A stretch of DNA of 64,000 nt from Gammaproteobacteria bacterium (GTDB taxonomy: Bacteria > Pseudomonadota > Gammaproteobacteria > Ga0077536). Position numbers and translations under genes: made by a program. The notes under the pieces are model-generated. The model ran no database searches, had not been told where the DNA came from, and was given only the letters and a program-made list of their open reading frames with translations. This document shows positions 1 through 64,000 of the stretch, piece after piece (position 1 is the first letter of the stretch; each line of letters starts with the position of its first letter). The stretch covers positions 2,144,001-2,208,000 of the forward strand of contig CAXXLL010000003.1 of NCBI GenBank assembly GCA_963662545.2, written 5' to 3'.

Positions 1-371
1 CGATGAATAGACTCCCACGTCGATACCTGGATCGCCGAGACCACCCGCTGTAAGGCAGACTTCTTCGGACGTTCATTACCCGGCAACCGGGCGAAGGCCT
101 GAAAGCTCGCCGAGTCCTGCAGGTGAAAGGCCAGCTCCTCGTAACTCAATTGCCGGTGCTGCTTGAGCACCGCGCAGCGCAGCACCGACTCCGCCGACAG
201 TCCGCGTCGACCGGTGGGCTTCAAACCCCGCCGACACAGATCGTTCATGACCGGCGTGAGGACCTTGGGGTGAGCATCGAGCCACTCGGACATGCCCTGC
301 AGCTCTCGCCCCAGGTCATGGTCAGCAAACAGCTCGTATATACTCGCTTGGGCCGTGCGTTTCTGACGCAT
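1..371 (-). CDS. ISNCY/IS5-like transposase, N-terminal part (runs off the window)
   Basis: Manual translation from ATG 371: MRQKRTAQASIYELFADHDLGRELQGMSEWLDAHPKVL...TGRRGLSAESVLRCAVLKQHRQLSYEELAFHLQDSASFQAFARL. Open to position 1; not in the ORF track. Confidence 0.8.
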   Translation of the reverse strand, partial: MRQKRTAQASIYELFADHDLGRELQGMSEWLDAHPKVLTPVMNDLCRRGLKPTGRRGLSAESVLRCAVLKQHRQLSYEELAFHLQDSASFQAFARLPGNERPKKSALQRVVSAIQVSTWESIH

Positions 372-511
372 TCCCCCTCCTGTGGTGTCGATGATTGTGT
401 GGAAAATCAGAGGTTTGAAGTTCCATTAGATCACGACCCACCGGAGGTTTCGATCCCTTAAGCGACAAATTTTCCTTTTTATTTCAACCGCATCGCGTTT
501 AGGGATGCACA

Positions 512-1149
512 CTAGTTAATTTGGGATTCGGCTGGCGTCGTGCTCGTCCGACCTTACATCTGCGCGACCCACGGGCAGCCACGCGCCTGAAAGCCATTCA
601 TCGTGCGTTGTCTCGAGCCCCATCGGGCATGAAGTGTTTTACGCCGATGAGGTCGATATCGACCTCAATCCCAAAATCGGTTTCCTTTGGTCTACTCAAG
701 GTTGTCAACGTGCCATCCCCACGCCTGGGCAAAACCGGAAACGCTATCTGGCGGGCGCGCTGCACGCACGAACCGGTCGCGTTGCGTATGTCGAGGGCAC
801 ACGGAAAAACAGCGACCTATTCCTTTGCCTGCTCGACCACCTGCGGCAAACTTACCGCGCCGCGCGTCGAATTATCTTGATCGTGGATAACTACATCATC
901 CACAAATGTCGCTTGGCACACGTCTGGCTAAAGCACAATCCGAAATTCCGATTGCTGTTCCAGCCGGCCTATCAGCCCTGGGTCAATGACATTGAGAAAC
1001 TCTGGAAACAGTTGCACGACAATGTCACCCGGAATCATCGTTACTCGACCATCGACCGTCTGATGGACGCAGTACGTGCCTTCATGCGTGCGGCAAGTCC
1101 ATTCCCGGGAAACTGCCCGAGTGTCGCAAGATTTGGATCACCTATTTAG
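512..1149 (+). mobile_element. IS630 3' half, cut at CTAG (512-515) by the ISNCY element
   Basis: Appears identical to 41507-42145 of the full IS630 copy; ends in the IR tttggatcacctatttag. Confidence 0.92.
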
Positions 1150-1308
1150 CTCTATTTCGAGTTCCTTGCATCCGATGCTGAGGGTGCGCAGCAAGGCCGC
1201 CTTTCCCGCATCATTCACTGCGGCGGATAGCTCTCCGTAATGGTGGGAGAGGTGGGCTGCCGTTAGCTGTGCCTGCCGCACTTCGTTTTGCACTTCATCG
1301 CTGGTCAT
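1150..1308 (-). pseudogene. Small helical protein, last visible gene of the IS1595 passenger operon, 3'-truncated by IS630
   Basis: ATG 1308 lies 8 bp after the upstream stop; MTSDEVQNEVRQAQLTAAHLSHHYGEL... runs into the IS630 end. Confidence 0.5.
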
Positions 1309-1316
1309 AGGCGATC

Positions 1317-1550
1317 CTAGATCCGCAATTCTTCGGGTTCTGGTAATTCCTCGAAGGAGCCTCCCAGCCACTCAGCGACCTGTATGCGGTAGTCCGTCCG
1401 TCCGCGCTCATAAGCGCAGATAGCGCAGGCGTGACGAGCCAGCTTCTCGCCTGACTGGTTGCGCGGCAAAGCTTGCATGATGTCGTCGTAAGGTTGCCGC
1501 CTGTCCTCGTTCGCGTTGCCGTGATGTTGCGGACAGTCGTGCTCAGCCAT
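1317..1550 (-). CDS. Small Cys/His-rich hypothetical protein (putative Zn-binding)
   Basis: 77 aa with CPQHH...LPRNQSG..RHACAICAYERG; its start overlaps the nuclease stop (TGATG). Confidence 0.7.
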   Translation of the reverse strand: MAEHDCPQHHGNANEDRRQPYDDIMQALPRNQSGEKLARHACAICAYERGRTDYRIQVAEWLGGSFEELPEPEELRI

Positions 1551-2005
1551 CAGATCCTCCCCTGTGTCTGCCAGCGATGCAGCCCGCCTTGATCTAGAAC
1601 GTCCACGAGATTCCGTTTCCCGCGCTGGCTAAGAAGCCAGTCCTTCGCGCCCTTGCTTGCGCCACCGCCGTCCAACACGATGATCGCCGGAAACGCATCA
1701 TGGGCTATGCACTCGACCTCGAACGGGAACTTCTCGTCCACGCTCCCAGATGACGCTTGCCACTTGCACTGAATAACCAGGCAGTCGGGCCACTTCTGCG
1801 GGTGATGCAGGATGAAGTCTACGCGGCGCTGTTTCGCATAAATATTCAGCCCGGTTGGAACCTGTGCTGCGTAGATGGGCTGTTGCAGGCACCTTGCGGC
1901 AAAGAATCGCGCGGGCGTGATGCGCTCGTAATCTTCGGACAGGAGATCCGCAACGCTAGTTTCCAGCGCCCGGCCGCGCCGATTGGCCCGGGTACCTCTA
2001 GTCAC
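1550..2005 (-). CDS. PD-(D/E)XK nuclease, putative type II restriction endonuclease
   Basis: RRVDF...VIQCKWQASSGSVDEKFPF motif; overlaps the MTase stop. Confidence 0.8.
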   Translation of the reverse strand: MTRGTRANRRGRALETSVADLLSEDYERITPARFFAARCLQQPIYAAQVPTGLNIYAKQRRVDFILHHPQKWPDCLVIQCKWQASSGSVDEKFPFEVECIAHDAFPAIIVLDGGGASKGAKDWLLSQRGKRNLVDVLDQGGLHRWQTQGRI

Positions 2006-2876
2006 GGATCAGCAGTTCCGGCACGCTGTCCCTGCCGTTGACATCCGAGTTGATGTTGCGCGGCGCGGTAACGTCAACGATTTCGTAATTGGCATACAGG
2101 CTGCGCATCGAGGACGTGTCCGCATTGCTCAGCAACACGCCCGCTCCCTCTCCCACCCAACCGTCGGCTGCGTCCCGTAACCGGCGCTGCGCGTCACCAG
2201 AAAAGCCCGCCGCCTGATAGCCGGTGAATGTGCCATCGTAGGGCGGGTCGCAGTAGATCAGATCTCCGGCGTCCGGCTGGACCACGCGGCCGAAGTCGCC
2301 AAGCTGAATCTGTGCACGGATCAAGGCCTTGCTCGCCTTACGCAAGCGTTCCGAGTTGCAGATATCCGGTTTCTTGTAACTGCCTTCGGGCACATTGAAT
2401 TTTCCGCTCTTGTTCACGCGGTACAGACCGTTGAAGCACGTTTTATTGAGATAGATGAATCGGGCGGCTACCTCGACCGGATCGGTCGGCTCCGATTCGC
2501 GGACGCGGTAGTAGTAGGTCTTGCCGTCTTTGTACTTTTTCCCCGCGCGCCGCCGGTGCGCCGTCTCATGCTGCGCCAGACGCGCTATCAGGGCCTCTAC
2601 GTCGTTCTTGACTATCTGATAGGTGATCATCAGCTCTTCATTCGTATCGGACAACACGGCCTGCTCGATGCGTTTGGCAAAGGTGAAGAACACGGCCCCG
2701 CCGCCCACGAACGGCTCCCAGTAGGTATTCACCTGTTCCGGGAAGTGCTGCGCTATAGCCGGGATCAGCACCCGCTTGCCACCAGCCCACTTGACGAACG
2801 GCATGGCCGCAGCAGGGCCGATATGCGGCGCGGTGGTGTGCTTGAGGACGCGCTTCAGGGGTACGACGTTACTCAT
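1998..2876 (-). CDS. Dam/D12-class N6-adenine DNA methyltransferase
   Basis: PFVKWAGGK, YWEPFVGGGAV, FIYLNKTCFNGLYRVN and DPPY motifs; ATG 2876 forms an ATGA overlap with the transposase stop. Confidence 0.93.
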   Translation of the reverse strand: MSNVVPLKRVLKHTTAPHIGPAAAMPFVKWAGGKRVLIPAIAQHFPEQVNTYWEPFVGGGAVFFTFAKRIEQAVLSDTNEELMITYQIVKNDVEALIARLAQHETAHRRRAGKKYKDGKTYYYRVRESEPTDPVEVAARFIYLNKTCFNGLYRVNKSGKFNVPEGSYKKPDICNSERLRKASKALIRAQIQLGDFGRVVQPDAGDLIYCDPPYDGTFTGYQAAGFSGDAQRRLRDAADGWVGEGAGVLLSNADTSSMRSLYANYEIVDVTAPRNINSDVNGRDSVPELLIRD

Positions 2877-3808
2877 GCCCGCGCAGCGACCAGCGCCTTG
2901 TAGGGCATCTTGACGGTTAGCCCCTGCTCGACCAGACGGGACACGCGGCCATGCTGGTCCTCGTCGTGGTTCTGCCGGAAGGCGCAAGGATCGACGTACC
3001 GAACTGAGTGCTTGTGGCTCCACCAATGGTGTGTCCCGACGTAGCAACGCTTGAGCGTCGACCAAAATGACTCGATGGAGTTCGTGTGTACGTTTCCTCT
3101 CACGTACTCGCCAGCACCATGGTTCACGCTGGCCGTGGCATAAGGCAGCCCGCGATAACCGCCATGCTCATCGGTGTAGACGCGCGATCCGGCTTCCACG
3201 GTTTCGACTATCGGCGGATGCAGATCTGCCCTCGCATTCCCATCGATCGGTCTGGCCGTCACTCGGCCGCCGCGCTCCCGAAGGCCGAGGACCGCCTGCT
3301 TTCCAACCGTCCCACGCCCCGATTCGGCTTTCGCCAGCATCTTCCGCTTCGCTTTGCTCATGTTTTTACGCTTGCCGCCGATGTACGTTTCGTCGGCTTC
3401 CACAATCCCGCTGAGCGGCGTGTCATCGTCATTGCCGGCAGCGTGGCGGATCCGTTGGAGCATGTGCCATGCGGTCTTTTGGGTCACGCCAATGTCGCTC
3501 GCCAACTGGACGCTCGAGATCCCCTTGGCGTGGTTCGTGTCGAGATAGATAGCCATGAACCACTTGGGGAGCAGCTTGATCGGGCTGTCCGCGAAAATGG
3601 TTCCGGTGATCAGCCGAAAGGTGCGTCCACACGCTTTGCACTTGTGGCGGCGTCCATCGGAGAAGTGATAGATCCCCTCTATGTTACCGCAGTGCGGGCA
3701 ATAGGGGCCGTCCGCCCATCGGGTTTCACGCAGCAGATCTAGGCAATCATCGACCGTGGCATACTTGGCCGCGAACTCCATGACCGTCATCATCTTAATT
3801 TTCTCCAA
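2873..3808 (-). CDS. IS1595 family transposase
   Basis: Zn ribbon CPHCG...CKAC, VEADETYIGG, YTDE, VHTNSIESFW. Confidence 0.95.
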   Translation of the reverse strand: MEKIKMMTVMEFAAKYATVDDCLDLLRETRWADGPYCPHCGNIEGIYHFSDGRRHKCKACGRTFRLITGTIFADSPIKLLPKWFMAIYLDTNHAKGISSVQLASDIGVTQKTAWHMLQRIRHAAGNDDDTPLSGIVEADETYIGGKRKNMSKAKRKMLAKAESGRGTVGKQAVLGLRERGGRVTARPIDGNARADLHPPIVETVEAGSRVYTDEHGGYRGLPYATASVNHGAGEYVRGNVHTNSIESFWSTLKRCYVGTHHWWSHKHSVRYVDPCAFRQNHDEDQHGRVSRLVEQGLTVKMPYKALVAARA

Positions 3809-3847
3809 TTCGTGATGTGGCCATTTTATGAGAGAATTTCTGGATCG

Positions 3848-3864
3848 TCTAGTATATAATTCCC
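3848..3864 (-). repeat. Probable left end of the IS1595 element (gggaattatatactaga on the - strand)
   Basis: IS66 tnpB homology stops exactly here; the sequence lies ~40 bp upstream of the transposase start. Confidence 0.6.
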
Positions 3865-4348
3865 TTCGTTTAAGCCTTGGCGGACCAAAGCCGACAAGCC
3901 GTGAAAAGATTTACGCATGTCGGTCGGCGACCGGCACAACCAAATGCGCAAACCGCAAGGCGCTGACCACATCAGCGACGCGCCAACCGCAACACAATAT
4001 CGGGGCCCAGGGTGACCTCGACATCCCAACCATCATTTGACGATGACCGTGGCGGTGATAACTCAATGAAGGGGATTGTTTGTGACGCGGTTTGCTCCGC
4101 CCCGGATAATGCCGACTTCCAGCGCGCAAAGGTTGAATAACCGATGCCGCGTTGCGCGCAAAAAGCTTTGACCGAGAGCCCACTTTGGGCTTGCTCTGCG
4201 AACAATGCTCGCCACGCGGCGGGTGTACGGCGCTTCCAGCGGGATTTGCGTTGTGGTGTCATGTGCCAGGCTCCTAACGGGACGGAAAACCTGGCAAACT
4301 AACTCACTGCCATTTAAATCGGAATGACGGTCTGGTTTAACCGCTTAC
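3865..4348 (-). mobile_element. IS66 left remnant: tnpA (3972-4262) and tnpB (ATG 3972) truncated by the IS1595 insertion
   Basis: End gtaagcggttaa at 4348; TnpB MWSAPCGLRIWLCRSPTDMRKSFHGL; paralogous to the IS66 at 9668-12022. Confidence 0.88.
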
Positions 4349-5098
4349 GACCGGGCGCGGGTGTGGGTGGGATTGTAGGGGGGTATCGCCGGATCAACTG
4401 GTCAAACGATCTCGCCGAATCAAGGTGTTGCGCTGGGTCAGGTGCAGCATGAAGGTAGGCGAAAGGTTGGTGCGTGTTGCGTAGCTTTCGATTAGTAGCA
4501 CACTATTATACGACTGGTTGTCAACCACCCCTGGCCCTGCATTCAATGAGCTCTCCGCTTTTGGCGATATGCACCTGAAGCGTGTCGCTTGTTCCTCTGG
4601 CGATGGTGGCGCATCCGTTCAAAAACACGATGAGAAATATCGAACAGCGCATCTTAGTCCTCCTACCTACTCTGTTTCCTCCACACTGGATATTTGCGCC
4701 GTAGAAAGATTGAAGAACCGCCCGGTTGGGTTGCGCGTTGCCGACGAATACGGTCACCGAGGTGGCGGGCTATGCCGATGGCGGAGCGGCTCGGGTGAAG
4801 CGGTCGTTGGCCGCATTGTCCGCGGTACTCCCAATGACAGGGTGGGCGTGGAACGCGCAGTCGTTCGCCTTCCCGCCGGCAATCTGGAGAAGTACGCCCG
4901 GGCGTGCCCCAAGATCGATCAGGCGACGCAGCTCGCGATTGGGGACCGCCGATAATGCACCCACGCCCAACTCTCCGACGCGGCATGTCAGACAGAGGTC
5001 AACTGACATCCCCCGTGTACGGGACCATCCATACAGTTCACCTGTCAAGTTGATCACCGTAAACTGGCTTGCGCCCTACTTCTACTTGGAGATGACAA

Positions 5099-7814
5099 GT
5101 GCCTAGTCTACCAGTCGACACCCCAGACGATGCGACTTCCCAAGAAGTAGTAGTTGAGGCCAACCGAAGAGGCATTATTTCGATTTCCGAAAACAGGATA
5201 AATTACTTCCTGTCCCGAGAACAATCCTACAATTGGAATGATCCAGAGGAATGGGTGCGAGCGGTCACAGTTGCCTGGATGGTTGTCGAAAAAGGATATC
5301 CAACTAATCGAATGAAACTGGAAGTCAGTGTGCCTCGCAGAACGCCGACGGATTTCGCGGATATCGTGATCTATGAAGACGATTCCTGTCGAGTGCCCTA
5401 CCTGGTTATCGAGAATAAGGCGTCGAATCAGAGTCGACGCAGTCGAGACCAAGGAATCGAGCAGGCGTTCGGAAATGCGAATTCTCTTCGCGCGCCTTTT
5501 ACGCTTTACGACGAAGCAGGGTTTAGCGCCCTATTTGATGTCGCCAATTTCCCGTCTACGGAACGAGTAGAAAATCTCCTTGGCGAGAGTACGACGCTAC
5601 CACCGGAGTACGGTAACGTACCCACATACTCACTCATTGCTGGAGAGCCCACCGACATTGCGGCCCTAGATTCGTACTCTCTGGAAACCCGTATTCGGCG
5701 CGCACATTCCCTTATCTGGGCAGGAGGTCGTCGAGATCCGCTTATGGCTTTCGACGAATGGAGCAAACTACTATTCGCTAAGGTAGTGGATGAACGTACT
5801 ACGCAAACCGGCGAGCCCCGTCGGTTCCAAATCGGAACGAATGAGACAACAGCCACTGTTGCAACACGAATTCATTCTCTCTTTGCACAGGCATGTTTGT
5901 CCGATCCAACGATTTTTCCTGCAGAAACACGAATTAGTTTGCCCGACTCTAAGGTTGCGGATGTTGTCAACATTTTGCAGCGTGTAGCCTTTACACGAAC
6001 TGACGTAGATAGCATTGGAAAGGCCTTTGAACAATTCTTTGGATCTATATTTCGCGGAGGGCTAGGGCAGTATTTCACCATGCGTCAATTGGCGCGATTC
6101 ATTGTCTCTGCCTTAGACATTTCGCATACTGACTATGTACTGGATCCGACATGTGGCAGTGGAGGATTTCTACTAGAGCAGCCTGCTGCAAGTGTGGTCG
6201 CGAATTGATTCGACATTCGATGGCCAACCACCGGGTCAAGTTCAACGAGTAAAGTATGACTTTTCTATGAACCAAGTATATGGAATAGAGGTTCACGAAA
6301 TACTTGCACGAATTTGCAAGATAAATCTATTGTTGCACCACGACGGCCACACAAACATCGAAGGTAATCGATCCGTACTAGATGCTGCATTTTCGAACGC
6401 CAGGCTAAATCCCCCTGAGAACAGATTTACCGCGGTAGTGGGAAATCCACCGTTCGGTACCGAGGTGGTGGAAGGGGATGAGGAGCAACTAGGTCAGAAC
6501 CGACTTGAGAATTTCGTCGTGGCCCGCGGGTTGGGAAAGGTAGATTCGGAACAGATCATTGTGGAACAAGCAATTAGAATGTTGGAACCTGGGGGACGAT
6601 TCGGGCTAATTGTGCCCGACGGCCTTCTGAACAATCAAGGGGGGAGATCGAATTGCCCGCGCTCTAGAAGGTTCATTGCAACGCAGGGAAGGATTTCGGC
6701 GATTGTGTCCCTTCCGGATCACGCATTCCGCAAATCAGGCGCGCAAAATAAGACTTCTATCCTCATGTTCGAGAAGTTCTCTATCGCAGAAAAGCGGCGA
6801 TTTGATAGAGAATACAATCGACATCGTGAGGAGGATGGAAGTCCAAGTGCTTGTATTCAACTAGCCATTAGATCCGCGCGGCTCGGATATCGGACATTTC
6901 TTGGCGAAGCCTCTGATGTAGGGTATACGCCGGCGGGTGTGTCAACACGCGCCAATGATTTGTTTGCGAGCACAGAGAACGGTGGTTTGAGCGCTGAGCA
7001 GGTGGGCACGGTATTGGGGGAATTGCGTCGGTTTAGAGCGAACCCAGGGAGATATGAGGGTTATGTCAGGCCGGATTGCGCCGGACTGTCATTCGGGGAT
7101 CTTTGGTCTGCACACCCAAGCAACCGGCTAGATCCTAAATACCATCTCTTTAAGCGTGAGTCGGGCCGAGAGGTTCCACCGGGGTGGGTAAGAAGTCGAT
7201 TAGGTGATGTATTGGAGAGACGTGAAGAGAGAGCCGTATTTGAGGGAAACGAAGATCGTCTATATACAGTAATTACAATTGCGCAAACTGGTGAAATCAG
7301 AGCGAGGGAGGCGGGCAAAGGTCACAATCCACCCGAATGGCGTGGAACATATTTTCTGGAAAGTCCTGGCAAGTGGTACGCAGCGCACGTTGGGGATGTG
7401 GTATTTTCATCTATAGACCTATGGAAGGGGTGTATTGCAATCGTACCTGAAGGCTTTGAAGGCGCGTTGGTGACGAGTGAATTTCCTATTTATTCCGTAA
7501 GAGATGGTAGATTGTCTCCAATGTTTCTACAGGTGCTCTTGCGAAGCAGGTATTATCAAAGGGCGTTTAGAGCGATCACCACGGGACACAGTAATCGGCG
7601 CAGGACGCAAGTGCCTGATTTCGAGGACTTGGAGATTGTCTTTCCGGCAGAGCTTGACGAACAGGAACAGTTGATTCTGGAGGTTCGCATCGTTAGGGGC
7701 CAGCAGCAAGGTGCCGTCAACTCATTAGCACTGGCTTTGAGGAATTTTGATGACGTCATCGACGGCAGAGGTGACGAAGTTCTTCCTGATGTTGAAGGCT
7801 CGGACAATGAATAG
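5099..7814 (+). pseudogene. Fused restriction-modification enzyme (HsdR_N-like nuclease + N6-MTase + TRD; type IIG-like), one frameshift near 6180
   Basis: PEEWVR, ADIVIY...IENK, GQYFTMR, VLDPTCGSGGFL, then a frame change (GAG cagc CTG CTG CAA GTG TGG), NPPFG and a C-terminal TRD-like region. Confidence 0.85.
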
Positions 7815-7842
7815 GCAGCCTCGCAATCGCGAAGACAGGAGA

Positions 7843-8720
7843 GTGAATCGTGAAGCGACTGAGGCCAACTTCCTGGCGTTCTTGAAGAAGTCCCCCCAGT
7901 TCTTGATACCGATCTACCAGCGCACTTATAGCTGGACGGAACGGGAGTGCGGGCAGCTCTGGGAGGACATCCTGCGAACCGGCGGCAATGACGCCATTGC
8001 GGCTCACTTTACGGGCTCCATTGTCTACATCGAAAAGGGTCTGTTTCAAATTTCTAGCCAGTCGTCACTGCTGGTTATCGACGGCCAGCAGCGTCTTGCA
8101 ACGATCATGCTCATACTTGAGGCGGTTGCGAGACATGTCGGTGACGGTGAACCAGTGGATGGATTTTCAGCGAAAAAGGTGCGCAGCTACTACCTCCTCA
8201 ACCCATTAGAAGAGGGGGAACGCGGCTTTAAGCTGCTGCTGACACAGACAGACAAGCAGAGCCTGCTTGCCCTCATGCAGCAGAAGCCAACACCGGGGGC
8301 GCGTTCGCTCCGGATTGAGCAAAATTTTGTGTTCTTCGAGGAACGGATGGGTGCGCTCGGGGCGTCCGGACTCGCAGCGCTTTGCAAGGGCATCGGAAAG
8401 CTCACGATCGTGGACGTCGCCCTCAGTCGTGATCAGGACAATCCGCAGCTCATCTTCGAGAGCATGAATTCGACCGGTCGTGAGTTGAGCCAGGCCGATC
8501 TGATCCGCAATTTCATTTAGATGGGGCTGGAGCCAGCCCATCAGACATGCCTCTATGGGGATTACTGGCGGCCGATGGAGGTCGCCTTTGGTCAGGAGGC
8601 CTACGGCACTCACTTCGACGGATTCATGAGGCACTACCTTACGTTCAAGACGGGTGACATTCCCAACGTCCGGGCGGTCTATGAAGCGTTCAAAGGCCAC
8701 GCCCGCTCTCCGACCTCTCA
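7843..8720 (+). pseudogene. GmrSD-like (DUF262) type IV restriction protein with a nonsense codon at 8518-8520, 3'-truncated
   Basis: IPIYQRTYSW, VIDGQQRL, IFESMNSTGRELSQADLIRN; the frame continues after TAG (MGLEP...YWRPME). Confidence 0.88.
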
Positions 8721-8734
8721 ATACATACGCGCGG

Positions 8735-8874
8735 ATCGTCTCCAGAATGCTCATAACGTCCCGCTCGTTCTCCATCGTATCGTGGTAATGAATGTGGGAT
8801 CATGAGGAATTAAGCCAATTAATTATCTTAAACATCAATTATTTATTGTCGACTGTTCGCGGACGTTCTGACCG
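8735..8874 (+). repeat. 140-bp att-arm-like segment, copy 1 (core CGGA-N7-ACCG at 8860-8874)
   Basis: Colinear homolog of 19603-19742; contains an IHF-like ATCAA-N4-TTA at about 8834-8845. Confidence 0.7.
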
Positions 8875-9187
8875 GGGCTTTGCTGGACCGCCTGACCCAC
8901 CCTGTCCATATCCTGGAAATGAACGGCGAGAGCTATCGTCTCAACCAAAGCCAAAAACGGCGGAAATCCCCAAATACGCCTGCTTGACCACCGAACTCAA
9001 GGTTGACCCGGTGGGTCCACAGGAACCTCCCACGCTGCTTCGCTCCGCGTAACGCAAGCGCTACACGAAGCAGCGCGGGTCCCTCCTATGGACTACCGGG
9101 ACAACCCCCCAACACTGCGTACCGCATAACGTTAAGTGGACTAGTTTTGCTCCGCCCGGGTGGACTAATTTTGCTCCGCCGTTGACA
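8867..9187 (+). mobile_element. IS21 right-end fragment (3' istB + IRR)
   Basis: Near-identical to 56505-56825; ends ccgccgttgaca. Confidence 0.92.
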
Positions 9188-9190
9188 CAC

Positions 9191-9667
9191 TGAGCGGTGG
9201 ACCCCATCGATTGGACAGCTGAACGGCGGAGCTAAGTGAAATCTTCTGTATTAAAGTACTCGGCGGAGAAGGAGCAGAAGATGACAAAGAGGAAACGACG
9301 CAATCATTCGGCAAGCTTCAAGGCGAAAGTGGCTGTGGCGGCGGTTCGAGAGGACCGCACGGTGGTTGAACTCGCTGAGCAGTTTGATATTCACCCCAAT
9401 CAAATCCAGGACTGGAAGAAGAAGCTGTTGTCGCATGCGGAGGAGTTTTTTGGCAATGGCGCTAAGGACGGAGGCGAGAACGGTGAACGCGAGACCGAGA
9501 AGCTCCACGCCAAAATCGGTCAACTGACAATGGAGAAGGATTTTTTATCCAAAGCGCTCGGTCGCGACCGATGAGCGAGCGCAGACAGATGGTCCAGCGC
9601 GAACATTCGTTGCCGGTCACCCGGCGCTGTGAGCTGCTCGAGGTCGCGCGCTCGACGGCGTACTACC
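9191..9667 (+). mobile_element. IS3 family left part (orfA 9236-9574, start of orfB), truncated by IS66
   Basis: Near-identical inverted copy of 17891-18367. Confidence 0.92.
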
Positions 9668-9675
9668 GTAACCGG

Positions 9676-11259
9676 TCAAACGGCGGCGTCTGGTAATTGA
9701 TCTCGTGTTGCGGTAACGACGGCCAAGTTAGAACGCAGCGGTTGGGTAGCGAACAATGTCTTCCACACCCGAGGCGTGAGTTGTTCCACTGCGCTATCCG
9801 GATGGATCGCGATCCTCTGGAGTACATCAACCAGGTAGGTGTACGGATTAATGCCGTGTATTCGGCAAGTACAGATCAAACTTTGTATGATCCCAACGTG
9901 TTCAGCGCCCACCTCAGTCCAACAGAACATCCAATTCTTTCGGCCCATCGGAATGGGTCTCAGAGCGCGCTCTAAATGATTCGTGTCGATCGCGACGCTC
10001 GCATCCGATAAGTAAACACGTAACGCGCCCTCACGCTCGGCTGCATAGGCCAGCGCCTTCGTAAACGGCTGACTCGGTAATAAACCCATGCACTGGCGTT
10101 GCTCGTCAAGCCAGGCAAAAAATGCATCAACCGCAGGCAAGGCGTACCGGCTGCGGTAGGTCTGGGTCGCCGCTTCATCCATTGCCTGGTCACGGATGGT
10201 GGCCTCAACGGCATACAGTGCCGCGATCAAATCAAGTGCCTGCGCCGCACTTTGTGGCCTATCGGATAATGCCCTTTCGAACTGACGACGCGTGTGCGCC
10301 CAGCATTGCGCATGCACGACTTCATCGCCGCGATCGGCGGCAAAACGCGCATAAGCCGCGGCGCCATCGGTTAGTAAGGTGCCTTTAAAGTCCACCAACG
10401 TTTTGTCGATGTGCGACCGCGCCTTGGTTCGCGCAAACGTGAACGCAATCTCATCCGCTTCGCCATAAATTGGCCAATACCACGCCGCGTTCATCTTGCC
10501 CTTGCCCGAGCGACCCGCCTTAATCGGCGTTTCATCCATCGCCAGCGTCTTCGATAACAAGATATGCCGCAACTGCGCCAGATAAATCGGCTTCAACAGG
10601 TCACTTGCCTTCTGCACCCAGTGCGTCAGACTCGACCGCGCCACGGTAATGCCGTTCAGCCCCATTCGTTGATGTTGACGGTACAGCGGCAGGTGATAAG
10701 CGAACTTATCAACCAGCATCCCCGCAACCACACTCACATCCGCCAATGAGCCGGACCACAGACCATCGGGCGCCGGGATCGTGAAGATCTGACCGTCGCT
10801 TTTGCGCTTCACTACCGGTTGGATGTACTTCAAGACCACATAGGCCGCCGGCCGTTGCGCTAAACGATAGGTGATCTTTTCACTGCTCGCTTCAAACGCA
10901 TCCGCGACATCTTCAGGTACCGACAATTGGATGCATTCAATCGGCACCGAGTCATCGAAACGTAACCCTTGATCAGTCACACAATCATCGCCACGGCGCT
11001 TTCCTTTGCGCCGCTGATAAGTGATCGTTTCTTTCTCAACCGCCGCCGTCGATGACGACTCATCCTCGAAGCCATTGAGTAACCGTTGATCGGGATTGGG
11101 ATCAATCAGCCGCCGTTCAGACTTGCGACCGAACAGTTGGCGTTTGAACCAGTCGAGTTGTTGGGTGAGTGTGGCGACCTGCGTTTTGAGGGCTGTGTTT
11201 TCCGCTTGTAACACCGCCGCATCAAGTGATATTTCCGGCGTTGCATAACCCCCATTCAT
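9676..11259 (-). CDS. tnpC: IS66 transposase TnpC
   Basis: QLFGRKSE, KFAYHLPLYRQ, MDETP, LLTDG, CWAHTRR, DTNHLERALR. Confidence 0.95.
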   Translation of the reverse strand: MNGGYATPEISLDAAVLQAENTALKTQVATLTQQLDWFKRQLFGRKSERRLIDPNPDQRLLNGFEDESSSTAAVEKETITYQRRKGKRRGDDCVTDQGLRFDDSVPIECIQLSVPEDVADAFEASSEKITYRLAQRPAAYVVLKYIQPVVKRKSDGQIFTIPAPDGLWSGSLADVSVVAGMLVDKFAYHLPLYRQHQRMGLNGITVARSSLTHWVQKASDLLKPIYLAQLRHILLSKTLAMDETPIKAGRSGKGKMNAAWYWPIYGEADEIAFTFARTKARSHIDKTLVDFKGTLLTDGAAAYARFAADRGDEVVHAQCWAHTRRQFERALSDRPQSAAQALDLIAALYAVEATIRDQAMDEAATQTYRSRYALPAVDAFFAWLDEQRQCMGLLPSQPFTKALAYAAEREGALRVYLSDASVAIDTNHLERALRPIPMGRKNWMFCWTEVGAEHVGIIQSLICTCRIHGINPYTYLVDVLQRIAIHPDSAVEQLTPRVWKTLFATQPLRSNLAVVTATRDQLPDAAV

Positions 11260-11277
11260 GGGTACGTATTGTACCGT

Positions 11278-11646
11278 TTACACTGCTGACCGTCGATCGT
11301 TTTCCGGTAATCGAAACCGTTTTAATCGACGCACTGAGCGTAGATCGATCCCTTCAATAATGCACTGCCATTCGCTGCGTTGCAGCCGCTGTTTGACCTC
11401 GCTATTCCACCGAACCTGGAACTGACCGCGTTCGAGTTTCTTACTCCACAGACAATATCCGTCCGACTCAAAGTACAGCGCTTTTAATAACGTACGCCGG
11501 CGATTGACGAAAACGTACAGTGCCCCATCGAGGGGCTCCTCGTGTAACGCCTGCCGCACCAACGCCGATAAACCATGGAACGATTGACGCATATCAGTCG
11601 GTGCCCGACATAACCATATACGCAAACCCGATGGGGGCGACCACAT
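11278..11646 (-). CDS. tnpB: IS66 accessory protein TnpB
   Basis: PTDMRQSFHGL, YVFVNRRR, KKLERGQF. Confidence 0.93.
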   Translation of the reverse strand: MWSPPSGLRIWLCRAPTDMRQSFHGLSALVRQALHEEPLDGALYVFVNRRRTLLKALYFESDGYCLWSKKLERGQFQVRWNSEVKQRLQRSEWQCIIEGIDLRSVRRLKRFRLPENDRRSAV

Positions 11647-11936
11647 CAGTGCCGTGACACACGTAGCACGATGTCATCACCGAGCGCTAACTCGATATCC
11701 CATTGTGCATTGGTTAATGGTTGTAACGGGGCCAACTCGACGAAACGTGTTTCCGCCTTCCCTATCTGAGCGTCCCTCGCTGACCTCGACTTCCTTTTAC
11801 TGAACGTCGAATATCCAATTCCTCGCTCAGCACAGAATGCGCGGATCGATGAACCGCTTTGTGCCTGCTCCGCTAATAGGCCACGCCACTCATCCGCACT
11901 ACGTCGTTTGTTCCGAGGTTTTCCGTGATCATTCAT
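11646..11936 (-). CDS. tnpA: IS66 accessory protein TnpA (HTH)
   Basis: W...QAQSGSSIRAFCAERGI motif; position within IS66. Confidence 0.9.
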   Translation of the reverse strand: MNDHGKPRNKRRSADEWRGLLAEQAQSGSSIRAFCAERGIGYSTFSKRKSRSARDAQIGKAETRFVELAPLQPLTNAQWDIELALGDDIVLRVSRH

Positions 11937-12022
11937 TTACCAAGCTCCCGATTGACTGGGAAACCTGGCAAACTAAACCATCTGCCCGAGACCGTGAATA
12001 ACGGCCTGGATTGACCGGTTAC

Positions 12023-12888
12023 ACTCAAACTCCTTCGCGTATTTCTGAAGGTGCTTCCCGGAAACGTGGACGTGCGTCCCGCGGATCGAAAGCTTGAGGC
12101 GTGCCCAGTAGCCTTCCATGCCGTTGACGTGGCACGCACCGCTCACATATTCACCCGCGCCGTGATTAACCGTCTCATGCTCGTATCCGGCCCGAGACAG
12201 CCCGCTATAGGACTTCAGTTCGTCGGTATGAACCGTGCTGCCCGCTTTGACGTTCGCCTTGATGATGGGCTGAAGGGTCTTTTTACGCACGTTCGGAACG
12301 ACCTTCGTCATCACATCGCCGCCACGTTCAAGCATACCGAACACAACAGTTTTACCGGGAGCGCCGCGTCCGCGTTTGCCGCCAGATCTCTTACCGCCCA
12401 CATACGTCTCATCCGCCTCAATATCGCCGCCTCCAGGTCCGCCCAACGGCCACTCGCCGTCCGTATCGGCCATATACTTGCGGATCTGGTGCGCCATGCG
12501 CCACGCACACTTGTAAGTCACACCAAGCTGACGCTCCAATTCCTTCGCTGCCACCCCGTGACGAGAGACAGAGAACAAGTGCATCGCATAAAACCACTTA
12601 TGGAGCGGGGTGCGACTGCGGTGCATGAGCGTTCCGGCGCAGGGGTAGATATGATGCTTGCAGTGCTGGCACAGATAGGCTCGGTCGCGTTTCAGGCGAT
12701 AGAACTTGCTGTGCTGCCCGCACTTCGGGCAGTCGAACTCTGTACCGCCGTAGCGCGCGGTCATCATGTGATGCAAGCACGCCTCATCGTCCGGGAACTG
12801 CTTTTGAAATTCGTAGAATGTCGTCATCGCCTTCTCCTATGCCCCTATATTAGGGCATGAGTGATGACGTGTTAAGGGGATAATTACG
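12023..12888 (-). mobile_element. IS1595 copy, 3'-truncated by IS66 (transposase start 12827)
   Basis: Inverted copy of 15065-15930; the translation is identical up to YAKEFE. Confidence 0.93.
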
Positions 12889-12919
12889 TTAAAGAATAAT
12901 AGCCGCGTGAGCGGATATG

Positions 12920-13165
12920 CCCCCTTCGTCGGTTACTACAACCACGAGCGCTACCACGAGAGTCTGAATAACTTGACTCCGGCGGATGTGTACTACGGGC
13001 GCGGTGAGACGATTATATCGATGCGGCAAAAAATTTAGCGGCGCACGCTCGAACCGCGCCGGCAGTTACACTATCAACAAAAGGCAGCTTGAATGGCAAA
13101 CCCGATGAGCCGAATACTCTCTTAATTCTGACTGCCCTCTGTCCGAAAAGCTTTGACGACGTATA
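12920..13165 (+). pseudogene. IS3/IS481-like transposase 3' remnant and right end
   Basis: FVGYYNHERYHESLNNLTPADVYYGRG; related remnants at about 40070-40310 and 44760-44987. Confidence 0.75.
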
Positions 13166-13216
13166 GTATAAGGAGTCACACCTCAATTCTATTAAACACT
13201 ATCAGGAGCGTGTTCG

Positions 13217-14446
13217 ATGGAATCTAAACAAAGTTCGGATCTGACTCGCAGGCGATTCCTTCAAGGGGGGCTGACCGCAGGCACCACGTTGTGGGCGGTT
13301 ACATCTAGCGCCGATGCTCCCGACCCAACTCGCGTACCCGGAAGGACATTCAGCGAAACCGGCGGCTACGGAGTACGTTCGCAATTCGCCGACGAGTCGC
13401 GGCTGGCACTCACACGCAATGGCCTCACGGGCGGCAGCCTCACGCCGCTTGCCAGCGGGCACGGCATCGTGACTCCCGCCGGTCTCCACTACGAGGCCCA
13501 CCACAATGGCTGCCCGACCATCGACCCGAGTCAACATCGGCTGCTCGTACACGGCGGTGTGAATTCTCCAAAGACGTTCACGGTCGCGGATCTGATGCGC
13601 TTCCCGTCCGTAACACGGTTTCACTTTCTCGAGTGCGCTGGCAACGGCTGGTCCGAATGGGAAAAACCGGTCGGGAAAGACGTGCAGTGGACGCACGGAC
13701 TCACGAGCTGCTCTGAGTGGACGGGGGTTCGGCTTGCGACGCTGTTGCGCGAGCTGGGCATTCGGAGCGATGCGAAATGGGTGCTCGCCGAAGGGGGCGA
13801 CGGAGCCGGGTTGATGCGGAGTTTCCCCATTGAAAAGGCGATGGACGATGCCATCCTCGCCTATGCGCAGAACGGCGAGCCCCTCCGCCCAGAGCAGGGC
13901 TTCCCGTTACGCCTCCTCGTGCCCGGATTCGAGGGCAATATGAACGTGAAATGGTTACGCCGCATCGAACTCGGCGACCAACCGTGGTGGACGCAATCCG
14001 AGGTGGCCGAATACGCGGACCCGATGCTCGGTGGCAAGACGCGGGTGTTCTCTTTCGAGATGCACGCCAAATCGGTGATCACAACACCCTCCGGTGGGAT
14101 GCGTCTCGATGCGCCGGGCTTCTATGAGATCAGCGGGCTGGCTTGGAGTGGCCTCGGGAAAGTACACCGCGTCGAAGTGTCGACCGACGGTGGGGGCCGT
14201 TGGCAAGACGCGGTACTGCAACGCCCCGTGCTTTCAAAGTGCCACACCCGCTTTAGCGTCCCATGGAAATGGAAGGGCGAAGAGGCGGTGCTGCAGAGCC
14301 GCGTGACTGACGACAGCGGCTATGTCCAGCCGACCCTCGCGGCGCTTCACAAAGTCCGCGCCGCCGACGGAGGAAACCACAACAACGCCGTCCAGAGCTG
14401 GCGCATCGCCCGCGATGGGGAGGTCGGCAATGTCCACCACACCTAA
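13217..14446 (+). CDS. soxC: SoxC-type sulfite dehydrogenase molybdoprotein with Tat signal
   Basis: TRRRFL Tat motif; FLECAGNG, SCSEWTGV, QNGEPLRPEQGFPLRL, NVKWLRRI, SGLAWSG. Confidence 0.9.
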   Translation: MESKQSSDLTRRRFLQGGLTAGTTLWAVTSSADAPDPTRVPGRTFSETGGYGVRSQFADESRLALTRNGLTGGSLTPLASGHGIVTPAGLHYEAHHNGCPTIDPSQHRLLVHGGVNSPKTFTVADLMRFPSVTRFHFLECAGNGWSEWEKPVGKDVQWTHGLTSCSEWTGVRLATLLRELGIRSDAKWVLAEGGDGAGLMRSFPIEKAMDDAILAYAQNGEPLRPEQGFPLRLLVPGFEGNMNVKWLRRIELGDQPWWTQSEVAEYADPMLGGKTRVFSFEMHAKSVITTPSGGMRLDAPGFYEISGLAWSGLGKVHRVEVSTDGGGRWQDAVLQRPVLSKCHTRFSVPWKWKGEEAVLQSRVTDDSGYVQPTLAALHKVRAADGGNHNNAVQSWRIARDGEVGNVHHT

Positions 14447-15017
14447 CGCTCCGGTAATCGCCGCGCTGGGTTTTTTCGCTCTGGCCTGCAACGCGGACGA
14501 ACTCCCGAAGCCAACGGCAAGCGAGTTCGGGTTTGGCCGTGTCGCTAGCGCCGAGGAGATCGCGCGCGCAGACATTGACGTGCGCTTCGACGGATTAGGG
14601 CTACCGCCCGGACGTGGCAACGCTACCGAGGGCGCAGCAACCTACGGCGCCCAATGCGCCGCGTGTCACGGAAGCGAACTCGAGGGCAACCCAAACCTTG
14701 GGGTGCGGCCGCTGATCAGCGACTTCCGCCACTCCGTCAACAACCTCCCCTATGCGCCACCGCTCTTCGCCTATATTCGCCGGTCGATGCCACTCACTGC
14801 TCCCGGATCGCTCAGTGACAACGAGGTCTACGGGTTGGTCGCGTTCCTTCTGTCCCGAGCTGGGATCAACACCGCGCCGGACTTAGTACTAGATGCCGCT
14901 GCGCTCGCCGCTGTTGAGATGCCCAATCGCAAGAATTTTTTTACGGACGATGATCCCGGTGTCGTACTCCCGGAGCCGGCGCACCGCAAAGATATAGGCT
15001 CTGGTCTCCGAAGGTAG
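14430..15017 (+). CDS. soxD: SoxD-like monohaem cytochrome c (possible lipoprotein)
   Basis: GLPPGRG, CAACHG, YIRRSMP, MPNR; overlaps soxC; LALAC lipobox-like sequence. Confidence 0.85.
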   Translation: MSTTPNAPVIAALGFFALACNADELPKPTASEFGFGRVASAEEIARADIDVRFDGLGLPPGRGNATEGAATYGAQCAACHGSELEGNPNLGVRPLISDFRHSVNNLPYAPPLFAYIRRSMPLTAPGSLSDNEVYGLVAFLLSRAGINTAPDLVLDAAALAAVEMPNRKNFFTDDDPGVVLPEPAHRKDIGSGLRR

Positions 15018-15125
15018 ACTCGAGCGGTTTTCAAGCATGTCCCGATGGGGAAAGCATTAATATACGTAATTATCCCCTTAACACGTCATCACTCATGCCC
15101 TAATATAGGGGCATAGGAGAAGGCG

Positions 15126-15992
15126 ATGACGACATTCTACGAATTTCAAAAGCAGTTCCCGGACGATGAGGCGTGCTTGCATCACATGATGACCGCGCGC
15201 TACGGCGGTACAGAGTTCGACTGCCCGAAGTGCGGGCAGCACAGCAAGTTCTATCGCCTGAAACGCGACCGAGCCTATCTGTGCCAGCACTGCAAGCATC
15301 ATATCTACCCCTGCGCCGGAACGCTCATGCACCGCAGTCGCACCCCGCTCCATAAGTGGTTTTATGCGATGCACTTGTTCTCTGTCTCTCGTCACGGGGT
15401 GGCAGCGAAGGAATTGGAGCGTCAGCTTGGTGTGACTTACAAGTGTGCGTGGCGCATGGCGCACCAGATCCGCAAGTATATGGCCGATACGGACGGCGAG
15501 TGGCCGTTGGGCGGACCTGGAGGCGGCGATATTGAGGCGGATGAGACGTATGTGGGCGGTAAGAGATCTGGCGGCAAACGCGGACGCGGCGCTCCCGGTA
15601 AAACTGTTGTGTTCGGTATGCTTGAACGTGGCGGCGATGTGATGACGAAGGTCGTTCCGAACGTGCGTAAAAAGACCCTTCAGCCCATCATCAAGGCGAA
15701 CGTCAAAGCGGGCAGCACGGTTCATACCGACGAACTGAAGTCCTATAGCGGGCTGTCTCGGGCCGGATACGAGCATGAGACGGTTAATCACGGCGCGGGT
15801 GAATATGTGAGCGGTGCGTGCCACGTCAACGGCATGGAAGGCTACTGGGCACGCCTCAAGCTTTCGATCCGCGGGACGCACGTCCACGTTTCCGGGAAGC
15901 ACCTTCAGAAATACGCGAAGGAGTTTGAGTACCGCTATAACCGCCGGAATCGGCCTGACGCGATTTTCGGTGATCTGGTGGCAAACCTCTGA
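15126..15992 (+). CDS. IS1595 family transposase
   Basis: CPKCG...CQHC, IEADETYVGG, HTDE, HVNGMEGYW, EFEYRYNRR. Confidence 0.95.
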   Translation: MTTFYEFQKQFPDDEACLHHMMTARYGGTEFDCPKCGQHSKFYRLKRDRAYLCQHCKHHIYPCAGTLMHRSRTPLHKWFYAMHLFSVSRHGVAAKELERQLGVTYKCAWRMAHQIRKYMADTDGEWPLGGPGGGDIEADETYVGGKRSGGKRGRGAPGKTVVFGMLERGGDVMTKVVPNVRKKTLQPIIKANVKAGSTVHTDELKSYSGLSRAGYEHETVNHGAGEYVSGACHVNGMEGYWARLKLSIRGTHVHVSGKHLQKYAKEFEYRYNRRNRPDAIFGDLVANL

Positions 15993-16111
15993 CCGCGGCA
16001 TCAAGCAACACCTCGAAGCGTTGGGCTGCGTAGGGGTGCGGGTCTTCAACATCTCGCGGATTCATAGGCTTGTATACGCTCATATCGCCTCCAGAAATGG
16101 TATGTAATTAC

Positions 16112-16846
16112 TCAAGAAAATTCTTCTTCTAACGTTTCAAGCGCATCAAATATTTGGCCCGGCACATGATCATTTGCATTTGCAAAGCCTTCTTCCAACG
16201 CGTCTTCCGCCAAATCCCACAACGAATCTACTTCATCCGGGTTGTTACTTGGCAGGTGGAGCTTTCCTGACAGGCGGCGCTTCTTTAAAGCTTGCGCCGC
16301 GAAAACATCCATTTCAGATGTTCTGTGCTGGGCATTTTTAAAATCCTTGTAAAATGCTTCAATTTCTTCTGTTGTCGAGGCATTCATAATGGCCCGGACA
16401 ACTCGCCAGCCGTTGCCGGGATTCTTTCGCGCGACTCTTTTATCGGCCCATATTTGCCAGAATCTTCGAATGCGAAACCAGATGGACGGAGGTTTAGCGG
16501 TTCCTGTCGCGGGCAGCGTCGTGATGTGAGCCACTATTGGCTGTGCTTTGCCAGTACTACGTAGCTTCTGTTGGCGAATGCTAAATTCACAAACAATCCC
16601 TAATAGGAGGACGAGCCCGATAATGGTCCACCAATACCAAGGCAAAAAGCCGCCAGTCATGATTGCCACGTCGTAGACAGTGGGCAATTTATCCGCCAAT
16701 TCCTTCGATAAAAATTGAGCGCCAAAGAGGTCCCAACCAGAGGCAAGGAAGTATAACCACAGGACGACTTTTGCTGCCGGACGACCAAGCGCAAGACTGA
16801 AAAAAACTCTCCACCGATCTTCAAACCATTGGCGCGGCTGCAGCAT
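16112..16846 (-). CDS. Hypothetical membrane protein (IS1595 passenger)
   Basis: 244-aa AT-richer ORF with two hydrophobic segments and a helical, acidic C-terminus; lies inside the IS1595 IRs. Confidence 0.7.
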   Translation of the reverse strand: MLQPRQWFEDRWRVFFSLALGRPAAKVVLWLYFLASGWDLFGAQFLSKELADKLPTVYDVAIMTGGFLPWYWWTIIGLVLLLGIVCEFSIRQQKLRSTGKAQPIVAHITTLPATGTAKPPSIWFRIRRFWQIWADKRVARKNPGNGWRVVRAIMNASTTEEIEAFYKDFKNAQHRTSEMDVFAAQALKKRRLSGKLHLPSNNPDEVDSLWDLAEDALEEGFANANDHVPGQIFDALETLEEEFS

Positions 16847-17092
16847 CCATACAGCATGCCCGTTAGGTTATGACGTGTCAATGGGATAAACACGAAAAAC
16901 TTTCCCAGTGCTCTCCTGGAATTGGACTCAATGGGTATGGGTTTCATCCGTGTCGATGGTTGAATATTTTCGCCCCCAACAGGCTAACTGACCTGTGCTG
17001 CCATAATCTTCGATATCGCGGGCTAACTTGAACTCATCTACGCCATCGTTCCATAGACGCTGGTAAAGTTCATGCATTGTCCGATCTGGATA

Positions 17093-18367
17093 CAAGAAGT
17101 GGACCCCGGATCTTGGACACTGTCTTAAGTGAAATCTCCACTGGGTCTTAGGCCGCTTGGGCGACCTCATCGAAGTACACCGCATCCGGGGTGCGTCGGT
17201 CCAGCGCCGTGTGGCGGCGCCGAGCATTGTAGAAATCGAAATAGCGGGTGAGGCCGACACGCAGCGCGGCCGGCGTGTCATAGGCTCGCAGGTAGATATC
17301 CTCGTACTTCACGCTGCGCCACAGTCGCTCGACGAAAACGTTGTCGAGCCAGCGCCCCTTGCCATCCATGCTGATCGCCACGCCGTGTGTCTTGAGCACA
17401 TCGGTGAACGCCTCGGAGGTGAATTGCGCGCCCTGGTCGGTGTTGAAGATCTCCGGCGCCCCGTACCGAGCCAACGCCTCCTCAAGTGCCTCGACACAGA
17501 ACGCACTGTCCAACGTGTTCGATACCCGCCACGAGAGCACCCGCCGCGAGTACCAATCCATCACCGCGACCAGATACATGAACCCCCGGGCCATCGGGAT
17601 ATAGCAGATGTCCGTTGCCCAGACCTGGTTCGCCCGCGCGACCGAAATGTCCCTGAGCAAGTACGGGTAGACCTTATGGCCACGACCCGCCACGCTTGTG
17701 CGAGGCTTCGGATAGAGCGCCGCCAGCCCCATCTGGCGCATCAGTCGCTGCACCCGCTTGCGATTGACCCAATGCCCGCGGGTCTCCAGTTCGTCGCGCA
17801 TCCGACGACTGCCGTAGAACGGGCGTTCGAGATGAATCTCGTCGATCAGACGCATCAGCGCCAAGTCTGCCTCCGACACTGGGCTCGGGCGGTAGTACGC
17901 CGTCGAGCGCGCGACCTCGAGCAGCTCACAGCGCCGGGTGACCGGCAACGAATGTTCGCGCTGGACCATCTGTCTGCGCTCGCTCATCGGTCGCGACCGA
18001 GCGCTTTGGATAAAAAATCCTTCTCCATTGTCAGTTGACCGATTTTGGCGTGGAGCTTCTCGGTCTCGCGTTCACCGTTCTCGCCTCCGTCCTTAGCGCC
18101 ATTGCCAAAAAACTCCTCCGCTTGCGACAACAGCTTCTTCTTCCAGTCCTGGATTTGATTGGGGTGAATATCAAACTGCTCAGCGAGTTCAACCACCGTG
18201 CGGTCCTCTCGAACCGCCGCCACAGCCACTTTCGCCTTGAAGCTTGCCGAATGATTGCGTCGTTTCCTCTTTGTCATCTTCTGCTCCTTCTCCGCCGAGT
18301 ACTTTAATACAGAAGATTTCACTTAGCTCCGCCGTTCAGCTGTCCAATCGATGGGGTCCACCGCTCA
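17093..18367 (-). mobile_element. Complete IS3 family element (orfA 17984-18322, orfB 17148-17987)
   Basis: IRs share gtggacccc...ttggaca; orfB has WATDICY, FNTDQGAQFTS and VERLWRSVKYE. Confidence 0.95.
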
Positions 18368-19013
18368 CCTCACCATCTCCTGGCTCTCCCCGCGGATAGG
18401 CGCGCACGTAGGCCATCGGTGAGTGACTCACACGCAGGTGCGTGACCTTCGCCGTCGTCGTCACCCCGTCAATGACGACCATCTCATGCGACCAGTCAAA
18501 CTGATAGACCTCACCCGGCGCGAACACCAGCGCGACGTAGGCGTCGCTGACGGTCGACCCGCGCCGTTGCTGCCACGTCTTTGTGTACCGCCGCACCGCC
18601 TCGTAGCTGCCGGCGTAGCCTTCCGCGCGTAACTGCTCGAACAACCGCATCAACGTCAGCCGTTCGCGTTTGGTTTTGCCCGCATTCTCCTCGAGCAACC
18701 CTTCTAACCGTGCCAGATGAGGGCCCAGCTTGGGATAGACCACCAACGCCCGTTCGTAGCTGAACGTCGTCTCCTGCGCACGCAGCGCCTTGTGAACCGT
18801 ATTCCGAGATACCCCGCGCGACCCGACGATCGATTTAATACTTTTCCCGTGTACGAAATGATCCCGCCGGATCTTCCCCAGTGTCCCCACCGTCAACATC
18901 CCCACCAAGCCTCAGCGATAAAACGCCGGACTTTCTCATGAAGACCCAGGGTGGAGTCATTTTTCGACGCCGAGCACCCCATAAACAGGGTCAATATCCC
19001 ACGCCGATCAACA
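18368..19013 (-). mobile_element. istA: IS21 left fragment (istA N-terminus), truncated by IS3
   Basis: KSIKSIV..RGVSRNTV, FAPGEVYQFDWS; terminus ...gatcaaca at 19013. Confidence 0.88.
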
Positions 19014-19099
19014 CGGTATAGATTGACCCCGCTGGCTGATTGAGCTGGGCCATGTCAAGGTACCCGCCGCACAGGAACACATCGTGAACACTTGAAAGA

Positions 19100-19432
19100 A
19101 TGACAGCACAGCGTCCAGGATATGACGGCACCCAACCCGACGACGGGTGGCCAGTGGAACAGCGCGTGCCTGATGCTGGCGCCGTGCGGCTGTGCGACCT
19201 TCACCCTCGCGACACGCTGGCGCTGGTTTGCGGGCCCTGCGGGCGACGTGGCCGCTATCAGGTCGCGCTCCTGATTGGGACCTGCGGACCGCAGGCCGGA
19301 CTACCCGATATTCGTTGCGCCCTGGCGGCGGTGGGCGAATGCGACGCCTCAACCCATCCGCTGCGACCCTGCCAGGCGCGGTTTGAGGGTCTTGACGGCA
19401 GGCGACGCTCACATGCTGCATCGCCGTGCTGA
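19100..19432 (+). CDS. Small Zn-ribbon hypothetical protein
   Basis: RLCDL...LVCGPCGRRGRY...L...GP...LPDIR...C...C pattern; same layout as 53995-54222. Confidence 0.6.
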   Translation: MTAQRPGYDGTQPDDGWPVEQRVPDAGAVRLCDLHPRDTLALVCGPCGRRGRYQVALLIGTCGPQAGLPDIRCALAAVGECDASTHPLRPCQARFEGLDGRRRSHAASPC

Positions 19433-19602
19433 GCCGCTCGCATCGCGACTGACCAACCCCCCGGGGACATCGAGAACACAAGGTCAGCGTCGATGTCGCT
19501 TCGACACGATGGCCAGACAAGTCTATATCCGGCAGGACAAGACTTTTGAGCGGTCAAGGTGCCGCGCCGGACAACGGGCGTCACCGCTCATCATAAGTGC
19601 GC

Positions 19603-19742
19603 ATCGTCTCCAGAATGCTTATAACGTCTCGCTCGTTCTCCATCCCACCGTGGTAATGAACGTGGGATCAACAAGGATTTAGACAATTAAAAACAATATC
19701 TATCAATCACCTACTTAGATCTATTCGCGGACGACGCGACCG
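19603..19742 (+). repeat. 140-bp att-arm-like segment, copy 2 (core CGGA-N7-ACCG at 19728-19742)
   Basis: Colinear homolog of 8735-8874. Confidence 0.7.
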
Positions 19743-19804
19743 CGTAAATTATTCGGACATAATTCGCTAGAATGCAGGGCCTTCGGCCGGGGGGAGTAAC
19801 AACA

Positions 19805-20263
19805 ATGAAAGTCTCGTTTTCAGTCAACGGCACAGAGGTCAGCGGGGACGTGGAACCGCGCACCCTGCTGGTTGATTTTCTCCGCAACGACCTCCGTCTG
19901 ACCGGCACACACGTGGGCTGTGACACCAGCCAGTGCGGCGCCTGCGTCGTTCACGTGGACGGCCGCTCGATCAAGAGCTGCACCCTGCTCGCAGTACAGG
20001 CCGAGGGCACGCAGGTCACGACCATCGAGGGCCTGGCCGACGGCGACACGCTGCATCCCATGCAGGCCGCATTTCGCGAAGAGCACGGCTTGCAGTGCGG
20101 GTTCTGCACGCCCGGCATGATCATGAGCGCGATCGACCTGCTGCAGAACAACGCGGATCCGACGGAAAAGGAGATCCGGGACTGGCTGGAAGGCAACCTG
20201 TGCCGGTGCACGGGCTATCACAACATCGTCAAGTCGATACAAACAGCGGCGAAATCGCAGTAA
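19805..20263 (+). CDS. coxS: CoxS/CutS-family [2Fe-2S] subunit
   Basis: [26 protein letters not shown]. Confidence 0.93.
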
Positions 20264-20305
20264 GCCCCGCCTTCGTACGCGCGGCCAAGCAAGAGGGAAC
20301 GAACC

Positions 20306-21100
20306 ATGTACCGATTCGATTATCAGGCACCCGACTCGATCGAAGCCGCGCTGGCGGCGTTGCGCGAGAATGACGAGGCGAAGATCATAGCCGGCGGCAT
20401 GACACTGTTGCCGACGATGAAACTGCGTTTGGCACGTCCCGATGTGCTGATCGACATCAACCGCATCGGATCGCTCGCCGGGATCGCGGAGAAGGACGGG
20501 GCGATCGTGATCGGCGCTATGACGCGTCATGCCGACGTCGCCGCCTCGAAGTTCGTACGGGATCGCATTCCCGGTCTCGCGGACCTGGCGGAGGCAATCG
20601 GGGATCCCCAGGTGCGAAACCGCGGCACGCTCGGTGGCTCCGTCGCCAACAACGATCCCACGGCAGACTATCCGGCCGGGCTCGTCGGTCTCGGCGCCAC
20701 GGTCGTCACCGACACCCGCGAGATCGCGGCCGACGATTTCTTCACCGACATGTTCGAAACCGCCCTCAAGGACGACGAGATAATCACCGCCGTGCGCTTC
20801 CCGATTCCCAAACGCGCCGCCTACATGAAGTTTCCCAATCCCGCCTCGCGCTACGCCATCGTCGGCGTCATGGTGGCGGAGGCCCCTCACGGAATCCGTG
20901 TCGCGGTCACCGGGGCCGCGCCCTGCGTGTTTCGGGTGACGGCGATGGAGGATGCACTCGGGCAGGACTTCACGTCGGACGCCATCGCGTCGATCGTGGT
21001 GGACGGCGCCGAATTCAACGAGGACATGCACGCCAGCGCCGAGTATCGCGCCCATCTCGTGAACGTGATGGCCAGGCACGCGGTGGCTGCCGCGGGCTAG
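20306..21100 (+). CDS. coxM: CoxM/CutM-family FAD-binding subunit
   Basis: [34 protein letters not shown]. Confidence 0.93.
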
Positions 21101-21254
21101 AGAAGCAGTCTCAAAATGCGCCTGAGACCTTGATACTGCGTTGCACGACCTTCTCCGGTGCGGGGCGGTGAAGCCGCAAATTGGTCATAAACTGCGCTCC
21201 TCGAAGGCCGCGCGCCTTGTCTGAACGCCTCAGGCGCATTTTGAGACCGTTTCT
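21101..21254. repeat. MITE-like element with 26-bp terminal IRs
   Basis: agaagcagtctcaaaatgcgcctgag ... ctcaggcgcattttgagaccgtttct (2 mismatches). Confidence 0.8.
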
Positions 21255-21274
21255 AACCCCGGTATCGGTCTCGG

Positions 21275-22100
21275 CGAACTCGCGAGCGTTTTTGACGACC
21301 TGCGGCCGGACATCGTCGTGACGGTGGCTGATCGGTTCGAAACCATGGCGACCGCGGTGGCGGCGAGTTACCTGAATATTCCGCTCGCGCATATCCAGAG
21401 CGGCGAGGTCACCGGATCCATCGATGAGAAGGTTCGGCATGCGGTGACCGAACGCGCCGATCTGCACTTCGTGGCCTCGCCCCATGCGCAGAAACGTGTT
21501 GAATCGTTGGGTGGGCGCGCGGAGAAGGTGTTCTTGAGCGGTTGTCCGTCCATCGACATCGTCAAGCAGGCACTTAGCTGTCCGGATCCGGATTTCGACG
21601 TGTTCGAGCGCTATACCGGTGTCGGTCCGAGACTCGATCTTTAGGACGGCTATATCGTGGTGATGCAGCACCCTGTCACGACCGAATATGACGAATCGCG
21701 GCGGCACGTAGAGGAGACATTACACGCGGTGAATGATCTCGGCCTCGCGACATTGTGGTTCTGTCCCAACGTGGATGCCGGTGCTGACGGAACGTCGTCC
21801 GGAATTCGCGCTTTTAGTGAGATACATGCGCCGCGGAACATTCACTTTTTCAAAAGCACCGCTCCTGAAGATTTCGTCCGAATTCTAGACAGCAGCGAGT
21901 GCATCGTCGGTAATTCGAGCGCGGGTATACGCGAGTGCGCTTATCTCGGCGTTCCCGCGGTAAACATTGGCAGCCGGCAGGCAGGACGCGGCCGCGGCAC
22001 GAACGTTCGCGATGTCGATTATGACCGCGCGGCGATTAGCGCCGCGATCGAGGCCTATCGGTAGGAAGGACAGCTCGCGCCGGATCTGATCTACGGCGGA
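21275..22100 (+). pseudogene. neuC: UDP-N-acetylglucosamine 2-epimerase (NeuC-like) remnant
   Basis: ADRFE, AHIQSGEVTGSIDEKVRHAVT, QHPVTTE, VGNSSAGIRE; 5' end missing, internal TAG at 21642. Confidence 0.85.
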
Positions 22101-22259
22101 GGCGGGGGAAAAATGGTATTGATCATAGAGCTCCATATCCTGGCTCGTGACTATGATCGTCTCACCGCTCGCTCCAGTCTTGTTGAAATTGTCGTCCGCC
22201 GCGAGGGTTGTCGCGAACAGCATTGCAGCCGCGAATATCGTTACGAATCGGTTCGTCAA
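22100..22259 (-). pseudogene. N-terminal fragment of a signal-peptide-bearing Rid-family-like protein
   Basis: MTNRFVTIFAAAMLFATTLAADD...LYDQYHFSPA, then abuts the neuC remnant. Confidence 0.45.
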
Positions 22260-22296
22260 ATGCTCCCTTAATAGATGTTTTTCAGATGGTTCGAGC

Positions 22297-22683
22297 TCAG
22301 GCTTTAGCGGCGACGAGCTCTACCTCGACCAGCCATTCCGGCTTGGCCAGCGCCTTGACGATAATGCCCGTGGAAGCGGGCCGCGCATCACCAAAGAACT
22401 TGGCGCGGGCTTGCGCCATCGGCCAGAAGTCGTCCTCGCTCGTCACGAAGGTCGTTACTTTGACGACATCATCCATCCCCATTCCGGCGGATTCCAGAAT
22501 CGCCATGAGATTGGTCCAGGTGGCTTCAGTCTGGGCCTCGATTCCATCGGGCGTCGTGCCGTCGGGCAATAGGCCTACCTCCCCCGCGGTGTAGAGGACT
22601 CGCGAGTTCGGCGGGATCTCAATGCCGTGGCTGTAGGCTGCGACCGGCGGCGCGATCGTGTCGGGTACATGCTTCTTGTTCAT
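22297..22683 (-). CDS. RidA/YjgF family protein
   Basis: YSHGIE, NLMAILESAG, RPAST, LVEVELVA; RBS ggagg before ATG 22683. Confidence 0.92.
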   Translation of the reverse strand: MNKKHVPDTIAPPVAAYSHGIEIPPNSRVLYTAGEVGLLPDGTTPDGIEAQTEATWTNLMAILESAGMGMDDVVKVTTFVTSEDDFWPMAQARAKFFGDARPASTGIIVKALAKPEWLVEVELVAAKA

Positions 22684-22704
22684 GGGACCTCCGTTGTTGT
22701 GAGT

Positions 22705-22973
22705 AGAAGCGGTCTCAAAATTATACGGGGTCGCGCCGCTGGCTGTTTTCGCGAAGTTCAAGGCGCGAGGAGCGTGGTTGACCGGGTGTCAATGAGCGAC
22801 GAGCAACGCCGAAATGCGCGAAAACAGGTGGCGGCCCTCCGGGTTGGTACCCAAAAAGCCCATCTACCGCGTTGCAGCGCTTGAACATAGAACCACTATG
22901 CCCTGCGCACTGCGCCTTGTAGCTGGGCTTTTTGGGTACCAACGCGACCCCGTATAATTTTGAGACCGCTTCT
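22705..22973. repeat. MITE-like element with 31-bp perfect terminal IRs and a nested 25-bp IR
   Basis: agaagcggtctcaaaattatacggggtcgcg at both ends; inner IR gttggtacccaaaaagccca(t/g)ctac. Confidence 0.85.
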
Positions 22974-23058
22974 CGGAAGATGATGATTTTGGCTACTCCG
23001 CGGGCTGCCACCTCGTTTCGGGTTGACGCGCGCTGCGCCGCCCCGCGCGATCCGCCGC

Positions 23059-23511
23059 TCAGGCTTCGACGAGCTCGAGAACGATGCCGTCCGGATCCCG
23101 GAAGCAGCAGAACTTGAAGTCGCCGAAGGGCGGGAAGTTCAGCGTCTGCGGGGGCGAGAGAAACGCCACGCCCTTGTCCTTGAGATCGCCGTAGGTCTTG
23201 TCGATGTCGTCGACTTTGAGCGCGATGCGCCCGATCCCGTTGTTGCTGCACTCGGGGTAAGGCCGGCCCGTCATCGCGGGCTCGATCCATTGCTCGACGT
23301 CGATGATCAGTCCATCCTCGTCGTCACCTAGGCGTATGAGCGCCCAGCGCATGCGACCGTTCCCTTCATAGCCAAAACCTCTGGCGAGGATGGGATTGTC
23401 GACCGTGAGCTCGCCTTCGACCACGGAAAAGCCCAGCACGTCACAGTAAAACGCGAGCGTTCTGTCCAGATCCTCTATCACGATGTTGATGTGAAATATT
23501 CGCTGCAGCAT
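23059..23511 (-). CDS. VOC/glyoxalase family protein
   Basis: HINIVIEDLDRTLAFYCDVLGF, IALKVDDID, FRDPDGIVLELVE. Confidence 0.92.
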   Translation of the reverse strand: MLQRIFHINIVIEDLDRTLAFYCDVLGFSVVEGELTVDNPILARGFGYEGNGRMRWALIRLGDDEDGLIIDVEQWIEPAMTGRPYPECSNNGIGRIALKVDDIDKTYGDLKDKGVAFLSPPQTLNFPPFGDFKFCCFRDPDGIVLELVEA

Positions 23512-23930
23512 GGCTTGTCTCCTCTTTCGTTGATAATGGCCGCGGCGCACGCCTACCAGAGCGCCTATCCGCTCACGGACCGGCGCCCGCCGCTGAAAGG
23601 TTGTTGCCCTGAACAGCGGACATCTGCCTCGAGCGGATCAGGCACGACGCACTCTACGCCGAGGGGGAAACTGACGATTAGGTTCCGCAGCACGCTCACA
23701 GGTTCCGGAGCATCTCGTCCTGCTCGCGGCGCTGCTGCTCGGGAAGTTCCTGGTCCAGCGTGCCCTGCCTTTCGATCTCCCTGTCGACATAGGTGCTCCA
23801 CTGCCGCGCAGCCTTGGCGCTACGCTTGTCGGCCCCTTCGCTGTCGCCGGGCAGGTCGGCGGCTGAAGGGCCCCATACCCTCAGCGCCGTAACGCGCCGC
23901 GGCCATCGAGCGCGGATCTTCGACCCGCAC

Positions 23931-24332
23931 TCAATCGAGCAGCGCGATGCACTCGATCTCGAGCATCAGCTCCGGCGCGGCCAGGCGGGTGCAGCCAATC
24001 CAGGTCGAGGCCGGCGGCGCCGACGCCGCTTCCTCGTAGAACCGGGTGCGAATGTCGTTGTTCGCTTCCAGCGCCTCAATGTCGGTGGTGAAGACGGTTT
24101 CCTTGATCACGTTCTGCAAGGTCGCGCCGTTCGCCTCGAGCGTTTCCTTGAGATCGGTGTAGACCTGCGTGACCTGTGCCTTCATGTCGCCCTCGCCGAT
24201 GATGTTCCCCTCGGCGTCCCAGCTGACGGAGCCCGAGATGAACAACATGTTGCCGGCCTTGCACGCCTGCGCATAGAAGAAGCCTTTCTCGAGGTCGGGG
24301 CGCTTGTGATAGATCTGTTTGGCCTTGGGCAT
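23931..24332 (-). CDS. RidA/YjgF family protein
   Basis: YAQACKAGNMLFISG, PASTWIG, LEIECIA. Confidence 0.92.
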   Translation of the reverse strand: MPKAKQIYHKRPDLEKGFFYAQACKAGNMLFISGSVSWDAEGNIIGEGDMKAQVTQVYTDLKETLEANGATLQNVIKETVFTTDIEALEANNDIRTRFYEEAASAPPASTWIGCTRLAAPELMLEIECIALLD

Positions 24333-24455
24333 GGTGGTTCCTCCGAATTATCGTTCTCTGTTTAAGTTTAACGGATCGGCACGCCGGGCGGAGTCGGTGA
24401 CTCCGCCCGGACGCATTGAGAGTTTACACATATTGGCGGCTCGCGCCGCGCTTGA

Positions 24456-26900
24456 CTAGAAGTTGACGCGCACGGTTCCGTAGAACCACCTCGGTCGATC
24501 GAAGAAGCGCTGGATGCTGCCGAAGTCCCCTCCGACATCGAAGATCTGTGTGGAGTAGAACTGATCGGCGATATTCTTGATCGCAAACGCCGCCTCCCAG
24601 CGGCCGTCTTCGCTGGCGTAGCTGACGCGCGTGTTGCCGATAACGTATGCCGACTGCACGCCCGCGGGTGCGTTGGTCAGGAGGAAGTTGAATTCGGTCC
24701 GGTAGTTGAAGTCCGCCTGCAAGGCGAAGCGGCCGGCAAAGAACGTGTTTTTGAACACTGGCTGGAACTGGTAGCGCACCAGGCCGTTGACGGTCCACAT
24801 CGGCGACTTCGGGATTGTGCGTTCAAACGGGTTGGAGGGGAACCCGGCCCCTGTGTTGGCGAAATCGAGATCAAAGACCTTCGTTTGCAAGTACGAGACG
24901 CCGCCCACGAAATCCAGGCCGCGCCACGGCGAGCCCTGGAACTCGAGTTCGGCCCCGTAGACTTGGGCGTCTTTGTTGAGCACTAACTGCGACAGTCCCT
25001 CGAAGATAAAGGCTTGAAACTTTTCGTAGTCGTAGTAGAACATGGCCCCATTCAAGCGTATCCTGTTTTCGTAGGCGCTCAGCTTGAAGCCGAGTTCGTA
25101 GGCTTTGAGGACCTCTTCATCGAATGGAACATTCTCGGGCCTTATGGTGTCGGCTGCGAGCGCCGCATTGAAGCCACCGCCCTTGACGCCGCGGTTCCAA
25201 GTGAAATACGCCAGCAGGTCGTCGTTGACGTCCCATTCGAGCCCGATTTTGGCCGACCACAGGCCCTTATTGTAGTTGGCGAGCGTGCCGGCCGAGTCTT
25301 CGCTGAAGACGTACAAGACCGCGCCGATTTCCTGGGTGTGCAAGCGATCTTTTTGGCCCGGGATCCGCTCGTCCCACACGGCGAGATGATGCTGCATGTT
25401 GTAGTCTTTCTGCTCCTCGATCCAACGGAAGCCCGTGATCAGCGTAAAGTCAGGGCGCAGGTCGAATTCGGTCTGAAAAAAGACTGAATACGAATCCGTA
25501 TTCTGTTCCCAGGAAGTTTGCAAGACGAGGGTGCCTTCCGGATGCGACGTGGGCTGGGGGCCGCAGGTGTTGATTAAATCGGGGAAATTGGCTCCGAAGC
25601 ACGGAACGAGGGTACCCGCGGGACCGATCAGCCCATCGGCCGGTATAACGCCGCCGTCGAATACAGCGTGATCGACCGTGAAACCGGTGCCGTACTCGCC
25701 ACGGATTTTCAGGTAGTAGAGACCCGCCACCCAGCGAAAGTTCTCCATTTCCCCGTTGAAGCGGATCTCCTGCGTGAACTGCTCGGCGTTGTTATCGAGG
25801 AAAAAATTCAAAGCAGTGAGCGGCCCGTTTTCGCTGTCTTCCTGATACGTCTTGTCGGTGTGGGCATAGTCGGTGATGGAGACGAAGTCGAACCTGTCGA
25901 AAGACCATTCCAGGCGGGCGCCGCCGCCCCACGTGTGCAGGTCGGCGAACCCGATGACGTCGTGGCTGAGCGTGAGGGGGTCGTCGTCTGGCTCTTTATG
26001 ACCGAGATGATCGCAGCCGGGGCATATGATCGCGCCCGGCGGCGAGGCACTGTGGAGTACGGTGTCTCCCCGTCTGAAGCCGAAACCGTTGGCCGGATTT
26101 TGGTCGCCCGGTATGGTGTCGGCGGCACCGTCGACGACCTCGCTGTACGCGCCCCGGCCGTTGACGAGGAGGCTCACGTCATCGTTGACCTCGAACAGGA
26201 CCTGCCCGCGGAACGCAGCTGCGTTATCGTCGAACTGGTCCGGCCCGACGCGGTTTTCGGCATAGGGGTCGTGCCAATTCCCCGAGCCCGAGAAGCGGGC
26301 GGATACCTGCTTGGTAAGAGGGCCGCCGATCGCGAACTCGACACCCTTGTTATCGTACGAACCGTATTTGGCTTGGACGTACCCATCGAATTCCTGCGAC
26401 GGCTTATTGGTGACGAACGACACCGTACCGCCGGTCGCGTTACGGCCGTACAGCGTGCCCTGCGGTCCGCGCAGTATTTCGACGCGCTCCAGATCGAACA
26501 GCTGGAAACCGGCGCCGGAGGACTGACTGATATACGCCTCGTCGATATAGATCGACACCGGGTGCTCCTGGTGATCGGCGAAATCGGTCTGGATGACGCC
26601 GCGGATGGCAACACCGTATGACGCGCGGGAGTTGGGCTGCACGAGCTGCACGCCCGGCGCCATGTCGAACACCATCGTTGACCGTTCATAGCCGAGTGCG
26701 TTGATCTGATCGCCCGACATCGCGGTGACCGCGATGCCGATGTCCTGGACGTTCTGCTCGCGTTTCTGCGCGGTGACGACGACCTCTTCCATATACACTT
26801 GCGCGCCGGCGTTCATGCCGGTGAGGAAAACGGCTGCTGCGACGATTGAAATTAAAGTTATTGAACGCGAACGGGCTCGCTCGGATGACGGCTGATGCAT
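24456..26900 (-). CDS. TonB-dependent receptor
   Basis: EEVVVTAQKRE, ERVEILRGPQGTLYGRNATGG, C-terminal VRVNF. Confidence 0.95.
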   Translation of the reverse strand: MHQPSSERARSRSITLISIVAAAVFLTGMNAGAQVYMEEVVVTAQKREQNVQDIGIAVTAMSGDQINALGYERSTMVFDMAPGVQLVQPNSRASYGVAIRGVIQTDFADHQEHPVSIYIDEAYISQSSGAGFQLFDLERVEILRGPQGTLYGRNATGGTVSFVTNKPSQEFDGYVQAKYGSYDNKGVEFAIGGPLTKQVSARFSGSGNWHDPYAENRVGPDQFDDNAAAFRGQVLFEVNDDVSLLVNGRGAYSEVVDGAADTIPGDQNPANGFGFRRGDTVLHSASPPGAIICPGCDHLGHKEPDDDPLTLSHDVIGFADLHTWGGGARLEWSFDRFDFVSITDYAHTDKTYQEDSENGPLTALNFFLDNNAEQFTQEIRFNGEMENFRWVAGLYYLKIRGEYGTGFTVDHAVFDGGVIPADGLIGPAGTLVPCFGANFPDLINTCGPQPTSHPEGTLVLQTSWEQNTDSYSVFFQTEFDLRPDFTLITGFRWIEEQKDYNMQHHLAVWDERIPGQKDRLHTQEIGAVLYVFSEDSAGTLANYNKGLWSAKIGLEWDVNDDLLAYFTWNRGVKGGGFNAALAADTIRPENVPFDEEVLKAYELGFKLSAYENRIRLNGAMFYYDYEKFQAFIFEGLSQLVLNKDAQVYGAELEFQGSPWRGLDFVGGVSYLQTKVFDLDFANTGAGFPSNPFERTIPKSPMWTVNGLVRYQFQPVFKNTFFAGRFALQADFNYRTEFNFLLTNAPAGVQSAYVIGNTRVSYASEDGRWEAAFAIKNIADQFYSTQIFDVGGDFGSIQRFFDRPRWFYGTVRVNF

Positions 26901-27089
26901 GATTAGGCTCCCCCACCTATGTTGCTGAAACCCAACAGATCGGACGTTAAGTTTCTACTATTTACCGGAGCATAACATTGCCGATGTAGAAACGCACCAG
27001 AGATCGCACCTTTATTTTGCGTATGTGGCAGCACAACGACAACCGTCTTGACCTACGCCGACAGGATTGGTTCCTCCGCATTATCGTTC

Positions 27090-27207
27090 TCTCATCTTCC
27101 ATCATCTGTGCAGCGGCATTCATGCCGGTCAGAAAAACCATTGCTGCAATGATTGAGATTAACGGTGCGAAACGCGCCCGCGTTCCCCGGAATGACGTGT
27201 GATGCAT
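27090..27207 (-). pseudogene. Signal-peptide-only remnant of a paralogous TonB receptor
   Basis: MHHTSFRGTRARFAPLISIIAAMVFLTGMNAAAQMMED matches the receptor N-terminus; the upstream leader is also duplicated. Confidence 0.7.
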
Positions 27208-27418
27208 AGTCGGCTTCCCCCACCTATGTTGCTGGGACGCAACACAACCAACGTTAAAGTTCCGTTATCGGCTCAGCATAACGTTAATGCGTAAATGCGT
27301 ATCGAAATGCACCAGGGATGGCCAGGCCTGGTGCGTTTGTGGCAGCGGAACAACATACGCCTTGACCTATGCCACCACGGCGTGAGGCAATAGCCCAATA
27401 ACCAAGGAGTTCAGCATC

Positions 27419-29263
27419 ATGCGCCAGCATGCGATCGCCACCCTTACCGCCTTTCTCGTACTCGCTACTACGGCCACTAGTGCCGCCGAAGGTACCGCTC
27501 CGGATCCAGCGGCCATCTACCAGGCGCGCTGTGCGATGTGTCACGACCTCGGGGTGGTCGCGCCGACTACCGACCAGATGGGACGCATGACGGTCGAAGA
27601 GATCGAGGCCTCGCTGTGGCACGGCACGATGCAGGAGCACGCCAACGGTTTGTCGCGCGGCGAACGCTTGATGATTTCGCGCATGCTCGCGTCGAAAGGG
27701 ACCGGTGAGAAGAAACGCGAGTCGGGTATAAAACGCTGCGCATCCAAAGACGCCAAACCGGCGGCACAAGGTGCCTGGCCCGGCTGGTCAGTCAATAACC
27801 GCTTCGCGCGCCACGTGGCCGACGCCAGCATGACGGCCGAGCGCGTCGCCGGCATCAAGCTGAAGTGGGCGCATACCATGCCCATCAGTACTGCGTTCTC
27901 GGGTTTAGGTAACTCGGTCGCGGTCAGGGATGGACGCGTTTATAGCGGCAGCATCAACCACTGGGTCTATGCGCTGGATGCCGAATCCGGTTGCGCCTAT
28001 TGGGCGTTCCGGGCCGAGGGCCGCGTGCGTTCGAACATGGCGCTCGAGGGCGACACCGTGGTGTTCGGCGATCTGATGGCGAATGTCTACGCGCTCGACG
28101 TGAACGACGGCTCCTTGCGTTGGCGCACGCGGATCGACTGGAGCCCGGGTGCGCGCATCACGGGTAATGTGACTGCGCACAAGGGCGTGGTCTACGCACC
28201 GGTATCGAGTCTCGAGGAAGTGCTGGTGATGAAATTGGACATCCCGTGCTGCCTGACCCGCGGCGCGGTCGTCGCGCTGGATATCAAGACCGGCCAGATC
28301 ATCTGGAAGACGTATACCATCGACCAGTACGCCGAATACCTGGGTCACAATAAGATGGGCATCGCGCGCTTCGGTCCGTCCGGCGTGCCGGTGTGGTCCG
28401 GCATCAGCGTCGACGACAAGCGTGGCGTGGTCTACGTCGGTAACGGTAACCAGTTCACCGAGCCGCGGGTGGAGGAATCGGACGCCGTCATGGCGCTCGA
28501 CATGCAGACGGGCAAGAAGCGCTGGGTGAAAGGACTCGCGCCGGAGCAGATGGGCGGGCAGGATATCTATCACCTGGCCTGCGAGGCCTGGTGGGATCCC
28601 GAGCGCAAGGGCTGTTCGCCCGAGAATCCCAAGGGCCAGGGCGACCGCGACATCGGCGCGCCGCCGATCCTCACGACCCGGCCTGACGGCAAGGACGTGA
28701 TAGTCGTCGGAACAAAAGACGGCATGCTCTACACCCTCGATCCCGACAACGACGGCGCGGTGATATGGAACATCCGCGTCGGCAAGGGTGGTGAAGCCGG
28801 CGGTATCGAGTACGGCGTCGCGTCCGACGGACGCTATGCCTTCGCACCGGTGGTCGACATGGACGTCGACTTGATTTCCAACGGCTCGCTGACTGCGGTC
28901 GATCTCATGACCGGCAAGTCGGTGTGGCGGGTCGAGAACATCGACGCCCGCTGCGAAGGTAAGAAGAAACCACCCTGCGGCACGGCGGTCAACACACCGC
29001 CGACGGTCGTCGGTGACGTGGTGTTCGTCGGTTTGATCGACGGGACCCTCCGCGCTTATGCGATCGACAGCGGCACCGAGGTCTGGGTTTACGACACCGT
29101 GCGCGATTACGAGGGCGTCAACGGATTGAAGGGTCGTGGCGGATCGCTCGGCAACGGGGGGCCCGTGGTGGCCGGCGACCGGTTGTATATCAACAGCGGT
29201 TTCAACATCTTCAACGTCGGGATGACGGGGAACGTGTTGCTATCGTTCGAAATTCCGCGTTGA
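27419..29263 (+). CDS. PQQ-dependent dehydrogenase with N-terminal cytochrome c (PVA dehydrogenase-like)
   Basis: Signal peptide, CAMCH, PQQ beta-propeller Trp repeats, PCC..RG, GPSGVPVWS, GGIEYG. Confidence 0.9.
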   Translation: MRQHAIATLTAFLVLATTATSAAEGTAPDPAAIYQARCAMCHDLGVVAPTTDQMGRMTVEEIEASLWHGTMQEHANGLSRGERLMISRMLASKGTGEKKRESGIKRCASKDAKPAAQGAWPGWSVNNRFARHVADASMTAERVAGIKLKWAHTMPISTAFSGLGNSVAVRDGRVYSGSINHWVYALDAESGCAYWAFRAEGRVRSNMALEGDTVVFGDLMANVYALDVNDGSLRWRTRIDWSPGARITGNVTAHKGVVYAPVSSLEEVLVMKLDIPCCLTRGAVVALDIKTGQIIWKTYTIDQYAEYLGHNKMGIARFGPSGVPVWSGISVDDKRGVVYVGNGNQFTEPRVEESDAVMALDMQTGKKRWVKGLAPEQMGGQDIYHLACEAWWDPERKGCSPENPKGQGDRDIGAPPILTTRPDGKDVIVVGTKDGMLYTLDPDNDGAVIWNIRVGKGGEAGGIEYGVASDGRYAFAPVVDMDVDLISNGSLTAVDLMTGKSVWRVENIDARCEGKKKPPCGTAVNTPPTVVGDVVFVGLIDGTLRAYAIDSGTEVWVYDTVRDYEGVNGLKGRGGSLGNGGPVVAGDRLYINSGFNIFNVGMTGNVLLSFEIPR

Positions 29264-30357
29264 TAGAGTCTATGGACGGCTCATAGGTTAGTTCTTAAGC
29301 GGCCGCATGAACATGGTGGAGGCCGAGTTTGAGTCGTCCCGAAATGCAATCGCGGCCAGGTTTTGCGCGCTGAGCGTTGCTGGCCAAATAGCGCAACGCG
29401 CGTTCGAGCGGTCGGTGTAAAGCGCGGGGCCGATGGATAAGCGTATGGAGAATGGGACCGAGCACGTGATGAATGCACTTGGCCGCGGTATGAGTCGAGA
29501 TGGCGACGTTCAACCAGCGCTCGGTGACATGAGCGCAATAGCGCTGCAGCGTTGCGGCGCATAGTGCGGCCCAGATAAGCCCTTCGGCGATGTGCGGGTT
29601 GGCGGTATCAAAGGCGTGTAGATTGGCGTAAGACTTCCACTCTTTGAAGAGCAGTTCTACCTGCCAGCGCAAGCGATACGCGTCGCTGACATGCTCGGGG
29701 GTAAAGGTGGCGGCGTCGAGATTGGTGATGAGATAACGAGGCGCTGTGCCTTTGAGGTTGGGGTGCACGACTAAACGACAGGTCCAAGGTTCCTGCACGC
29801 CGTCGAATTGCACGACCATGTCGAGGCAGTCGAAACGCTTTAACGTCGATGCCACCGCTTTCAAGCGTTGATTCTCAAAGCGTTTAACCCGCCGCCCATG
29901 GGTCTGACGAGCGCACAGGATCAGCGGATTGATGCCCTGACCCGCGCGCACGATGAAATGGCCGCCGGCGGTGTCGAGCGCTTCAAAGTAAGGCCGTGCG
30001 AAGTAGCCACGGTCGGCCAGCAACAAACCGCCAGCGACCTCTTCAACCGCCGGCAAGAACTGCCGCTCTGCTGAGCTGTCAGGGCTGAGTACGACCTCGT
30101 TCAGGGTCTCACTGAGCAGGTCGAGATCGGCATGGAGTTCCACCGCGGCGGGACTCACGGTCGTGAAGCGACCGGGAAAGCTGTCCTTCAGCGCCGGTTT
30201 TAACGCAAACGAGGTGCCGTCCTGGATGCGGATGTGGTCAAACTGCGCAAATGGGCTGTTGGGTTCGAATCGGAGGACATCGCAGGCCAGGCCATTGAGC
30301 AATTCGCTCAGCAGCGCTTGCATAAACATCGGAAACTGCTTTTTAGCGAGCTGATTA
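29264..30357 (-). mobile_element. IS4 family element, 5'-truncated (transposase remnant 29295-30357)
   Basis: HNQLAK, QDGTSF, LLADRGY, YRLRWQVELLFKEWKS. Confidence 0.9.
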
Positions 30358-30365
30358 TGAATCAG
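30351..30365. other. Putative att core CTGA-TTATGAA-TCAG
   Basis: 4-bp IR around a 7-bp spacer, at the IS4 truncation point, ~180 bp upstream of the integrase. Confidence 0.6.
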
Positions 30366-30545
30366 TTATATAAACATTTCCCGTCATCTATCTCAATCCA
30401 TCTGGTTCAATAACCGGTTAATTATTAGATAGATTAAATCTACTTACCTCCACTTGCATCAAGGGCGTTCGACGGGTATCTTGGCGCTGGGGTGACATAG
30501 TGGTGATGTAAATAGACGGTGTCACTCCTTAACCAGGAGGACGCC

Positions 30546-31709
30546 ATGCTGAGCGAACTTAAGATCCGGAATGCCCGACCCGAGACTAAGACCCGCATCC
30601 TGTGGGACCAGCAGGTGAAGGGCTTAGGCGTCCGCATCACGCCGAAGGGCACCAAAGCCTATGTGCTCGACTATCGCATGAACGGCCGCCGCCATCGTGT
30701 GGTGCTGGCGCGAACGACCGAGATCTCCTTGGAAGAAATCCGCAAGCGCGCCGGTGCCGAGCGGGTCCGGATCCGCGCCGGCGAGGGCGATCTGCTGACG
30801 CGGCGGCGCGAAGCGCGTGCGTCACCCACGGTGACCGAGGGATTGGAGCGGTTCTTCGCCGAATATGTGCCGACGCGGCTGGCAGCGGGCCGCATGGCTC
30901 AGGGCACGGTGGACGGCTATCGCCGACAAGCCGCCCGTCACCTGCGGCCTGCCCTCGGCCGGCGGCGGATCGCCGACGTCACGCGCCACGACATCGAGCG
31001 CATGGTGGCGCCGCTCGCGACGGCCGCCCCGGTGCAACGCAACCGCGTGCTGGCGTTCACGAGCCGGCTGTTCAGGTTGTTCGAAGATTGGGAGTTGCGC
31101 CCGCAGCACACGAACCCTACGCGGGGTATCGAGCGGGCGCGTGAGGAAGCGCGTGACCGGGTGCTCACGCCGTCGGAGATGAAGGCACTCGGTGCGGCGC
31201 TGGCACGCGCGGAGAAGGACAAGCCCGCGGCCGTGGCGGCGATCCGGTTGGCGGCCCTGACGGGCCTGCGCATTGGCGAGGTGCTGGCGATGCGCTGGGA
31301 GCACGTGGACGCTGAGCACAAAGCCGTGGTGCTGCCCCACACGAAGACCGGGCGGCGCGTGCACGGCCTGCCCACGGCGGCGCTCGAGCTGCTCGCGGGC
31401 AGGCCGCGCATCAACGGCTACGTGTTCACCACCGGGCGTGACGCGGCCATTACGTATCAGACGGTCCACGCCGCCTTTGTAGCCCTGGCGCGCGAGGCCA
31501 GCCTGTCGGATGTACGCCTGCACGACCTGCGCCGCACAGTGATGACGAGCGCGGCGCGAGCGGGGGTCGGCACCCATGTACTACGCGACCTGCTCGGGCA
31601 CAAGACTACGGCGATGGCCGACCGCTACATCCGGCATGCCGGTGCGGCGGTTCACGAGGCCCAGGAGCACATCGGTGCGGCCATCGATGCGCAGCTGCGG
31701 GGCGTGTGA
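30546..31709 (+). CDS. int: Tyrosine integrase with arm-binding domain
   Basis: RBS aggagg; WDQQVKGLGVRI; TGLRIGE, HTKTG, HDLRR, LGH...RY catalytic residues. Confidence 0.95.
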   Translation: MLSELKIRNARPETKTRILWDQQVKGLGVRITPKGTKAYVLDYRMNGRRHRVVLARTTEISLEEIRKRAGAERVRIRAGEGDLLTRRREARASPTVTEGLERFFAEYVPTRLAAGRMAQGTVDGYRRQAARHLRPALGRRRIADVTRHDIERMVAPLATAAPVQRNRVLAFTSRLFRLFEDWELRPQHTNPTRGIERAREEARDRVLTPSEMKALGAALARAEKDKPAAVAAIRLAALTGLRIGEVLAMRWEHVDAEHKAVVLPHTKTGRRVHGLPTAALELLAGRPRINGYVFTTGRDAAITYQTVHAAFVALAREASLSDVRLHDLRRTVMTSAARAGVGTHVLRDLLGHKTTAMADRYIRHAGAAVHEAQEHIGAAIDAQLRGV

Positions 31710-31740
31710 CGGCGCCCGATACACGACGGAGAACCATTCG

Positions 31741-32517
31741 ATGAGTGAAACGGAGAACAGTCCCGAGCCGACCGAACCGTGTCCACAGTGCGGTTTGCCA
31801 GGCACGGCACCGAGGAACCCGCCGATGAGCGTGGAGGTCGGCGTCTGCTCGGCGTGTGGGCAGGCCCCGCTGGCGGCGGATGTTCAATCCCTCTACGGCC
31901 CGGACACAAATCCGGGCGAACATCGAAGGAAGCTTACCGAGTACCGGTCGGAACTGGCAAGGCTCCAAGAGCGCCTGAGAGAGGAGGGTCTGTCCCCATC
32001 CTATCAAGAGGCCGTGGATCTCGTGCAGCTGTATCCCTGGCCCGACCCTGAAGACCCTGAGGCTTGGGCCACCTTTGGGCTCGTCTTAGACTGTGTGGAG
32101 GAGGAGGATGGGCGGCAGGTGCTGATAGAAGAGCACGTCCGGGAATGGCTTGAAGTCTGGCAAGACGAAAGCGAGCGGAAGTGGGATCGATTTTGGGTGC
32201 AGGAGGCGCTCGAAGAAATCGCAAGGCGGGTACCGGATCATCCACTCGCCACCGAGATCTTAGAACGGCTGGAGAGCGGGCGCCTGAACCGACCGAGTGG
32301 TCGGTACGATCCGCGCAAAAATGAGGTTCGCGACGTGCATATTCTCAAAGTGCTCGATGATTTGGTGGACCTCGACATGAACCCGACGCGCCACCTGTGG
32401 GGTCCAAAGGAAGAATCAGCATGCGACGCGGTCGCGACGGCGAGGGGACTCTTCTTGTCGTACACGGGGGTCGAATCGGTTTGGAAGCGGCGGCCACACA
32501 CGGAAACCAGGCGCTAA
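31741..32517 (+). CDS. Hypothetical protein with N-terminal CxxC...CxxC and possible C-terminal HTH
   Basis: CPQC...CSAC; acidic helical core; ends SACDAVA...SYTGVESVWKR. Confidence 0.7.
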   Translation: MSETENSPEPTEPCPQCGLPGTAPRNPPMSVEVGVCSACGQAPLAADVQSLYGPDTNPGEHRRKLTEYRSELARLQERLREEGLSPSYQEAVDLVQLYPWPDPEDPEAWATFGLVLDCVEEEDGRQVLIEEHVREWLEVWQDESERKWDRFWVQEALEEIARRVPDHPLATEILERLESGRLNRPSGRYDPRKNEVRDVHILKVLDDLVDLDMNPTRHLWGPKEESACDAVATARGLFLSYTGVESVWKRRPHTETRR

Positions 32518-32541
32518 GAGGCGACCCCAAGGAGCAGCACG

Positions 32542-33528
32542 ATGGGGCATGACCTTTTCCAGGGCAGCATGGCGTTCGTGGGCGAGACACCGTGGCACCG
32601 CCTCGGCACGGCGGTTGAATCACACATAACAGCGGAGCAGATGATGTGCGCGGCCAATTTGGATTGGCAGGTTCGAAAGCAGCCCGCCCCCGGCGCTCGG
32701 CTGCTCGATGCAGGCAGGAAAGTCTATGACCGGTACATCGTGCTGCGTGACCCGGTGGGTGACGAGACCGAGGCGGTCGCGCTCGCCATCGTCGGCAAGG
32801 ATTACGAGTCGCTCCAGAACAAGGATGCGTTCACGTTCTTCGAGCCCTTCATTGACAATGGCTGGGCCGAGTTCCACACAGCGGGCGCGTTGGGCAACGG
32901 CGAGCGGGTTTGGGCGCTGGCGCGGCTGTCGGAACAAATGGTCATCCATGGGGACGACCCTGTCGATCGCTTCCTGTTGCTGTCCAACTCCCATGACGGG
33001 TCGAGCGCCGTCACCGTGCGGTTCACGCCGGTCCGAGTCGTCTGCCAAAATACGCTGAGCCTCGCACAGGCGGGCGGGACGGGGGTCGTGTCCGTCCGTC
33101 ATACCCGAAATATTCGCCACAATCTGAAAAAAACCCAGGCGCAAGCATTGAAGCGTCTCTCCGATGCGGTATTTGCTGAGGCCGGATCCCTGTTCGCTTG
33201 CATGGCAGAGTGCAGTGTGGCGCCCGCAGCGGTAGACGGTTATCTAGAGACGCTGTTTCCGAGGACTCGCCGGCAGAAGACCCAAGGTCTGGAACCTGAG
33301 CGGTGGGCACGCGTGAAGCAGATCCTTGGCGACGAAGCCGTCACGCCGTCCGCGACACGCGAGACGCTGTGGGCGCTCTACAACGCGGTCGTTCGGGATG
33401 AAGACTACCGCCGCACCCGTGAAGTGACCGCAGATGCGCGTTTGGAACGGGTGTGGTTCGGGCGCGGATATGGCTTGAAACGCAAGGCGCTTGAAACGGC
33501 CCGAGTACAGTTGGATAGCGCCGCCTGA
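32542..33528 (+). CDS. DUF932/DUF945 family mobile-element protein
   Basis: MAFVGETPWHRLG, LQNKDAF, LLSNSHDGS, TPVRVVCQNTL, RHT, TLWALYNAV. Confidence 0.9.
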   Translation: MGHDLFQGSMAFVGETPWHRLGTAVESHITAEQMMCAANLDWQVRKQPAPGARLLDAGRKVYDRYIVLRDPVGDETEAVALAIVGKDYESLQNKDAFTFFEPFIDNGWAEFHTAGALGNGERVWALARLSEQMVIHGDDPVDRFLLLSNSHDGSSAVTVRFTPVRVVCQNTLSLAQAGGTGVVSVRHTRNIRHNLKKTQAQALKRLSDAVFAEAGSLFACMAECSVAPAAVDGYLETLFPRTRRQKTQGLEPERWARVKQILGDEAVTPSATRETLWALYNAVVRDEDYRRTREVTADARLERVWFGRGYGLKRKALETARVQLDSAA

Positions 33529-34351
33529 ATCGCTAGGCTGAACACGCGCGAGGCCGAGTACTACGCTCCACCACGGGCCCCCGAGGGCGATTCCATCGCA
33601 GGCCTTTCGACGGACAACGCCCGGCGCTGAGGCGGGGTGACCGCGTCCCGCCGTTGGGAGTCCCCTTTGCTATCACCCTGGCGGTGGACCTCCCTTCGAT
33701 CCGTCTTGCAATACCCGAATCGCCCTAGGCCGTCTACGTGCGGGTCTGCCGAATTCTTCGATGAAAGCGGGCTTACCAGTCAAGTTGACAAAGCGCCGGA
33801 GACGCTGGGAACCGGATGGCCGGTGGCGGCGCCCCCGACGCTCAGCCGCACCCGGAAGTGGGTGTTCAATTGCGCCCATTGCGTCCATTACGCCCTAAGC
33901 GCTCCAAACGGTGTCGATGATGGGCGCAATATGGACGCACGGTTGCAAGCCTTCCCGCGCCCGGCAAAAAGCTGCTCGGCCAATGTAACCAGACGGCTCC
34001 GGGCGACCATCACGAGTCTCCGAGCAGATCAAGGGCCGCCTTCCAGCCGCGGTTGCACTCTGCGGTGAGTCCGCCTGACACACGGGCAGTGAGCAGGGCG
34101 TGCTGAAGACCCTCGATCCTCCGTTCAACCACCGGAACGTGTCCCATACACGGGGCGCACACCGGCGAGGAGCGTAACGCCCACTGCAAGAGACTCTATC
34201 GGTGCATCCGGAAACACCAATCCCGTCGGCTTTCCGACGCGCGACCGAGTCCCGCCATAGTGGGGCACCATGCCGGAAAAAGTTGTGCCCAACAATTCAT
34301 GTTGGATGTCTTCCATGCTGCGCGTTTCATCATGACAGCAGGAGAACCACC

Positions 34352-34654
34352 TTGGATGAGTATAACGTACATCGTTCCGAAGGCGGACCGTCCGCGCGCT
34401 TCGAGGCTCACCGCTACTACCGGCCGGGCGACCCAGCCCTGTCCGTGATCGCCTCGCGCGGCACGCTGGCGACATGGCGCTGGCAAGGCCGCGGGCCGCG
34501 TTATACGAAGTTCGGCCATCGCATTCTGTATTTAGGCGCCGATCTCAATACGTGGCTGGATGCGCGCGTGGTCGAACCGACGATCCGGATAGCCGAGGAT
34601 GGGGGGACGCCGCGAGGGGCCCGCTGCTGGTCAGACGGCGGGGTGAGCACATGA
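34352..34654 (+). CDS. AlpA/excisionase-like HTH protein
   Basis: RBS aggag + TTG start; TLATWRWQGRGPRYTKFGHRILYLGADLNTWL. Confidence 0.8.
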   Translation: MDEYNVHRSEGGPSARFEAHRYYRPGDPALSVIASRGTLATWRWQGRGPRYTKFGHRILYLGADLNTWLDARVVEPTIRIAEDGGTPRGARCWSDGGVST

Positions 34655-35593
34655 CCGGTCCGGTCGCGGTGACAGACTGGGCCGCGGTGATGGGCGACGT
34701 GGCGATTGCCTTGCTGGGCGAGCCGAACGCGGCACTCTCGAGTGAGCGCGAGTTGCGCTACGGGCACCGGGGCAGCCTAGTGGTGCACATCGCGGGCCCG
34801 TACGCCGGCTGGTTTCGCGACCATGAGGCAGGCACGGGCGGCGGTGTGCTCGACCTCATAGGGCGTGAACGCGGTGGCGCTCGGCACGAAGCGTGGGCTT
34901 GGCTTTGCGCACACGGTTTTCTGTCCGAACAGACCGTTCCCATACGGGAGCGCCGCCCACGAACCGTCACGACGCATGGCACTGATGCCCAAGAGACGAG
35001 CGGCAAGCGAGCTTGTGCGCGCGCAATCTGGAAGGAAGCCCTTCCGTTGAGAGGTTCGCTCGCCGAAGCCTATCTGCACAGGCGCGGTGTGGCGGTGGCC
35101 GACGCGCCGGCGCTGCGATTCCACCCGCGACTTCGACATCCGCGCGCGCCCTATTCGTTTCTCCCCTGTCTGGTGGCGTGCGTGCAGGACTGTGGAGGGC
35201 GATTTCTCGGGATCCAGCGCACCTACCTGGAGGGCCCGGACAAGGCCCCCGGTCCAGCCGGTTCGCGCGAGTCTCGGGCGGCTCACGGGTGGTGCGGTTC
35301 GACTTGCCGAGCCGGCGGACGAGGTGCTGCTCGTCGGCGAGGGCATCGAGTCGGCCGCAGCGGCCATGCAGCAGTTCGACCTGCCCGGCTGGGCCGCGCT
35401 CGGGACCGCTGGGCTGTGTGCGCTGGTCGTGCCCGAGGCCGTCCGCGAAGTGATCATTGCCGCCGACCGCGATGCGCCCGGACTCGAAGCGGCGGCAGCG
35501 CTCGCCGAGCGGCTGGAGGCCGAGGGGCGGCGCATCACGATCGTTGCGCCCCGTGCCGGCGGTGACTTCGCCGATAAGGAGGATGGTCGATGA
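34651..35593 (+). pseudogene. Toprim-type primase, frameshifted in the C5 run at 35246-35250
   Basis: AEAYLHRRG, LRFHP, GIQRTYL in one frame; LLVGEGIESA, IIAADRD, DFAD in the next. Confidence 0.85.
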
Positions 35594-37296
35594 GCAGGTC
35601 AACGAAGGATGTCGGCATCCTGAACATATTTGAGGCGAAGCGCGAGGCGGCGATCCTCAGGCAGTTGCCTGAAGACTGGGTGGCGCTCGTCGAGCGTTCA
35701 AGACTGGACCCGGGCGCGCCGTTGGAGAAACCGGCCATTAAGCGTCTCAAGACACTACGCGCCGAGGACGCGCCCACTTGGGCGCGACTGCGGCAACTAC
35801 TCAAGGCTCTCAATGTGCCGGTCACGGAGCTTGACCGCCAGACCCGCCTGGCCGAGCCGGGCCACAAGGGGGGCTCAGCGCAAGTCCGTCGCTTGCTCGA
35901 CATGGTCGAACGCGACTGCACTCTGTTTCACTGCGGAGATGAGGCGTTCGCCGAGTTCGAGCACGACGGGCACCGTCAATCGTGGCCGGTGCCCTCGCAG
36001 GGCTTTAGCGCGTGGCTTCGGGCGCGATACTTCGAAGCATCCGACGGCGGCGCGCCAAACAACGAGGCGTTGCAAACGGCGATCGGCACGATCGCGGCAC
36101 GGGCGCAGTTTCGAGGCCTGGCGCGCGAGGTCTATCGTCGTGTCGGCTCGGAGGCCGGCCGGCTTTATCTCGACCTCTGCAATGACGCCTGGCAGGCCGT
36201 CGAGATCGACGCGACCAGGTGGCGCTGCGTTGACCGTCCGGCGGTGCGGTTTATCCGCACGCGGCACATGCGCGCACTGCCCGAGCCCAAGCGCAATGGG
36301 CAGATCGAAGCCCTCCGAGCGTTTCTCAATCTGGCCGGCGATGACGACTTCAACCTCGCCGTAGCTTGGCTCTTGGCGGCACTCCGCCCGACCGGCCCGT
36401 ATCCGGTGCTGGTGCTGACGGGTGAGCAAGGGTCGGCCAAGAGCACGTGCGCACGGATGCTGCGTGCCCTTGTCGACCCCCATGAGGCGGCGCTGCGTGC
36501 ACCGCCGCGCAATGAACACGAACTGTTCATCGCCGCGCGCAACGCACACGTGCTGGCGTTCGACAACCTGAGCACGGTCTCGCCGTGGCTGTCGGATGCG
36601 CTATCCCGGCTCGCAACAGGGGCCGGGTTCGCTGCGCGCAAGTTGTACACCGACGACGAGGAGAACGTGATCAGCGCGGAACGCCCCACGATCCTGAACA
36701 GTATCGATGCCGTCGTGACGCGAAGTGATTTGGCAGACCGGGCACTTGTCCTGACGCTCGAGGCCATCCCGGATACGCACCGCAAGCGGGAATCCGTTTT
36801 GTGGGCCGACTTCGAGCGAGCGCGCCCTCACATCCTCGGTGCCCTGCTCGATGCGATGGTGGTGGGGCTGAATCGGCTTGAGGAGGTGCGGCTCGACGAG
36901 CTACCGCGGATGGCGGACTTCGCCGAGTGGGCGGTGGCGTGTGAGCCCGGGATGTTCGACGAGGGCGCGTTCCTGCGTGCGTATGCACTTAATCGCAAGG
37001 GCGCCGTCACGACCGTGATGGATGCCAGCCCGGTCGCTAGCGCGATCTGCGACCTGATGCGAAAGAGGCGAGGTCAGGTCTGGGAAGGGACAGCGACCGA
37101 GCTGTACCGTGAACTAACCGGGCCCGTCGATAAGCGCGTGATGAAAACTCCGGGATGGCCCGTCAATGCACAAACGCTGAGCCGGTGTCTGAACACCGTC
37201 ACCTCGGCGCTGCGGCCGGTCGGGATCACGGTCGGCCGACAGAAGAGCGGCCAGCGTTTGATTTGGCTATCCGGCTCACCGGAAGGGAAACACTGA
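35590..37296 (+). CDS. P-loop ATPase, putative replicative helicase
   Basis: Walker A GEQGSAKS, LAFDNLS, RKLYTDDE, DLADR, LPRMADF. Confidence 0.85.
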   Translation: MSRSTKDVGILNIFEAKREAAILRQLPEDWVALVERSRLDPGAPLEKPAIKRLKTLRAEDAPTWARLRQLLKALNVPVTELDRQTRLAEPGHKGGSAQVRRLLDMVERDCTLFHCGDEAFAEFEHDGHRQSWPVPSQGFSAWLRARYFEASDGGAPNNEALQTAIGTIAARAQFRGLAREVYRRVGSEAGRLYLDLCNDAWQAVEIDATRWRCVDRPAVRFIRTRHMRALPEPKRNGQIEALRAFLNLAGDDDFNLAVAWLLAALRPTGPYPVLVLTGEQGSAKSTCARMLRALVDPHEAALRAPPRNEHELFIAARNAHVLAFDNLSTVSPWLSDALSRLATGAGFAARKLYTDDEENVISAERPTILNSIDAVVTRSDLADRALVLTLEAIPDTHRKRESVLWADFERARPHILGALLDAMVVGLNRLEEVRLDELPRMADFAEWAVACEPGMFDEGAFLRAYALNRKGAVTTVMDASPVASAICDLMRKRRGQVWEGTATELYRELTGPVDKRVMKTPGWPVNAQTLSRCLNTVTSALRPVGITVGRQKSGQRLIWLSGSPEGKH

Positions 37297-37376
37297 AGGG
37301 CGTCCCCATGCGCGCGGGGCGGTGGTGGAGAGACACGTGCACCCATCCCTGAACGAACACCATAGGAGCACCATTG

Positions 37377-37910
37377 ATGAAGCACACCGAAATGATGGCC
37401 TTGTCAAATCGGGGGGGCACACGCACCGCGGTGGAACGCGCGAGCGCGTGGCTGCTGTCGCACTTGGAGGCGGGCAGCTGCTTGGACGCCGCCGGCTGGG
37501 TGTCGGCACGCGCGATTGAGTTGGCGCGTTCGAAGACCGGCGTGAGCCGTGCCGCGCTGAACCGGGCGCGCCGATGGTTACAGCAAACCGGAGACATCGA
37601 GAAACGGCGTCGCGGCTTTCAAGGTCCGTGGATGTATCGCGTGGTGGCCTCGAAGTCCAGGCACTGTCCGGTGTGCGGTGCGGTCAACGGTGTGCCGGCC
37701 CCGGCCCCTGCCGAGCCGGTGTCGACCCAGCCTGCGGTGGCGATCCGCTACCTTGGTCGGCGGTCCTGGTACGCTGATGGATTGTATGGGACCGGCCTCA
37801 TATGGCACGGCCCCGGTGACATCCAGCCGCTCGCCGACATAGACAAGGCACGGCGCATGGCCCGGAATCACCCGGATGCCTATGAGCTCGTCGAGGTCGA
37901 GTCCGACTGA
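37377..37910 (+). CDS. Hypothetical protein (winged-HTH-like N-terminus, CPVC)
   Basis: RBS aggag; GVSRAALNRAR...RRGFQGPW. Confidence 0.6.
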   Translation: MKHTEMMALSNRGGTRTAVERASAWLLSHLEAGSCLDAAGWVSARAIELARSKTGVSRAALNRARRWLQQTGDIEKRRRGFQGPWMYRVVASKSRHCPVCGAVNGVPAPAPAEPVSTQPAVAIRYLGRRSWYADGLYGTGLIWHGPGDIQPLADIDKARRMARNHPDAYELVEVESD

Positions 37911-38485
37911 CCGCGTTCAGGCGCCTGAGCCAAGGCAAACAAACGGCGCACAAGACCTGTTCCAACTGCCAACCGCTGAAACGCAAAGAGTCACCAAGAC
38001 CGTAACAAACAGCGTCGCACCTGCGGTCCGGTTGCCTCGTTGGGCCCACCTCCAGCGGAAAACGAGGGCAATATTGCTCAGCATGAAGAAGCGACCTTCA
38101 AAGCCGGTTGACACACTCGCGGCTGCCAACCTTTTGCGTCACCGTTGACAAAGTGACCACTAAGCACCCATAGCCGTTGTCGTTTATTCGTCAACACCTA
38201 TATACGATTGACGATCTCAACGTCGCTATAGCACACCGCCCACCGTGACAACTCATGTGGTCCGCCCTGTCGGGCCACCCGCTGAACACAACAGCTGTTC
38301 AATGCAGCGCTGGGTAGCTCCCGGTGCTGGGCGAATAAGCGGGACTTTCCGCGATCACGTGGGTTGTCGAGAGCTTAACCTACAGGTTCAGCCGCTCCAA
38401 CGCGTCTCGCGACCGCCCCCACCACGACCGCGCTGTAGTCAGTGCACTCCGCGCCCGGCGTGCCCGACCTCGCTTTCAGACAATT

Positions 38486-39202
38486 TCATGCGGCCACCTC
38501 ACACGGCCCCAAGCGAAGCTCCGCCAAAATCAAATTGTCTTTGAACACGTTCACCTCAACCGTCGAGGAGGTAAACCGTGGGGGCAGCCGCGTTTCTGAG
38601 GATACCGTAACTTGGTAGGAGGACGGCCAACTTTCCCCCGATGCAACGACTTCGTGCACGGCGCCGCACAAGGCGATACTAAGAACGCGCCCGTCGAAGT
38701 TGAACGTCATCTCGGTCTCCCCGGCAATCTCGGACAGAGCAGCTTGCAGCTTACGCCGAAGGGGGCGGGCATACTCCCGGTCGATGAAACACTTAGGGCT
38801 TGCTTGGTAGGCCGCCCGGTAGGCCTCTAACCTTTCCTGACTCGCCTGTTCCTCTCGGACGGCCGGCACGAGGTCCCAGTGGCGTTCTCCCTCCAGAAAC
38901 CAAGCTGGCAAGGGCTCTAGATCGGACCGGTCCGATTTGAGAACGTAGCTTACCCAGGCCGCGGCTTCCTGAGGGGTCCCGAGACTTGCCGGAAGGTGGT
39001 GCTCTATTTGGCTCAGAGTACGCCCGGTATTGAGAACACCGTTGAGAAGCACCTCGGGCTGAAAATACCTACTTATTGTGGCGGAGGCCTTCAAGTCGAG
39101 ATAGTGAAACCGATAACCGACGGTTTCCATGCCGAATTCGGGCTCCCGGCGCTCAAAGCCGAGCGCGACCAAGGCGTCTAGGGTTGGGTATTTGTCGCTC
39201 AC
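38486..39202 (-). CDS. Hypothetical protein
   Basis: 238-aa ORF with natural composition; GTGA overlap with the upstream hsdS-like remnant. Confidence 0.7.
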   Translation of the reverse strand: MSDKYPTLDALVALGFERREPEFGMETVGYRFHYLDLKASATISRYFQPEVLLNGVLNTGRTLSQIEHHLPASLGTPQEAAAWVSYVLKSDRSDLEPLPAWFLEGERHWDLVPAVREEQASQERLEAYRAAYQASPKCFIDREYARPLRRKLQAALSEIAGETEMTFNFDGRVLSIALCGAVHEVVASGESWPSSYQVTVSSETRLPPRFTSSTVEVNVFKDNLILAELRLGPCEVAA

Positions 39203-39480
39203 GCCGCGGCCTCCACGGCTTCTTCGGCGTTCGACAGGCTAATTTCGCCCCCGATGAGTTTTGGGAAGCGCGTTTGACGAAGCTGGGCAAGCGTGCGGCC
39301 CTTCGGTGTATTGGCGACTATTCGATCCAATAGCGACTCTGCGATACCGGCGAAGACACGCAGCAACGCTTGGCCCGGTTGGAGCATTCGAAACGTGTCG
39401 GTACTCGACCTTCCGAAATGGCTCATAACCGTTCCAACCTTACCGGGCTCAAAGAACCGGAATTCTCCACTCAATCCGTC
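39199..39480 (-). pseudogene. hsdS: Type I RM specificity subunit C-terminal remnant
   Basis: RTLAQLRQTRFPKLIGGEISLSNAEEAVEAAA resembles the HsdS terminal helix (LxxLRDxLLPKLxSGE). Confidence 0.6.
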
Positions 39481-40069
39481 CCGTAATGGCTGACGCCCGA
39501 CAGAAGAAAACTGAACTGGCCAGATGCTGACCCTCAGACTCGACCATCTAAAGGACCCCGGCCGACCCAACCGGCGGTAAACAAAGCCGCAATGTTCACC
39601 AATGAAAAATAAAAATCACGCGTCATCTTTTTGCACTCGACCGGCGCTGATTTCTCCCGATATCCGCGCTGCTCCCAATTGTCACATGACCGCATAATCT
39701 CATGACACTCGCCGAGCGTGTCCATCCAGATGGGTCGGCTGGTGTACTTCGAACTCGTAGCGAATGGATCGGGCACGGGATAAGCGTTTCAGCCCGCGCG
39801 GAACTTCCAGGTGGCGGTTTCCTGTTCGCTACCACTCAAGGAAGGGCGTTTCGGCAATCAACTGATCGACGATGGCTTCGGCTTTCGGCCCTATCGGCAT
39901 CATGGCCTGGGACCTGTGCACGAAGATGACGGCACACGATGTGACGGGCAACCCTGGAGATGGCCCTGGCCGCAACAGGGATTGATTCAGTAACCGTCAG
40001 ACACGCCCCTACAAGACCGAACGTTGGCATGCGGCGATGAACAACCGAGTGTTGCCAGCGCACGACTAT

Positions 40070-40500
40070 CTGCCTAGTGATCTACCGACCGATGTCGACG
40101 CTTTTGTTGAATAGTACAATCATCAGCCTTACCACGAGAGCCTGCAGAATCTGATACCGGCCGCCATCCACTTCGATCAAGCCGAGCCCGTGTCGAGGAA
40201 GCGGCGAATCATCAAAGAACGAATCATGTCACAACGACGACTGCAGCACCCGAAAACCGCCGCGTAACCTTACACTGACAGGGATCCAAATGAACGATCA
40301 CCTTCGTGAACGAAACCTCCACTCCGTAAGCTTCCCCGTCAAGTAGACAGTTCAAAGCTAGAGTTCCGGCGAGCCATTGGCGGAACACCGAGGGCGGGAT
40401 CCGGCCGAGCGACTCGTGAGGACGTTGCTCATTGTAGGTGCAGGGCCAGCGCTCGGTGATGTCTCGGACTTGGTCTAGGGTGTTGCGACGTTTACAACGT
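40070..40500. pseudogene. Two convergent IS3-like 3' remnants
   Basis: YNHQPYHESLQNLIPA on +; YNEQRPHESLGRIPP on -. Confidence 0.7.
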
Positions 40501-40634
40501 GTTGTGAATCCGGCAGAAGTGTTAATGGGCGAAACAGAGCACCAGTATGTGCACGTGATTTTCAATCCGCTTCGAGACAGCGTTTGTCAATTGCGTAAAC
40601 CGCATCATACTCATTCGCAGTGTCAGGTCGTGGT

Positions 40635-42187
40635 GCTCCACGTGGGTGTGGGTGGCCTTGATCAGATAAGAACCGTCGTCCCGTTTCGTCACGTTGTCGA
40701 GTGCAATGCGGGCACGGTGCCCAACCCGCAGCGGCGCCGTGAATCGCACGCGATCGAAACCGTAATACAACGGTGTCATCTCCTCAGTCGTCGCAAACGG
40801 TAGGTCGAGCGCTTTCCAGGACTCGAAAATTAAAGACAACAGATGCAGACCGTGTACAGTGGTGGTGCCCCATTGGCTGTCCTTGGCCCACTCGGGGTTA
40901 TTGTGTTTGACGTCCCGATCGCCGGTCAGAAACGAGAACACGTCTTCCGATCGCTGATCGATCGAGAACCAATCCGTTGTTCCGATCTCGGAGCCTAAAT
41001 AGGTGTTCCAAAAACTCGATCAAATAAAAAGAACTCAGGTGACATTCAGAGATCAGAGGTTGTATCGAGCAATCTACGTTCCCGAAAGAGGTCACCTGAG
41101 TATGGATAGTTTAGTGTCATTGACGCGCTCACAGAAACGTCGCTTTAAGCGGTTGATTCAACGCAGCGATAACGGGCGGGTGGTTCGCCGCGCTCAAGTC
41201 CTGTTGCAGTTAGCTTCAGGCGTCTCACCGACGGCCGTGTCACGCAGTTTGTCGGTCGCGCGTTCAACGGTTTATCGATGGGTCACGCAATTCCAGACCG
41301 CGGGTGAAGCCTTTCTCGAGGCGTGCGGCTCGGGCCGGCGGGCGTATACGGTGGATGACACCCTGTTGGAGACGCTCGCCGAGTTAGTTGAGCAGCCGCC
41401 CAGTGATTATGGCTACCTGCGCAGTACGTGGACGAGCGAGATGCTGGCCGAGACGCTGAATTCGTTGCTGTCACGGCCCATTCACGCCTCTACGGTACGT
41501 CGCTGGCTAGTTAATTTGGGATTCGGCTGGCGTCGTGCTCGTCCGACCTTACATCTGCGCGACCCACGGGCAGCCACGCGCCTGAAAGCCATTCATCGTG
41601 CGTTGTCTCGAGCCCCATCGGGGCATGAAGTGTTTTACGCCGATGAGGTCGATATCGACCTCAATCCCAAAATCGGTTTCCTTTGGTCTACTCAAGGTTG
41701 TCAACGTGCCATCCCCACGCCTGGGCAAAACCGGAAACGCTATCTGGCGGGCGCGCTGCACGCACGAACCGGTCGCGTTGCGTATGTCGAGGGCACACGG
41801 AAAAACAGCGACCTATTCCTTTGCCTGCTCGACCACCTGCGGCAAACTTACCGCGCCGCGCGTCGAATTATCTTGATCGTGGATAACTACATCATCCACA
41901 AATGTCGCTTGGCACACGTCTGGCTAAAGCACAATCCGAAATTCCGATTGCTGTTCCAGCCGGCCTATCAGCCCTGGGTCAATGACATTGAGAAACTCTG
42001 GAAACAGTTGCACGACAATGTCACCCGGAATCATCGTTACTCGACCATCGACCGTCTGATGGACGCAGTACGTGCCTTCATGCGTGCGGCAAGTCCATTC
42101 CCGGGAAACTGCCCGAGTGTCGCAAGATTTGGATCACCTATTTAGCTGTTCTGCTAAGTCGTCGAGCTGTCGAGCGCGTTGATCCAC
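40635..42187 (-). pseudogene. MaoC-family dehydratase interrupted by IS630 and 3'-fused to an IS1-like remnant
   Basis: Rejoining the flanks gives VDQRARQLDDLAEQL|GSEIGTTDWFSIDQ...TVHGLHLLSL...YGFDRVRFTAPL. Confidence 0.8.
40996..42144 (+). mobile_element. Complete IS630 element (transposase about 41102-42145)
   Basis: IRs taaataggtg(t/a)tccaaa with TA at both ends; FYADE, LIVDNY, NDIEKLW. Confidence 0.95.
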
Positions 42188-42249
42188 TTGTACATCCCTC
42201 CACCCTTCCACACCATCACCTAAACGCCGGGATCACCTTGTCTGCTAAG

Positions 42250-43054
42250 GGCATTGTCAGACTAACTGGATCGGACATACAGAACCTTCAGTTGAGGACC
42301 CTTAGGCTGCAAGTTGACGCCACTCGGCCAAAGCGGCGGAGCGATTGAGTTTGAAGTTCTCGCGGTTATAAAGATGACGTTCCTGATTGAAATGATTGTG
42401 GATCGAGGCGTGGGCGGCAGCAAACTTCTGCAGGGTCTTGATGTCCCTGAACCTGGCCATTGCCCCTTCCCGTCGGCGGAACGGTTGGTGTGAGTTTTCG
42501 GCTCTATTGTTGAGCCACTGACCGCAAGTCTGAGCGGCGGCATTGCCGATCACATTCATCGCAGCCCGGTATGATTTGAGCCGGTCCGTCACGATCACCT
42601 TCGGCCGGCCGTAGCGCTTTATTGCGCGTTTCAGAAACCTCAGTGCAGCCTTGCGATCCCGCCGTTTCGTGGCAAAAACTTCGAGTACCTCCCCTTCGTG
42701 ATCGAGGGCGCGCCAGAGGTAGTGTGTTTCACCGTTGATCCGGACAAACACCTCATCAAGATGCCAGCGCCAGTTCGAATAGGATCCATGATGAATGCGG
42801 CGTTTCCGGATCTCGGCTGAAAACAGGGGACCAAAGCGGTTCCACCCGTACCGCACCGTCTCATAACAAATGTCGATGCCCCGTTCGAACAGAATGTCTT
42901 CAACTTGGCGCAACGACAGCGGATAGCGGATATACAACATCACGGCGAGGCGAATGACCTCGGGAGAACTGTTGAAATAACGGAAGGGATTTCGCATCGC
43001 TTGAGGCTACGGAACTCCCCTTCCCCGCTCAAGCCGATTTACTCTGACAATGCC
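42250..43054 (-). mobile_element. IS6 family element with intact transposase (42302-42997)
   Basis: IRs ggcattgtcaga; WHLDEVFV, VTDRLKSY, NNRAENSH. Confidence 0.95.
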
Positions 43055-43319
43055 CGCTCAATGCTTGAGTGGAGGAGACGAGATAGGAGACACCCCTGTT
43101 TCGTCGCGGCCCTCGCAAGTGGGGCGAAAAATTTTCGCCCCAGCAGACTGGTTTGGTTTTGACGCCTCGACGTTGGAAGAAAAACGGGATGCCGGGTAGG
43201 TGGCATTCCCGGATGTTTCGGGCACAGCCTGATGAGCAATGCCTGATCCGTCTTTAGCTTGATCGGCACTACTTCATTGCATATGATTCCTATAGTTAAG
43301 ATGGATTTCAAGAAATAAC

Positions 43320-43718
43320 ATGAATAACTTCAAACACCCTCTCGCCGTGCGCGCGGTAGCGCACATGACCGCGCTCTGCCGGATGTTCGAGCGCCTCGCG
43401 AGCATGCCGCGATCCACCGGCACCTGGGAGCCCAGGACACCAGGCGATGTGGACTTGCGGCTTCAACTGCAAGGCGATCCGCCCCGCCGCATATGGCGGC
43501 GCTACTTTTACCTCGTGCTGGCGGTGATAGTCCTTGTGCTCGGGCTCGTCGTCGCTCACAGTGCGCGCGCCTATGCCTATAACGATTGCATGAGGCCCTA
43601 TGTCGACGGTTTTGCTTCGTATCTGGAAAGCGAAGACCTGAGCATGGGGCTTCAAACCCTCGATGGCGATTGCATGCTGGAACCGTCAGCGCCAACCACG
43701 AGGTCGGATGCTCCGTGA
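43320..43718 (+). CDS. Hypothetical single-TM protein, probably 3'-truncated
   Basis: TM segment YFYLVLAVIVLVLGLVVA; the end overlaps an rve integrase remnant. Confidence 0.5.
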   Translation: MNNFKHPLAVRAVAHMTALCRMFERLASMPRSTGTWEPRTPGDVDLRLQLQGDPPRRIWRRYFYLVLAVIVLVLGLVVAHSARAYAYNDCMRPYVDGFASYLESEDLSMGLQTLDGDCMLEPSAPTTRSDAP

Positions 43719-43831
43719 CGTTGAAATGCAAGGTCCGCCGGCACTCATGACTCAACAAGACAAACACAAACAATACCCGGAACGTCGCCGAAGGTACGGT
43801 GAAGAAATCCATCGAGATCAGCTCTCGGATG
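43690..43831 (-). pseudogene. rve integrase-core transposase remnant
   Basis: ISMDFFTVPSATFRVLFVFVLLSHECRRTLHFNVTEHPT. Confidence 0.7.
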
Positions 43832-44636
43832 GGCATTGTCAGACTAACTTGATCTGACCAGTAGAGCCAACAATCGAGGCCTTTTAAGCTGCAAGTTGAC
43901 ACCACTCAGCCAGGGCAGCGGCTCGGGCTTGTTTGAAAATAGCGCGGCGGTTGAGGTGGCGTTGGTGGTTGAAATGGTTATAGATCGAGGCATGGACGGC
44001 GGCGAATTTCTGTAGGGTCTTGATGTCTCTGAAGCGCGCCATTGCCCCTTCCCGCCTTCGAAAGGGCTGATGTGAGTGCTCTGCCCGGTTGTTCAGCCAA
44101 CGCCCGGTCTCTTGGCAACCTTCGTTGCCGAGCACCTTCATCGCAGCACGATATGACGGTAGCCTATCCGTGACGATCGAAGCCGGCCGGCCATAACGCT
44201 TCATCGTACGCTTCAGGAACTCAAGCGCAGCCTTGCGGTCCCGCCGTTTCGTCACAAAACCCTCAAGGACTTCGCCTTCATGGTCAACGGCACGCCATAG
44301 GTAATGTGTCTTGCCGTTGATGCGGACAAACACTTCATCAAGGTGCCAGCGCCAGTTCGAATAGGATCCATGATGAACACGGCGTGTCCGGATCTCCGCG
44401 GCAAACAGCGGACCAAAGCGGTTCCACCCATACCGCACGGTCTCATAGCAGATCTCGATGCCGCGCTCGAACAGGAGGTCTTCGACCTATCTCAGCGACA
44501 AAGGGTATCGGACATACAACATCACCGCGAAGCGGATCACTTCGGGCGAACTGTTGAAATAACGGAAAGGATTGTGCATCACCGGAGGCTACGAGGTCTT
44601 ACTTTTCAGCTCAAGCCCATTTACTCTGACAATGCC
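43832..44636 (-). mobile_element. IS6 family element; transposase 43884-44579 carries an early TAG
   Basis: Same IRs as 42250-43054; PLSLR*VEDL. Confidence 0.92.
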
Positions 44637-44987
44637 CCCTGGTTTATGGCAGGTTTGGAAAAGGCGATTGGATAAAAGAGTGTGTACTCCATCAAGACAA
44701 TCAACAACTGCTGTGTCAGTAGCCCATGAAAGACACCGCCACCGTGAATACTATAAGCCGTGTCCGTCGTCAGAATAAATAGGACAGTGTAGGCGGTTAT
44801 CTAACGGAGGCTTTGGCTCATCCTGATTGATGTTAAGCGGATTGCTTGTGATGAGCCAAGCGGCTTTTTGGATGGTCAGGTTTTTAATCTTTCTCTTTCT
44901 CTCAATGATGACGTGGTCCCGGCCGAAGCAGGTATCGGCAGGCGTGACGTTACCGATGCTCTCGTGATAACGGCGGTGGTTGTAGGT

Positions 44988-46189
44988 TGACCTTTCCCCC
45001 CAAAAGGTAGCCAAATTCGTTAGGAGATTTCCCACAAAATTGACCCAAGGGAGGTCTCGATATGAAGCGCAAGCGCTATACCGAAGAACAGATAATTTCG
45101 ATCCTCAAAGGGCACGAAGCTGGGATGCCGGCCCAGGAAGTCATTCGCAAACACGGTATCGCTAACGGCACGTTTTACCGCTGGAAGGAAAAGTTCAGCG
45201 GCATGGAGATATCCGATGCGAAGCGATTACGGGAACTCGAAGCCGAGAATGCAAAGCTGAAGCGGCTGCTCGCCGAGACGCTACTCGACAAGACCGCGCT
45301 GGAGGACGTTGTGCAAAAAAAGTGGTGAAGCCGGCACAGCGGCGCGCTGTCGTCGGCTATTTGCAGCAAAGGTATTCAATGAGCCAACGTCGAGCCTGTC
45401 GATTGGTGAAGCTCAGCCGCAAGTCAGCCGCTTATCAAGCGAAGCCTCGTAACGATCAAGCGCTCAGTGATCGACTCAAGACGCTCGGTGAACAGTATCC
45501 GCGTTACGGCTACCTGATGCTGCACGCAATGCTTGAATCTGAAGGCCTGGTCGTGAACCGCAAGCGTACCTAGCGGCTCTACAAGGCGTTGGGCATGCAG
45601 GTGCGCACGAAGCGGCGCAAGAAGCTCGCCCGACCCCGGATACCGATGGCTGCGCCGACACAGGTCAACGAACGCTGGTCACTGGACTTCGTGCACGATC
45701 AACTCACGCACGGCAGGCGGATCTGTATCCTAAACATCGTGGATGATTATTCGCGAACCTGCGTCGGCCAACTCGTCGATACTTCGATCTCCGGTTTGCG
45801 CGTCGCTCGCCGCTTGGATGAGCTTGCAAATAGTCGCGGGCTGCCAGCATCCATTGTCATGGACAACGGCCCAGAACTCACTAGCAAGGCGATGTTCTTT
45901 TGGTCGCAACGAACCGCTGTAAAACTTCACTTCATCCAGCCGGGCAAGCCAACGCAGAACGCGTTCGTTGAAAGCTTCAACGCCAGACTACGTGACAGCT
46001 GCCTCAACCAACACTGGTTCAAAGATCTGACCGCAGCGCGACGCATCATTTACGCCTGGAAGCATCACTACAACCATGAAAGACCACACAGCTCGCTCGA
46101 TTATCAGGCTCCTGCTGTATTCGAAATCAAAGCCGCCTGATACGATGTTTTATCTCCTAGAATCTGGCAACCCAACGGGGAGAAGATCA
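44988..46189 (+). mobile_element. IS3 family (IS407-like) element: orfA 45062-45328, A7G frameshift site, orfB with a nonsense codon at 45571
   Basis: Ends tgacctttcccc / ggggagaagatca; WSLDFVHD, DNGPELTS, QNAFVESFN. Confidence 0.92.
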
Positions 46190-46258
46190 GCGTCACCGTA
46201 CCTTGGCGCACACACTCCCACGAATCTCAAGTGAAAGGCATCGGAGAGGATTCCTCAT

Positions 46259-47425
46259 ATGACCGAGTACGCAAGATACGGGAAATGGGAGGTGATCGAG
46301 CCCATTGGCCGAGGTGGGCAGGGACAGGTTTATCTGGTTCGCGATGTGTCCGGGGCAGCAGATACAGGGGAACGCTGGAGGAAGCTACAGAAGCCGATCA
46401 CTACCCTGAACATCGCAAGCGAGCAACAGCGATATGAGGAGGCCGGTTCGCAACTTGCGGACGAGATTCGTCAGATTGTGAGTGAATCGCAAGCGCCGAT
46501 CGGTGCCCTCAAAAAAATGCTGCCCTTTGAAGATGGCGCAGCGGAAGATGAGGCAGCCGCTCTCGATCGGATGAAGCGGGAATTGTCAGTCCTCGAATCA
46601 GTAAGTCATCCGTCGCTCGTGAAGGTGCTGGACAGCAACCTCGACGAGAAGTGGTTCGTGATGGAGTACCTTGAGGGTGGGAAGTTGTCTGACCGTCTGG
46701 AGACCTACAAGGGGCGTGTGCTCGATGCGCTTAGGGCTGTCAGGCCGATTGTTGACGCGGTGTCTGCGTTCCACACCGCGAAGGTTGTTCACAGGGACAT
46801 TAAACCCGACAACATCTTTGTAGCGTCTGACGGGCATCTCGTTCTGGGTGATTGTGGCCTGGCGTTCAAGGTCGAGAGCCAGGACAGGTTGACGCTGACA
46901 TGGGAAAACGTAGGCACCCGCGACTTTCAGCCACCTTGGAGCTACACAAAGCGTTTGGCGGATGTGCAGCCAGCATACGACGTGTTCAGTCTGGCAAAGT
47001 TGTTGTGGGCAATGGTGTCCGGTCGCCCGAAGTTCGCCCTCTGGTACTTTGACAGTGAGGATAACGACTTGCGCCAGATGTTCCCGGATGAACCTGGTGT
47101 CCACTTCGTCCACAAAATCCTTGGGAAGTGCGTTGTGCAACAAGAGGACGAGACGAAATTGCACGACGCAGGTGAGCTGCTCGAAGAGGTCGACACTACA
47201 ATTGCGGCGCTGTCGCATGGCTGTCAGCTGCCGGGATGGAAGCGTAGGATGCGATGTCGGTTCTGTGGAATCGGCACATATAAAAAGTCACCTAGAGACG
47301 AGATCGCGGGAAACGTTAGGATAATGTACGAGCGAACCTATTTCGTATGTGGCCACTGCGGACACCTTGAGTCATTCGTCTGGCCGGACGGCAGTCGGCC
47401 GCCTGTTTGGGATGAGAGCAACTAA
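46259..47425 (+). CDS. Ser/Thr protein kinase with C-terminal Zn ribbon
   Basis: IGRGGQGQVY, ALKK, HRDIKPDNI, DCG in place of DFG, DVFSLAK; CRFCG...CGHCG. Confidence 0.92.
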   Translation: MTEYARYGKWEVIEPIGRGGQGQVYLVRDVSGAADTGERWRKLQKPITTLNIASEQQRYEEAGSQLADEIRQIVSESQAPIGALKKMLPFEDGAAEDEAAALDRMKRELSVLESVSHPSLVKVLDSNLDEKWFVMEYLEGGKLSDRLETYKGRVLDALRAVRPIVDAVSAFHTAKVVHRDIKPDNIFVASDGHLVLGDCGLAFKVESQDRLTLTWENVGTRDFQPPWSYTKRLADVQPAYDVFSLAKLLWAMVSGRPKFALWYFDSEDNDLRQMFPDEPGVHFVHKILGKCVVQQEDETKLHDAGELLEEVDTTIAALSHGCQLPGWKRRMRCRFCGIGTYKKSPRDEIAGNVRIMYERTYFVCGHCGHLESFVWPDGSRPPVWDESN

Positions 47426-47468
47426 AAGCCTGGCCCAGTAGCCGACCCCGGACGGTCAAGCTGAACTG

Positions 47469-47521
47469 TGTCAACGGCGGCGGGATTATGTACCGCGCGG
47501 CGGCGTAAAAATGTACCACGG
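47469..47521 (+). repeat. Isolated IS21-type terminus
   Basis: tgtcaacggcggc...atgtacc repeats; resembles the ends of 54245-56825. Confidence 0.7.
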
Positions 47522-49989
47522 TGTTGATTTGCACCGAATATTGACCCGGTATTTGCACTGAAAATTGACCCACCCGGATGAGCCGATTATGGCTCAGGTT
47601 TTGTTCTTTTTCTTAGGTTTTGTCTCCTTGTTGTTGGTGGTTGAGTTCTTGAGCCGATAACTGTCGTTGCCGGTCTCAAGGATATGGCAGTGGTGGGTGA
47701 GTCGATCCAGCAGTGCTGTTGTCAGCTTGGCATCGCCGAATACGTTGGGCCATTCCGAGAAGCTCAGGTTGGTGGTGATGATCAGGCTGGTCTTTTCGTA
47801 CAGTTTGCTCAGCAGGTGAAACAGCAAGGCACCGCCAACCTGGCTGAACGGCAGGTACCCGAGCTCATCGAGGATGAGCAGATCGACGTGCACCAGCCGG
47901 TTGGCCAGGCGTCCTTGCTTGCCGTTGAGCTTTTCCTGCTCAAGCGCATTAACAAGTTCAATGGTGGATAAGAACCGAACCCGGCGATGGTGGTGGATGA
48001 TGGCTTGCACGCCGATCGCGGTGGCGATGTGTGTCTTGCCGGTACCTGGGCCACCGATGAGCACGATGTTCTCGGTATCGTCGAGGAACTCACAGCGATG
48101 CAGGGACTTCACCTGGCTGACACTAATGCTGCTTTCGTTGAAGTCGAAGCCTGCGAGATCCCGGTGTGCCGGGAACCGAGCGATCTTCATCTGGTAGTTG
48201 ATGGAACGCACCTCGCGTTCGGCGACTTCGGCCTTGATGAGCTTCTCGAGCAGCTCGCCGGACTGCTTGAATGCCGGCGATCCCTGTTCGGCCAACTCTG
48301 TGATAGCGCCTGCCATGCCGTGCAGCTTCATCGACTTCAATGTGGTGACCAGTGTATCAACCGACATAATGATTACCTCTCAGGCTATCGTAACGTTCGG
48401 TGTTGGCGATCGGCTCGTTACTGAGACTTAAAGACGGTGGCGGCTCGAGGGCCGCCGGAGGCGGCGTGTCCAGTAATCGCGACAGTCGGTTGAGAATGTG
48501 GGTCTTGGAGATCACGCCGCTGGCAATGGCCTCACAGACAGCCTGTTCCACGAGCTTCTCGTCGTGGTGCAGCACAAGCGCCAGGATGTCGGCCATCTCG
48601 CGATCACCACCGTCGCGTTGACGCAGGACAGACCGCAAGCGCTGGAAGCTCTTTGGTAGCTCGGCAAACGGTGCACCGTTCCGTAATGCACCGGGCTTTC
48701 TCTGCACCACGGCCAGGTAGTGGCGCCAGTCGTAGACGGTTGTGCCCTTGCTGTTGTGATCGCGATTAAACACCCGGACATGCTCGGCAATGACCCTAGC
48801 CTCAGCCACCAGCACGATGCGATCGGCATAGGCTCGCATGCTGACGACGCGGTTGGCGAAGGCCGCCGGTACGCTGTAGCGGTTGCGTTCGAAGTGAATC
48901 AGGCAGGTTGGCGTAACGCGCTTGGTGAGCTCCACAAAGCCATCGAAGGGCGGTGGCATCACCATCAGCGCAGCACGCTCATCGTCGAACACCTCGGCAA
49001 CGGTGCGACCGTTCTGTTCCGGGTGCAAGACCTCGTGCCACAACGACTGGCAGCGCTCTTCCAGCCAGTCGTTGAGCTTGGCGAGGCTCGCGAACGCCGG
49101 TGCGTCCTGCAGCATGCGATGCCGGGCATCGCGAACGGCCTTCTCCACCTGGCCTTTCTCCCAGCCGGCGGCGGGGTTACAGAACTCGGACTCAAACAGA
49201 AAATGGCTGACCATGGCGCGGAAACGGGCGTTGACCTTGCGGTGTTTACCGCGACCGACCTTGTCCACAGCGGTCTTCATATTGTCGTAGATGCCGCGCT
49301 CCGGAATGCCCTGCAACACACGGAAAGCATGATTGTGGGCGTCGAACAGCATCTCGTGCGTCTGGGTCAGGTAGGCGCGAAGAAAGAACGCTCGGCTGTG
49401 GCACAACTTGAAGTGCGCCATCTGCAGCTTGGTCTTCTTGCCGCCAATGCGAATCCAGTCTTCGCTCCAGTCGAACTGGAAAGCCTCTCCGGGTGCAAAG
49501 ACGAGCGGCACAAAGGCACCTCGACTGGCGCGGCTCTCCCGTTCGCGCTCACGTTGTCGCCAGTCGCGGGCGAAGGCGGCGACCCGGTCGTAGGAACCAT
49601 CAAAACCCAGCGCCACCAGGTCGCGATGTAACTGCTTTAAGTTACGTCGTCGCTTCCTGTTGCGCTTGGCCTCGCGCTTCAGCCAACTCAGCAAGGTATC
49701 CACAAATGGATCGAGCTTGCTGATGCTCTTTCTGGCCGGGTATGCAGGCGTTACCTCACCGTTGGCCAGGTACTTCTTTATCGTGTTCCGGGAAAGCCCG
49801 GTTCGTCTTGTAATCTCTCTTATCGGTAGCTTGTCACGTCCGTGCCAGCGCCGAATAACACTCAATAAATCCACGTCTATCACTCCTTCATAACTCCTGC
49901 AGTCCAATCGCAGGAGAAGGGTTACACGTGGGTCATTTTTAGATGCAAATAATGGGGGCTAGTGGGTCAACTTTGGATGCAAATCAACA
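47522..49989 (-). mobile_element. Complete IS21 family element (istA 48357 to about 49880, istB 47594-48367)
   Basis: IRs tgttgatttgca; IstA FQFDWSED, YDNMKTAV, WEKGQVE; Ist[15 protein letters not shown]. Confidence 0.95.
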
Positions 49990-50534
49990 AGACCGAGGGC
50001 ACGGAGGCCTATACGGGAGACTATACCTACGGAAAGACGGGACCGAACACGGGACAGATCCAATTCGACTACGATGACGGTGATCGCTGTACATCGAGCA
50101 TCGCGTTCGACTCAACCACTACGGGCGTCGTCGCCTTCGCGTGTGATGACGGCGAGACGGGAACAACAAGCTGGCGGATCGTGGACATCGAGGTAGAGGC
50201 TACCGGGTTCGCGCCGGCCGATCAAACCGCGTTTGATACCCGCTTCGTCGGTAAGCGGGTGGAGACAAGCATATCGTTCTACCACGTGGACTTCGTCTCT
50301 GCCGGTCGTGTCAGCCAAGTCATCAGAGGGGAAGCCTCCGGGGGACGGTATACCTACGAGAAGACGGATGCGAATGCGGGAACGCTCGAGTTCTACTCCG
50401 ATGACACAGATCACTGTACCCTAGACCTTACCTTCGATTCAGCCACGGCGGGCACCACCGACGTCACTTGCGATGACGGAACAGAGTTATCACCCGTAAG
50501 CTGGCAGCTCGTAGATATTCCCGCGCCTGCGTAG
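49990..50534 (+). pseudogene. C-terminal fragment of a repeat-domain surface protein
   Basis: Two ~95-aa repeats, each G-YTY-KT--N-G...D-C---L-FDS-T-G----CDDG----W-LVDI; 5' part removed at IS21. Confidence 0.7.
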
Positions 50535-50884
50535 AGCTCCCGTCGCCTTCGGTAACCGATAGCTGCACGAATGCAGGGGTGTTCTTCACACTGAGTGTGG
50601 CGGTTACACGTAGGGCAAAGCTCGGACTCGCGCGGAGTTCATGTCCTGTCGCCGTGGAAAGACGCAAGCGTAACGTGCTCCCCATTCGTCCCTCATTCAT
50701 AACGAGAGTCTGTGGGGTTGATAATCATGGTGTTAACGGCGGAGGAATAATGCCTCACGCGAGGCGGCCGGGCGGTGCGGTCGCGGCGCCGCGAAATTGC
50801 GCCACCAATGGCGCCTTGTCGTTCGTGGCGAGGGGCTGAGTCATCATGAGGTGGCGTAGCGATACAAATTCTCTCCGTCGTTGG

Positions 50885-51135
50885 CAGTCGGGGCGAAAGC
50901 CGCCTATATCGAGCGCTTCGACGCCCGCTTCCGTGACGAACTGCTCGCCCGCGAAATATTCTTAAGCCTGCGCGTGGCGTCCATCCTGAGCGAATCATCG
51001 AAGAAACTTTACAATACCAGGCGGCTATACACCGCCTTGGGCGACCACCCACCGGGCCCGCAAACCATCGTTTCTATGGACTAAAGGCCGCTCATCCACT
51101 AACAATCAAGATGGACCACTCAACGGGGGCAGACG
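50885..51135 (+). pseudogene. IS3 3' remnant
   Basis: YIERFDARFRDELLAREIF...YNTRR; ends ggggggcag-like. Confidence 0.7.
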
Positions 51136-51138
51136 GAT

Positions 51139-51333
51139 TTGCGCTTATTTCGGGAGATGCCACAAGAAGAGCTTGCACACGTTTGTGGCTTTGATAGGAC
51201 TTATATTTCTTTGCTTGAGCGTGCTAAGCGTCAACCGTCACTGACTACAGTTTTCGCGCTAGCTGAACAACTCAACGTAAATCCTGAAGAAATCGTGAGT
51301 GAGACGAAGCAACGTTTGACACGTCGAAAATAG
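51139..51333 (+). pseudogene. XRE-family HTH regulator (C-protein-like), 5'-truncated
   Basis: QEELAHVCGFDRTYISLLERAKRQPSL. Confidence 0.8.
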
Positions 51334-51553
51334 ATACCAACGTGTGCCATTTCGCTGCCATCGTAAGATCTCGACTCTGTAGCAGAGTCTAATGCTTTGC
51401 TCTGAGATTTCGCGCCAAAACGCAAATGGGGCGTTCTGGCGTCATTTCTCTAATCGAGCATGCATCTCAGTTGCACTTACAGCGCACTTACGAGCATGGA
51501 AGCGTGCGAATTTGAGGAGCTTCGGAAATCGCCTAACTTATTGATCGGTAAAG

Positions 51554-51600
51554 GGTAGGTGTGATTGGAGTTGAACCAACGACCTCAGCATTGTAAGTGC
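51554..51600 (-). pseudogene. tRNA-Val(TAC) 3'-half remnant (att site)
   Basis: Reverse complement gca-cttacaa-tgctg-aggtc-gttgg-ttcaact-ccaat-cacacct-acc; no D arm or 5' acceptor strand. Confidence 0.75.
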
Positions 51601-51790
51601 GTTCGGCGGGTGTTACCCAGCGAACGGCAGAGCACGTCAAAGAAATTTAAAATGCAGTCAAACAGGGTCTCATTATCGCCCGAACACATTGAGAGACCAA
51701 CCCCACCCAGGTTGCCCGGTATGGCAAATGGTTGCACCTCGGCCCTTGGTGATACGCTTATTGCCAACCACCACCAGGGGGAGAATTACC

Positions 51791-52570
51791 ATGCGTGTCC
51801 CGCCACTCGAAGAGTATGCAAAGAAATACGAGCACATTCAGTTCCATCGTGAAGACGGCATTTTGCAGATCACCATGCACAGCGACGGCTCCGACCTCGT
51901 GTGGGGATTCCCACCTCACCAGGAGCTCGGATATTGCTTTGGTGACATTGCGGCCGATCCCGAGAATAAAGTCATCGTCTTCACCGGCTCGGGTGAGACG
52001 TTTATAGACAAGGAAGACCTCGGCGGCGGTGCGGTCGAAGCCAATGCCTGGGGCGCGCATGTGCTGCCGGACGCAAAGCGGCTGCTCATGAACCTGCTCG
52101 AGATCCAGGCACCCATGATCGCTGCGGTGAATGGGCCGGCAACGGTGCACGCTGAGCTGGCGCTGCTCTGCGACATCGTGCTCGCGGCTGAGCACGCAAC
52201 GTTCCAGGATGCGCCGCATTTCCCCAGTGGGCTCGTGCCAGGCGACGGTGTACACATCGTCTGGCCGATGCTGCTTGGGCTGAACCGCGGGCGCTACTTT
52301 CTGATCACCGGACAGGTGCTCTCGGCCGATGAAGCGCACGGGCTCGGCGTGGTCAACGAGGTCATGCCGCACGAAGACCTGTTACCACGGGCGTGGGTGC
52401 TCGCGCGCAAAATTCGCCAGCGCCCGGAGCTCACGGTGCGCCTCACGCGTGAAGCGATCCTGCAGCAGGTCAAGCGCGCCATGCTCGACCACCTGCCTTA
52501 CGGACTCGCGCTCGAAGGCCTTGCGGCCTGCGATTACTGGCCGCAGGATTTCGCTAGGGAGCAGCTCTGA
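51791..52570 (+). CDS. Crotonase-family enzyme, 6-oxocamphor hydrolase-like
   Basis: [37 protein letters not shown]. Confidence 0.88.
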
Positions 52571-52701
52571 ACGATGGCCTGCGACGTGATCGCTCCCACG
52601 CGTCAGCGGTGACGCCATTCAGCTCAGCGGGAGAAGTGTTCCACGGCAGCTCCTGGCCGAGCCTGTGTGATCCTCAATCAAAATGCGATACCGCTTATTG
52701 C

Positions 52702-53667
52702 TCAAACCGCAAACAAGCGTTCGACATTCCCATGCAATATCTGTTCGCGCTCATCGTCAGAGCAGGCCAGCCTTTCCACTAATTCTATGGGTCTGCGCCA
52801 CGGACCATAGGGATGATCGGTGCCAAGTACGAGTTGGCTTGCGCCCATGAGTGACAGGCACCATTCGAGCGGTTCTGGCTCATACGCAACCGTATCCATG
52901 TATAGCTTTTTGAGAAATCGACTCGGCTCTTTCACCACCTCATCCCCACCATAAGCATCCAACATCCCGTCCAACCGACCCATCAGATAGGGCACGGTTG
53001 CACCCACATGGGGAATGATAATGGGCGCATCGGAATAATCTGATAACACCCCGGACAAGGCCAAGCGCATGGCCGCGAGGGTGTTATCGACCATAAACGC
53101 CAGTACAGGTACCGGTACGAGGTCCATTAAATAGTTTTGATTCAAAGGTACTGTCGGGTGAATAAAAATGGGGCGTCCAAGTTCTGCCATACGTGCGAAA
53201 ATGGGCCGGAACTCGGGCGAATCTAGTGGCTTGTCATTGATATTTGAATATAACTGAAGGCCACGAAAGTTGAGCGTCGAGAAACACCGGTCGAGTTCCT
53301 TGAGCGCCGCCTCAGTATCGCCAAAGCCCAAAGTCGCATAGCCCCAGAAGCGGTCTGGATGAGCGACAACGAGTTCGGCTAATAGGTCATTCGCAATCCG
53401 AGCCAATTCATCGGCTTGTGCGCCCCCTACGCGATCTGGGCCAGGCACGGCAAGACTGAGAATAGAGATGTCGATACCGGCTTCATCCATATGCGCCAGC
53501 TTGGCCTGCATGTCATACAAAGGCGGAACCATAGGAAGGGTTAATCCCTGACAGCAATGAAAGTGATAGGTGCCATCGACCAGTCGGGTATAGGGAAAGT
53601 CACTCCGCTTTTCGAGCGTTTGGGCGATGTGCTGGGATAAAAAATGCGTGTGGACGTCTATTTTCAT
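52702..53667 (-). CDS. Amidohydrolase_2 (ACMSD-like decarboxylase/hydratase)
   Basis: IDVHTH, IFIHP, PHVGAT, LGTDHPY. Confidence 0.92.
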   Translation of the reverse strand: MKIDVHTHFLSQHIAQTLEKRSDFPYTRLVDGTYHFHCCQGLTLPMVPPLYDMQAKLAHMDEAGIDISILSLAVPGPDRVGGAQADELARIANDLLAELVVAHPDRFWGYATLGFGDTEAALKELDRCFSTLNFRGLQLYSNINDKPLDSPEFRPIFARMAELGRPIFIHPTVPLNQNYLMDLVPVPVLAFMVDNTLAAMRLALSGVLSDYSDAPIIIPHVGATVPYLMGRLDGMLDAYGGDEVVKEPSRFLKKLYMDTVAYEPEPLEWCLSLMGASQLVLGTDHPYGPWRRPIELVERLACSDDEREQILHGNVERLFAV

Positions 53668-53994
53668 GGAACATCTCCGATTTTGACGTGCGTCATTCTG
53701 AGGCGCCTAGAGACGAAGAATCGCTCCATCGGGTCCAAAGGAGCCGGCTCCGGCGGTTTTCTTTGTGCGCGCCCGATGTCGGCTTGTGCGCGTATGCCGA
53801 CGTACTTAATTGACGGAATCGCATCACCAATTACGGCCGCTATAGTGTGTAAGTAGTCATTCCGGAAACGGGCTCTTTATCTGGAAAGGTCTGTAACGAG
53901 CTTCTCGTGATCGTGCCGCCTAGCGGGCCGTGGAACATTGGCCGCCGATGTTCGTTTTCCGGAAAGTTACATGAAACTCGGCCTCGTCTTTGGT

Positions 53995-54222
53995 TTACCT
54001 CCCCTCTTGGCCCGCCCAAACGATCCGAATCCCGCAATCCCTCGAGTGACACAGATGACAGCGGAGTTTTAGCTTCACCCGATTGATGGAGAATCCAGGA
54101 CCAAGCGTATTCAATAACCGGAGCAGATTTAGTTGGTGCATGCGGTGGCAAGCGTTGCAGACGCCATACAGGCGATAGGACACTGTTAAGTCTGCAAGCC
54201 TTGATATTCCGACCGCTGCCAT
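53995..54222 (-). CDS. Small Zn-ribbon hypothetical protein
   Basis: RLADL...CNACHR...L...GP...LRCHLCHSR. Confidence 0.65.
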   Translation of the reverse strand: MAAVGISRLADLTVSYRLYGVCNACHRMHQLNLLRLLNTLGPGFSINRVKLKLRCHLCHSRDCGIRIVWAGQEGR

Positions 54223-54244
54223 GACCCGGCATATTAGCCCCATT

Positions 54245-56825
54245 TGAGAACGGCGGTGACAAATTAGTCCACGGAAGCGGCGGGATTTCCCAGCCGCGGG
54301 CGGAGTAAAACTCTGCCACCTGTAGCCTTCGATCTTTTTTGAGATGGAAGGCGGGAGGATGTACACCGTGGACCTATATCTGCGCGTTCGGCTGGCCTGC
54401 CATGTTGATGGTCTGAGCCAGCGAGAGGCGGCAAGTCGGTTTGGCATTGCGCGCGAGACGGTGAGGAAGATGCTGCGGCATTCGGAACCGCCGGGATATC
54501 GGCGACGCCAGCCACCGAAACGCCCGAAACGGGCCCCCTTCACGGATATCATCGACCGTATTCTGGAGGAGGACCGAACGGTTCACCGTAAGCAGCACCA
54601 CACGGCGAAGCGTATATTCGAGCGCCTTCGCGACGAACATGGCTTCACGGGCAAAGAGACCATCGTGAAGGATTACGTTCGGGAACGGCGCCTTCGTCGG
54701 CGTGAGATGTTTGTGCCGTTGTCACATCCTCCGGGCCATGCTCAAGCGGACTTTGGCGAGGCGGATGCGATCATCGCCGGCGTCAAGTATCGGGCGCATT
54801 TTTTCGTCATGACACTTCCCCACAGCGATGCCTGCTTCGTTGCGGCCTACCCGTCAGCGACGACGGAGGCCTGGCTGGACGGGCACAACAGAACCTTCGC
54901 CTTCTTCGGCGGTGTTCCCCGATCGATTCTCTACGACAACGACAAGTGCCTGGTGTCGCGCATCTTGCCGGATGGCACGCGACAACGAACGCGAGCGTTC
55001 AGCGGACTGCAGTCCCATTACCTCTTCGAGGACCGTTACGGCCGTCCCGGCAAGGGCAACGACAAAGGCAATGTTGAGGGGGTGGTTGGCTACGCCCGAC
55101 GGAACTTCATGACGCCGCTTCCCCGGTTCGCGAGCTGGGACGCCTTCAACGCTTACCTGGAGGAACAATGCCGCAAACGGCAAGACGACGTCCTGCGCGG
55201 CCACCGCGAGAGCATCGGCGAACGGTTTGTGCGTGACCGCGAAGCGTTGAAGAGGCCACTGCCGGCACCGTTCGACGCGTGCGACAAGCAGGGCACGCGG
55301 GTCAACTCGCTGTCCCTGGTGCGCTACCGGACGAATGACTATTCCGTGCCCGTCGCCTACGGCCATCAGGAAGTCTGGATCCGTGGCTATGTCCACGAGG
55401 TGGTTATCGGTTGCGGCGCCGGGATCATTGCCCGACACCCCCGTTCCTACGACCGGGAAGATAGGGTCTTCGATCCGATCCACTACCTGCCTTTGCTGGA
55501 GCACAAGATCGGTGCCCTGGATCAGGCCGCGCCGCTAGCCGGATGGGAACTGCCTGATGCCTTCCCAACCCTGCGCCGTCTCCTGGAGGCGCGCATGGGC
55601 AAGGCCGGCAAGCGGGAATACGTCCAGGTCCTTCGGCTTCTGGAGACCTTCGATCTCGAGGTGCTTCACGGCGCGGTGAAGGACGCCCTGCGCCTGGGCG
55701 CGATCGGCTACGACGCCGTCAAACACCTTGTGCTGTGCCGTATCGAGCGACGCCCGCCCAAACTCGACCTGGATATCTATCCCTACCTGCCTCGGGCCAA
55801 CGTGGCGACCACGGCCGCCGCCAGTTATATGAGCTTGTTGGGTGGAGGCGCGTCATGACCGATACGCCGCAAGTGTTGCTGGCCCATCACCTCAAGACCC
55901 TGAAACTGCCGACGTTCCTGCGCGAATACGACAAGCTGGCCCGCCAATGCGCCACCGAGGGCGCCGACCCTGTGCGGTATCTTGTCCGTCTGACCGAGTT
56001 GGAACTGATCGACCGTGAGCGCCGCATGGTCGAGCGGCGGAGCAGACAGGCCAGGTTCCCCGCCGTCAAAAGCCTCGACAGCTTCGACTTCAAGGCCATC
56101 GCCTCGCTCAACAAGATGCTGGTTCTGGAGTTGGCGCGATGCGAATACGTAGAGCGTCGTGAGAATATCATCGCGCTCGGCAACAGCGGAACCGGCAAGA
56201 CCCATATCGCCCTCGGTCTCGGTCTGGCGGCCTGCCAAAAGGGGCTCTCCGTCGGCTTCATCACGGCCGCCGCCCTGGTTCATGAACTGATGGAGGCCAG
56301 GGATGAAAAACGCCTGTTGCGCCTGCAGAAGCAACTGGCAAAGTATCACCTTCTGATCATCGACGAACTCGGCTTCGTGCCGCTCTCGAAGACCGGCGCC
56401 GAGCTGCTGTTCGAAGTCTTCAGCCAGCGCTACGAGCGGGGCTCGATCATGGTGACCTCCAACTTGCCGTTCGATGAGTGGACGGAGATATTCGGCTCGG
56501 AACGTCTGACCGGGGCTTTGCTGGACCGCCTGACCCACCCTGTCCATATCCTGGCAATGAACGGCGAGAGCTATCGTCTCAACCAAAGCCAAAAACGGCG
56601 GAAATCCCCAAATACGCCTGCTTGACCACCGAACTCAAGGTTGACCCGGTGGGTCCACAGGAACCTCCCACGCTGCTTCGCTCCGCGTAACGCAAGCGCT
56701 ACACGAAGCAGCGCGGGTCCCTCCTATGGACTACCGGGACAACCCCCCAACACTGCGTACCGCATAACGTTAAGTGGACTGGTTTTGCTCCGCCCGGGTG
56801 GACTAATTTTGCTCCGCCGTTGACA
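54245..56825 (+). mobile_element. Complete IS21 family element (istA 54359-55858, istB 55855-56625)
   Basis: IRs tgagaacggcgg / ccgccgttgaca; AQADFGEA, YDND, DKGNVEG; GNSGTGKT. Confidence 0.95.
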
Positions 56826-56926
56826 GAGTTTCCTCGACAGAAATGAGAGCAGCGCGAGCACGAGTCATCCTTGACCTCCTGGGGGCATATCCGTTTATGC
56901 CACGACCTTAACGCATCGATCGGAGG

Positions 56927-56994
56927 GCTACAATGCGTGCCTGTCCTCGGTATCCCGCTTGATGCCGCTACAATGCGTGCCTGTCCTCGGTATC
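56927..56994 (+). repeat. Two 28-bp direct repeats with a 40-bp period
   Basis: gctacaatgcgtgcctgtcctcggtatc at 56927 and 56967. Confidence 0.9.
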
Positions 56995-57245
56995 TGGTAT
57001 CCCCGCTGGTGTCATACGGTCAGGAAGCCATTCGATTAGCGGCCCTTTTGCCCAAGTAAAATAGGCCGCCAAGCGAAAATCAGGCCTGATTGCCGAGGCA
57101 ATCTCCCTCTTGTTCATGAGCTTACCTTGGTCCGACCCCTCCAGCCCCCCTCATCGCCTCCAGCCTCCCACATGGCGGTAAGATCGAAGTCGAGCCGCGC
57201 TCGAGGAGCCGGTCACGCTACCTGTCGTTCGTGGAGTTTCACCTC

Positions 57246-58274
57246 ATGATTCCATTCTCGGTGCTCGATCTCGCCCCAATTCTCGCGGGCAGCGATGCGG
57301 CGCAGGCCTATCGCAACTCGGTGGACCTGGCGCAGTGTGCTGAACACTGCGGCTATCAACGCTACTGGCTTGCCGAGCACCACAATATGCCCGGTATCGC
57401 CAGTGCCGCGACGGCGGTGGTAATCGGCCACATCGCGGGGGTGACGAGCCAGATACGCGTTGGCGCGGGTGGCGTGATGCTCCCGAACCATTCGCCGCTG
57501 GTCATCGCCGAACAATTCGGCACCTTGGAATCGCTTTATCCGGGCCGTATCGATCTGGGTTTGGGCCGTGCGCCCGGCAGCGATATGCTGACCGCGCGGG
57601 CCATGCGCCGGGATGCGCCCGCGAGCGCCGATCGGTTTCCCCAGGACGTGCAGGAGCTGCAAGCCTTGCTCGGACCGATACGACCCAACCAACGAGTGAG
57701 GGCGGTGCCGGGCACGAATCTCAGGGTACCACTATGGATCCTCGGCTCGAGTCTCTTTGGCGCACAACTTGCCGCAGCCTTGGGGTTGCCATTCGCCTTT
57801 GCATCCCACTTCGCGCCGGAAGTGCTGTTAGAAGCACTCGATGTGTACCGCACCAATTTCCAACCCTCGTCCCAACTCGAGCGACCCTATACGATGGTCG
57901 GCGTCAATCTGTTTGCCGCGGCAACAGATGCCGAGGCCACCCGCCTATTCACCTCATTACAACAGCAATTCACCAATCTGTTTCGTGGCGCGCCGGGTCA
58001 GCTGCAACCCCCGCTCGATGATATAGATACATACTGGTCGCCGACGGAAAAAACCGGGGTCGACCGCGCGCTCATTTATGCGATGGTAGGGTCAAAAGAA
58101 GTGGTGCAGGAACGACTCAAGGACTTCATCGAAATGACGGCCCCAGATGAGGTCATGATCACGGCACAGATCTACGATCAGGCGGCGCGCCTGCGCTCGT
58201 TCGAGATCGCCGCCGAACTGTGCGACGAACTCACGGAAACGCATGTACCCAAATCGAAATTTGGAAACCCATGA
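57246..58274 (+). CDS. Luciferase-like (LLM) flavin-dependent oxidoreductase, YhbW-type
   Basis: [45 protein letters not shown]. Confidence 0.94.
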
Positions 58275-58744
58275 TCCACTCGCTATGCACGACTGAATCT
58301 TACGAGTTTGGACGAAAGGCAAGATTTGCGAGTATAAGAAGAACAAAGCGTGTTTTTGTCTGTTTATCGAGTATGCGAGTTTAAATCGGGTGGTAGATTG
58401 GTTCGCACTGACTGCGCTTGGGGGTCGTATAAGCGAAAGAAGGCGAGCAAGTCCTGTCTTTAATGAGTGGAAACGGTCCCCCCGCGTCGTCGAATTAGCC
58501 TTGAGACCCAGCGCGTCCGCGACCGTCGCTAGCGAGGCCTGGCATCCATGTGTTGAGGGGATTTTGGGGCTCATTCGTTGAGCCCGGGGAGCATCAATTG
58601 CGGCGGCGCCCGGGCGGCATGTGCGTTGGCGCTTGGGGGGCTGGTGGTTTGACGATCGAGATGATCCAGGATGCGCTGGATGACGGTGGGGTCTTCGATG
58701 CAGGCGATGATCTTCACCGCACCGCCACACACCTCGCAGGTTTC

Positions 58745-58819
58745 ATCGGGCACATCTCTGTGCCCGCCCGCTTCGCGGCAGTCTGCGCCTGTGCAAATCG
58801 GCTTTCCTGCCGATTTGTC
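58745..58819 (-). repeat. 75-bp four-hairpin micro-element (in-frame insertion)
   Basis: Removing it restores ...IDI-ETCEVCGG. Confidence 0.85.
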
Positions 58820-58830
58820 AATGTCGATGT

Positions 58831-58877
58831 GGCCTACAGGGATGTAGGTCAGGGGCGTGAGCAGGACGCGGAAGCTT
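58831..58877 (+). repeat. 47-bp REP-like palindromic insertion
   Basis: ggcctacagggatgtaggtc...gcaggacgcggaagc; removing it restores KRVF-NIDI. Confidence 0.75.
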
Positions 58878-59025
58878 TGAACACGCGTTTCAAGCGGCGT
58901 GCCCACGCCAAGGTCGCGCGCTGTTGGGTGGCTGTTTTATCGGTCTGCAGATCGGGTGATTTTCGACCACGCCGGGCGGGTGTGACGGTGGCGCGGTGGG
59001 CGCTGTTCGGAGCGAACATGCCGTG

Positions 59026-59097
59026 ACAAATTTATCCGGAATAAATTTGGACGACCGAAGGTCGCCCGAAGGGTGAGGAACAGGGATGTTCCTCATC
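59026..59097 (+). repeat. 72-bp four-hairpin micro-element
   Basis: Removing it restores NLIRF-HGMFAPN. Confidence 0.85.
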
Positions 59098-59154
59098 AAA
59101 GCGAATGAGATTGACGCGGGGTTTGGGAATGAGCGCTGCGAGACGGGCGATGAA

Positions 59155-59225
59155 GTACTCCGGGCATCCTGCCCTGCGCCCTTCGGGCCAGCCTACGGCT
59201 GTTCAAAATCGCTCCCGGCGATTTT
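59155..59225 (-). repeat. 71-bp four-hairpin micro-element
   Basis: Removing it restores VPLD-FIARLAAL; AC is repeated at the junctions. Confidence 0.85.
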
Positions 59226-59821
59226 GTCTAACGGCACGAAGAACATATGCGTCGTGCCATCGCGGTAAGGGGTTTTGAGTTGGTACCGGACGAAGCCGTT
59301 TGCAGTCAGCGAGAGGCGTTGTTCAGAAATGGCGGGGCGGTGATGTAACGGGCAAGGCGTTCGAGCTTTCTGCGCTTCTCCGGTTCGACGGCGACGCCGG
59401 CGTGCAGGGAGAAACCCGCGGCCTTGGCCAGGTGGTCGCTGGTGCGCGTGCTATCGTCGCGAGCCGGTAAGGTCTGCAGCGTGAAGGCTTTGTGACCCTC
59501 GCGGGGCCCGACAGCGATACGGATCATGCCCCGTTCCTGCAAACGTCGGCACAATTCGTAGGGCTCTTGCCAGTTCTGATTTTGAATATGCGAGACGATC
59601 AAGGCGCCATCGAGCGCGACGGCGTTGGCGATTATTTCCCGGTGACCCAGGGTCCAGTTCAACGGCAAGGACTCGGTCGGGCCAAAGCGAGTATGAGCAC
59701 CAAACATGCGATCGTACTTCTTGGCGAGTTTCTGTCGTCATCGTGACCGTGAACGGCGGGAATCTGTTCTATACTCGTTGCGTGTCGGGTTGATGTCTTT
59801 CGAGTACGCAGGAGGAAACGC

Positions 59822-60373
59822 ATGAACATGCCGAAAGTCAGCGTGGCGGATATGGAGCGTTTAGTCGCGCGCTTCAGCGACATGAAGGGCGCGAAGCTCG
59901 CCTATATGGATCAGAGGATCCCGGGCCACGAGCGCGAAATCGTCAATGTCATCGGTCTCGAAACCATGGAAGCCAGCATCATCGAAAACAAACGCGATCC
60001 GTCGACGGCGCCCATGATTCCCGCGCCTGCGCACGGCTTCACGGTTCAGGTCGCGCATGCCGAACACGGCGGCGGCGCGGCCTTGCACAGCCATGAAACC
60101 GAAGAAGTGTTCATGCCCATGGTTGGGCCCTGGTCGATCTTCTGGATGGAGGGTAACGAAGAAAGAGAAGTCATACTCGAGCCTTTCGACGTGATTTCGG
60201 TGCCGACGGTCATCTACCGCGGCTTTCGTTACGTTGGTGAAGGGCGGGGATCATTGCTCGCACTGATCGGCGGGCCGGACGCCGGGATAATCGGGTGGCA
60301 TCCCGACGTTATCGAGAAGGCGCGCGCGACAGGGCTCGCCGTGGACGAGAACGGGGTATTGATCGAAGTGTAG
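59822..60373 (+). CDS. Cupin domain protein
   Basis: RBS aggagg; LHSHETEEVF, EPFDVISVP...RGF. Confidence 0.88.
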   Translation: MNMPKVSVADMERLVARFSDMKGAKLAYMDQRIPGHEREIVNVIGLETMEASIIENKRDPSTAPMIPAPAHGFTVQVAHAEHGGGAALHSHETEEVFMPMVGPWSIFWMEGNEEREVILEPFDVISVPTVIYRGFRYVGEGRGSLLALIGGPDAGIIGWHPDVIEKARATGLAVDENGVLIEV

Positions 60374-60489
60374 ACATTCGCCCGCAAGCGGGATCCTGTG
60401 CGCGCGTACGAACCCTGCGTTTATCCGAAGCGACCGCTGGCGACGCTACTCCACTAAACTCCGATTCGTCGATTCCGGAGGAGAAATCC

Positions 60490-61653
60490 ATGCATCGCAG
60501 CACCGATCGTATTCTGACTTCGCATGTAGGAAGCCTGCCGCGCCCGGACGACGTCCTCCGTCGCATCTACGCCCACCAGGAGCAAGGTGTGCCGTTCGAC
60601 GACGAATACTGGGACATGGTCGCGAAAGCGGTCGACGACGTTGTCGCGCAACAGAAGACAGCCGGGATCGATATTGTCAGCGACGGCGAGATCGGCAAAG
60701 TCGGATTTACCAATTATCTGAGCGACCGGCTCGAAGGTCTGGGCGGCGAGACCGTTATGTGGTCCTTTCACGACCTCGCCGTTGTGCCCGAGGTCGCCGA
60801 GCGCCAGTACAAGAGCGAAGGCGGTAAGCACATCTGTATGCCGGCCTGCGTTGGCGAGCTGGAGTACGTCGGGCAGGAACACGTCGCGCGCGACCTTGCG
60901 AATCTGCGCCGCGCACTCGACGCACACGGTGTCGACGACGCATTCATGCCGGCCGTCTCGCCGGGCTCGGTGACCTTTCAAATCGTCAACCGCCACTACC
61001 CCTCTTATGAGGATTACGTAATGGCGATCGCCGAGGCGATGCGTGAGGAGTACGAAGCGATCGCAGCCGCGGGGTTCACATTGCAGCTTGACGCGACGGA
61101 TATTCCGATCAGCGCACCCGAGCACGGTATATTCTGGGCGAGCGACGTCGTCGAAGAGATGGGTCACCAGAACTTCATCGCGCTCAATCTCGAGGCGATC
61201 AACCACGCGACGGCGTCCATCCCGGGTGAGCAGATGCGCCTGCATCTGTGCTGGGCGAACTACGAGGGACCACATCACTACGACGTGCCGCTCATCGAAG
61301 TGCTTGAGCCCTCCCTCAGGATCTGCCGCGCCAAGACCATCTCATTTGAGGCGGCCAATCCGCGCCACGAGCACGAGTGGACCGTGTTCGAAGACCTGAA
61401 GCTGCCGGACGACGTGGTGATCATGCCGGGTGTCATCGATACGACGACGAATTTCATCGAGCACCCCGAGCTCGTGGCGCAGCGGATCGAGCGATTCGCA
61501 CGCCTGGTCGGACGTGAACGCGTGATCGCCGGGACCGACTGCGGCTTCGGCACCTTCGCGGGATTCGGTGAAGTCGCGCCGGCGGCCGCCTGGCTCAAGC
61601 TCGCGAGCCTCGGTGAAGCGGCGGGGATCGTCTCGCGCCGCTTATGGAGCTGA
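60490..61653 (+). CDS. Cobalamin-independent methionine synthase II family protein
   Basis: ILTSHVGSLPRP, SDGE, HLCWANYEGPH, GTDCGF. Confidence 0.93.
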   Translation: MHRSTDRILTSHVGSLPRPDDVLRRIYAHQEQGVPFDDEYWDMVAKAVDDVVAQQKTAGIDIVSDGEIGKVGFTNYLSDRLEGLGGETVMWSFHDLAVVPEVAERQYKSEGGKHICMPACVGELEYVGQEHVARDLANLRRALDAHGVDDAFMPAVSPGSVTFQIVNRHYPSYEDYVMAIAEAMREEYEAIAAAGFTLQLDATDIPISAPEHGIFWASDVVEEMGHQNFIALNLEAINHATASIPGEQMRLHLCWANYEGPHHYDVPLIEVLEPSLRICRAKTISFEAANPRHEHEWTVFEDLKLPDDVVIMPGVIDTTTNFIEHPELVAQRIERFARLVGRERVIAGTDCGFGTFAGFGEVAPAAAWLKLASLGEAAGIVSRRLWS

Positions 61654-61739
61654 ACAGCGATGATTCGTCGGGTGTCCCCGACTTTCCCACGGACGTTCCC
61701 CGGCGCGGCAGCGCTCGTCTCCGCGTATAACCCGCAACA

Positions 61740-62225
61740 CTACAGGTAGGACAGATTGACTTGTTCGGCCGGCACGGGGACTTCGTCCAGACCGAGTTCG
61801 CGGCGCACGATGTTCGTGCCGCGAACCAGTGAGACCATTTTGTAGAACGCGTGCTTGCGGCTGATCCCCTGGCGACCGAAGCCGCGGTCGCTGCTCAGGA
61901 TCAAGTGGGCGGGGTCCATGAGCTTGAGCGCCCTGCGGATGTCATCGGCGACCTCTTCCGGCGTCTCGACCTGAAGGCTGCGGTGTGAGATGAGGCCTAT
62001 CGCTATCTTCTTGTCCTTGCCGATGACCGCCGCCACTTCGTTGAGCTCGAGATAGCCGGCGTACTTCATTTCGAACGTGATTACGTCGACGTCGAGTTGG
62101 TCGAGATATTGCAGCACGGGTTTGTATTTCGCCCGGTAGCCCAGGTTCTGTGCATACGGGTTGCCCCAGCAGGTGTGGCACCACACTTCGGTCTTGTCGC
62201 GCAGGCGTGCGTCATCGACCGCGCC
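61740..62225 (-). pseudogene. C-terminal fragment of a second MetE-II family gene
   Basis: WCHTCWGNP, SHRSLQVE, SSDRGFGRQG (Cys ligand replaced by Arg); N-terminal half absent. Confidence 0.8.
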
Positions 62226-62305
62226 GACGGGGCCGCCAAATAAACTGTATGCAACGATAGCGACCGCGACGGTTGGCGGTAGGCGTATAACAACGGCCCC
62301 CATAT

Positions 62306-63538
62306 TCACGCGAGTTCGTTTTTGTAGAAGACTCCGTCTTTCATAATCGCCGCAAGATTCTCTTCGGGTCGGGTCAAGACCGAAAGATCGGTCAGCGGAT
62401 CGGCTTCGAGAACGAGGATATCGGCCCGCGCGCCCGCGGCGATTTCACCGATGTCCCCGTCGGCCTGCAGGAGCTCTGCGTTGATCGCGGTGGCGGACTT
62501 CAGCACCTCGTGGTTCGATTGCATCTCACCACGCAGTAGCAATTCCTCGGCCTGGCGTTCCTGCGCTTCGCTGCCGAGCAGATCGGTTCCAAACCCCATC
62601 GGAATGCCTTTTTGCGCGCACAATTCCACGGCGCTGTAACCGGCCTCCATCACGTACTTGAGCTTGTCTATTTGCGCTGCCGTCAGCCCGAATCGCTCGC
62701 GGTAGCGCTCCATCGTGTCGTAGGTGATCAAGGTCGGTACGACGAAACAATCGTTTTGGGCCACGAGATCCGCGGTCGCGCTATCGAGCAGGTTGCAGTG
62801 CTCCAGCGACCGCACGCCACAGTTCACGGCGTGCGCGATAGCCTCCGGTGAATAGACGTGGGCCATCACGTATTTCCCCCAACGTGCAGCCTCCTCGGTG
62901 ATCGCCGATAGTTCTTCGGGCGAGAACTGCACGCTGTCGATGGGATCGTTGACCGAGGTCACACCGCCCGACGCCATGACCTTGACTTGCGACGCGCCCC
63001 TGCGGATCTCGTCGCGTACGCCTTGCAATACTTCGGGTACGCCGTCCAGCGTTCGAAACGCGTATTCTAGCGCAGATCCGCAGCCGCACAGCGGCGCCTC
63101 CTCCACCCGAAAGCGTTGATCGCCGTGACCACCGGTCGGACTCAAGGCGTGGCCGGAGGGGTAGATGCGCGGCCCGACGATCACGCCAGTGTCGACGGCG
63201 TCCGCTAAACCGCGGTCGGCACCCGCCGCGTCGCGGATGGTCGTGAAACCGCGGGCCAGCATGTTTTCGAGACTCCTCACGGCTTCGGCGAACATGCGAG
63301 ACGGCTGCATCGCACGCAAGGCTGTGAGGTTGTAATCCGGCAGGCAGACGTGAGCATGCGCGTCGATCAGACCGGGGATGACGGCGCGGCCGCCGAGGTC
63401 AAACCGTTCGGCATCGGAAAGTTGCGGTCGCACGTCGGTGACTTCCTTGATCCGTGCGCCTTCGACGACGATGTGATGGTCTTCCCGCAGCGTGGGACGC
63501 GCGGCATCGAACACGCGACAATTTTCGAGGACGATCAT
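62306..63538 (-). CDS. Metal-dependent amidohydrolase (prolidase-like)
   Basis: PGLIDAHAH, TGGHGD, KVMASGGV, AHVY, LEHCN, FGTDL. Confidence 0.93.
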   Translation of the reverse strand: MIVLENCRVFDAARPTLREDHHIVVEGARIKEVTDVRPQLSDAERFDLGGRAVIPGLIDAHAHVCLPDYNLTALRAMQPSRMFAEAVRSLENMLARGFTTIRDAAGADRGLADAVDTGVIVGPRIYPSGHALSPTGGHGDQRFRVEEAPLCGCGSALEYAFRTLDGVPEVLQGVRDEIRRGASQVKVMASGGVTSVNDPIDSVQFSPEELSAITEEAARWGKYVMAHVYSPEAIAHAVNCGVRSLEHCNLLDSATADLVAQNDCFVVPTLITYDTMERYRERFGLTAAQIDKLKYVMEAGYSAVELCAQKGIPMGFGTDLLGSEAQERQAEELLLRGEMQSNHEVLKSATAINAELLQADGDIGEIAAGARADILVLEADPLTDLSVLTRPEENLAAIMKDGVFYKNELA

Positions 63539-63545
63539 TGCTGCC

Positions 63546-64000
63546 TCAAAGCGACGGCCGATAATCGCGCCAGGGTGCAGCGTTCTCGTACGCACTGGCC
63601 ATGCGAAAAACGGTCATGTCGTCATACGTCCGCCCGACGATCTGGATGCCGGTCGGAACACCCGTCTCCTTACAAACGCCGGCCGGGACGGCCATCACCG
63701 GACAGGTACTCACCATGTTGAATGGCCAGGTCAAAAGCCAGTTCAAATACGCCGGGACTTTTTTTCCGTTGATTGCGAAATCGGGATCGGCATTGTCGTG
63801 ATCCGCCTTCACCGCGGGGATCGCTAACGTCGGACAGATCAACACGTCGTAGGATTTCAGGATCGGCGCCAGCTTCTGAAACATCTCCCCGCGTACCAGG
63901 TTGACCTTGTAATGATCGGTCGCCGTGCGCGTCAGACCGCGTTCGATCATGCCGACGAAGAAAGGATCCATATCGTAGTGCCAGCGCCTTAAGACATCGC
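63546..64000 (-). CDS. Amidase-signature enzyme, C-terminal part (start outside the window)
   Basis: YDVLICPT, TWPFNM...PVMAVPAG...GVPTGIQIVGR..DD. Confidence 0.88.
   Translation of the reverse strand, partial: DVLRRWHYDMDPFFVGMIERGLTRTATDHYKVNLVRGEMFQKLAPILKSYDVLICPTLAIPAVKADHDNADPDFAINGKKVPAYLNWLLTWPFNMVSTCPVMAVPAGVCKETGVPTGIQIVGRTYDDMTVFRMASAYENAAPWRDYRPSL

Follow-up and report, generated by a model that had tools for sequence, protein, structure and literature searches.

An operon headed by an IS1595-family transposase (tnp), and carrying a Dam/DpnM-type DNA methyltransferase (MTase) and a small PD-(D/E)XK nuclease, is present in the window, by which we mean the whole 64,000-nucleotide stretch of gammaproteobacterial DNA that was analysed. 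Among its relatives, tnp, MTase, nuclease and an optional fourth gene are one transposable unit. The anatomy of the element, the repeats and target duplications throughout its family and the family assignments of its proteins were observed directly. From the protein sequences, it appears probable that the element is a transporter insertion sequence (tIS) whose passengers form a GATC-specific type II restriction-modification (RM) pair, which would protect against foreign DNA and penalize loss of the element. Coordinates of the unit and its surroundings are given in Table 1.

Table 1. Features of the element and its flanks (positions in the window)
Feature	Position	Strand	Remarks
IS630-family copy, right part; boundary	512..1149	plus	split by an ISNCY copy further left
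'Helical ORF', flank, outside the unit	1150..1308	minus	truncated by IS630
Right inverted repeat remnant	1308..1317	minus	inner 10 nt kept, outer 13 nt replaced
77-aa Cys/His protein, optional fourth cargo gene	1317..1550	minus	
PD-(D/E)XK nuclease, Pfam PDDEXK_11	1550..2005	minus	151 aa, GTG start; candidate restriction endonuclease
Dam/DpnM-type N6-adenine DNA methyltransferase (MTase)	1998..2876	minus	292 aa
IS1595-family DDE transposase (tnp)	2873..3793	minus	N-terminal zinc ribbon, 306 aa, intact
Sigma-70-like putative promoter of the operon	3823..3851	minus	-35 TAGACG inside IRL, 17-nt spacer, -10 TAAAAT
Left inverted repeat (IRL), GGGAATTATATACTAGACGATCC	3842..3864	minus	1 mismatch versus family consensus; GATC at positions 19-22
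IS66-family stump, 486 bp; boundary	3864..4349	minus	tnpA and first 27 codons of tnpB

Re-reading of the sequence bore out the four-gene minus-strand chain of the preliminary description, with the MTase start lying on the tnp stop (ATGA), an 8-bp overlap between the MTase end and the nuclease GTG start, and a TGATG overlap between the nuclease and the 77-aa gene. The claim that no IS right end separates tnp from the MTase was also correct, as the overlap of these genes leaves no room for one. As in type II RM systems, MTase and endonuclease are encoded by two adjoining, separate genes. The transposase matched DDE_Tnp_IS1595 (PF12762, 1.6e-35) and Zn_ribbon_IS1595 (PF12760, 9.8e-12) in Pfam and the IS1595 model NF033547 in NCBIfam (5.5e-53; 180 bits, cut-off 75), and is 50% identical to that of the G001 copy. 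The putative promoter of the operon is the sole promoter-like site between positions 1100 and 4000. An additional 'helical ORF' had been counted as an operon member, giving two accessory genes; this part has to be dropped and the 77-aa gene is the only accessory gene. The helical ORF has its ATG at 1308, within the right-repeat remnant, is cut by the IS630 copy ending at 1149, had no homologues among proteins of 29-93 aa and was present in none of the 26 complete relatives, which places it in the flank.

The nuclease is encoded at 53 loci in 47 records, with a Dam-type MTase directly upstream in 43 of them, an IS1595 tnp upstream on the same strand in 32 (26 full length) and both 23-bp inverted repeats in 26. 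Perfect 8-bp target duplications, 86% A+T, flank 23 of the 26 complete elements, at different sites and in several phyla; the tnp-MTase-nuclease synteny looked for at other loci was thereby recovered at 23 sites with repeats and duplications. One MAG contained five full copies and one fragment, and a genome of the same genus carried a complete copy at another site, with 23/23-nt repeats and the duplication TTTAATTA, which is only 39-57% identical to the window copy. Near-identical architectures occurred in Proteobacteria, Acidobacteriota, Chloroflexota and other groups, with many record titles pointing to sponge symbionts. The tnp, MTase and nuclease genes show correlated pairwise identities over 24 elements (r 0.85-0.93; Mantel, 0 of 2000 permutations), and the ATGA overlap of tnp stop and MTase start is kept in 24 of 27. 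A three-gene form of 2300-2349 bp accounts for 19 of the 26 complete relatives, and in three the fourth slot holds an unrelated small gene. The passengers lie between the IS ends, as in a tIS: the right repeat begins 2-7 nt past the last cargo gene, be it the nuclease or the fourth gene, and never comes after tnp. With the same unit recovered at 23 different sites, the description of the element as an IS1595 transporter IS with an RM-like passenger pair stands. At 12 of the 53 loci the MTase and nuclease are paired with no transposase present, and the pair was also seen beside an Abi gene on an Alicyclobacillus plasmid.

The 23-nt repeat that forms the IRL of the window copy also borders the 26 related elements, and its start, GGGAATTAT, fits the ends ggnnatTAT, which we take to be those given by ISfinder for the ISNwi1 subgroup of IS1595. 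Repeats at both ends, as in IS1595 elements generally, are found at 26 of the 53 related loci and not in the window. Here, the right-repeat remnant adjoins the end of the 77-aa gene, its inner 10 nt matching at 9 of 10 positions and the outer 13 nt at 1 of 13. No right repeat was detected at up to 8/25 mismatches between a point 9 kb to the left of the window and position 3800, nor was a further copy of the repeat found across the whole genome. The right inverted repeat sought at the outset is thus reduced to its inner 10 nt in the window, but is present beyond the cargo in the relatives. Because of this reduction, the window copy has probably lost its mobility along with its right end. The right flank with any target duplication is also lost, and evidence for mobility comes from the relatives, because the window copy has no right end.

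On the other side, the left end does abut 27 codons of an IS66 tnpB, as described, but the junction alone is not proof that the unit moved there, because the genome lacks the other 1865 bp of this interrupted copy and has only two intact IS66 copies elsewhere. To the left of the IS630 copy, a 2.7-kb stretch contained no Pfam family, and comparison with 40 related genomes gave no relative except for one 45-nt match. A 2719-bp contig from another study covers positions 1147-3865 with 3 differences, and in run X17 a contig matched just 12 nt past the left repeat, with no match beyond. Metatranscriptome data from one run gave a single exact 189-bp contig within tnp and otherwise relatives only; as carry-over of DNA is possible, we did not count this as expression. 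Overall, the window copy appears to be a stranded element that, with its own genes and left end intact, is probably still expressing its genes.

The MTase is a Dam-family enzyme, with matches to Pfam MethyltransfD12 (1e-59) and to the TIGR00571 Dam family (258.8 bits, cut-off 114.85). Its best solved relative was DpnM of the DpnII system (5.8e-48), followed by E. coli Dam (8e-34). Alignment to these two proteins showed a DPPY motif and conservation in all five columns of E. coli Dam K9, L122, R124, P134 and Y138, which we take to be the GATC-contacting residues. Judged from this alignment, the MTase most likely methylates GATC. PADLOC classified it as a type II MTase (4.5e-83), the orphan-MTase match being also strong (1.5e-78). 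It is the only D12-class MTase of a genome with 44,076 GATC sites, whose observed/expected ratio of 1.04 shows no avoidance and suits full methylation and no restriction equally. In several relatives the MTase frame stops ~30 codons early; beside an active nuclease such a stop would be dangerous, unless faulty assembly accounts for it or the MTase comes from another copy.

The nuclease belongs to PDDEXK_11 (PF20472; 8.8e-26, 90.8 bits, cut-off 23.7). Residues E15, D63, K81 and K92 are invariant and Q79 and E96 nearly so, with one sequence (L057) having E at position 79. A predicted model (pLDDT 89.8) used in a wide structure search returned BstEII first (Z 9.9, rmsd 3.8, 134 aligned residues) and then many type II enzymes at Z 6-8. 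In comparisons with the PDB, unrelated models attain scores only slightly lower than a Z of 8-10. Foldseek gave no match at E<=0.001, the best E in a sequence search of the PDB was 0.64, PADLOC v2.0.0 reported no restriction endonuclease (REase) match and phage records contained no match. Comparison with the DpnII family gave an E of 0.0028 (PF04556; 17.5 bits, below the cut-off of 23), and hhalign with two family members gave an E of 6.1e-5 at 65% probability over 110 columns, which amounts to a weak, remote similarity and not to membership. The nuclease most likely cuts unmethylated GATC.

The 77-aa Cys/His protein represents, in free-standing form, a domain for which Pfam and NCBIfam have no model. 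The domain family comprises 630 clusters, and elsewhere the domain is fused to Sau3AI/MutH-, McrB-, DUF3883-, HNH-, PLD- and GmrSD-type modules. Its predicted model consists of two long helices, for which the fold search returned nothing above Z 3.1, and the protein Atlas held no usable match for the protein or for a two-domain fusion. RM controller (C) proteins are small helix-turn-helix (HTH) DNA-binding proteins; the 77-aa protein has no HTH family match and is encoded downstream, not upstream, of the nuclease. Found with many kinds of nuclease, the domain merits biochemical study.

In the model we favour, a 2.3-2.6-kb IS1595-family transporter IS would be expressed as a single operon from a promoter with its -35 in the left repeat, in the order transposase, Dam/DpnM-type MTase, small PD-(D/E)XK nuclease and, in some lineages, Cys/His protein. 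The MTase would methylate GATC and the nuclease would cut GATC if unmethylated, together making a compact type II RM pair that guards against foreign DNA and penalizes loss of the element, and the transposase would let the complete element move inside a genome and from one genome to another. Methylation would precede cutting owing to the order of the genes and to the weak GTG start from which the nuclease is translated. The specificity for GATC, the activity in restriction, addiction, expression and what the small protein does are inferred.

Seen from the window copy, which has only one recognizable end, an IS1595 copy could have come to lie beside an unrelated RM operon by chance. This is refuted by the 23 relatives with target duplications that hold all genes between their repeats, and the conserved ATGA overlap also argues against it, leaving it a negligible probability. 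A second alternative draws on the restriction-endonuclease-like fold and on the translational link to a DDE transposase operon: the nuclease might assist transposition by cutting the second strand, which is the role of TnsA in Tn7. However, the nuclease comes paired with the MTase (adjacent in 43 of 53 loci), 12 of the 53 loci, and a plasmid as well, carry the pair with no transposase, and the other IS1595 transposases of this genome stand alone, which makes an accessory role very improbable. Somewhat better placed, but still improbable, is a nuclease that is not a classical restriction enzyme and instead acts in nicking or repair (MutH/Vsr style) or senses modification, next to an MTase that would be an orphan epigenetic enzyme. 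In its favour, the nuclease is of very small size and reaches the score of no curated REase model, the MTase has its strong orphan match in PADLOC (1.5e-78), and the optional partner domain occurs elsewhere in fusions with MutH/Sau3AI-type, McrB-type and DUF3883 nucleases. Architectures of these types are typical of modification-dependent enzymes, according to the portions of PMC6765204 available to us. Against this, adjacency of MTase and nuclease in 43 of 53 loci, with frequent gene overlap, is a hallmark of a cognate pair, and a cutter of Dam-methylated DNA would be lethal beside its own Dam.

The inverted repeats raise a different possibility. The GATC of the IRL overlaps the last base of the -35; across the family, 50 of 52 repeat arms contain GATC, without exception at positions 19-22, and a -35/-10 pair with GATC at the -35 edge occurs in 24 of 27 elements, although with differing spacer lengths. 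Host Dam ties transposase binding and transcription of IS10 and IS50 to methylation state. The element could likewise be timed by its own methylase, the carried Dam-type enzyme chiefly methylating the GATC that lies in both repeats and overlaps the -35, although we consider this unlikely as its main role. By analogy, binding by the transposase and transcription of the operon might then respond to methylation state, either immediately after replication or when the element enters a naive cell, which is similarly doubtful. The nuclease would then serve as an addiction partner only, an equally tentative assignment, and the Cys/His protein might, with no greater likelihood, be a reader of the GATC state. 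Such timing is compatible with the RM explanation. The fixed GATC positions and the overlap with the -35 speak for it, as do a host genome with no other D12-class MTase and three IR-like mini-palindromes in that genome, of a related IS1595 type, which read GACGAC and not GACGATC there. However, GATC is conserved no better than the neighbouring repeat bases and could be just one segment of the site bound by the transposase. A search for the repeats of IS1595 copies without cargo, in the same loci and in the element's own genome, gave no clear case, so that an IS with the same repeats is lacking for comparison. If the timing were real, only unmethylated or hemimethylated DNA would allow tnp, MTase and nuclease to be produced and the ends to be used.

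Under the favoured transporter IS model, PDDEXK_11 becomes a candidate GATC endonuclease of very small size, which the current defence-gene library (PADLOC v2.0.0) misses, and the stranded window copy is the only source of a Dam-class methylase in this genome. Our literature search returned no description of an IS1595 element with Dam and PDDEXK_11; it covered neither Siguier et al. 2009 nor ISfinder, so an earlier description is possible. Like the DpnII/MboI systems, the pair combines an MTase closest to DpnM with a nuclease whose motif order is that of the C-terminal half of the DpnII family. Unlike them, its nuclease is half-size (151 aa), lacks the DpnII N-terminal half and scores below the family Pfam cut-off, and a second, DpnA-type MTase is absent here.

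Both IS1595 transposons with passengers and transposon-like RM units are already known, and the element is a further member. The tIS concept is credited to Siguier, Gagnevin and Chandler 2009 in PMC3129680 and PMC5704250, whose accessible text includes tISCpe8 and MTnSag1 as examples from the IS1595 family. Like these two, as they are described there, the element has an IS1595-type DDE transposase, terminal repeats of ~25 bp, an 8-bp duplication and passengers inside the repeats. In contrast to tISCpe8, for which lincomycin resistance is described, its passengers are a two-gene Dam-type RM pair and an optional small gene, translationally coupled to the transposase, and unlike either, the window copy has no right end. 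Transposon-like RM units with imperfect inverted repeats and 8-bp duplications were reported by Furuta, Abe and Kobayashi 2010 (PMC2853133), among them an N. gonorrhoeae unit with 26-bp repeats and a transposase-like gene (COG3677) inside. The present element likewise has RM genes between inverted repeats with 8-bp duplications. Whereas the units in the portion of PMC2853133 available to us are single cases with a transposase that is absent or judged inactive (its supplementary tables may hold closer cases), an intact transposase heads the operon here and 23 independent insertions are documented, making this a well-replicated case of RM-pair travel with the cargo in one transposase-headed operon across phyla.

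The window holds a stranded member of a family of transposons with restriction-modification (RM)-like cargo, a structural reading that is close to certain. Four minus-strand genes follow each other head to tail, transposase (tnp), methyltransferase, nuclease and Cys/His protein, and their overlaps (ATGA for tnp/methyltransferase, 8 bp for methyltransferase/nuclease, TGATG for nuclease/Cys/His) read in the sequence just as the preliminary description had them. That description saw a mobile, IS-sized unit with a helical ORF as fifth gene. The four-gene chain stands, but the helical ORF lies outside the unit and the right repeat is mostly lost in the window; mobility is borne out by the repeats and duplications of relatives, although this copy is itself truncated.

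Features of the window copy, its left end and its predicted promoter
Feature	Position	Strand	Details
IS1595-family transposase	3793..2873	-	Pfam DDE_Tnp_IS1595 1.6e-35, Zn_ribbon_IS1595 9.8e-12; NCBIfam IS1595 180 bits (cut-off 75)
Dam-family methyltransferase	2876..1998	-	Pfam MethyltransfD12 1e-59; TIGR00571 258.8 bits (cut-off 114.85)
PD-(D/E)XK nuclease, 151 aa, GTG start	2005..1550	-	Pfam PDDEXK_11 8.8e-26
Cys/His protein, 77 aa	1550..1317	-	no family match
Left repeat GGGAATTATATACTAGACGATCC	3864..3842	-	5' of tnp, adjoins IS66 stump
IS66 stump	3864-4349 (486 bp)		contains tnpA and 27 codons of tnpB
Predicted sigma-70-like promoter	3851..3823	-	TAGACG-17 nt-TAAAAT; sole such site in 1100-4000

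An inverted counterpart of the left repeat was found neither between -9000 and 3800 (negative coordinates lie left of the window) nor elsewhere in the genome. Downstream of the stop codon that closes the 77-aa gene, 23 nt were compared with the right repeat expected there: the inner 10 nt hold 9 identities and the outer 13 just one. As only the inner part of the right repeat remains, the copy is truncated at ~1307/1308. The helical ORF, starting at 1308, is therefore foreign flank, so that of two accessory genes once proposed only the 77-aa Cys/His gene is retained. Proteins of comparable length include no homologue of this ORF, which runs into an IS630 copy; without that insertion it would continue for 8 more codons. 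At the left end, the other 1865 bp of the interrupted IS66 copy are missing from the 5.58-Mb assembly, which contains two intact IS66 copies of that type elsewhere. Because of this loss no target duplication can close the left junction, and the position of that junction within IS66 tnpB, previously read as a sign of movement, does not by itself serve as one. An intact right inverted repeat and the rest of this tnpB copy, which were to be sought further left, were found neither there nor genome-wide.

The IS630-family copy, whose ends and target CTAG are readable, stops at 1149; ~19 full-length relatives of it are present genome-wide. An ISNCY copy (-1191..515) interrupts it, with the other IS630 half at -1703..-1185. 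This nest of ISNCY within IS630 fills window positions 1-1149 and extends at most 1.7 kb beyond the left edge (8297-11149 of L018, the locus of the window's left end and flank), and the IS630 insertion cut DNA adjoining the stranded IS1595 element. The ISNCY copy is ~1.7 kb long, and some 60 complete or partial matches to it occur genome-wide. Further left, the 2.7 kb next to the IS630 copy (L018 5587-8296) are unique and G+C-rich, and both strands carry long ORFs that overlap. This stretch matched no Pfam family and gave just one 45-nt match in 40 related genomes; at its other end it is bordered by an IS6/IS240-type copy. Defence-island remains are visible in the window at 5099-8520 and 9676-12827, with an Eco57I-like N6 methylase/HsdR_N gene in two frames (5099-6208 and 6192-7814) and a 257-aa GmrSD_N fragment (7747-8520), followed by one transposase of IS66 type and a further one of IS1595 type.

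A complete copy is carried by a genome of the same genus, G001, with tnp, methyltransferase, nuclease and a 74-aa Cys/His gene overlapping in the window's order; the proteins are 50, 51, 57 and 39% identical to the window's, respectively. Perfect 23-nt inverted repeats and the 8-bp duplication TTTAATTA bound this copy, which sits directly before ychF. The A of the ychF start codon is the last base of the duplication (8054-8090 of the G001 locus L017), so that the right repeat is now the whole ychF upstream region.

Scanning one genome per species for the nuclease yielded 53 loci in 47 records, all of which we compared with the four window proteins and the repeat consensus. At 43 loci a Dam-type methyltransferase lies directly upstream of the nuclease, at 32 a co-oriented IS1595 tnp lies upstream (full length in 26), and both repeats are present at 26; one of these two-repeat elements (L038) encodes four proteins identical to those of the G001 copy and is therefore not independent of it. 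Identical 8-bp flanks border 23 of the 26 two-repeat elements, each flank different (86% A+T). The tnp-methyltransferase-nuclease synteny, for which the preliminary description had suggested looking elsewhere, thus recurs at differing sites, and a right inverted repeat between tnp and methyltransferase, which would have spoken against the unit, was seen in no complete relative. The tnp stop overlaps the methyltransferase start in 24 of 27 elements, the other three having broken tnp genes. Pairwise identities of tnp, methyltransferase and nuclease co-vary across 24 elements (r 0.85-0.93; 0 of 2000 permutations in a Mantel test), a figure inflated by several near-identical copies among them.

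The three elements lacking matching flanks all come from one Nitrosomonadaceae MAG with five full copies and one fragment (L025-L029, L067). There, one copy's left flank is another's right flank and three copies have exchanged flanks, pointing to recombination among them. The methyltransferase frame ends ~30 codons early in 4 of these 5 copies, with the nuclease intact, reflecting either an assembly error or a defect buffered by copy number. Element size is 2300-2349 bp in 19 three-gene elements and 2517-2624 bp in six with a fourth small gene; one element measures 2950 bp. As fourth gene, three relatives and the window copy have one of the Cys/His type, and three Vicinamibacterales copies have a 63-aa ORF unrelated to it.

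Since the G001 copy is nearest to Vicinamibacterales copies (76/72/79% identity) and the window copy to alphaproteobacterial MAG copies (~60%), the two same-genus genomes carry different element lineages. Host records include Paracoccaceae, Nitrosomonadaceae, Gallionella, Arenicellales, Vicinamibacterales, Caldilineaceae, Dehalococcoidia, Poribacteria, Binatia, Latescibacterota, Limisphaerales and others, and several record names refer to sponges. Stretches near-identical to the window's occur in 20 run rows from 9 studies, one labelled "sponge metagenome". In one such run, a 2719-bp contig covers 1147-3865 with 3 differences, so both window junctions exist there too. In run X17, a 1865-bp contig with a 99%-identical variant matches just 12 nt past the left repeat (window 3864-3876); as it then stops matching the IS66 stump, another junction or another IS66 variant may be present there.

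Among solved structures, DpnM of the DpnII system (5.8e-48) is the best relative of the methyltransferase, and E. coli Dam (8e-34) comes second. DPPY is retained in the alignment, as are the columns of EcoDam K9, L122, R124, P134 and Y138, which we take to be the GATC contacts. PADLOC called a type II methyltransferase (4.5e-83), its orphan-methyltransferase model scoring almost as high. It is the only D12-class methyltransferase in the genome, where GATC (44,076 sites, observed/expected 1.04) is not avoided. For the nuclease, the predicted structure is confident (pLDDT 89.8). Foldseek with this model returned nothing at E<=0.001; a wide structural search ranked BstEII (Z 9.9, rmsd 3.8, 134 aligned), Can2 (9.6) and Bax1 (9.3) at the top, then BsoBI, PspGI, NgoMIV, SgrAI, BsaWI, PfoI and others at Z 6-8. 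These matches support a restriction-endonuclease fold and nothing beyond it. Across 25 nuclease sequences, E15, D63, K81 and K92 are invariant and Q79 and E96 nearly so, one sequence having E at 79. Comparison with the DpnII family gave a Pfam match below the cut-off (E 0.0028) and, by hhalign against two DpnII-family proteins of other genomes, E 6.1e-5 at 65% probability over 110 columns; N-R-x-G...E, D-F, (E/Q)-x-(K/N), S-G-(G/S)-S and D-G-x-G are the aligned motifs. This apparent likeness is weak but consistent.

At 12 of the 53 loci, methyltransferase and nuclease occur without tnp, among housekeeping genes where neighbours were scanned, and on an Alicyclobacillus plasmid the pair adjoins an Abi gene. 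Neither a Dam-type methyltransferase nor a transposase was found at four Poribacteria nuclease loci (L063-L066); at L064 and L065 an N6_N4 methyltransferase gene, fused in L064 to a MutH domain, directly follows the nuclease. Mrr-type nuclease genes lie near L063 and L066. Taken together, the cargo fits a GATC-specific type II pair taken up by an IS1595 element, with cutting putative, and GATC restriction-modification is its likely function.

The 77-aa protein has just 13 close relatives in a 90%-clustered collection, none named. Conserved are an N-terminal-proximal Cys and LP-x-x-Q-x-G...R-H-x-C-x-x-C-A-Y-x-x-G, the domain motif being also rendered C-x-H...LP-x-S-Q-x-G-x-G-R-H-K-C-x-x-C-A-Y-x-x-G. 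Its model has two helices (pLDDT 76.8) and gave no fold match above Z 3.1; Pfam and NCBIfam hold no model for the domain. A metagenome scan with the motif found 16 loci (L090-L105), 10 with a Dam-type methyltransferase nearby; two loci with full flanks had none. At four, two domain copies form the N-terminus of a 452-459-aa protein, with a GmrSD_N (DUF262) domain in both that were Pfam-scanned and its signature motifs shared by sequence in the other two. In a profile search of 1.84 billion representatives, E<=0.001 was reached by 630 proteins and E<=1e-10 by 216; many are 220-300 aa in length, with two N-terminal copies. In a non-random sample of 30 longer proteins from the 150 matches listed, Pfam found NOV_C (DUF3883) in 15, DndB in 2 and PLDc_2, MutH/MvaI_BcnI, HNH, AAA_5 and Trypsin_2 in one each; one gave odd matches and seven none. 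NCBIfam placed the MutH-type fusion as Sau3AI/MutH-like (5.7e-20) and the AAA_5 fusion as McrB-like (5.5e-38). Two tandem N-terminal copies followed by DUF3883/NOV_C form the commonest architecture among the proteins scanned. According to PMC6765204, DUF3883 is the catalytic PD-(D/E)XK part of modification-dependent enzymes, in which sensing falls to the N-terminal domains. We therefore infer from domain architecture that the Cys/His module may bind DNA or read its state; the window's 77-aa gene would be its free-standing form, serving the small nuclease.

The -35 of the predicted promoter belongs to the left repeat and reads TTGACG in most relatives; 24 of 27 elements have a -35/-10 pair at that place, with differing spacers. 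Of the 52 repeat arms, 50 contain a GATC, conserved no better than neighbouring positions; it includes the final base of the -35. IS10 and IS50 are controlled by host Dam via GATC sites in their ends and promoters, and by analogy an element bringing its own Dam could time itself. No cargo-free IS with identical repeats was found for comparison; the sole related repeats are three mini-palindromes in the same genome, with GACGAC at the place of GATC. These perfect or near-perfect 44-bp palindromes, all outside the window (L082 ~1490-1545, L084, L085), each comprise two IS1595-type arms head to head (arm core TATATACTTGACGAC, without GATC) and have the appearance of a related IS reduced to its bare repeats.

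A literature search, with ISfinder, REBASE and the Furuta supplements outside its scope, found no paper on an IS1595 element with Dam and PDDEXK_11. Siguier et al. 2009, as relayed in PMC3129680 and PMC5704250, used the IS1595 family to define passenger-carrying insertion sequences ("transporter IS"). RM units that have both inverted repeats and duplications of 8 bp, one of them with a transposase-like gene, were described by Furuta et al. 2010 (PMC2853133), who cite Siguier et al. for RM or methyltransferase genes linked to IS elements. In the transporter IS tISCpe8 and MTnSag1 the repeats measure 25 bp and the duplications 8 bp (PMC5704250). Overall, the present element belongs to an already described kind, here well documented, in which the conserved tnp-methyltransferase coupling, the GATC on the repeat's promoter and the Cys/His domain may be new.

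Follow-up and report, generated by a model that had tools for sequence, protein, structure and literature searches.

Four-hairpin elements related to the E. coli RrA/RrB/RrF small RNAs in decayed ISCR-type transposase genes of a gammaproteobacterium

Introduction

ISCR elements are gene-capturing vehicles, and the remnant of one of their transposase genes is broken at four points by short palindromic inserts in the window analysed here, a stretch of 64,000 nucleotides from the genome of a Gammaproteobacteria bacterium. The question raised by this locus is what the inserts are, whether they have moved as mobile DNA, and whether the kind of gene that they interrupt matters to them. The first-pass annotation, made from the sequence of the window, had proposed that three of the four belong to a structure-defined, non-autonomous family of single-stranded DNA elements which inserts preferentially into rolling-circle transposons, either as a parasite of the transposon or as a host mechanism that disables it.

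The transposase remnant and its four inserts

The remnant lies at 58571–59530 on the minus strand and corresponds to the C-terminal part of an ISCR/IS91-type (Y2 HUH) transposase, approximately aa 271−491 of 500; the N-terminal half with the HUH motif is missing. The reference for its alignment is the one intact ISCR-type transposase of the genome, a 500 aa protein encoded at C3:2499002–2500501, which matches Y2_Tnp (PF04986) at 129.6 bits and is 74% identical to a widespread ISCR2-type gene. In tblastn the remnant aligns with this copy at 45–65% identity as four frame-shifted pieces in four frames, in agreement with the list of open reading frames; the homology to Y2 HUH transposases covers aa 271−491, includes the C-terminal CxxC region and places the remnant among the IS91/ISCR genes. 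A further 1-nt frameshift at approximately 59335–59345 (minus strand), where the frame changes between the matches for aa 271−331 and aa 314−370, is ordinary decay and not an element. The host gene died long ago, and the four inserts in it are therefore relics, for which a present function is unlikely.

Alignment to the intact copy resolves four clean insertions where the first-pass annotation had placed them, its boundaries being equivalent placements of the same junctions. E1 is a 71-nt four-hairpin element at 59155–59227 on the minus strand, sense to the gene and between codons D367 and F368 (P-L-D / F-I-A-R-L), with a 2-nt placement ambiguity (AC); it shifts the reading frame, and paralogues with this site empty exist. 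E2 (72 nt, 59026–59097, plus strand) is antisense to the gene between codons F386 and H387 (N-L-I-R-F / H-G); it is in frame and brings a TAA stop. E3 (75 nt, 58744–58819, minus strand) is sense to the gene at aa 442−443 (I-D-I/E-T-C), with a 3-nt placement ambiguity (TGA); it is in frame and free of stops. The paralogue at C2:1640750 has the identical sequence at the E3 site and is empty there, and in Nitrococcus mobilis this position is occupied by an element. With E1 and E3 sense and E2 antisense, the inserts occur in both orientations, as had been noted. E4 (47 nt, 58831–58877, plus strand) lies between codons 439/440 and 441 (R-V-F-(N/K) / I-D-I) and shifts the reading frame; it belongs to a different, two-hairpin family, with a single CA-GGGA-TG hairpin on the plus strand, and a 57-nt stretch with it is found again in seven more ISCR remnants, each time at the same site. 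Its derivation from the end of an abundant 1.39-kb insertion sequence (IS) was considered and rejected, there being no similarity. Contigs from an RNA library run at 100% identity through E1, E3 and E4 without skipping, with DNA carry-over possible, so nothing suggests removal at the RNA level.

E1, E2 and E3 belong to a single family of 71–76-nt modules that occurs across Gammaproteobacteria. They match covariance model R1, built from 27 copies of the source genome only, at 86.6 bits (E 1.3e-21), 87.1 bits (E 9.5e-22) and 67.9 bits, respectively. In the rest of the 64 kb the model finds only a weak composite match at 58794–58851 (E 0.026), which agrees with the earlier remark that no other complete copy is present.

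Fold and covariation

Members of the family start with ACAAA and contain four hairpins: H1 has the loop C(N)GGA, both H2 and H3 are short, rich in G+C and have loops of three bases, and in H4 an (N)GGA loop has CA...TG as its closing pairs. Folded as single-stranded DNA, E1–E3 each form the four hairpins at z scores between −5.1 and −6.2, and none of 200 shuffles folds as well; their complementary strands fold equally well, and the fold of E4 is weaker (z −2.8). The H1 loops of E1–E3 read CGGGA, CCGGA and AGGAAA; H4 has the loop GGA in E1 and GGGA in E2, with E3 deviating by one change (GAGA in place of GGGA), and the GGA loop columns are invariant or nearly so across the 27 copies. One detail of the first description needs amendment: the H2 stem of E2, given as 4 bp (gacc/ggtc), has 5 bp (CGACC/GGTCG).

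The fold shared by the three inserts is strongly supported by covariation. RNAalifold pairs show compensatory changes at 14 of 19 positions among the 27 home copies. The covariance model and covariation check proposed in the first-pass annotation were extended to 62 copies (59 distinct) from other genomes, an alignment which was fitted to the model and hence somewhat favours the structure; here 93.2% of paired cells are complementary against 67.0% in shuffles, 20 of 23 pairs vary on both sides, and the covariation score is 0.617, compared to 0.155 for shuffled sequences and 0.103 or less with the pairing partners shifted along.

Copies in the source genome and its relatives

Model R1 finds at least 61 copies in the source genome at E < 1e-4, so that, together with the covarying fold, the existence of a structure-defined, non-autonomous micro-element family is borne out; copy numbers are lower bounds, as 150 of 2360 first-look candidates were scored. 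Copies are present in 26 of 41 related genomes, the source genome (G000) included. One Klebsiella pneumoniae chromosome has four and E. coli K-12 three, the latter all in the distal spacers of rrnA, rrnB and rrnD (77.1 bits, E 3.3e-17, model positions 1–76); in both species they lie downstream of a 5S rRNA gene. Beyond ISCR genes the settings comprise tRNA T-loops, tRNA-linked repeats, the centres of two MITE families and operon spacers. Almost every copy is in dispensable DNA, namely ISCR remnants, MITE centres, pseudo-tRNA fragments and operon spacers; young IS copies are free of the element, for example those of the 1.39-kb IS with approximately 18 copies at 98–99% identity.

No Rfam family for the element was found in scans of the region, 14 other loci, the GGA-hairpin arrays and the end of K-12 rrnB, which gave sub-threshold matches only (CC0196 at E 0.005, AaHKsRNA22 and RsmW). 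The literature searched, mostly outside subscription journals and with the 1978 and 1999 papers on tRNA-linked repeats beyond its scope, holds no account of the family as a dispersed or mobile repeat.

Relationship to RrA/RrB/RrF

RrB sits inside the rrnB T1–T2 terminator, which is common in cloning vectors. By sequence and structure the element family is homologous to the core of RrA/RrB/RrF of E. coli; it thus has a characterised relative, and it is also not rare. According to the accessible text of Stenum et al. 2021 (PMC8144298), the rrn terminators T1 and T2 enclose the sRNA gene rrA/rrB/rrF, whose products belong to the 'tRNA-linked repeats' (TLRs), known since 1978. RrA/RrB/RrF bind both CsrA and Hfq, the former through GGA hairpin loops; RrB pulls down CsrA, and replacement of three GGA motifs abolishes the gel shift. 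In the same portion of that study the gene is conserved in Enterobacteriales, in at least 31 enterobacterial species, and is not presented as a dispersed or mobile repeat; no function is stated there for TLRs, and their origin is not addressed.

The E. coli RNAs share with the window elements the four-hairpin core, the ACAAA start, approximately 70% identity to E1 and matching GGA loops in the first and last hairpins, with the single deviation in H4 of E3. They differ in context: RrA/RrB/RrF lie between dual terminators behind a 5S gene, whereas the elements of the window interrupt a transposase pseudogene in either direction and show neither placement behind a 5S or tRNA gene nor the 18–19-nt repeat of its 3' end. 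This TLR hallmark is seen in other copies of the source genome, two of which stand in tandem behind tRNA-Pro; the element is followed there by 19 nt that repeat exactly the 3' end of this tRNA. The family is multi-copy and mobile in the source genome, while K-12 has three fixed copies. Through this relative the conserved GGA loops acquire a known RNA-level reading which the first-pass annotation had not considered; the source genome has csrA, and a forward-sense transcript of a copy could bind CsrA through the same loops.

Mobility and target sites

In the source genome the module is amplified and, judged by its insertion sites, behaves as a non-autonomous mobile DNA element; the mobility supposed earlier is supported by exact filled and empty sites, nested copies and the lack of a target duplication. 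Insertion at ISCR sites, the MITE apex and T-loops is exact and in a defined orientation, with a junction ambiguity of 0–4 nt. On the element's strand the target reads ...G^AA(A/T/C), and on the other strand insertion is often just past a TTT Phe codon. Of a 165-nt MITE, four copies are empty and two carry a 72-nt element at the apex, with exact junctions; the insertion of this MITE together with its element in the sucB-lpd spacer is absent from both congeners, and at C3:2213700 a copy of the element contains a second one. Fragments of tRNA 3' ends are entered at GGTTCG^AATCC...CCA, a pattern seen in the source genome and shared by at least 9 of the 62 copies analysed from relatives. One target G is apparently missing or replaced at ISCR site 386, as it is in the 5S fragment of E. 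coli. The motif TGAAA occurs 12,417 times in the genome, and a consensus-like site at C3:2759906 (GAG^AAAGCG) is empty.

The idea that the target is always a hairpin loop was rejected; when the six ISCR junctions covered were folded as single strands in the context of the intact copy, the unpaired percentiles ranged from 15 to 91 on either strand with no shared pattern. Inspection by eye for guide-like complementarity between element and target gave nothing convincing, and the joints found among read-derived contigs are paralogues, not alleles.

Repeated insertion in ISCR genes

ISCR remnants contain 26 of the 61 copies (25 in ISCR clusters and one found by gapped tblastn) in 0.38% of the genome, an excess of approximately 110-fold by length; this figure is confounded, as the remnants are old, neutral and multi-copy, several of the copies arose by duplication, and the comparison has no same-age pseudogene control. 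A real preference for ISCR genes is likely, with the age and neutrality of the remnants as confounders. The claim of preferential insertion in rolling-circle elements thus stands as far as the over-representation in ISCR/IS91 genes and the reuse of codons in other genomes go; it does not stand as exclusivity, since T-loops, MITEs, spacers and 5S flanks are also occupied.

ISCR genes offer at least seven target positions, codons of the HUH motif included, and have been hit repeatedly and independently, with the gene broken. Elements are found at aa 191, 234, 363, 367, 369, 386 and 443, antisense at five positions and sense at two. Site 386, that of E2, is filled in 11 copies and empty in eight paralogues of the source genome, and three different subfamilies are present there; codon 386 is TTC or TAC in all eight empty copies, and the element is followed by AAA in 7 of the 11 filled copies, CAA in three and AAT in one. 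Compared in 32 non-duplicate pairs, copies at the E2 site share 94.7% of positions within the element and 74.0% in their codon-aligned flanks; E2 of the window and the copy at C3:2213495 have 0/72 differences in the element and 15/96 in the flanks. In a flank tree of 96 columns, where strong branch support is lacking throughout, filled copies are scattered among empty ones, with four changes needed and the labels unclustered.

Outside the source genome, ISCR genes that are otherwise well preserved contain an insertion at one of these positions (L026/L058 and L054, from Nitrococcus mobilis), and ISCR genes hold at least 3 of 5 copies in relative G004 and at least 3 of 7 in relative G011. Among approximately 68 ISCR2-type loci from other hosts, none has an element inside the gene; one weak match lies upstream (L120). 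Other small two-hairpin families also riddle the ISCR remnants, one full-length copy having at least nine inserts.

Mobilizing enzyme and comparison with known systems

Transposition may proceed through single-stranded DNA, with a trans-acting enzyme of the HUH/IS200-IS605 type or similar recognizing the two GGA-loop hairpins at the ends. The co-occurring RAYT/HUH gene that had been suggested was sought, and none is associated with the copies: the five RAYT/IS200-like (Y1-type) genes of the genome do not have R1-like hairpins in their flanks, and TnpB is absent from the genome. In the 40 relatives, Y1_Tnp tracks the element weakly, being found in 19 of 25 genomes with it and 6 of 15 without; six element-bearing genomes have no Y1 match. 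Derivation of the element from IS91/ISCR ends was rejected, as the ISCR2 oriIS end and the ends of a 2.6-kb IS91-like element of the source genome are dissimilar to it.

The module resembles in form the IS200/IS605-type single-strand transposons and their gene-less (PATE-like) derivatives, which also have no terminal inverted repeats (TIRs) and no target duplication, have a hairpin with a similar loop by each end, and always enter in the same orientation next to a short defined motif, here G^AA, with targets that are often hairpin loops (T-loop, MITE apex). The module differs from them in its two extra internal hairpins, and no cognate Y1 transposase (TnpA) or TnpB-carrying parent IS with the same ends was found. 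With REP/REPIN-RAYT systems and BIMEs the module has in common that these are small, structured extragenic repeats with tandem arrays and nesting, and intragenic REP copies are described in the available text of PMC3733652. It differs from the 20–40-nt REP palindromes in having four different hairpins over 71–76 nt, in place of one palindrome or inverted pair, and an ACAAA start in place of a GTAG or CGTC head, and it does not flank a RAYT gene; the one small (162-aa) RAYT-like gene of the genome has its own palindrome just upstream, as two inverted copies each with GTAG. Classical MITEs are likewise distinct: the ends of the element (ACAAA... and ...CATC/GATG/GAGT) are not inverted repeats and no duplication is made, while the two host MITEs have clear TIRs unlike the element. 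Rickettsia palindromic elements, compared here by their features, are also small palindromic inserts in coding sequence, some with lengths divisible by three (72 for E2, 75 for E3); the gene interrupted here, however, is no longer functional, with a stop codon introduced by E2 and frameshifts by E1 and E4.

Discussion

The explanation favoured here, which is considered reasonably probable as a whole, is that a Gammaproteobacteria-wide module homologous to RrA/RrB/RrF is mobile in the source genome and has hit ISCR genes repeatedly, perhaps by way of a single-stranded DNA step. It has to be weighed against the less likely possibility that the module inserts at any G^AA and is kept where harmless; ISCR remnants would then be a sink of old, dead multi-copy DNA, with no preference for rolling-circle elements. 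The short and frequent target, the location of nearly all copies in dispensable DNA, the other families that riddle the same remnants and the element-free young IS are all as expected from such a sink. The size of the excess is not, nor is the fact that elements are much younger than the ISCR copies that host them (94.7% versus 74.0% identity); well-preserved ISCR genes hit elsewhere at the same codons, and the share of copies that ISCR genes hold in G004 and G011, also argue for more than passive retention. The opposite view, that of the first-pass annotation, takes the element for a specific parasite or host disabler of rolling-circle transposons acting via the single-stranded ISCR intermediate, and is unlikely in that form. 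It gains from the reuse of sites, HUH codons aa 190/191 included, and from the homing-like occurrence of near-identical elements in diverged copies; the element is also found in 15 of 15 relatives with a Y2_Tnp match versus 10 of 25 without, although these are non-independent samples and elements travel inside ISCR copies. However, those ten genomes have the element with no Y2 transposase, a single displaced strand does not predict both orientations, and the element is no less typically found in T-loops, 5S fragments and MITE apices. The single-stranded DNA mechanism, parasitism of the transposon and defence of the host are at this stage inferences.

The kinship with RrB allows another reading, in which the modules are retained for their transcripts, acting as decoys for CsrA or Hfq or as terminator or processing signals; conservation of the GGA loops would then stem from that role and not from recognition by a transposase, with the ISCR copies as by-products. 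This is doubtful as an account of the family. In its favour, the GGA loops are the CsrA sites of the E. coli homologue, which is widely conserved (PMC8144298, as far as its accessible text goes), csrA is present in the genome, hairpins of the form CA-(N)GGA-TG are approximately four times as frequent as control motifs (137/1735, or 7.9%, versus 1.8–2.8%), and the tRNA-linked copies are sense and downstream of the tRNA. An RNA function leaves the exact insertions unexplained, however, and is not favoured by the mixed orientation of copies in operon spacers relative to neighbour genes, by the mostly antisense ISCR copies, by the lack of an evident transcript for copies in dead genes, or by the equal folding of both strands as DNA. 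It is more improbable that each ISCR site was hit once in an ancestor and that the element was inherited and kept alike by gene conversion or structure selection, with no recent mobility. Roughly one subfamily is found per site, the E2-site elements of G004 and G000 are approximately 88% alike with compensatory differences, and G000 and G001 have in common a recombinant element with identical flanks, all of which would fit an ancient resident; yet in both ISCR sub-lineages filled copies are mixed in among empty ones, E2 is identical to the C3:2213495 element despite diverged flanks, and the immediate flanks differ among copies, so that co-conversion tracts are not in evidence. The subfamily typical of site 234 is also present at site 386, and recent insertions are seen elsewhere (the MITE apex and the sucB-lpd spacer).

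The mobile, RrB-related module thus preferred here joins the rrn sRNAs of E. coli, the 'tRNA-linked repeats' and small mobile hairpin elements, which have so far been treated apart. If the module is mobile, TLR-like layouts and dual rrn terminators may be insertion scars in spare copies of stable-RNA genes, and a mobile element with CsrA sites could rewire post-transcriptional control. The site-specific, repeated breakage of ISCR genes is relevant in view of their role as vehicles of gene capture; the organism studied here is an environmental one. A bolder extension, to which little likelihood is given at present, would make the RrB/TLR-type module a class-wide mobile micro-element with CsrA-binding hairpins, moved by an enzyme as single-stranded DNA and homing to ISCR codons (those of the HUH motif included), T-loops and the 3' ends of stable RNAs; if true, this would explain the origin of TLRs and dual rrn terminators and would provide a natural disabler of gene-capturing ISCR elements.

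Inserts of the window and the element family

An ISCR/IS91-type transposase gene survives in the window as a C-terminal remnant (58571-59530, minus strand), which aligns to aa 271-491 of a 500-aa transposase whose single intact copy in the genome lies at C3:2499002-2500501 (C2 and C3 being contigs of this genome). The alignment resolves the remnant into four frame-shifted pieces and places the breaks where the first-pass annotation had read them. E1 (71 nt, window 59155-59227) is inserted sense to the gene at the D367/F368 junction, E2 (72 nt, 59026-59097) antisense at F386/H387, and E3 (75 nt, 58744-58819) sense within I-D-I/E-T-C; the two-hairpin insert E4 (47 nt, 58831-58877) also breaks the alignment, and an ordinary 1-nt frameshift lies near 59340. 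The four-hairpin fold (H1-H4) proposed for E1-E3 is recovered when they are folded as single-stranded DNA (z -5.1 to -6.2), with 0/200 shuffles folding as well; their complementary strands fold equally well. A search of the 64-kb window with R1, a covariance model of the four-hairpin element, gave no copy besides E1-E3, in agreement with the earlier claim of no complete copy elsewhere.

Public runs labelled sponge metagenome and seawater metagenome contain over half the words sampled from window 58300-60000, and three metatranscriptome runs contain parts of this stretch. RNA-library contigs continue through the elements with none skipped, and so give no hint of removal at the RNA level. Stretches of 44-52 nt with 88-95% identity to E4 occur in a Pseudoalteromonas sp. 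replicon (L178 1501-1552) and four further records, at the one locus examined 22 nt past the point where an ISAs1-family transposase gene ends. E4 may originate from the end of an IS, or it may be a micro-element that has spread horizontally.

The four-hairpin fold is genuine, and the family is a large one. Searches with nhmmer and R1, which was built on 27 copies, found at least 61 copies in the genome at E<1e-4, a lower bound since scoring covered 150 of the 2360 candidates; R1 also matches in 26 of 41 related genomes (this one counted), including eight further families within the class. The element's stems are variable and its loops conserved, with C(N)GGA in H1 and CA...TG closing (N)GGA in H4. 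Covariation, the check put forward with the original reading, is strong in both alignments: compensatory changes affect 14 of the 19 predicted pairs in the 27-copy set, and a second set of 62 copies (59 distinct) from 19 other genomes or records, whose alignment was fitted to R1, scores 0.617, compared with 0.155 after shuffling and no more than 0.103 once the partners are slid. In this fitted alignment 93.2% of cells are paired, versus 67.0% in shuffles, and 20/23 pairs vary at both partners.

Mobility and target

Insertion is precise at G^AA and occurs without duplication: the target on the element's strand is G^AA(A/T/C) at all reconstructable sites, none of which has a target duplication, and the ambiguity is only 0-4 nt. 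An empty paralogue of the E3 site, with an identical target sequence, lies at C2:1640750. A MITE of ~165 nt, a long hairpin with clear inverted ends, is found in four empty copies (C2:1993621-1993787, C2:1028229-1028391, C2:1988645-1988807, C3:2743705-2743868) and in two that carry a 72-nt element at the apex with exact junctions (C3:2237380-2237623, in the sucB-lpd spacer, and C3:2354084-2354321); both congeners lack the whole sucB-lpd insertion, MITE and element, in this spacer. One copy is nested within another at C3:2213700. Many copies break the T-loop of tRNA 3' fragments (GGTTCG^AATCC...CCA), namely at five loci in the genome, in 6/6 copies fetched from the related genome G029 and in others from G034 and G012, and in E. 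coli the module is inserted within a fragment of the 5S 3' end.

ISCR genes as a target

Together the 43 ISCR-like clusters of the genome span 21.5 kb (0.38% of its length), with one copy intact, and they hold 26 of the 61 element copies (150 of 2360 candidates scored). Elements are antisense at aa 190/191 (the HUH motif's H-F-H), 234, 363, 369 and 386, and sense at aa 367 and 443; antisense positions 190/191, 234, 363 and 386 directly follow a Phe codon, which is TTT where the junction base is visible. Relatives show these positions in use too: of the 62 copies examined there, 11 are inside ISCR genes and occupy the same sites, with L026 and L058 possibly one record and L138 assigned by its flanks only. 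An ISCR gene from a MAG, which shares 84-91% identity with the intact copy and is unbroken as far as the contig end (aa 434), has one antisense element at aa 369, and the Nitrococcus mobilis gene carries, besides a single stop codon, an in-frame element of 75 nt at aa 443; no intragenic element was found in ~68 ISCR2-type loci from other hosts.

Site 386 allows repeated insertion to be weighed against descent from one filled copy. In 32 non-duplicate pairs the flanks are 74.0% identical (codon-aligned, 96 nt) and the 72-nt elements 94.7%; window E2 and the copy at C3:2213495 have 15 flank differences and no element difference. On a flank tree, which has no strongly supported branch, filled (10) and empty (6) copies intermingle; four changes are required, and the labels cluster no more than shuffled labels. 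Three subfamilies are present at the site, and codon 386 is TTC or TAC in 8/8 empty copies; the bases after the element in filled copies are AAA (7/11), CAA (3/11) or AAT (1/11). The identity gap, the interspersed tree, the three subfamilies and codon 386 argue for repeated independent insertions. The ISCR excess is confounded, as the remnants are old, neutral and multi-copy, and two-hairpin families with the same CA-NGGA-TG loops gather there too (54/137 such hairpins). The element is present in 15/15 relatives with a Y2 transposase versus 10/25 without, the relatives being non-independent samples, and the ISCR target sites share no hairpin context. The association with ISCR genes is real and probably targeted. 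The element is a mobile, structure-defined micro-element, as the first-pass annotation held; it is not specific to rolling-circle elements, being present in tRNA T-loops, the MITE apex and the 5S 3' fragment.

At C3:2482499-2482573, and likewise in a congener (G001, L024 1587-1661), one element combines a site-386 flank on its left with a site-369 flank on its right; both congeners share this arrangement, which looks like recombination of two neighbouring copies with deletion of 17 ISCR codons. Three ISCR remnants with ~7.6 kb spacing and near-identical flanks at C3:2694300-2710500 suggest tandem triplication of a ~7.6-kb segment.

Related repeats

A near-full-length ISCR copy at C3:2046513-2048452 has at least nine small inserts; in ISCR remnants including this one, 47-nt and 51-nt two-hairpin families with CA-NGGA-TG loops lie beside the four-hairpin family, and the 47-nt family is found within MITE copies too. 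A MITE of ~250 bp, with ~22-bp inverted ends starting CTAGCAGCC, occurs at C3:821262-821330 and ~16 further loci (e.g. C2:2528574-2528709, C3:876763-876896); its centre carries a three-hairpin relative of the element as one to three tandem units of 66 nt. A three-hairpin repeat of ~110 nt with CCGGCACAGGGATGTGCCGG in the middle hairpin has near-identical copies at ~14 loci (e.g. C2:392175-392194, C2:1034212-1034231, C3:1556533-1556552). Tandem arrays at C3:857706-858197 (4 x 158 nt) and C3:1299319-1299495 (3 x ~77 nt), whose units have several GGA-loop hairpins, could be CsrB-like decoy RNA; against Rfam they match only RsmW, sub-threshold (E 0.72). In the Klebsiella pneumoniae rlmN-ndk spacer (L177 1500-1585) a three-hairpin variant directly adjoins another repeat, presumably ERIC/IRU-like. 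On one strand of C3:2532414-2532964, csrA is followed by a degenerate element copy and then tRNA-Ser.

Mobilization

No mobilising enzyme was found in the genome, nor any TnpB. A search for a co-occurring RAYT/HUH gene had been put forward as a check; the module flanks none of the five Y1/RAYT-like genes, one of which comes with a palindrome of its own that bears GTAG. Derivation from IS91/ISCR ends was rejected, these ends being unlike the module. The module's route would be through single-stranded DNA, with an enzyme that may read the two GGA-loop hairpins at the element ends.

Homology to sRNAs of E. coli rrn operons

Comparing the region with plasmid records by BLAST pointed to Klebsiella, in which the best R1 matches lie immediately behind the 5S rRNA gene. 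E. coli K-12 has exactly three R1 copies (NC_000913.3, 4040717-4040793, 4171837-4171913 and 3423266-3423342), in the distal spacers of rrnA, rrnB and rrnD, each at full model length with 77.1 bits and E 3.3e-17; a similar stretch, without annotation, recurs in 3987 of 5426 complete E. coli genomes, and no Rfam family covers the E. coli copy. According to the available part of Stenum et al. (2021, PMC8144298), the T1-T2 inter-terminator sequences of these operons are genes for sRNAs (rrA, rrB and rrF), counted among the "tRNA-linked repeats" (TLRs) first described in 1978; their reported conservation covers 31 or more species, every one from the Enterobacteriales. The same part reports that CsrA is pulled down by RrB, which binds Hfq as well, that replacing three GGA motifs, two of them in hairpin loops, abolishes CsrA binding, and that the rrnB T1-T2 terminator cassette is in wide use in cloning vectors (PMC8144298); this cassette contains a canonical element copy. 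Neither in that part of the paper nor in the literature searched is the module presented as a repeat that is mobile or dispersed. The defining TLR feature, a repeat of the tRNA 3' end, is present behind tRNA-Pro of the genome, where two tandem units downstream end in 19 nt identical to the tRNA 3' end. The element is homologous to a known CsrA-binding sRNA class, RrA/B/F and the TLRs; by analogy with the E. coli homologue its sense transcripts may bind CsrA, a second property compatible with mobility.
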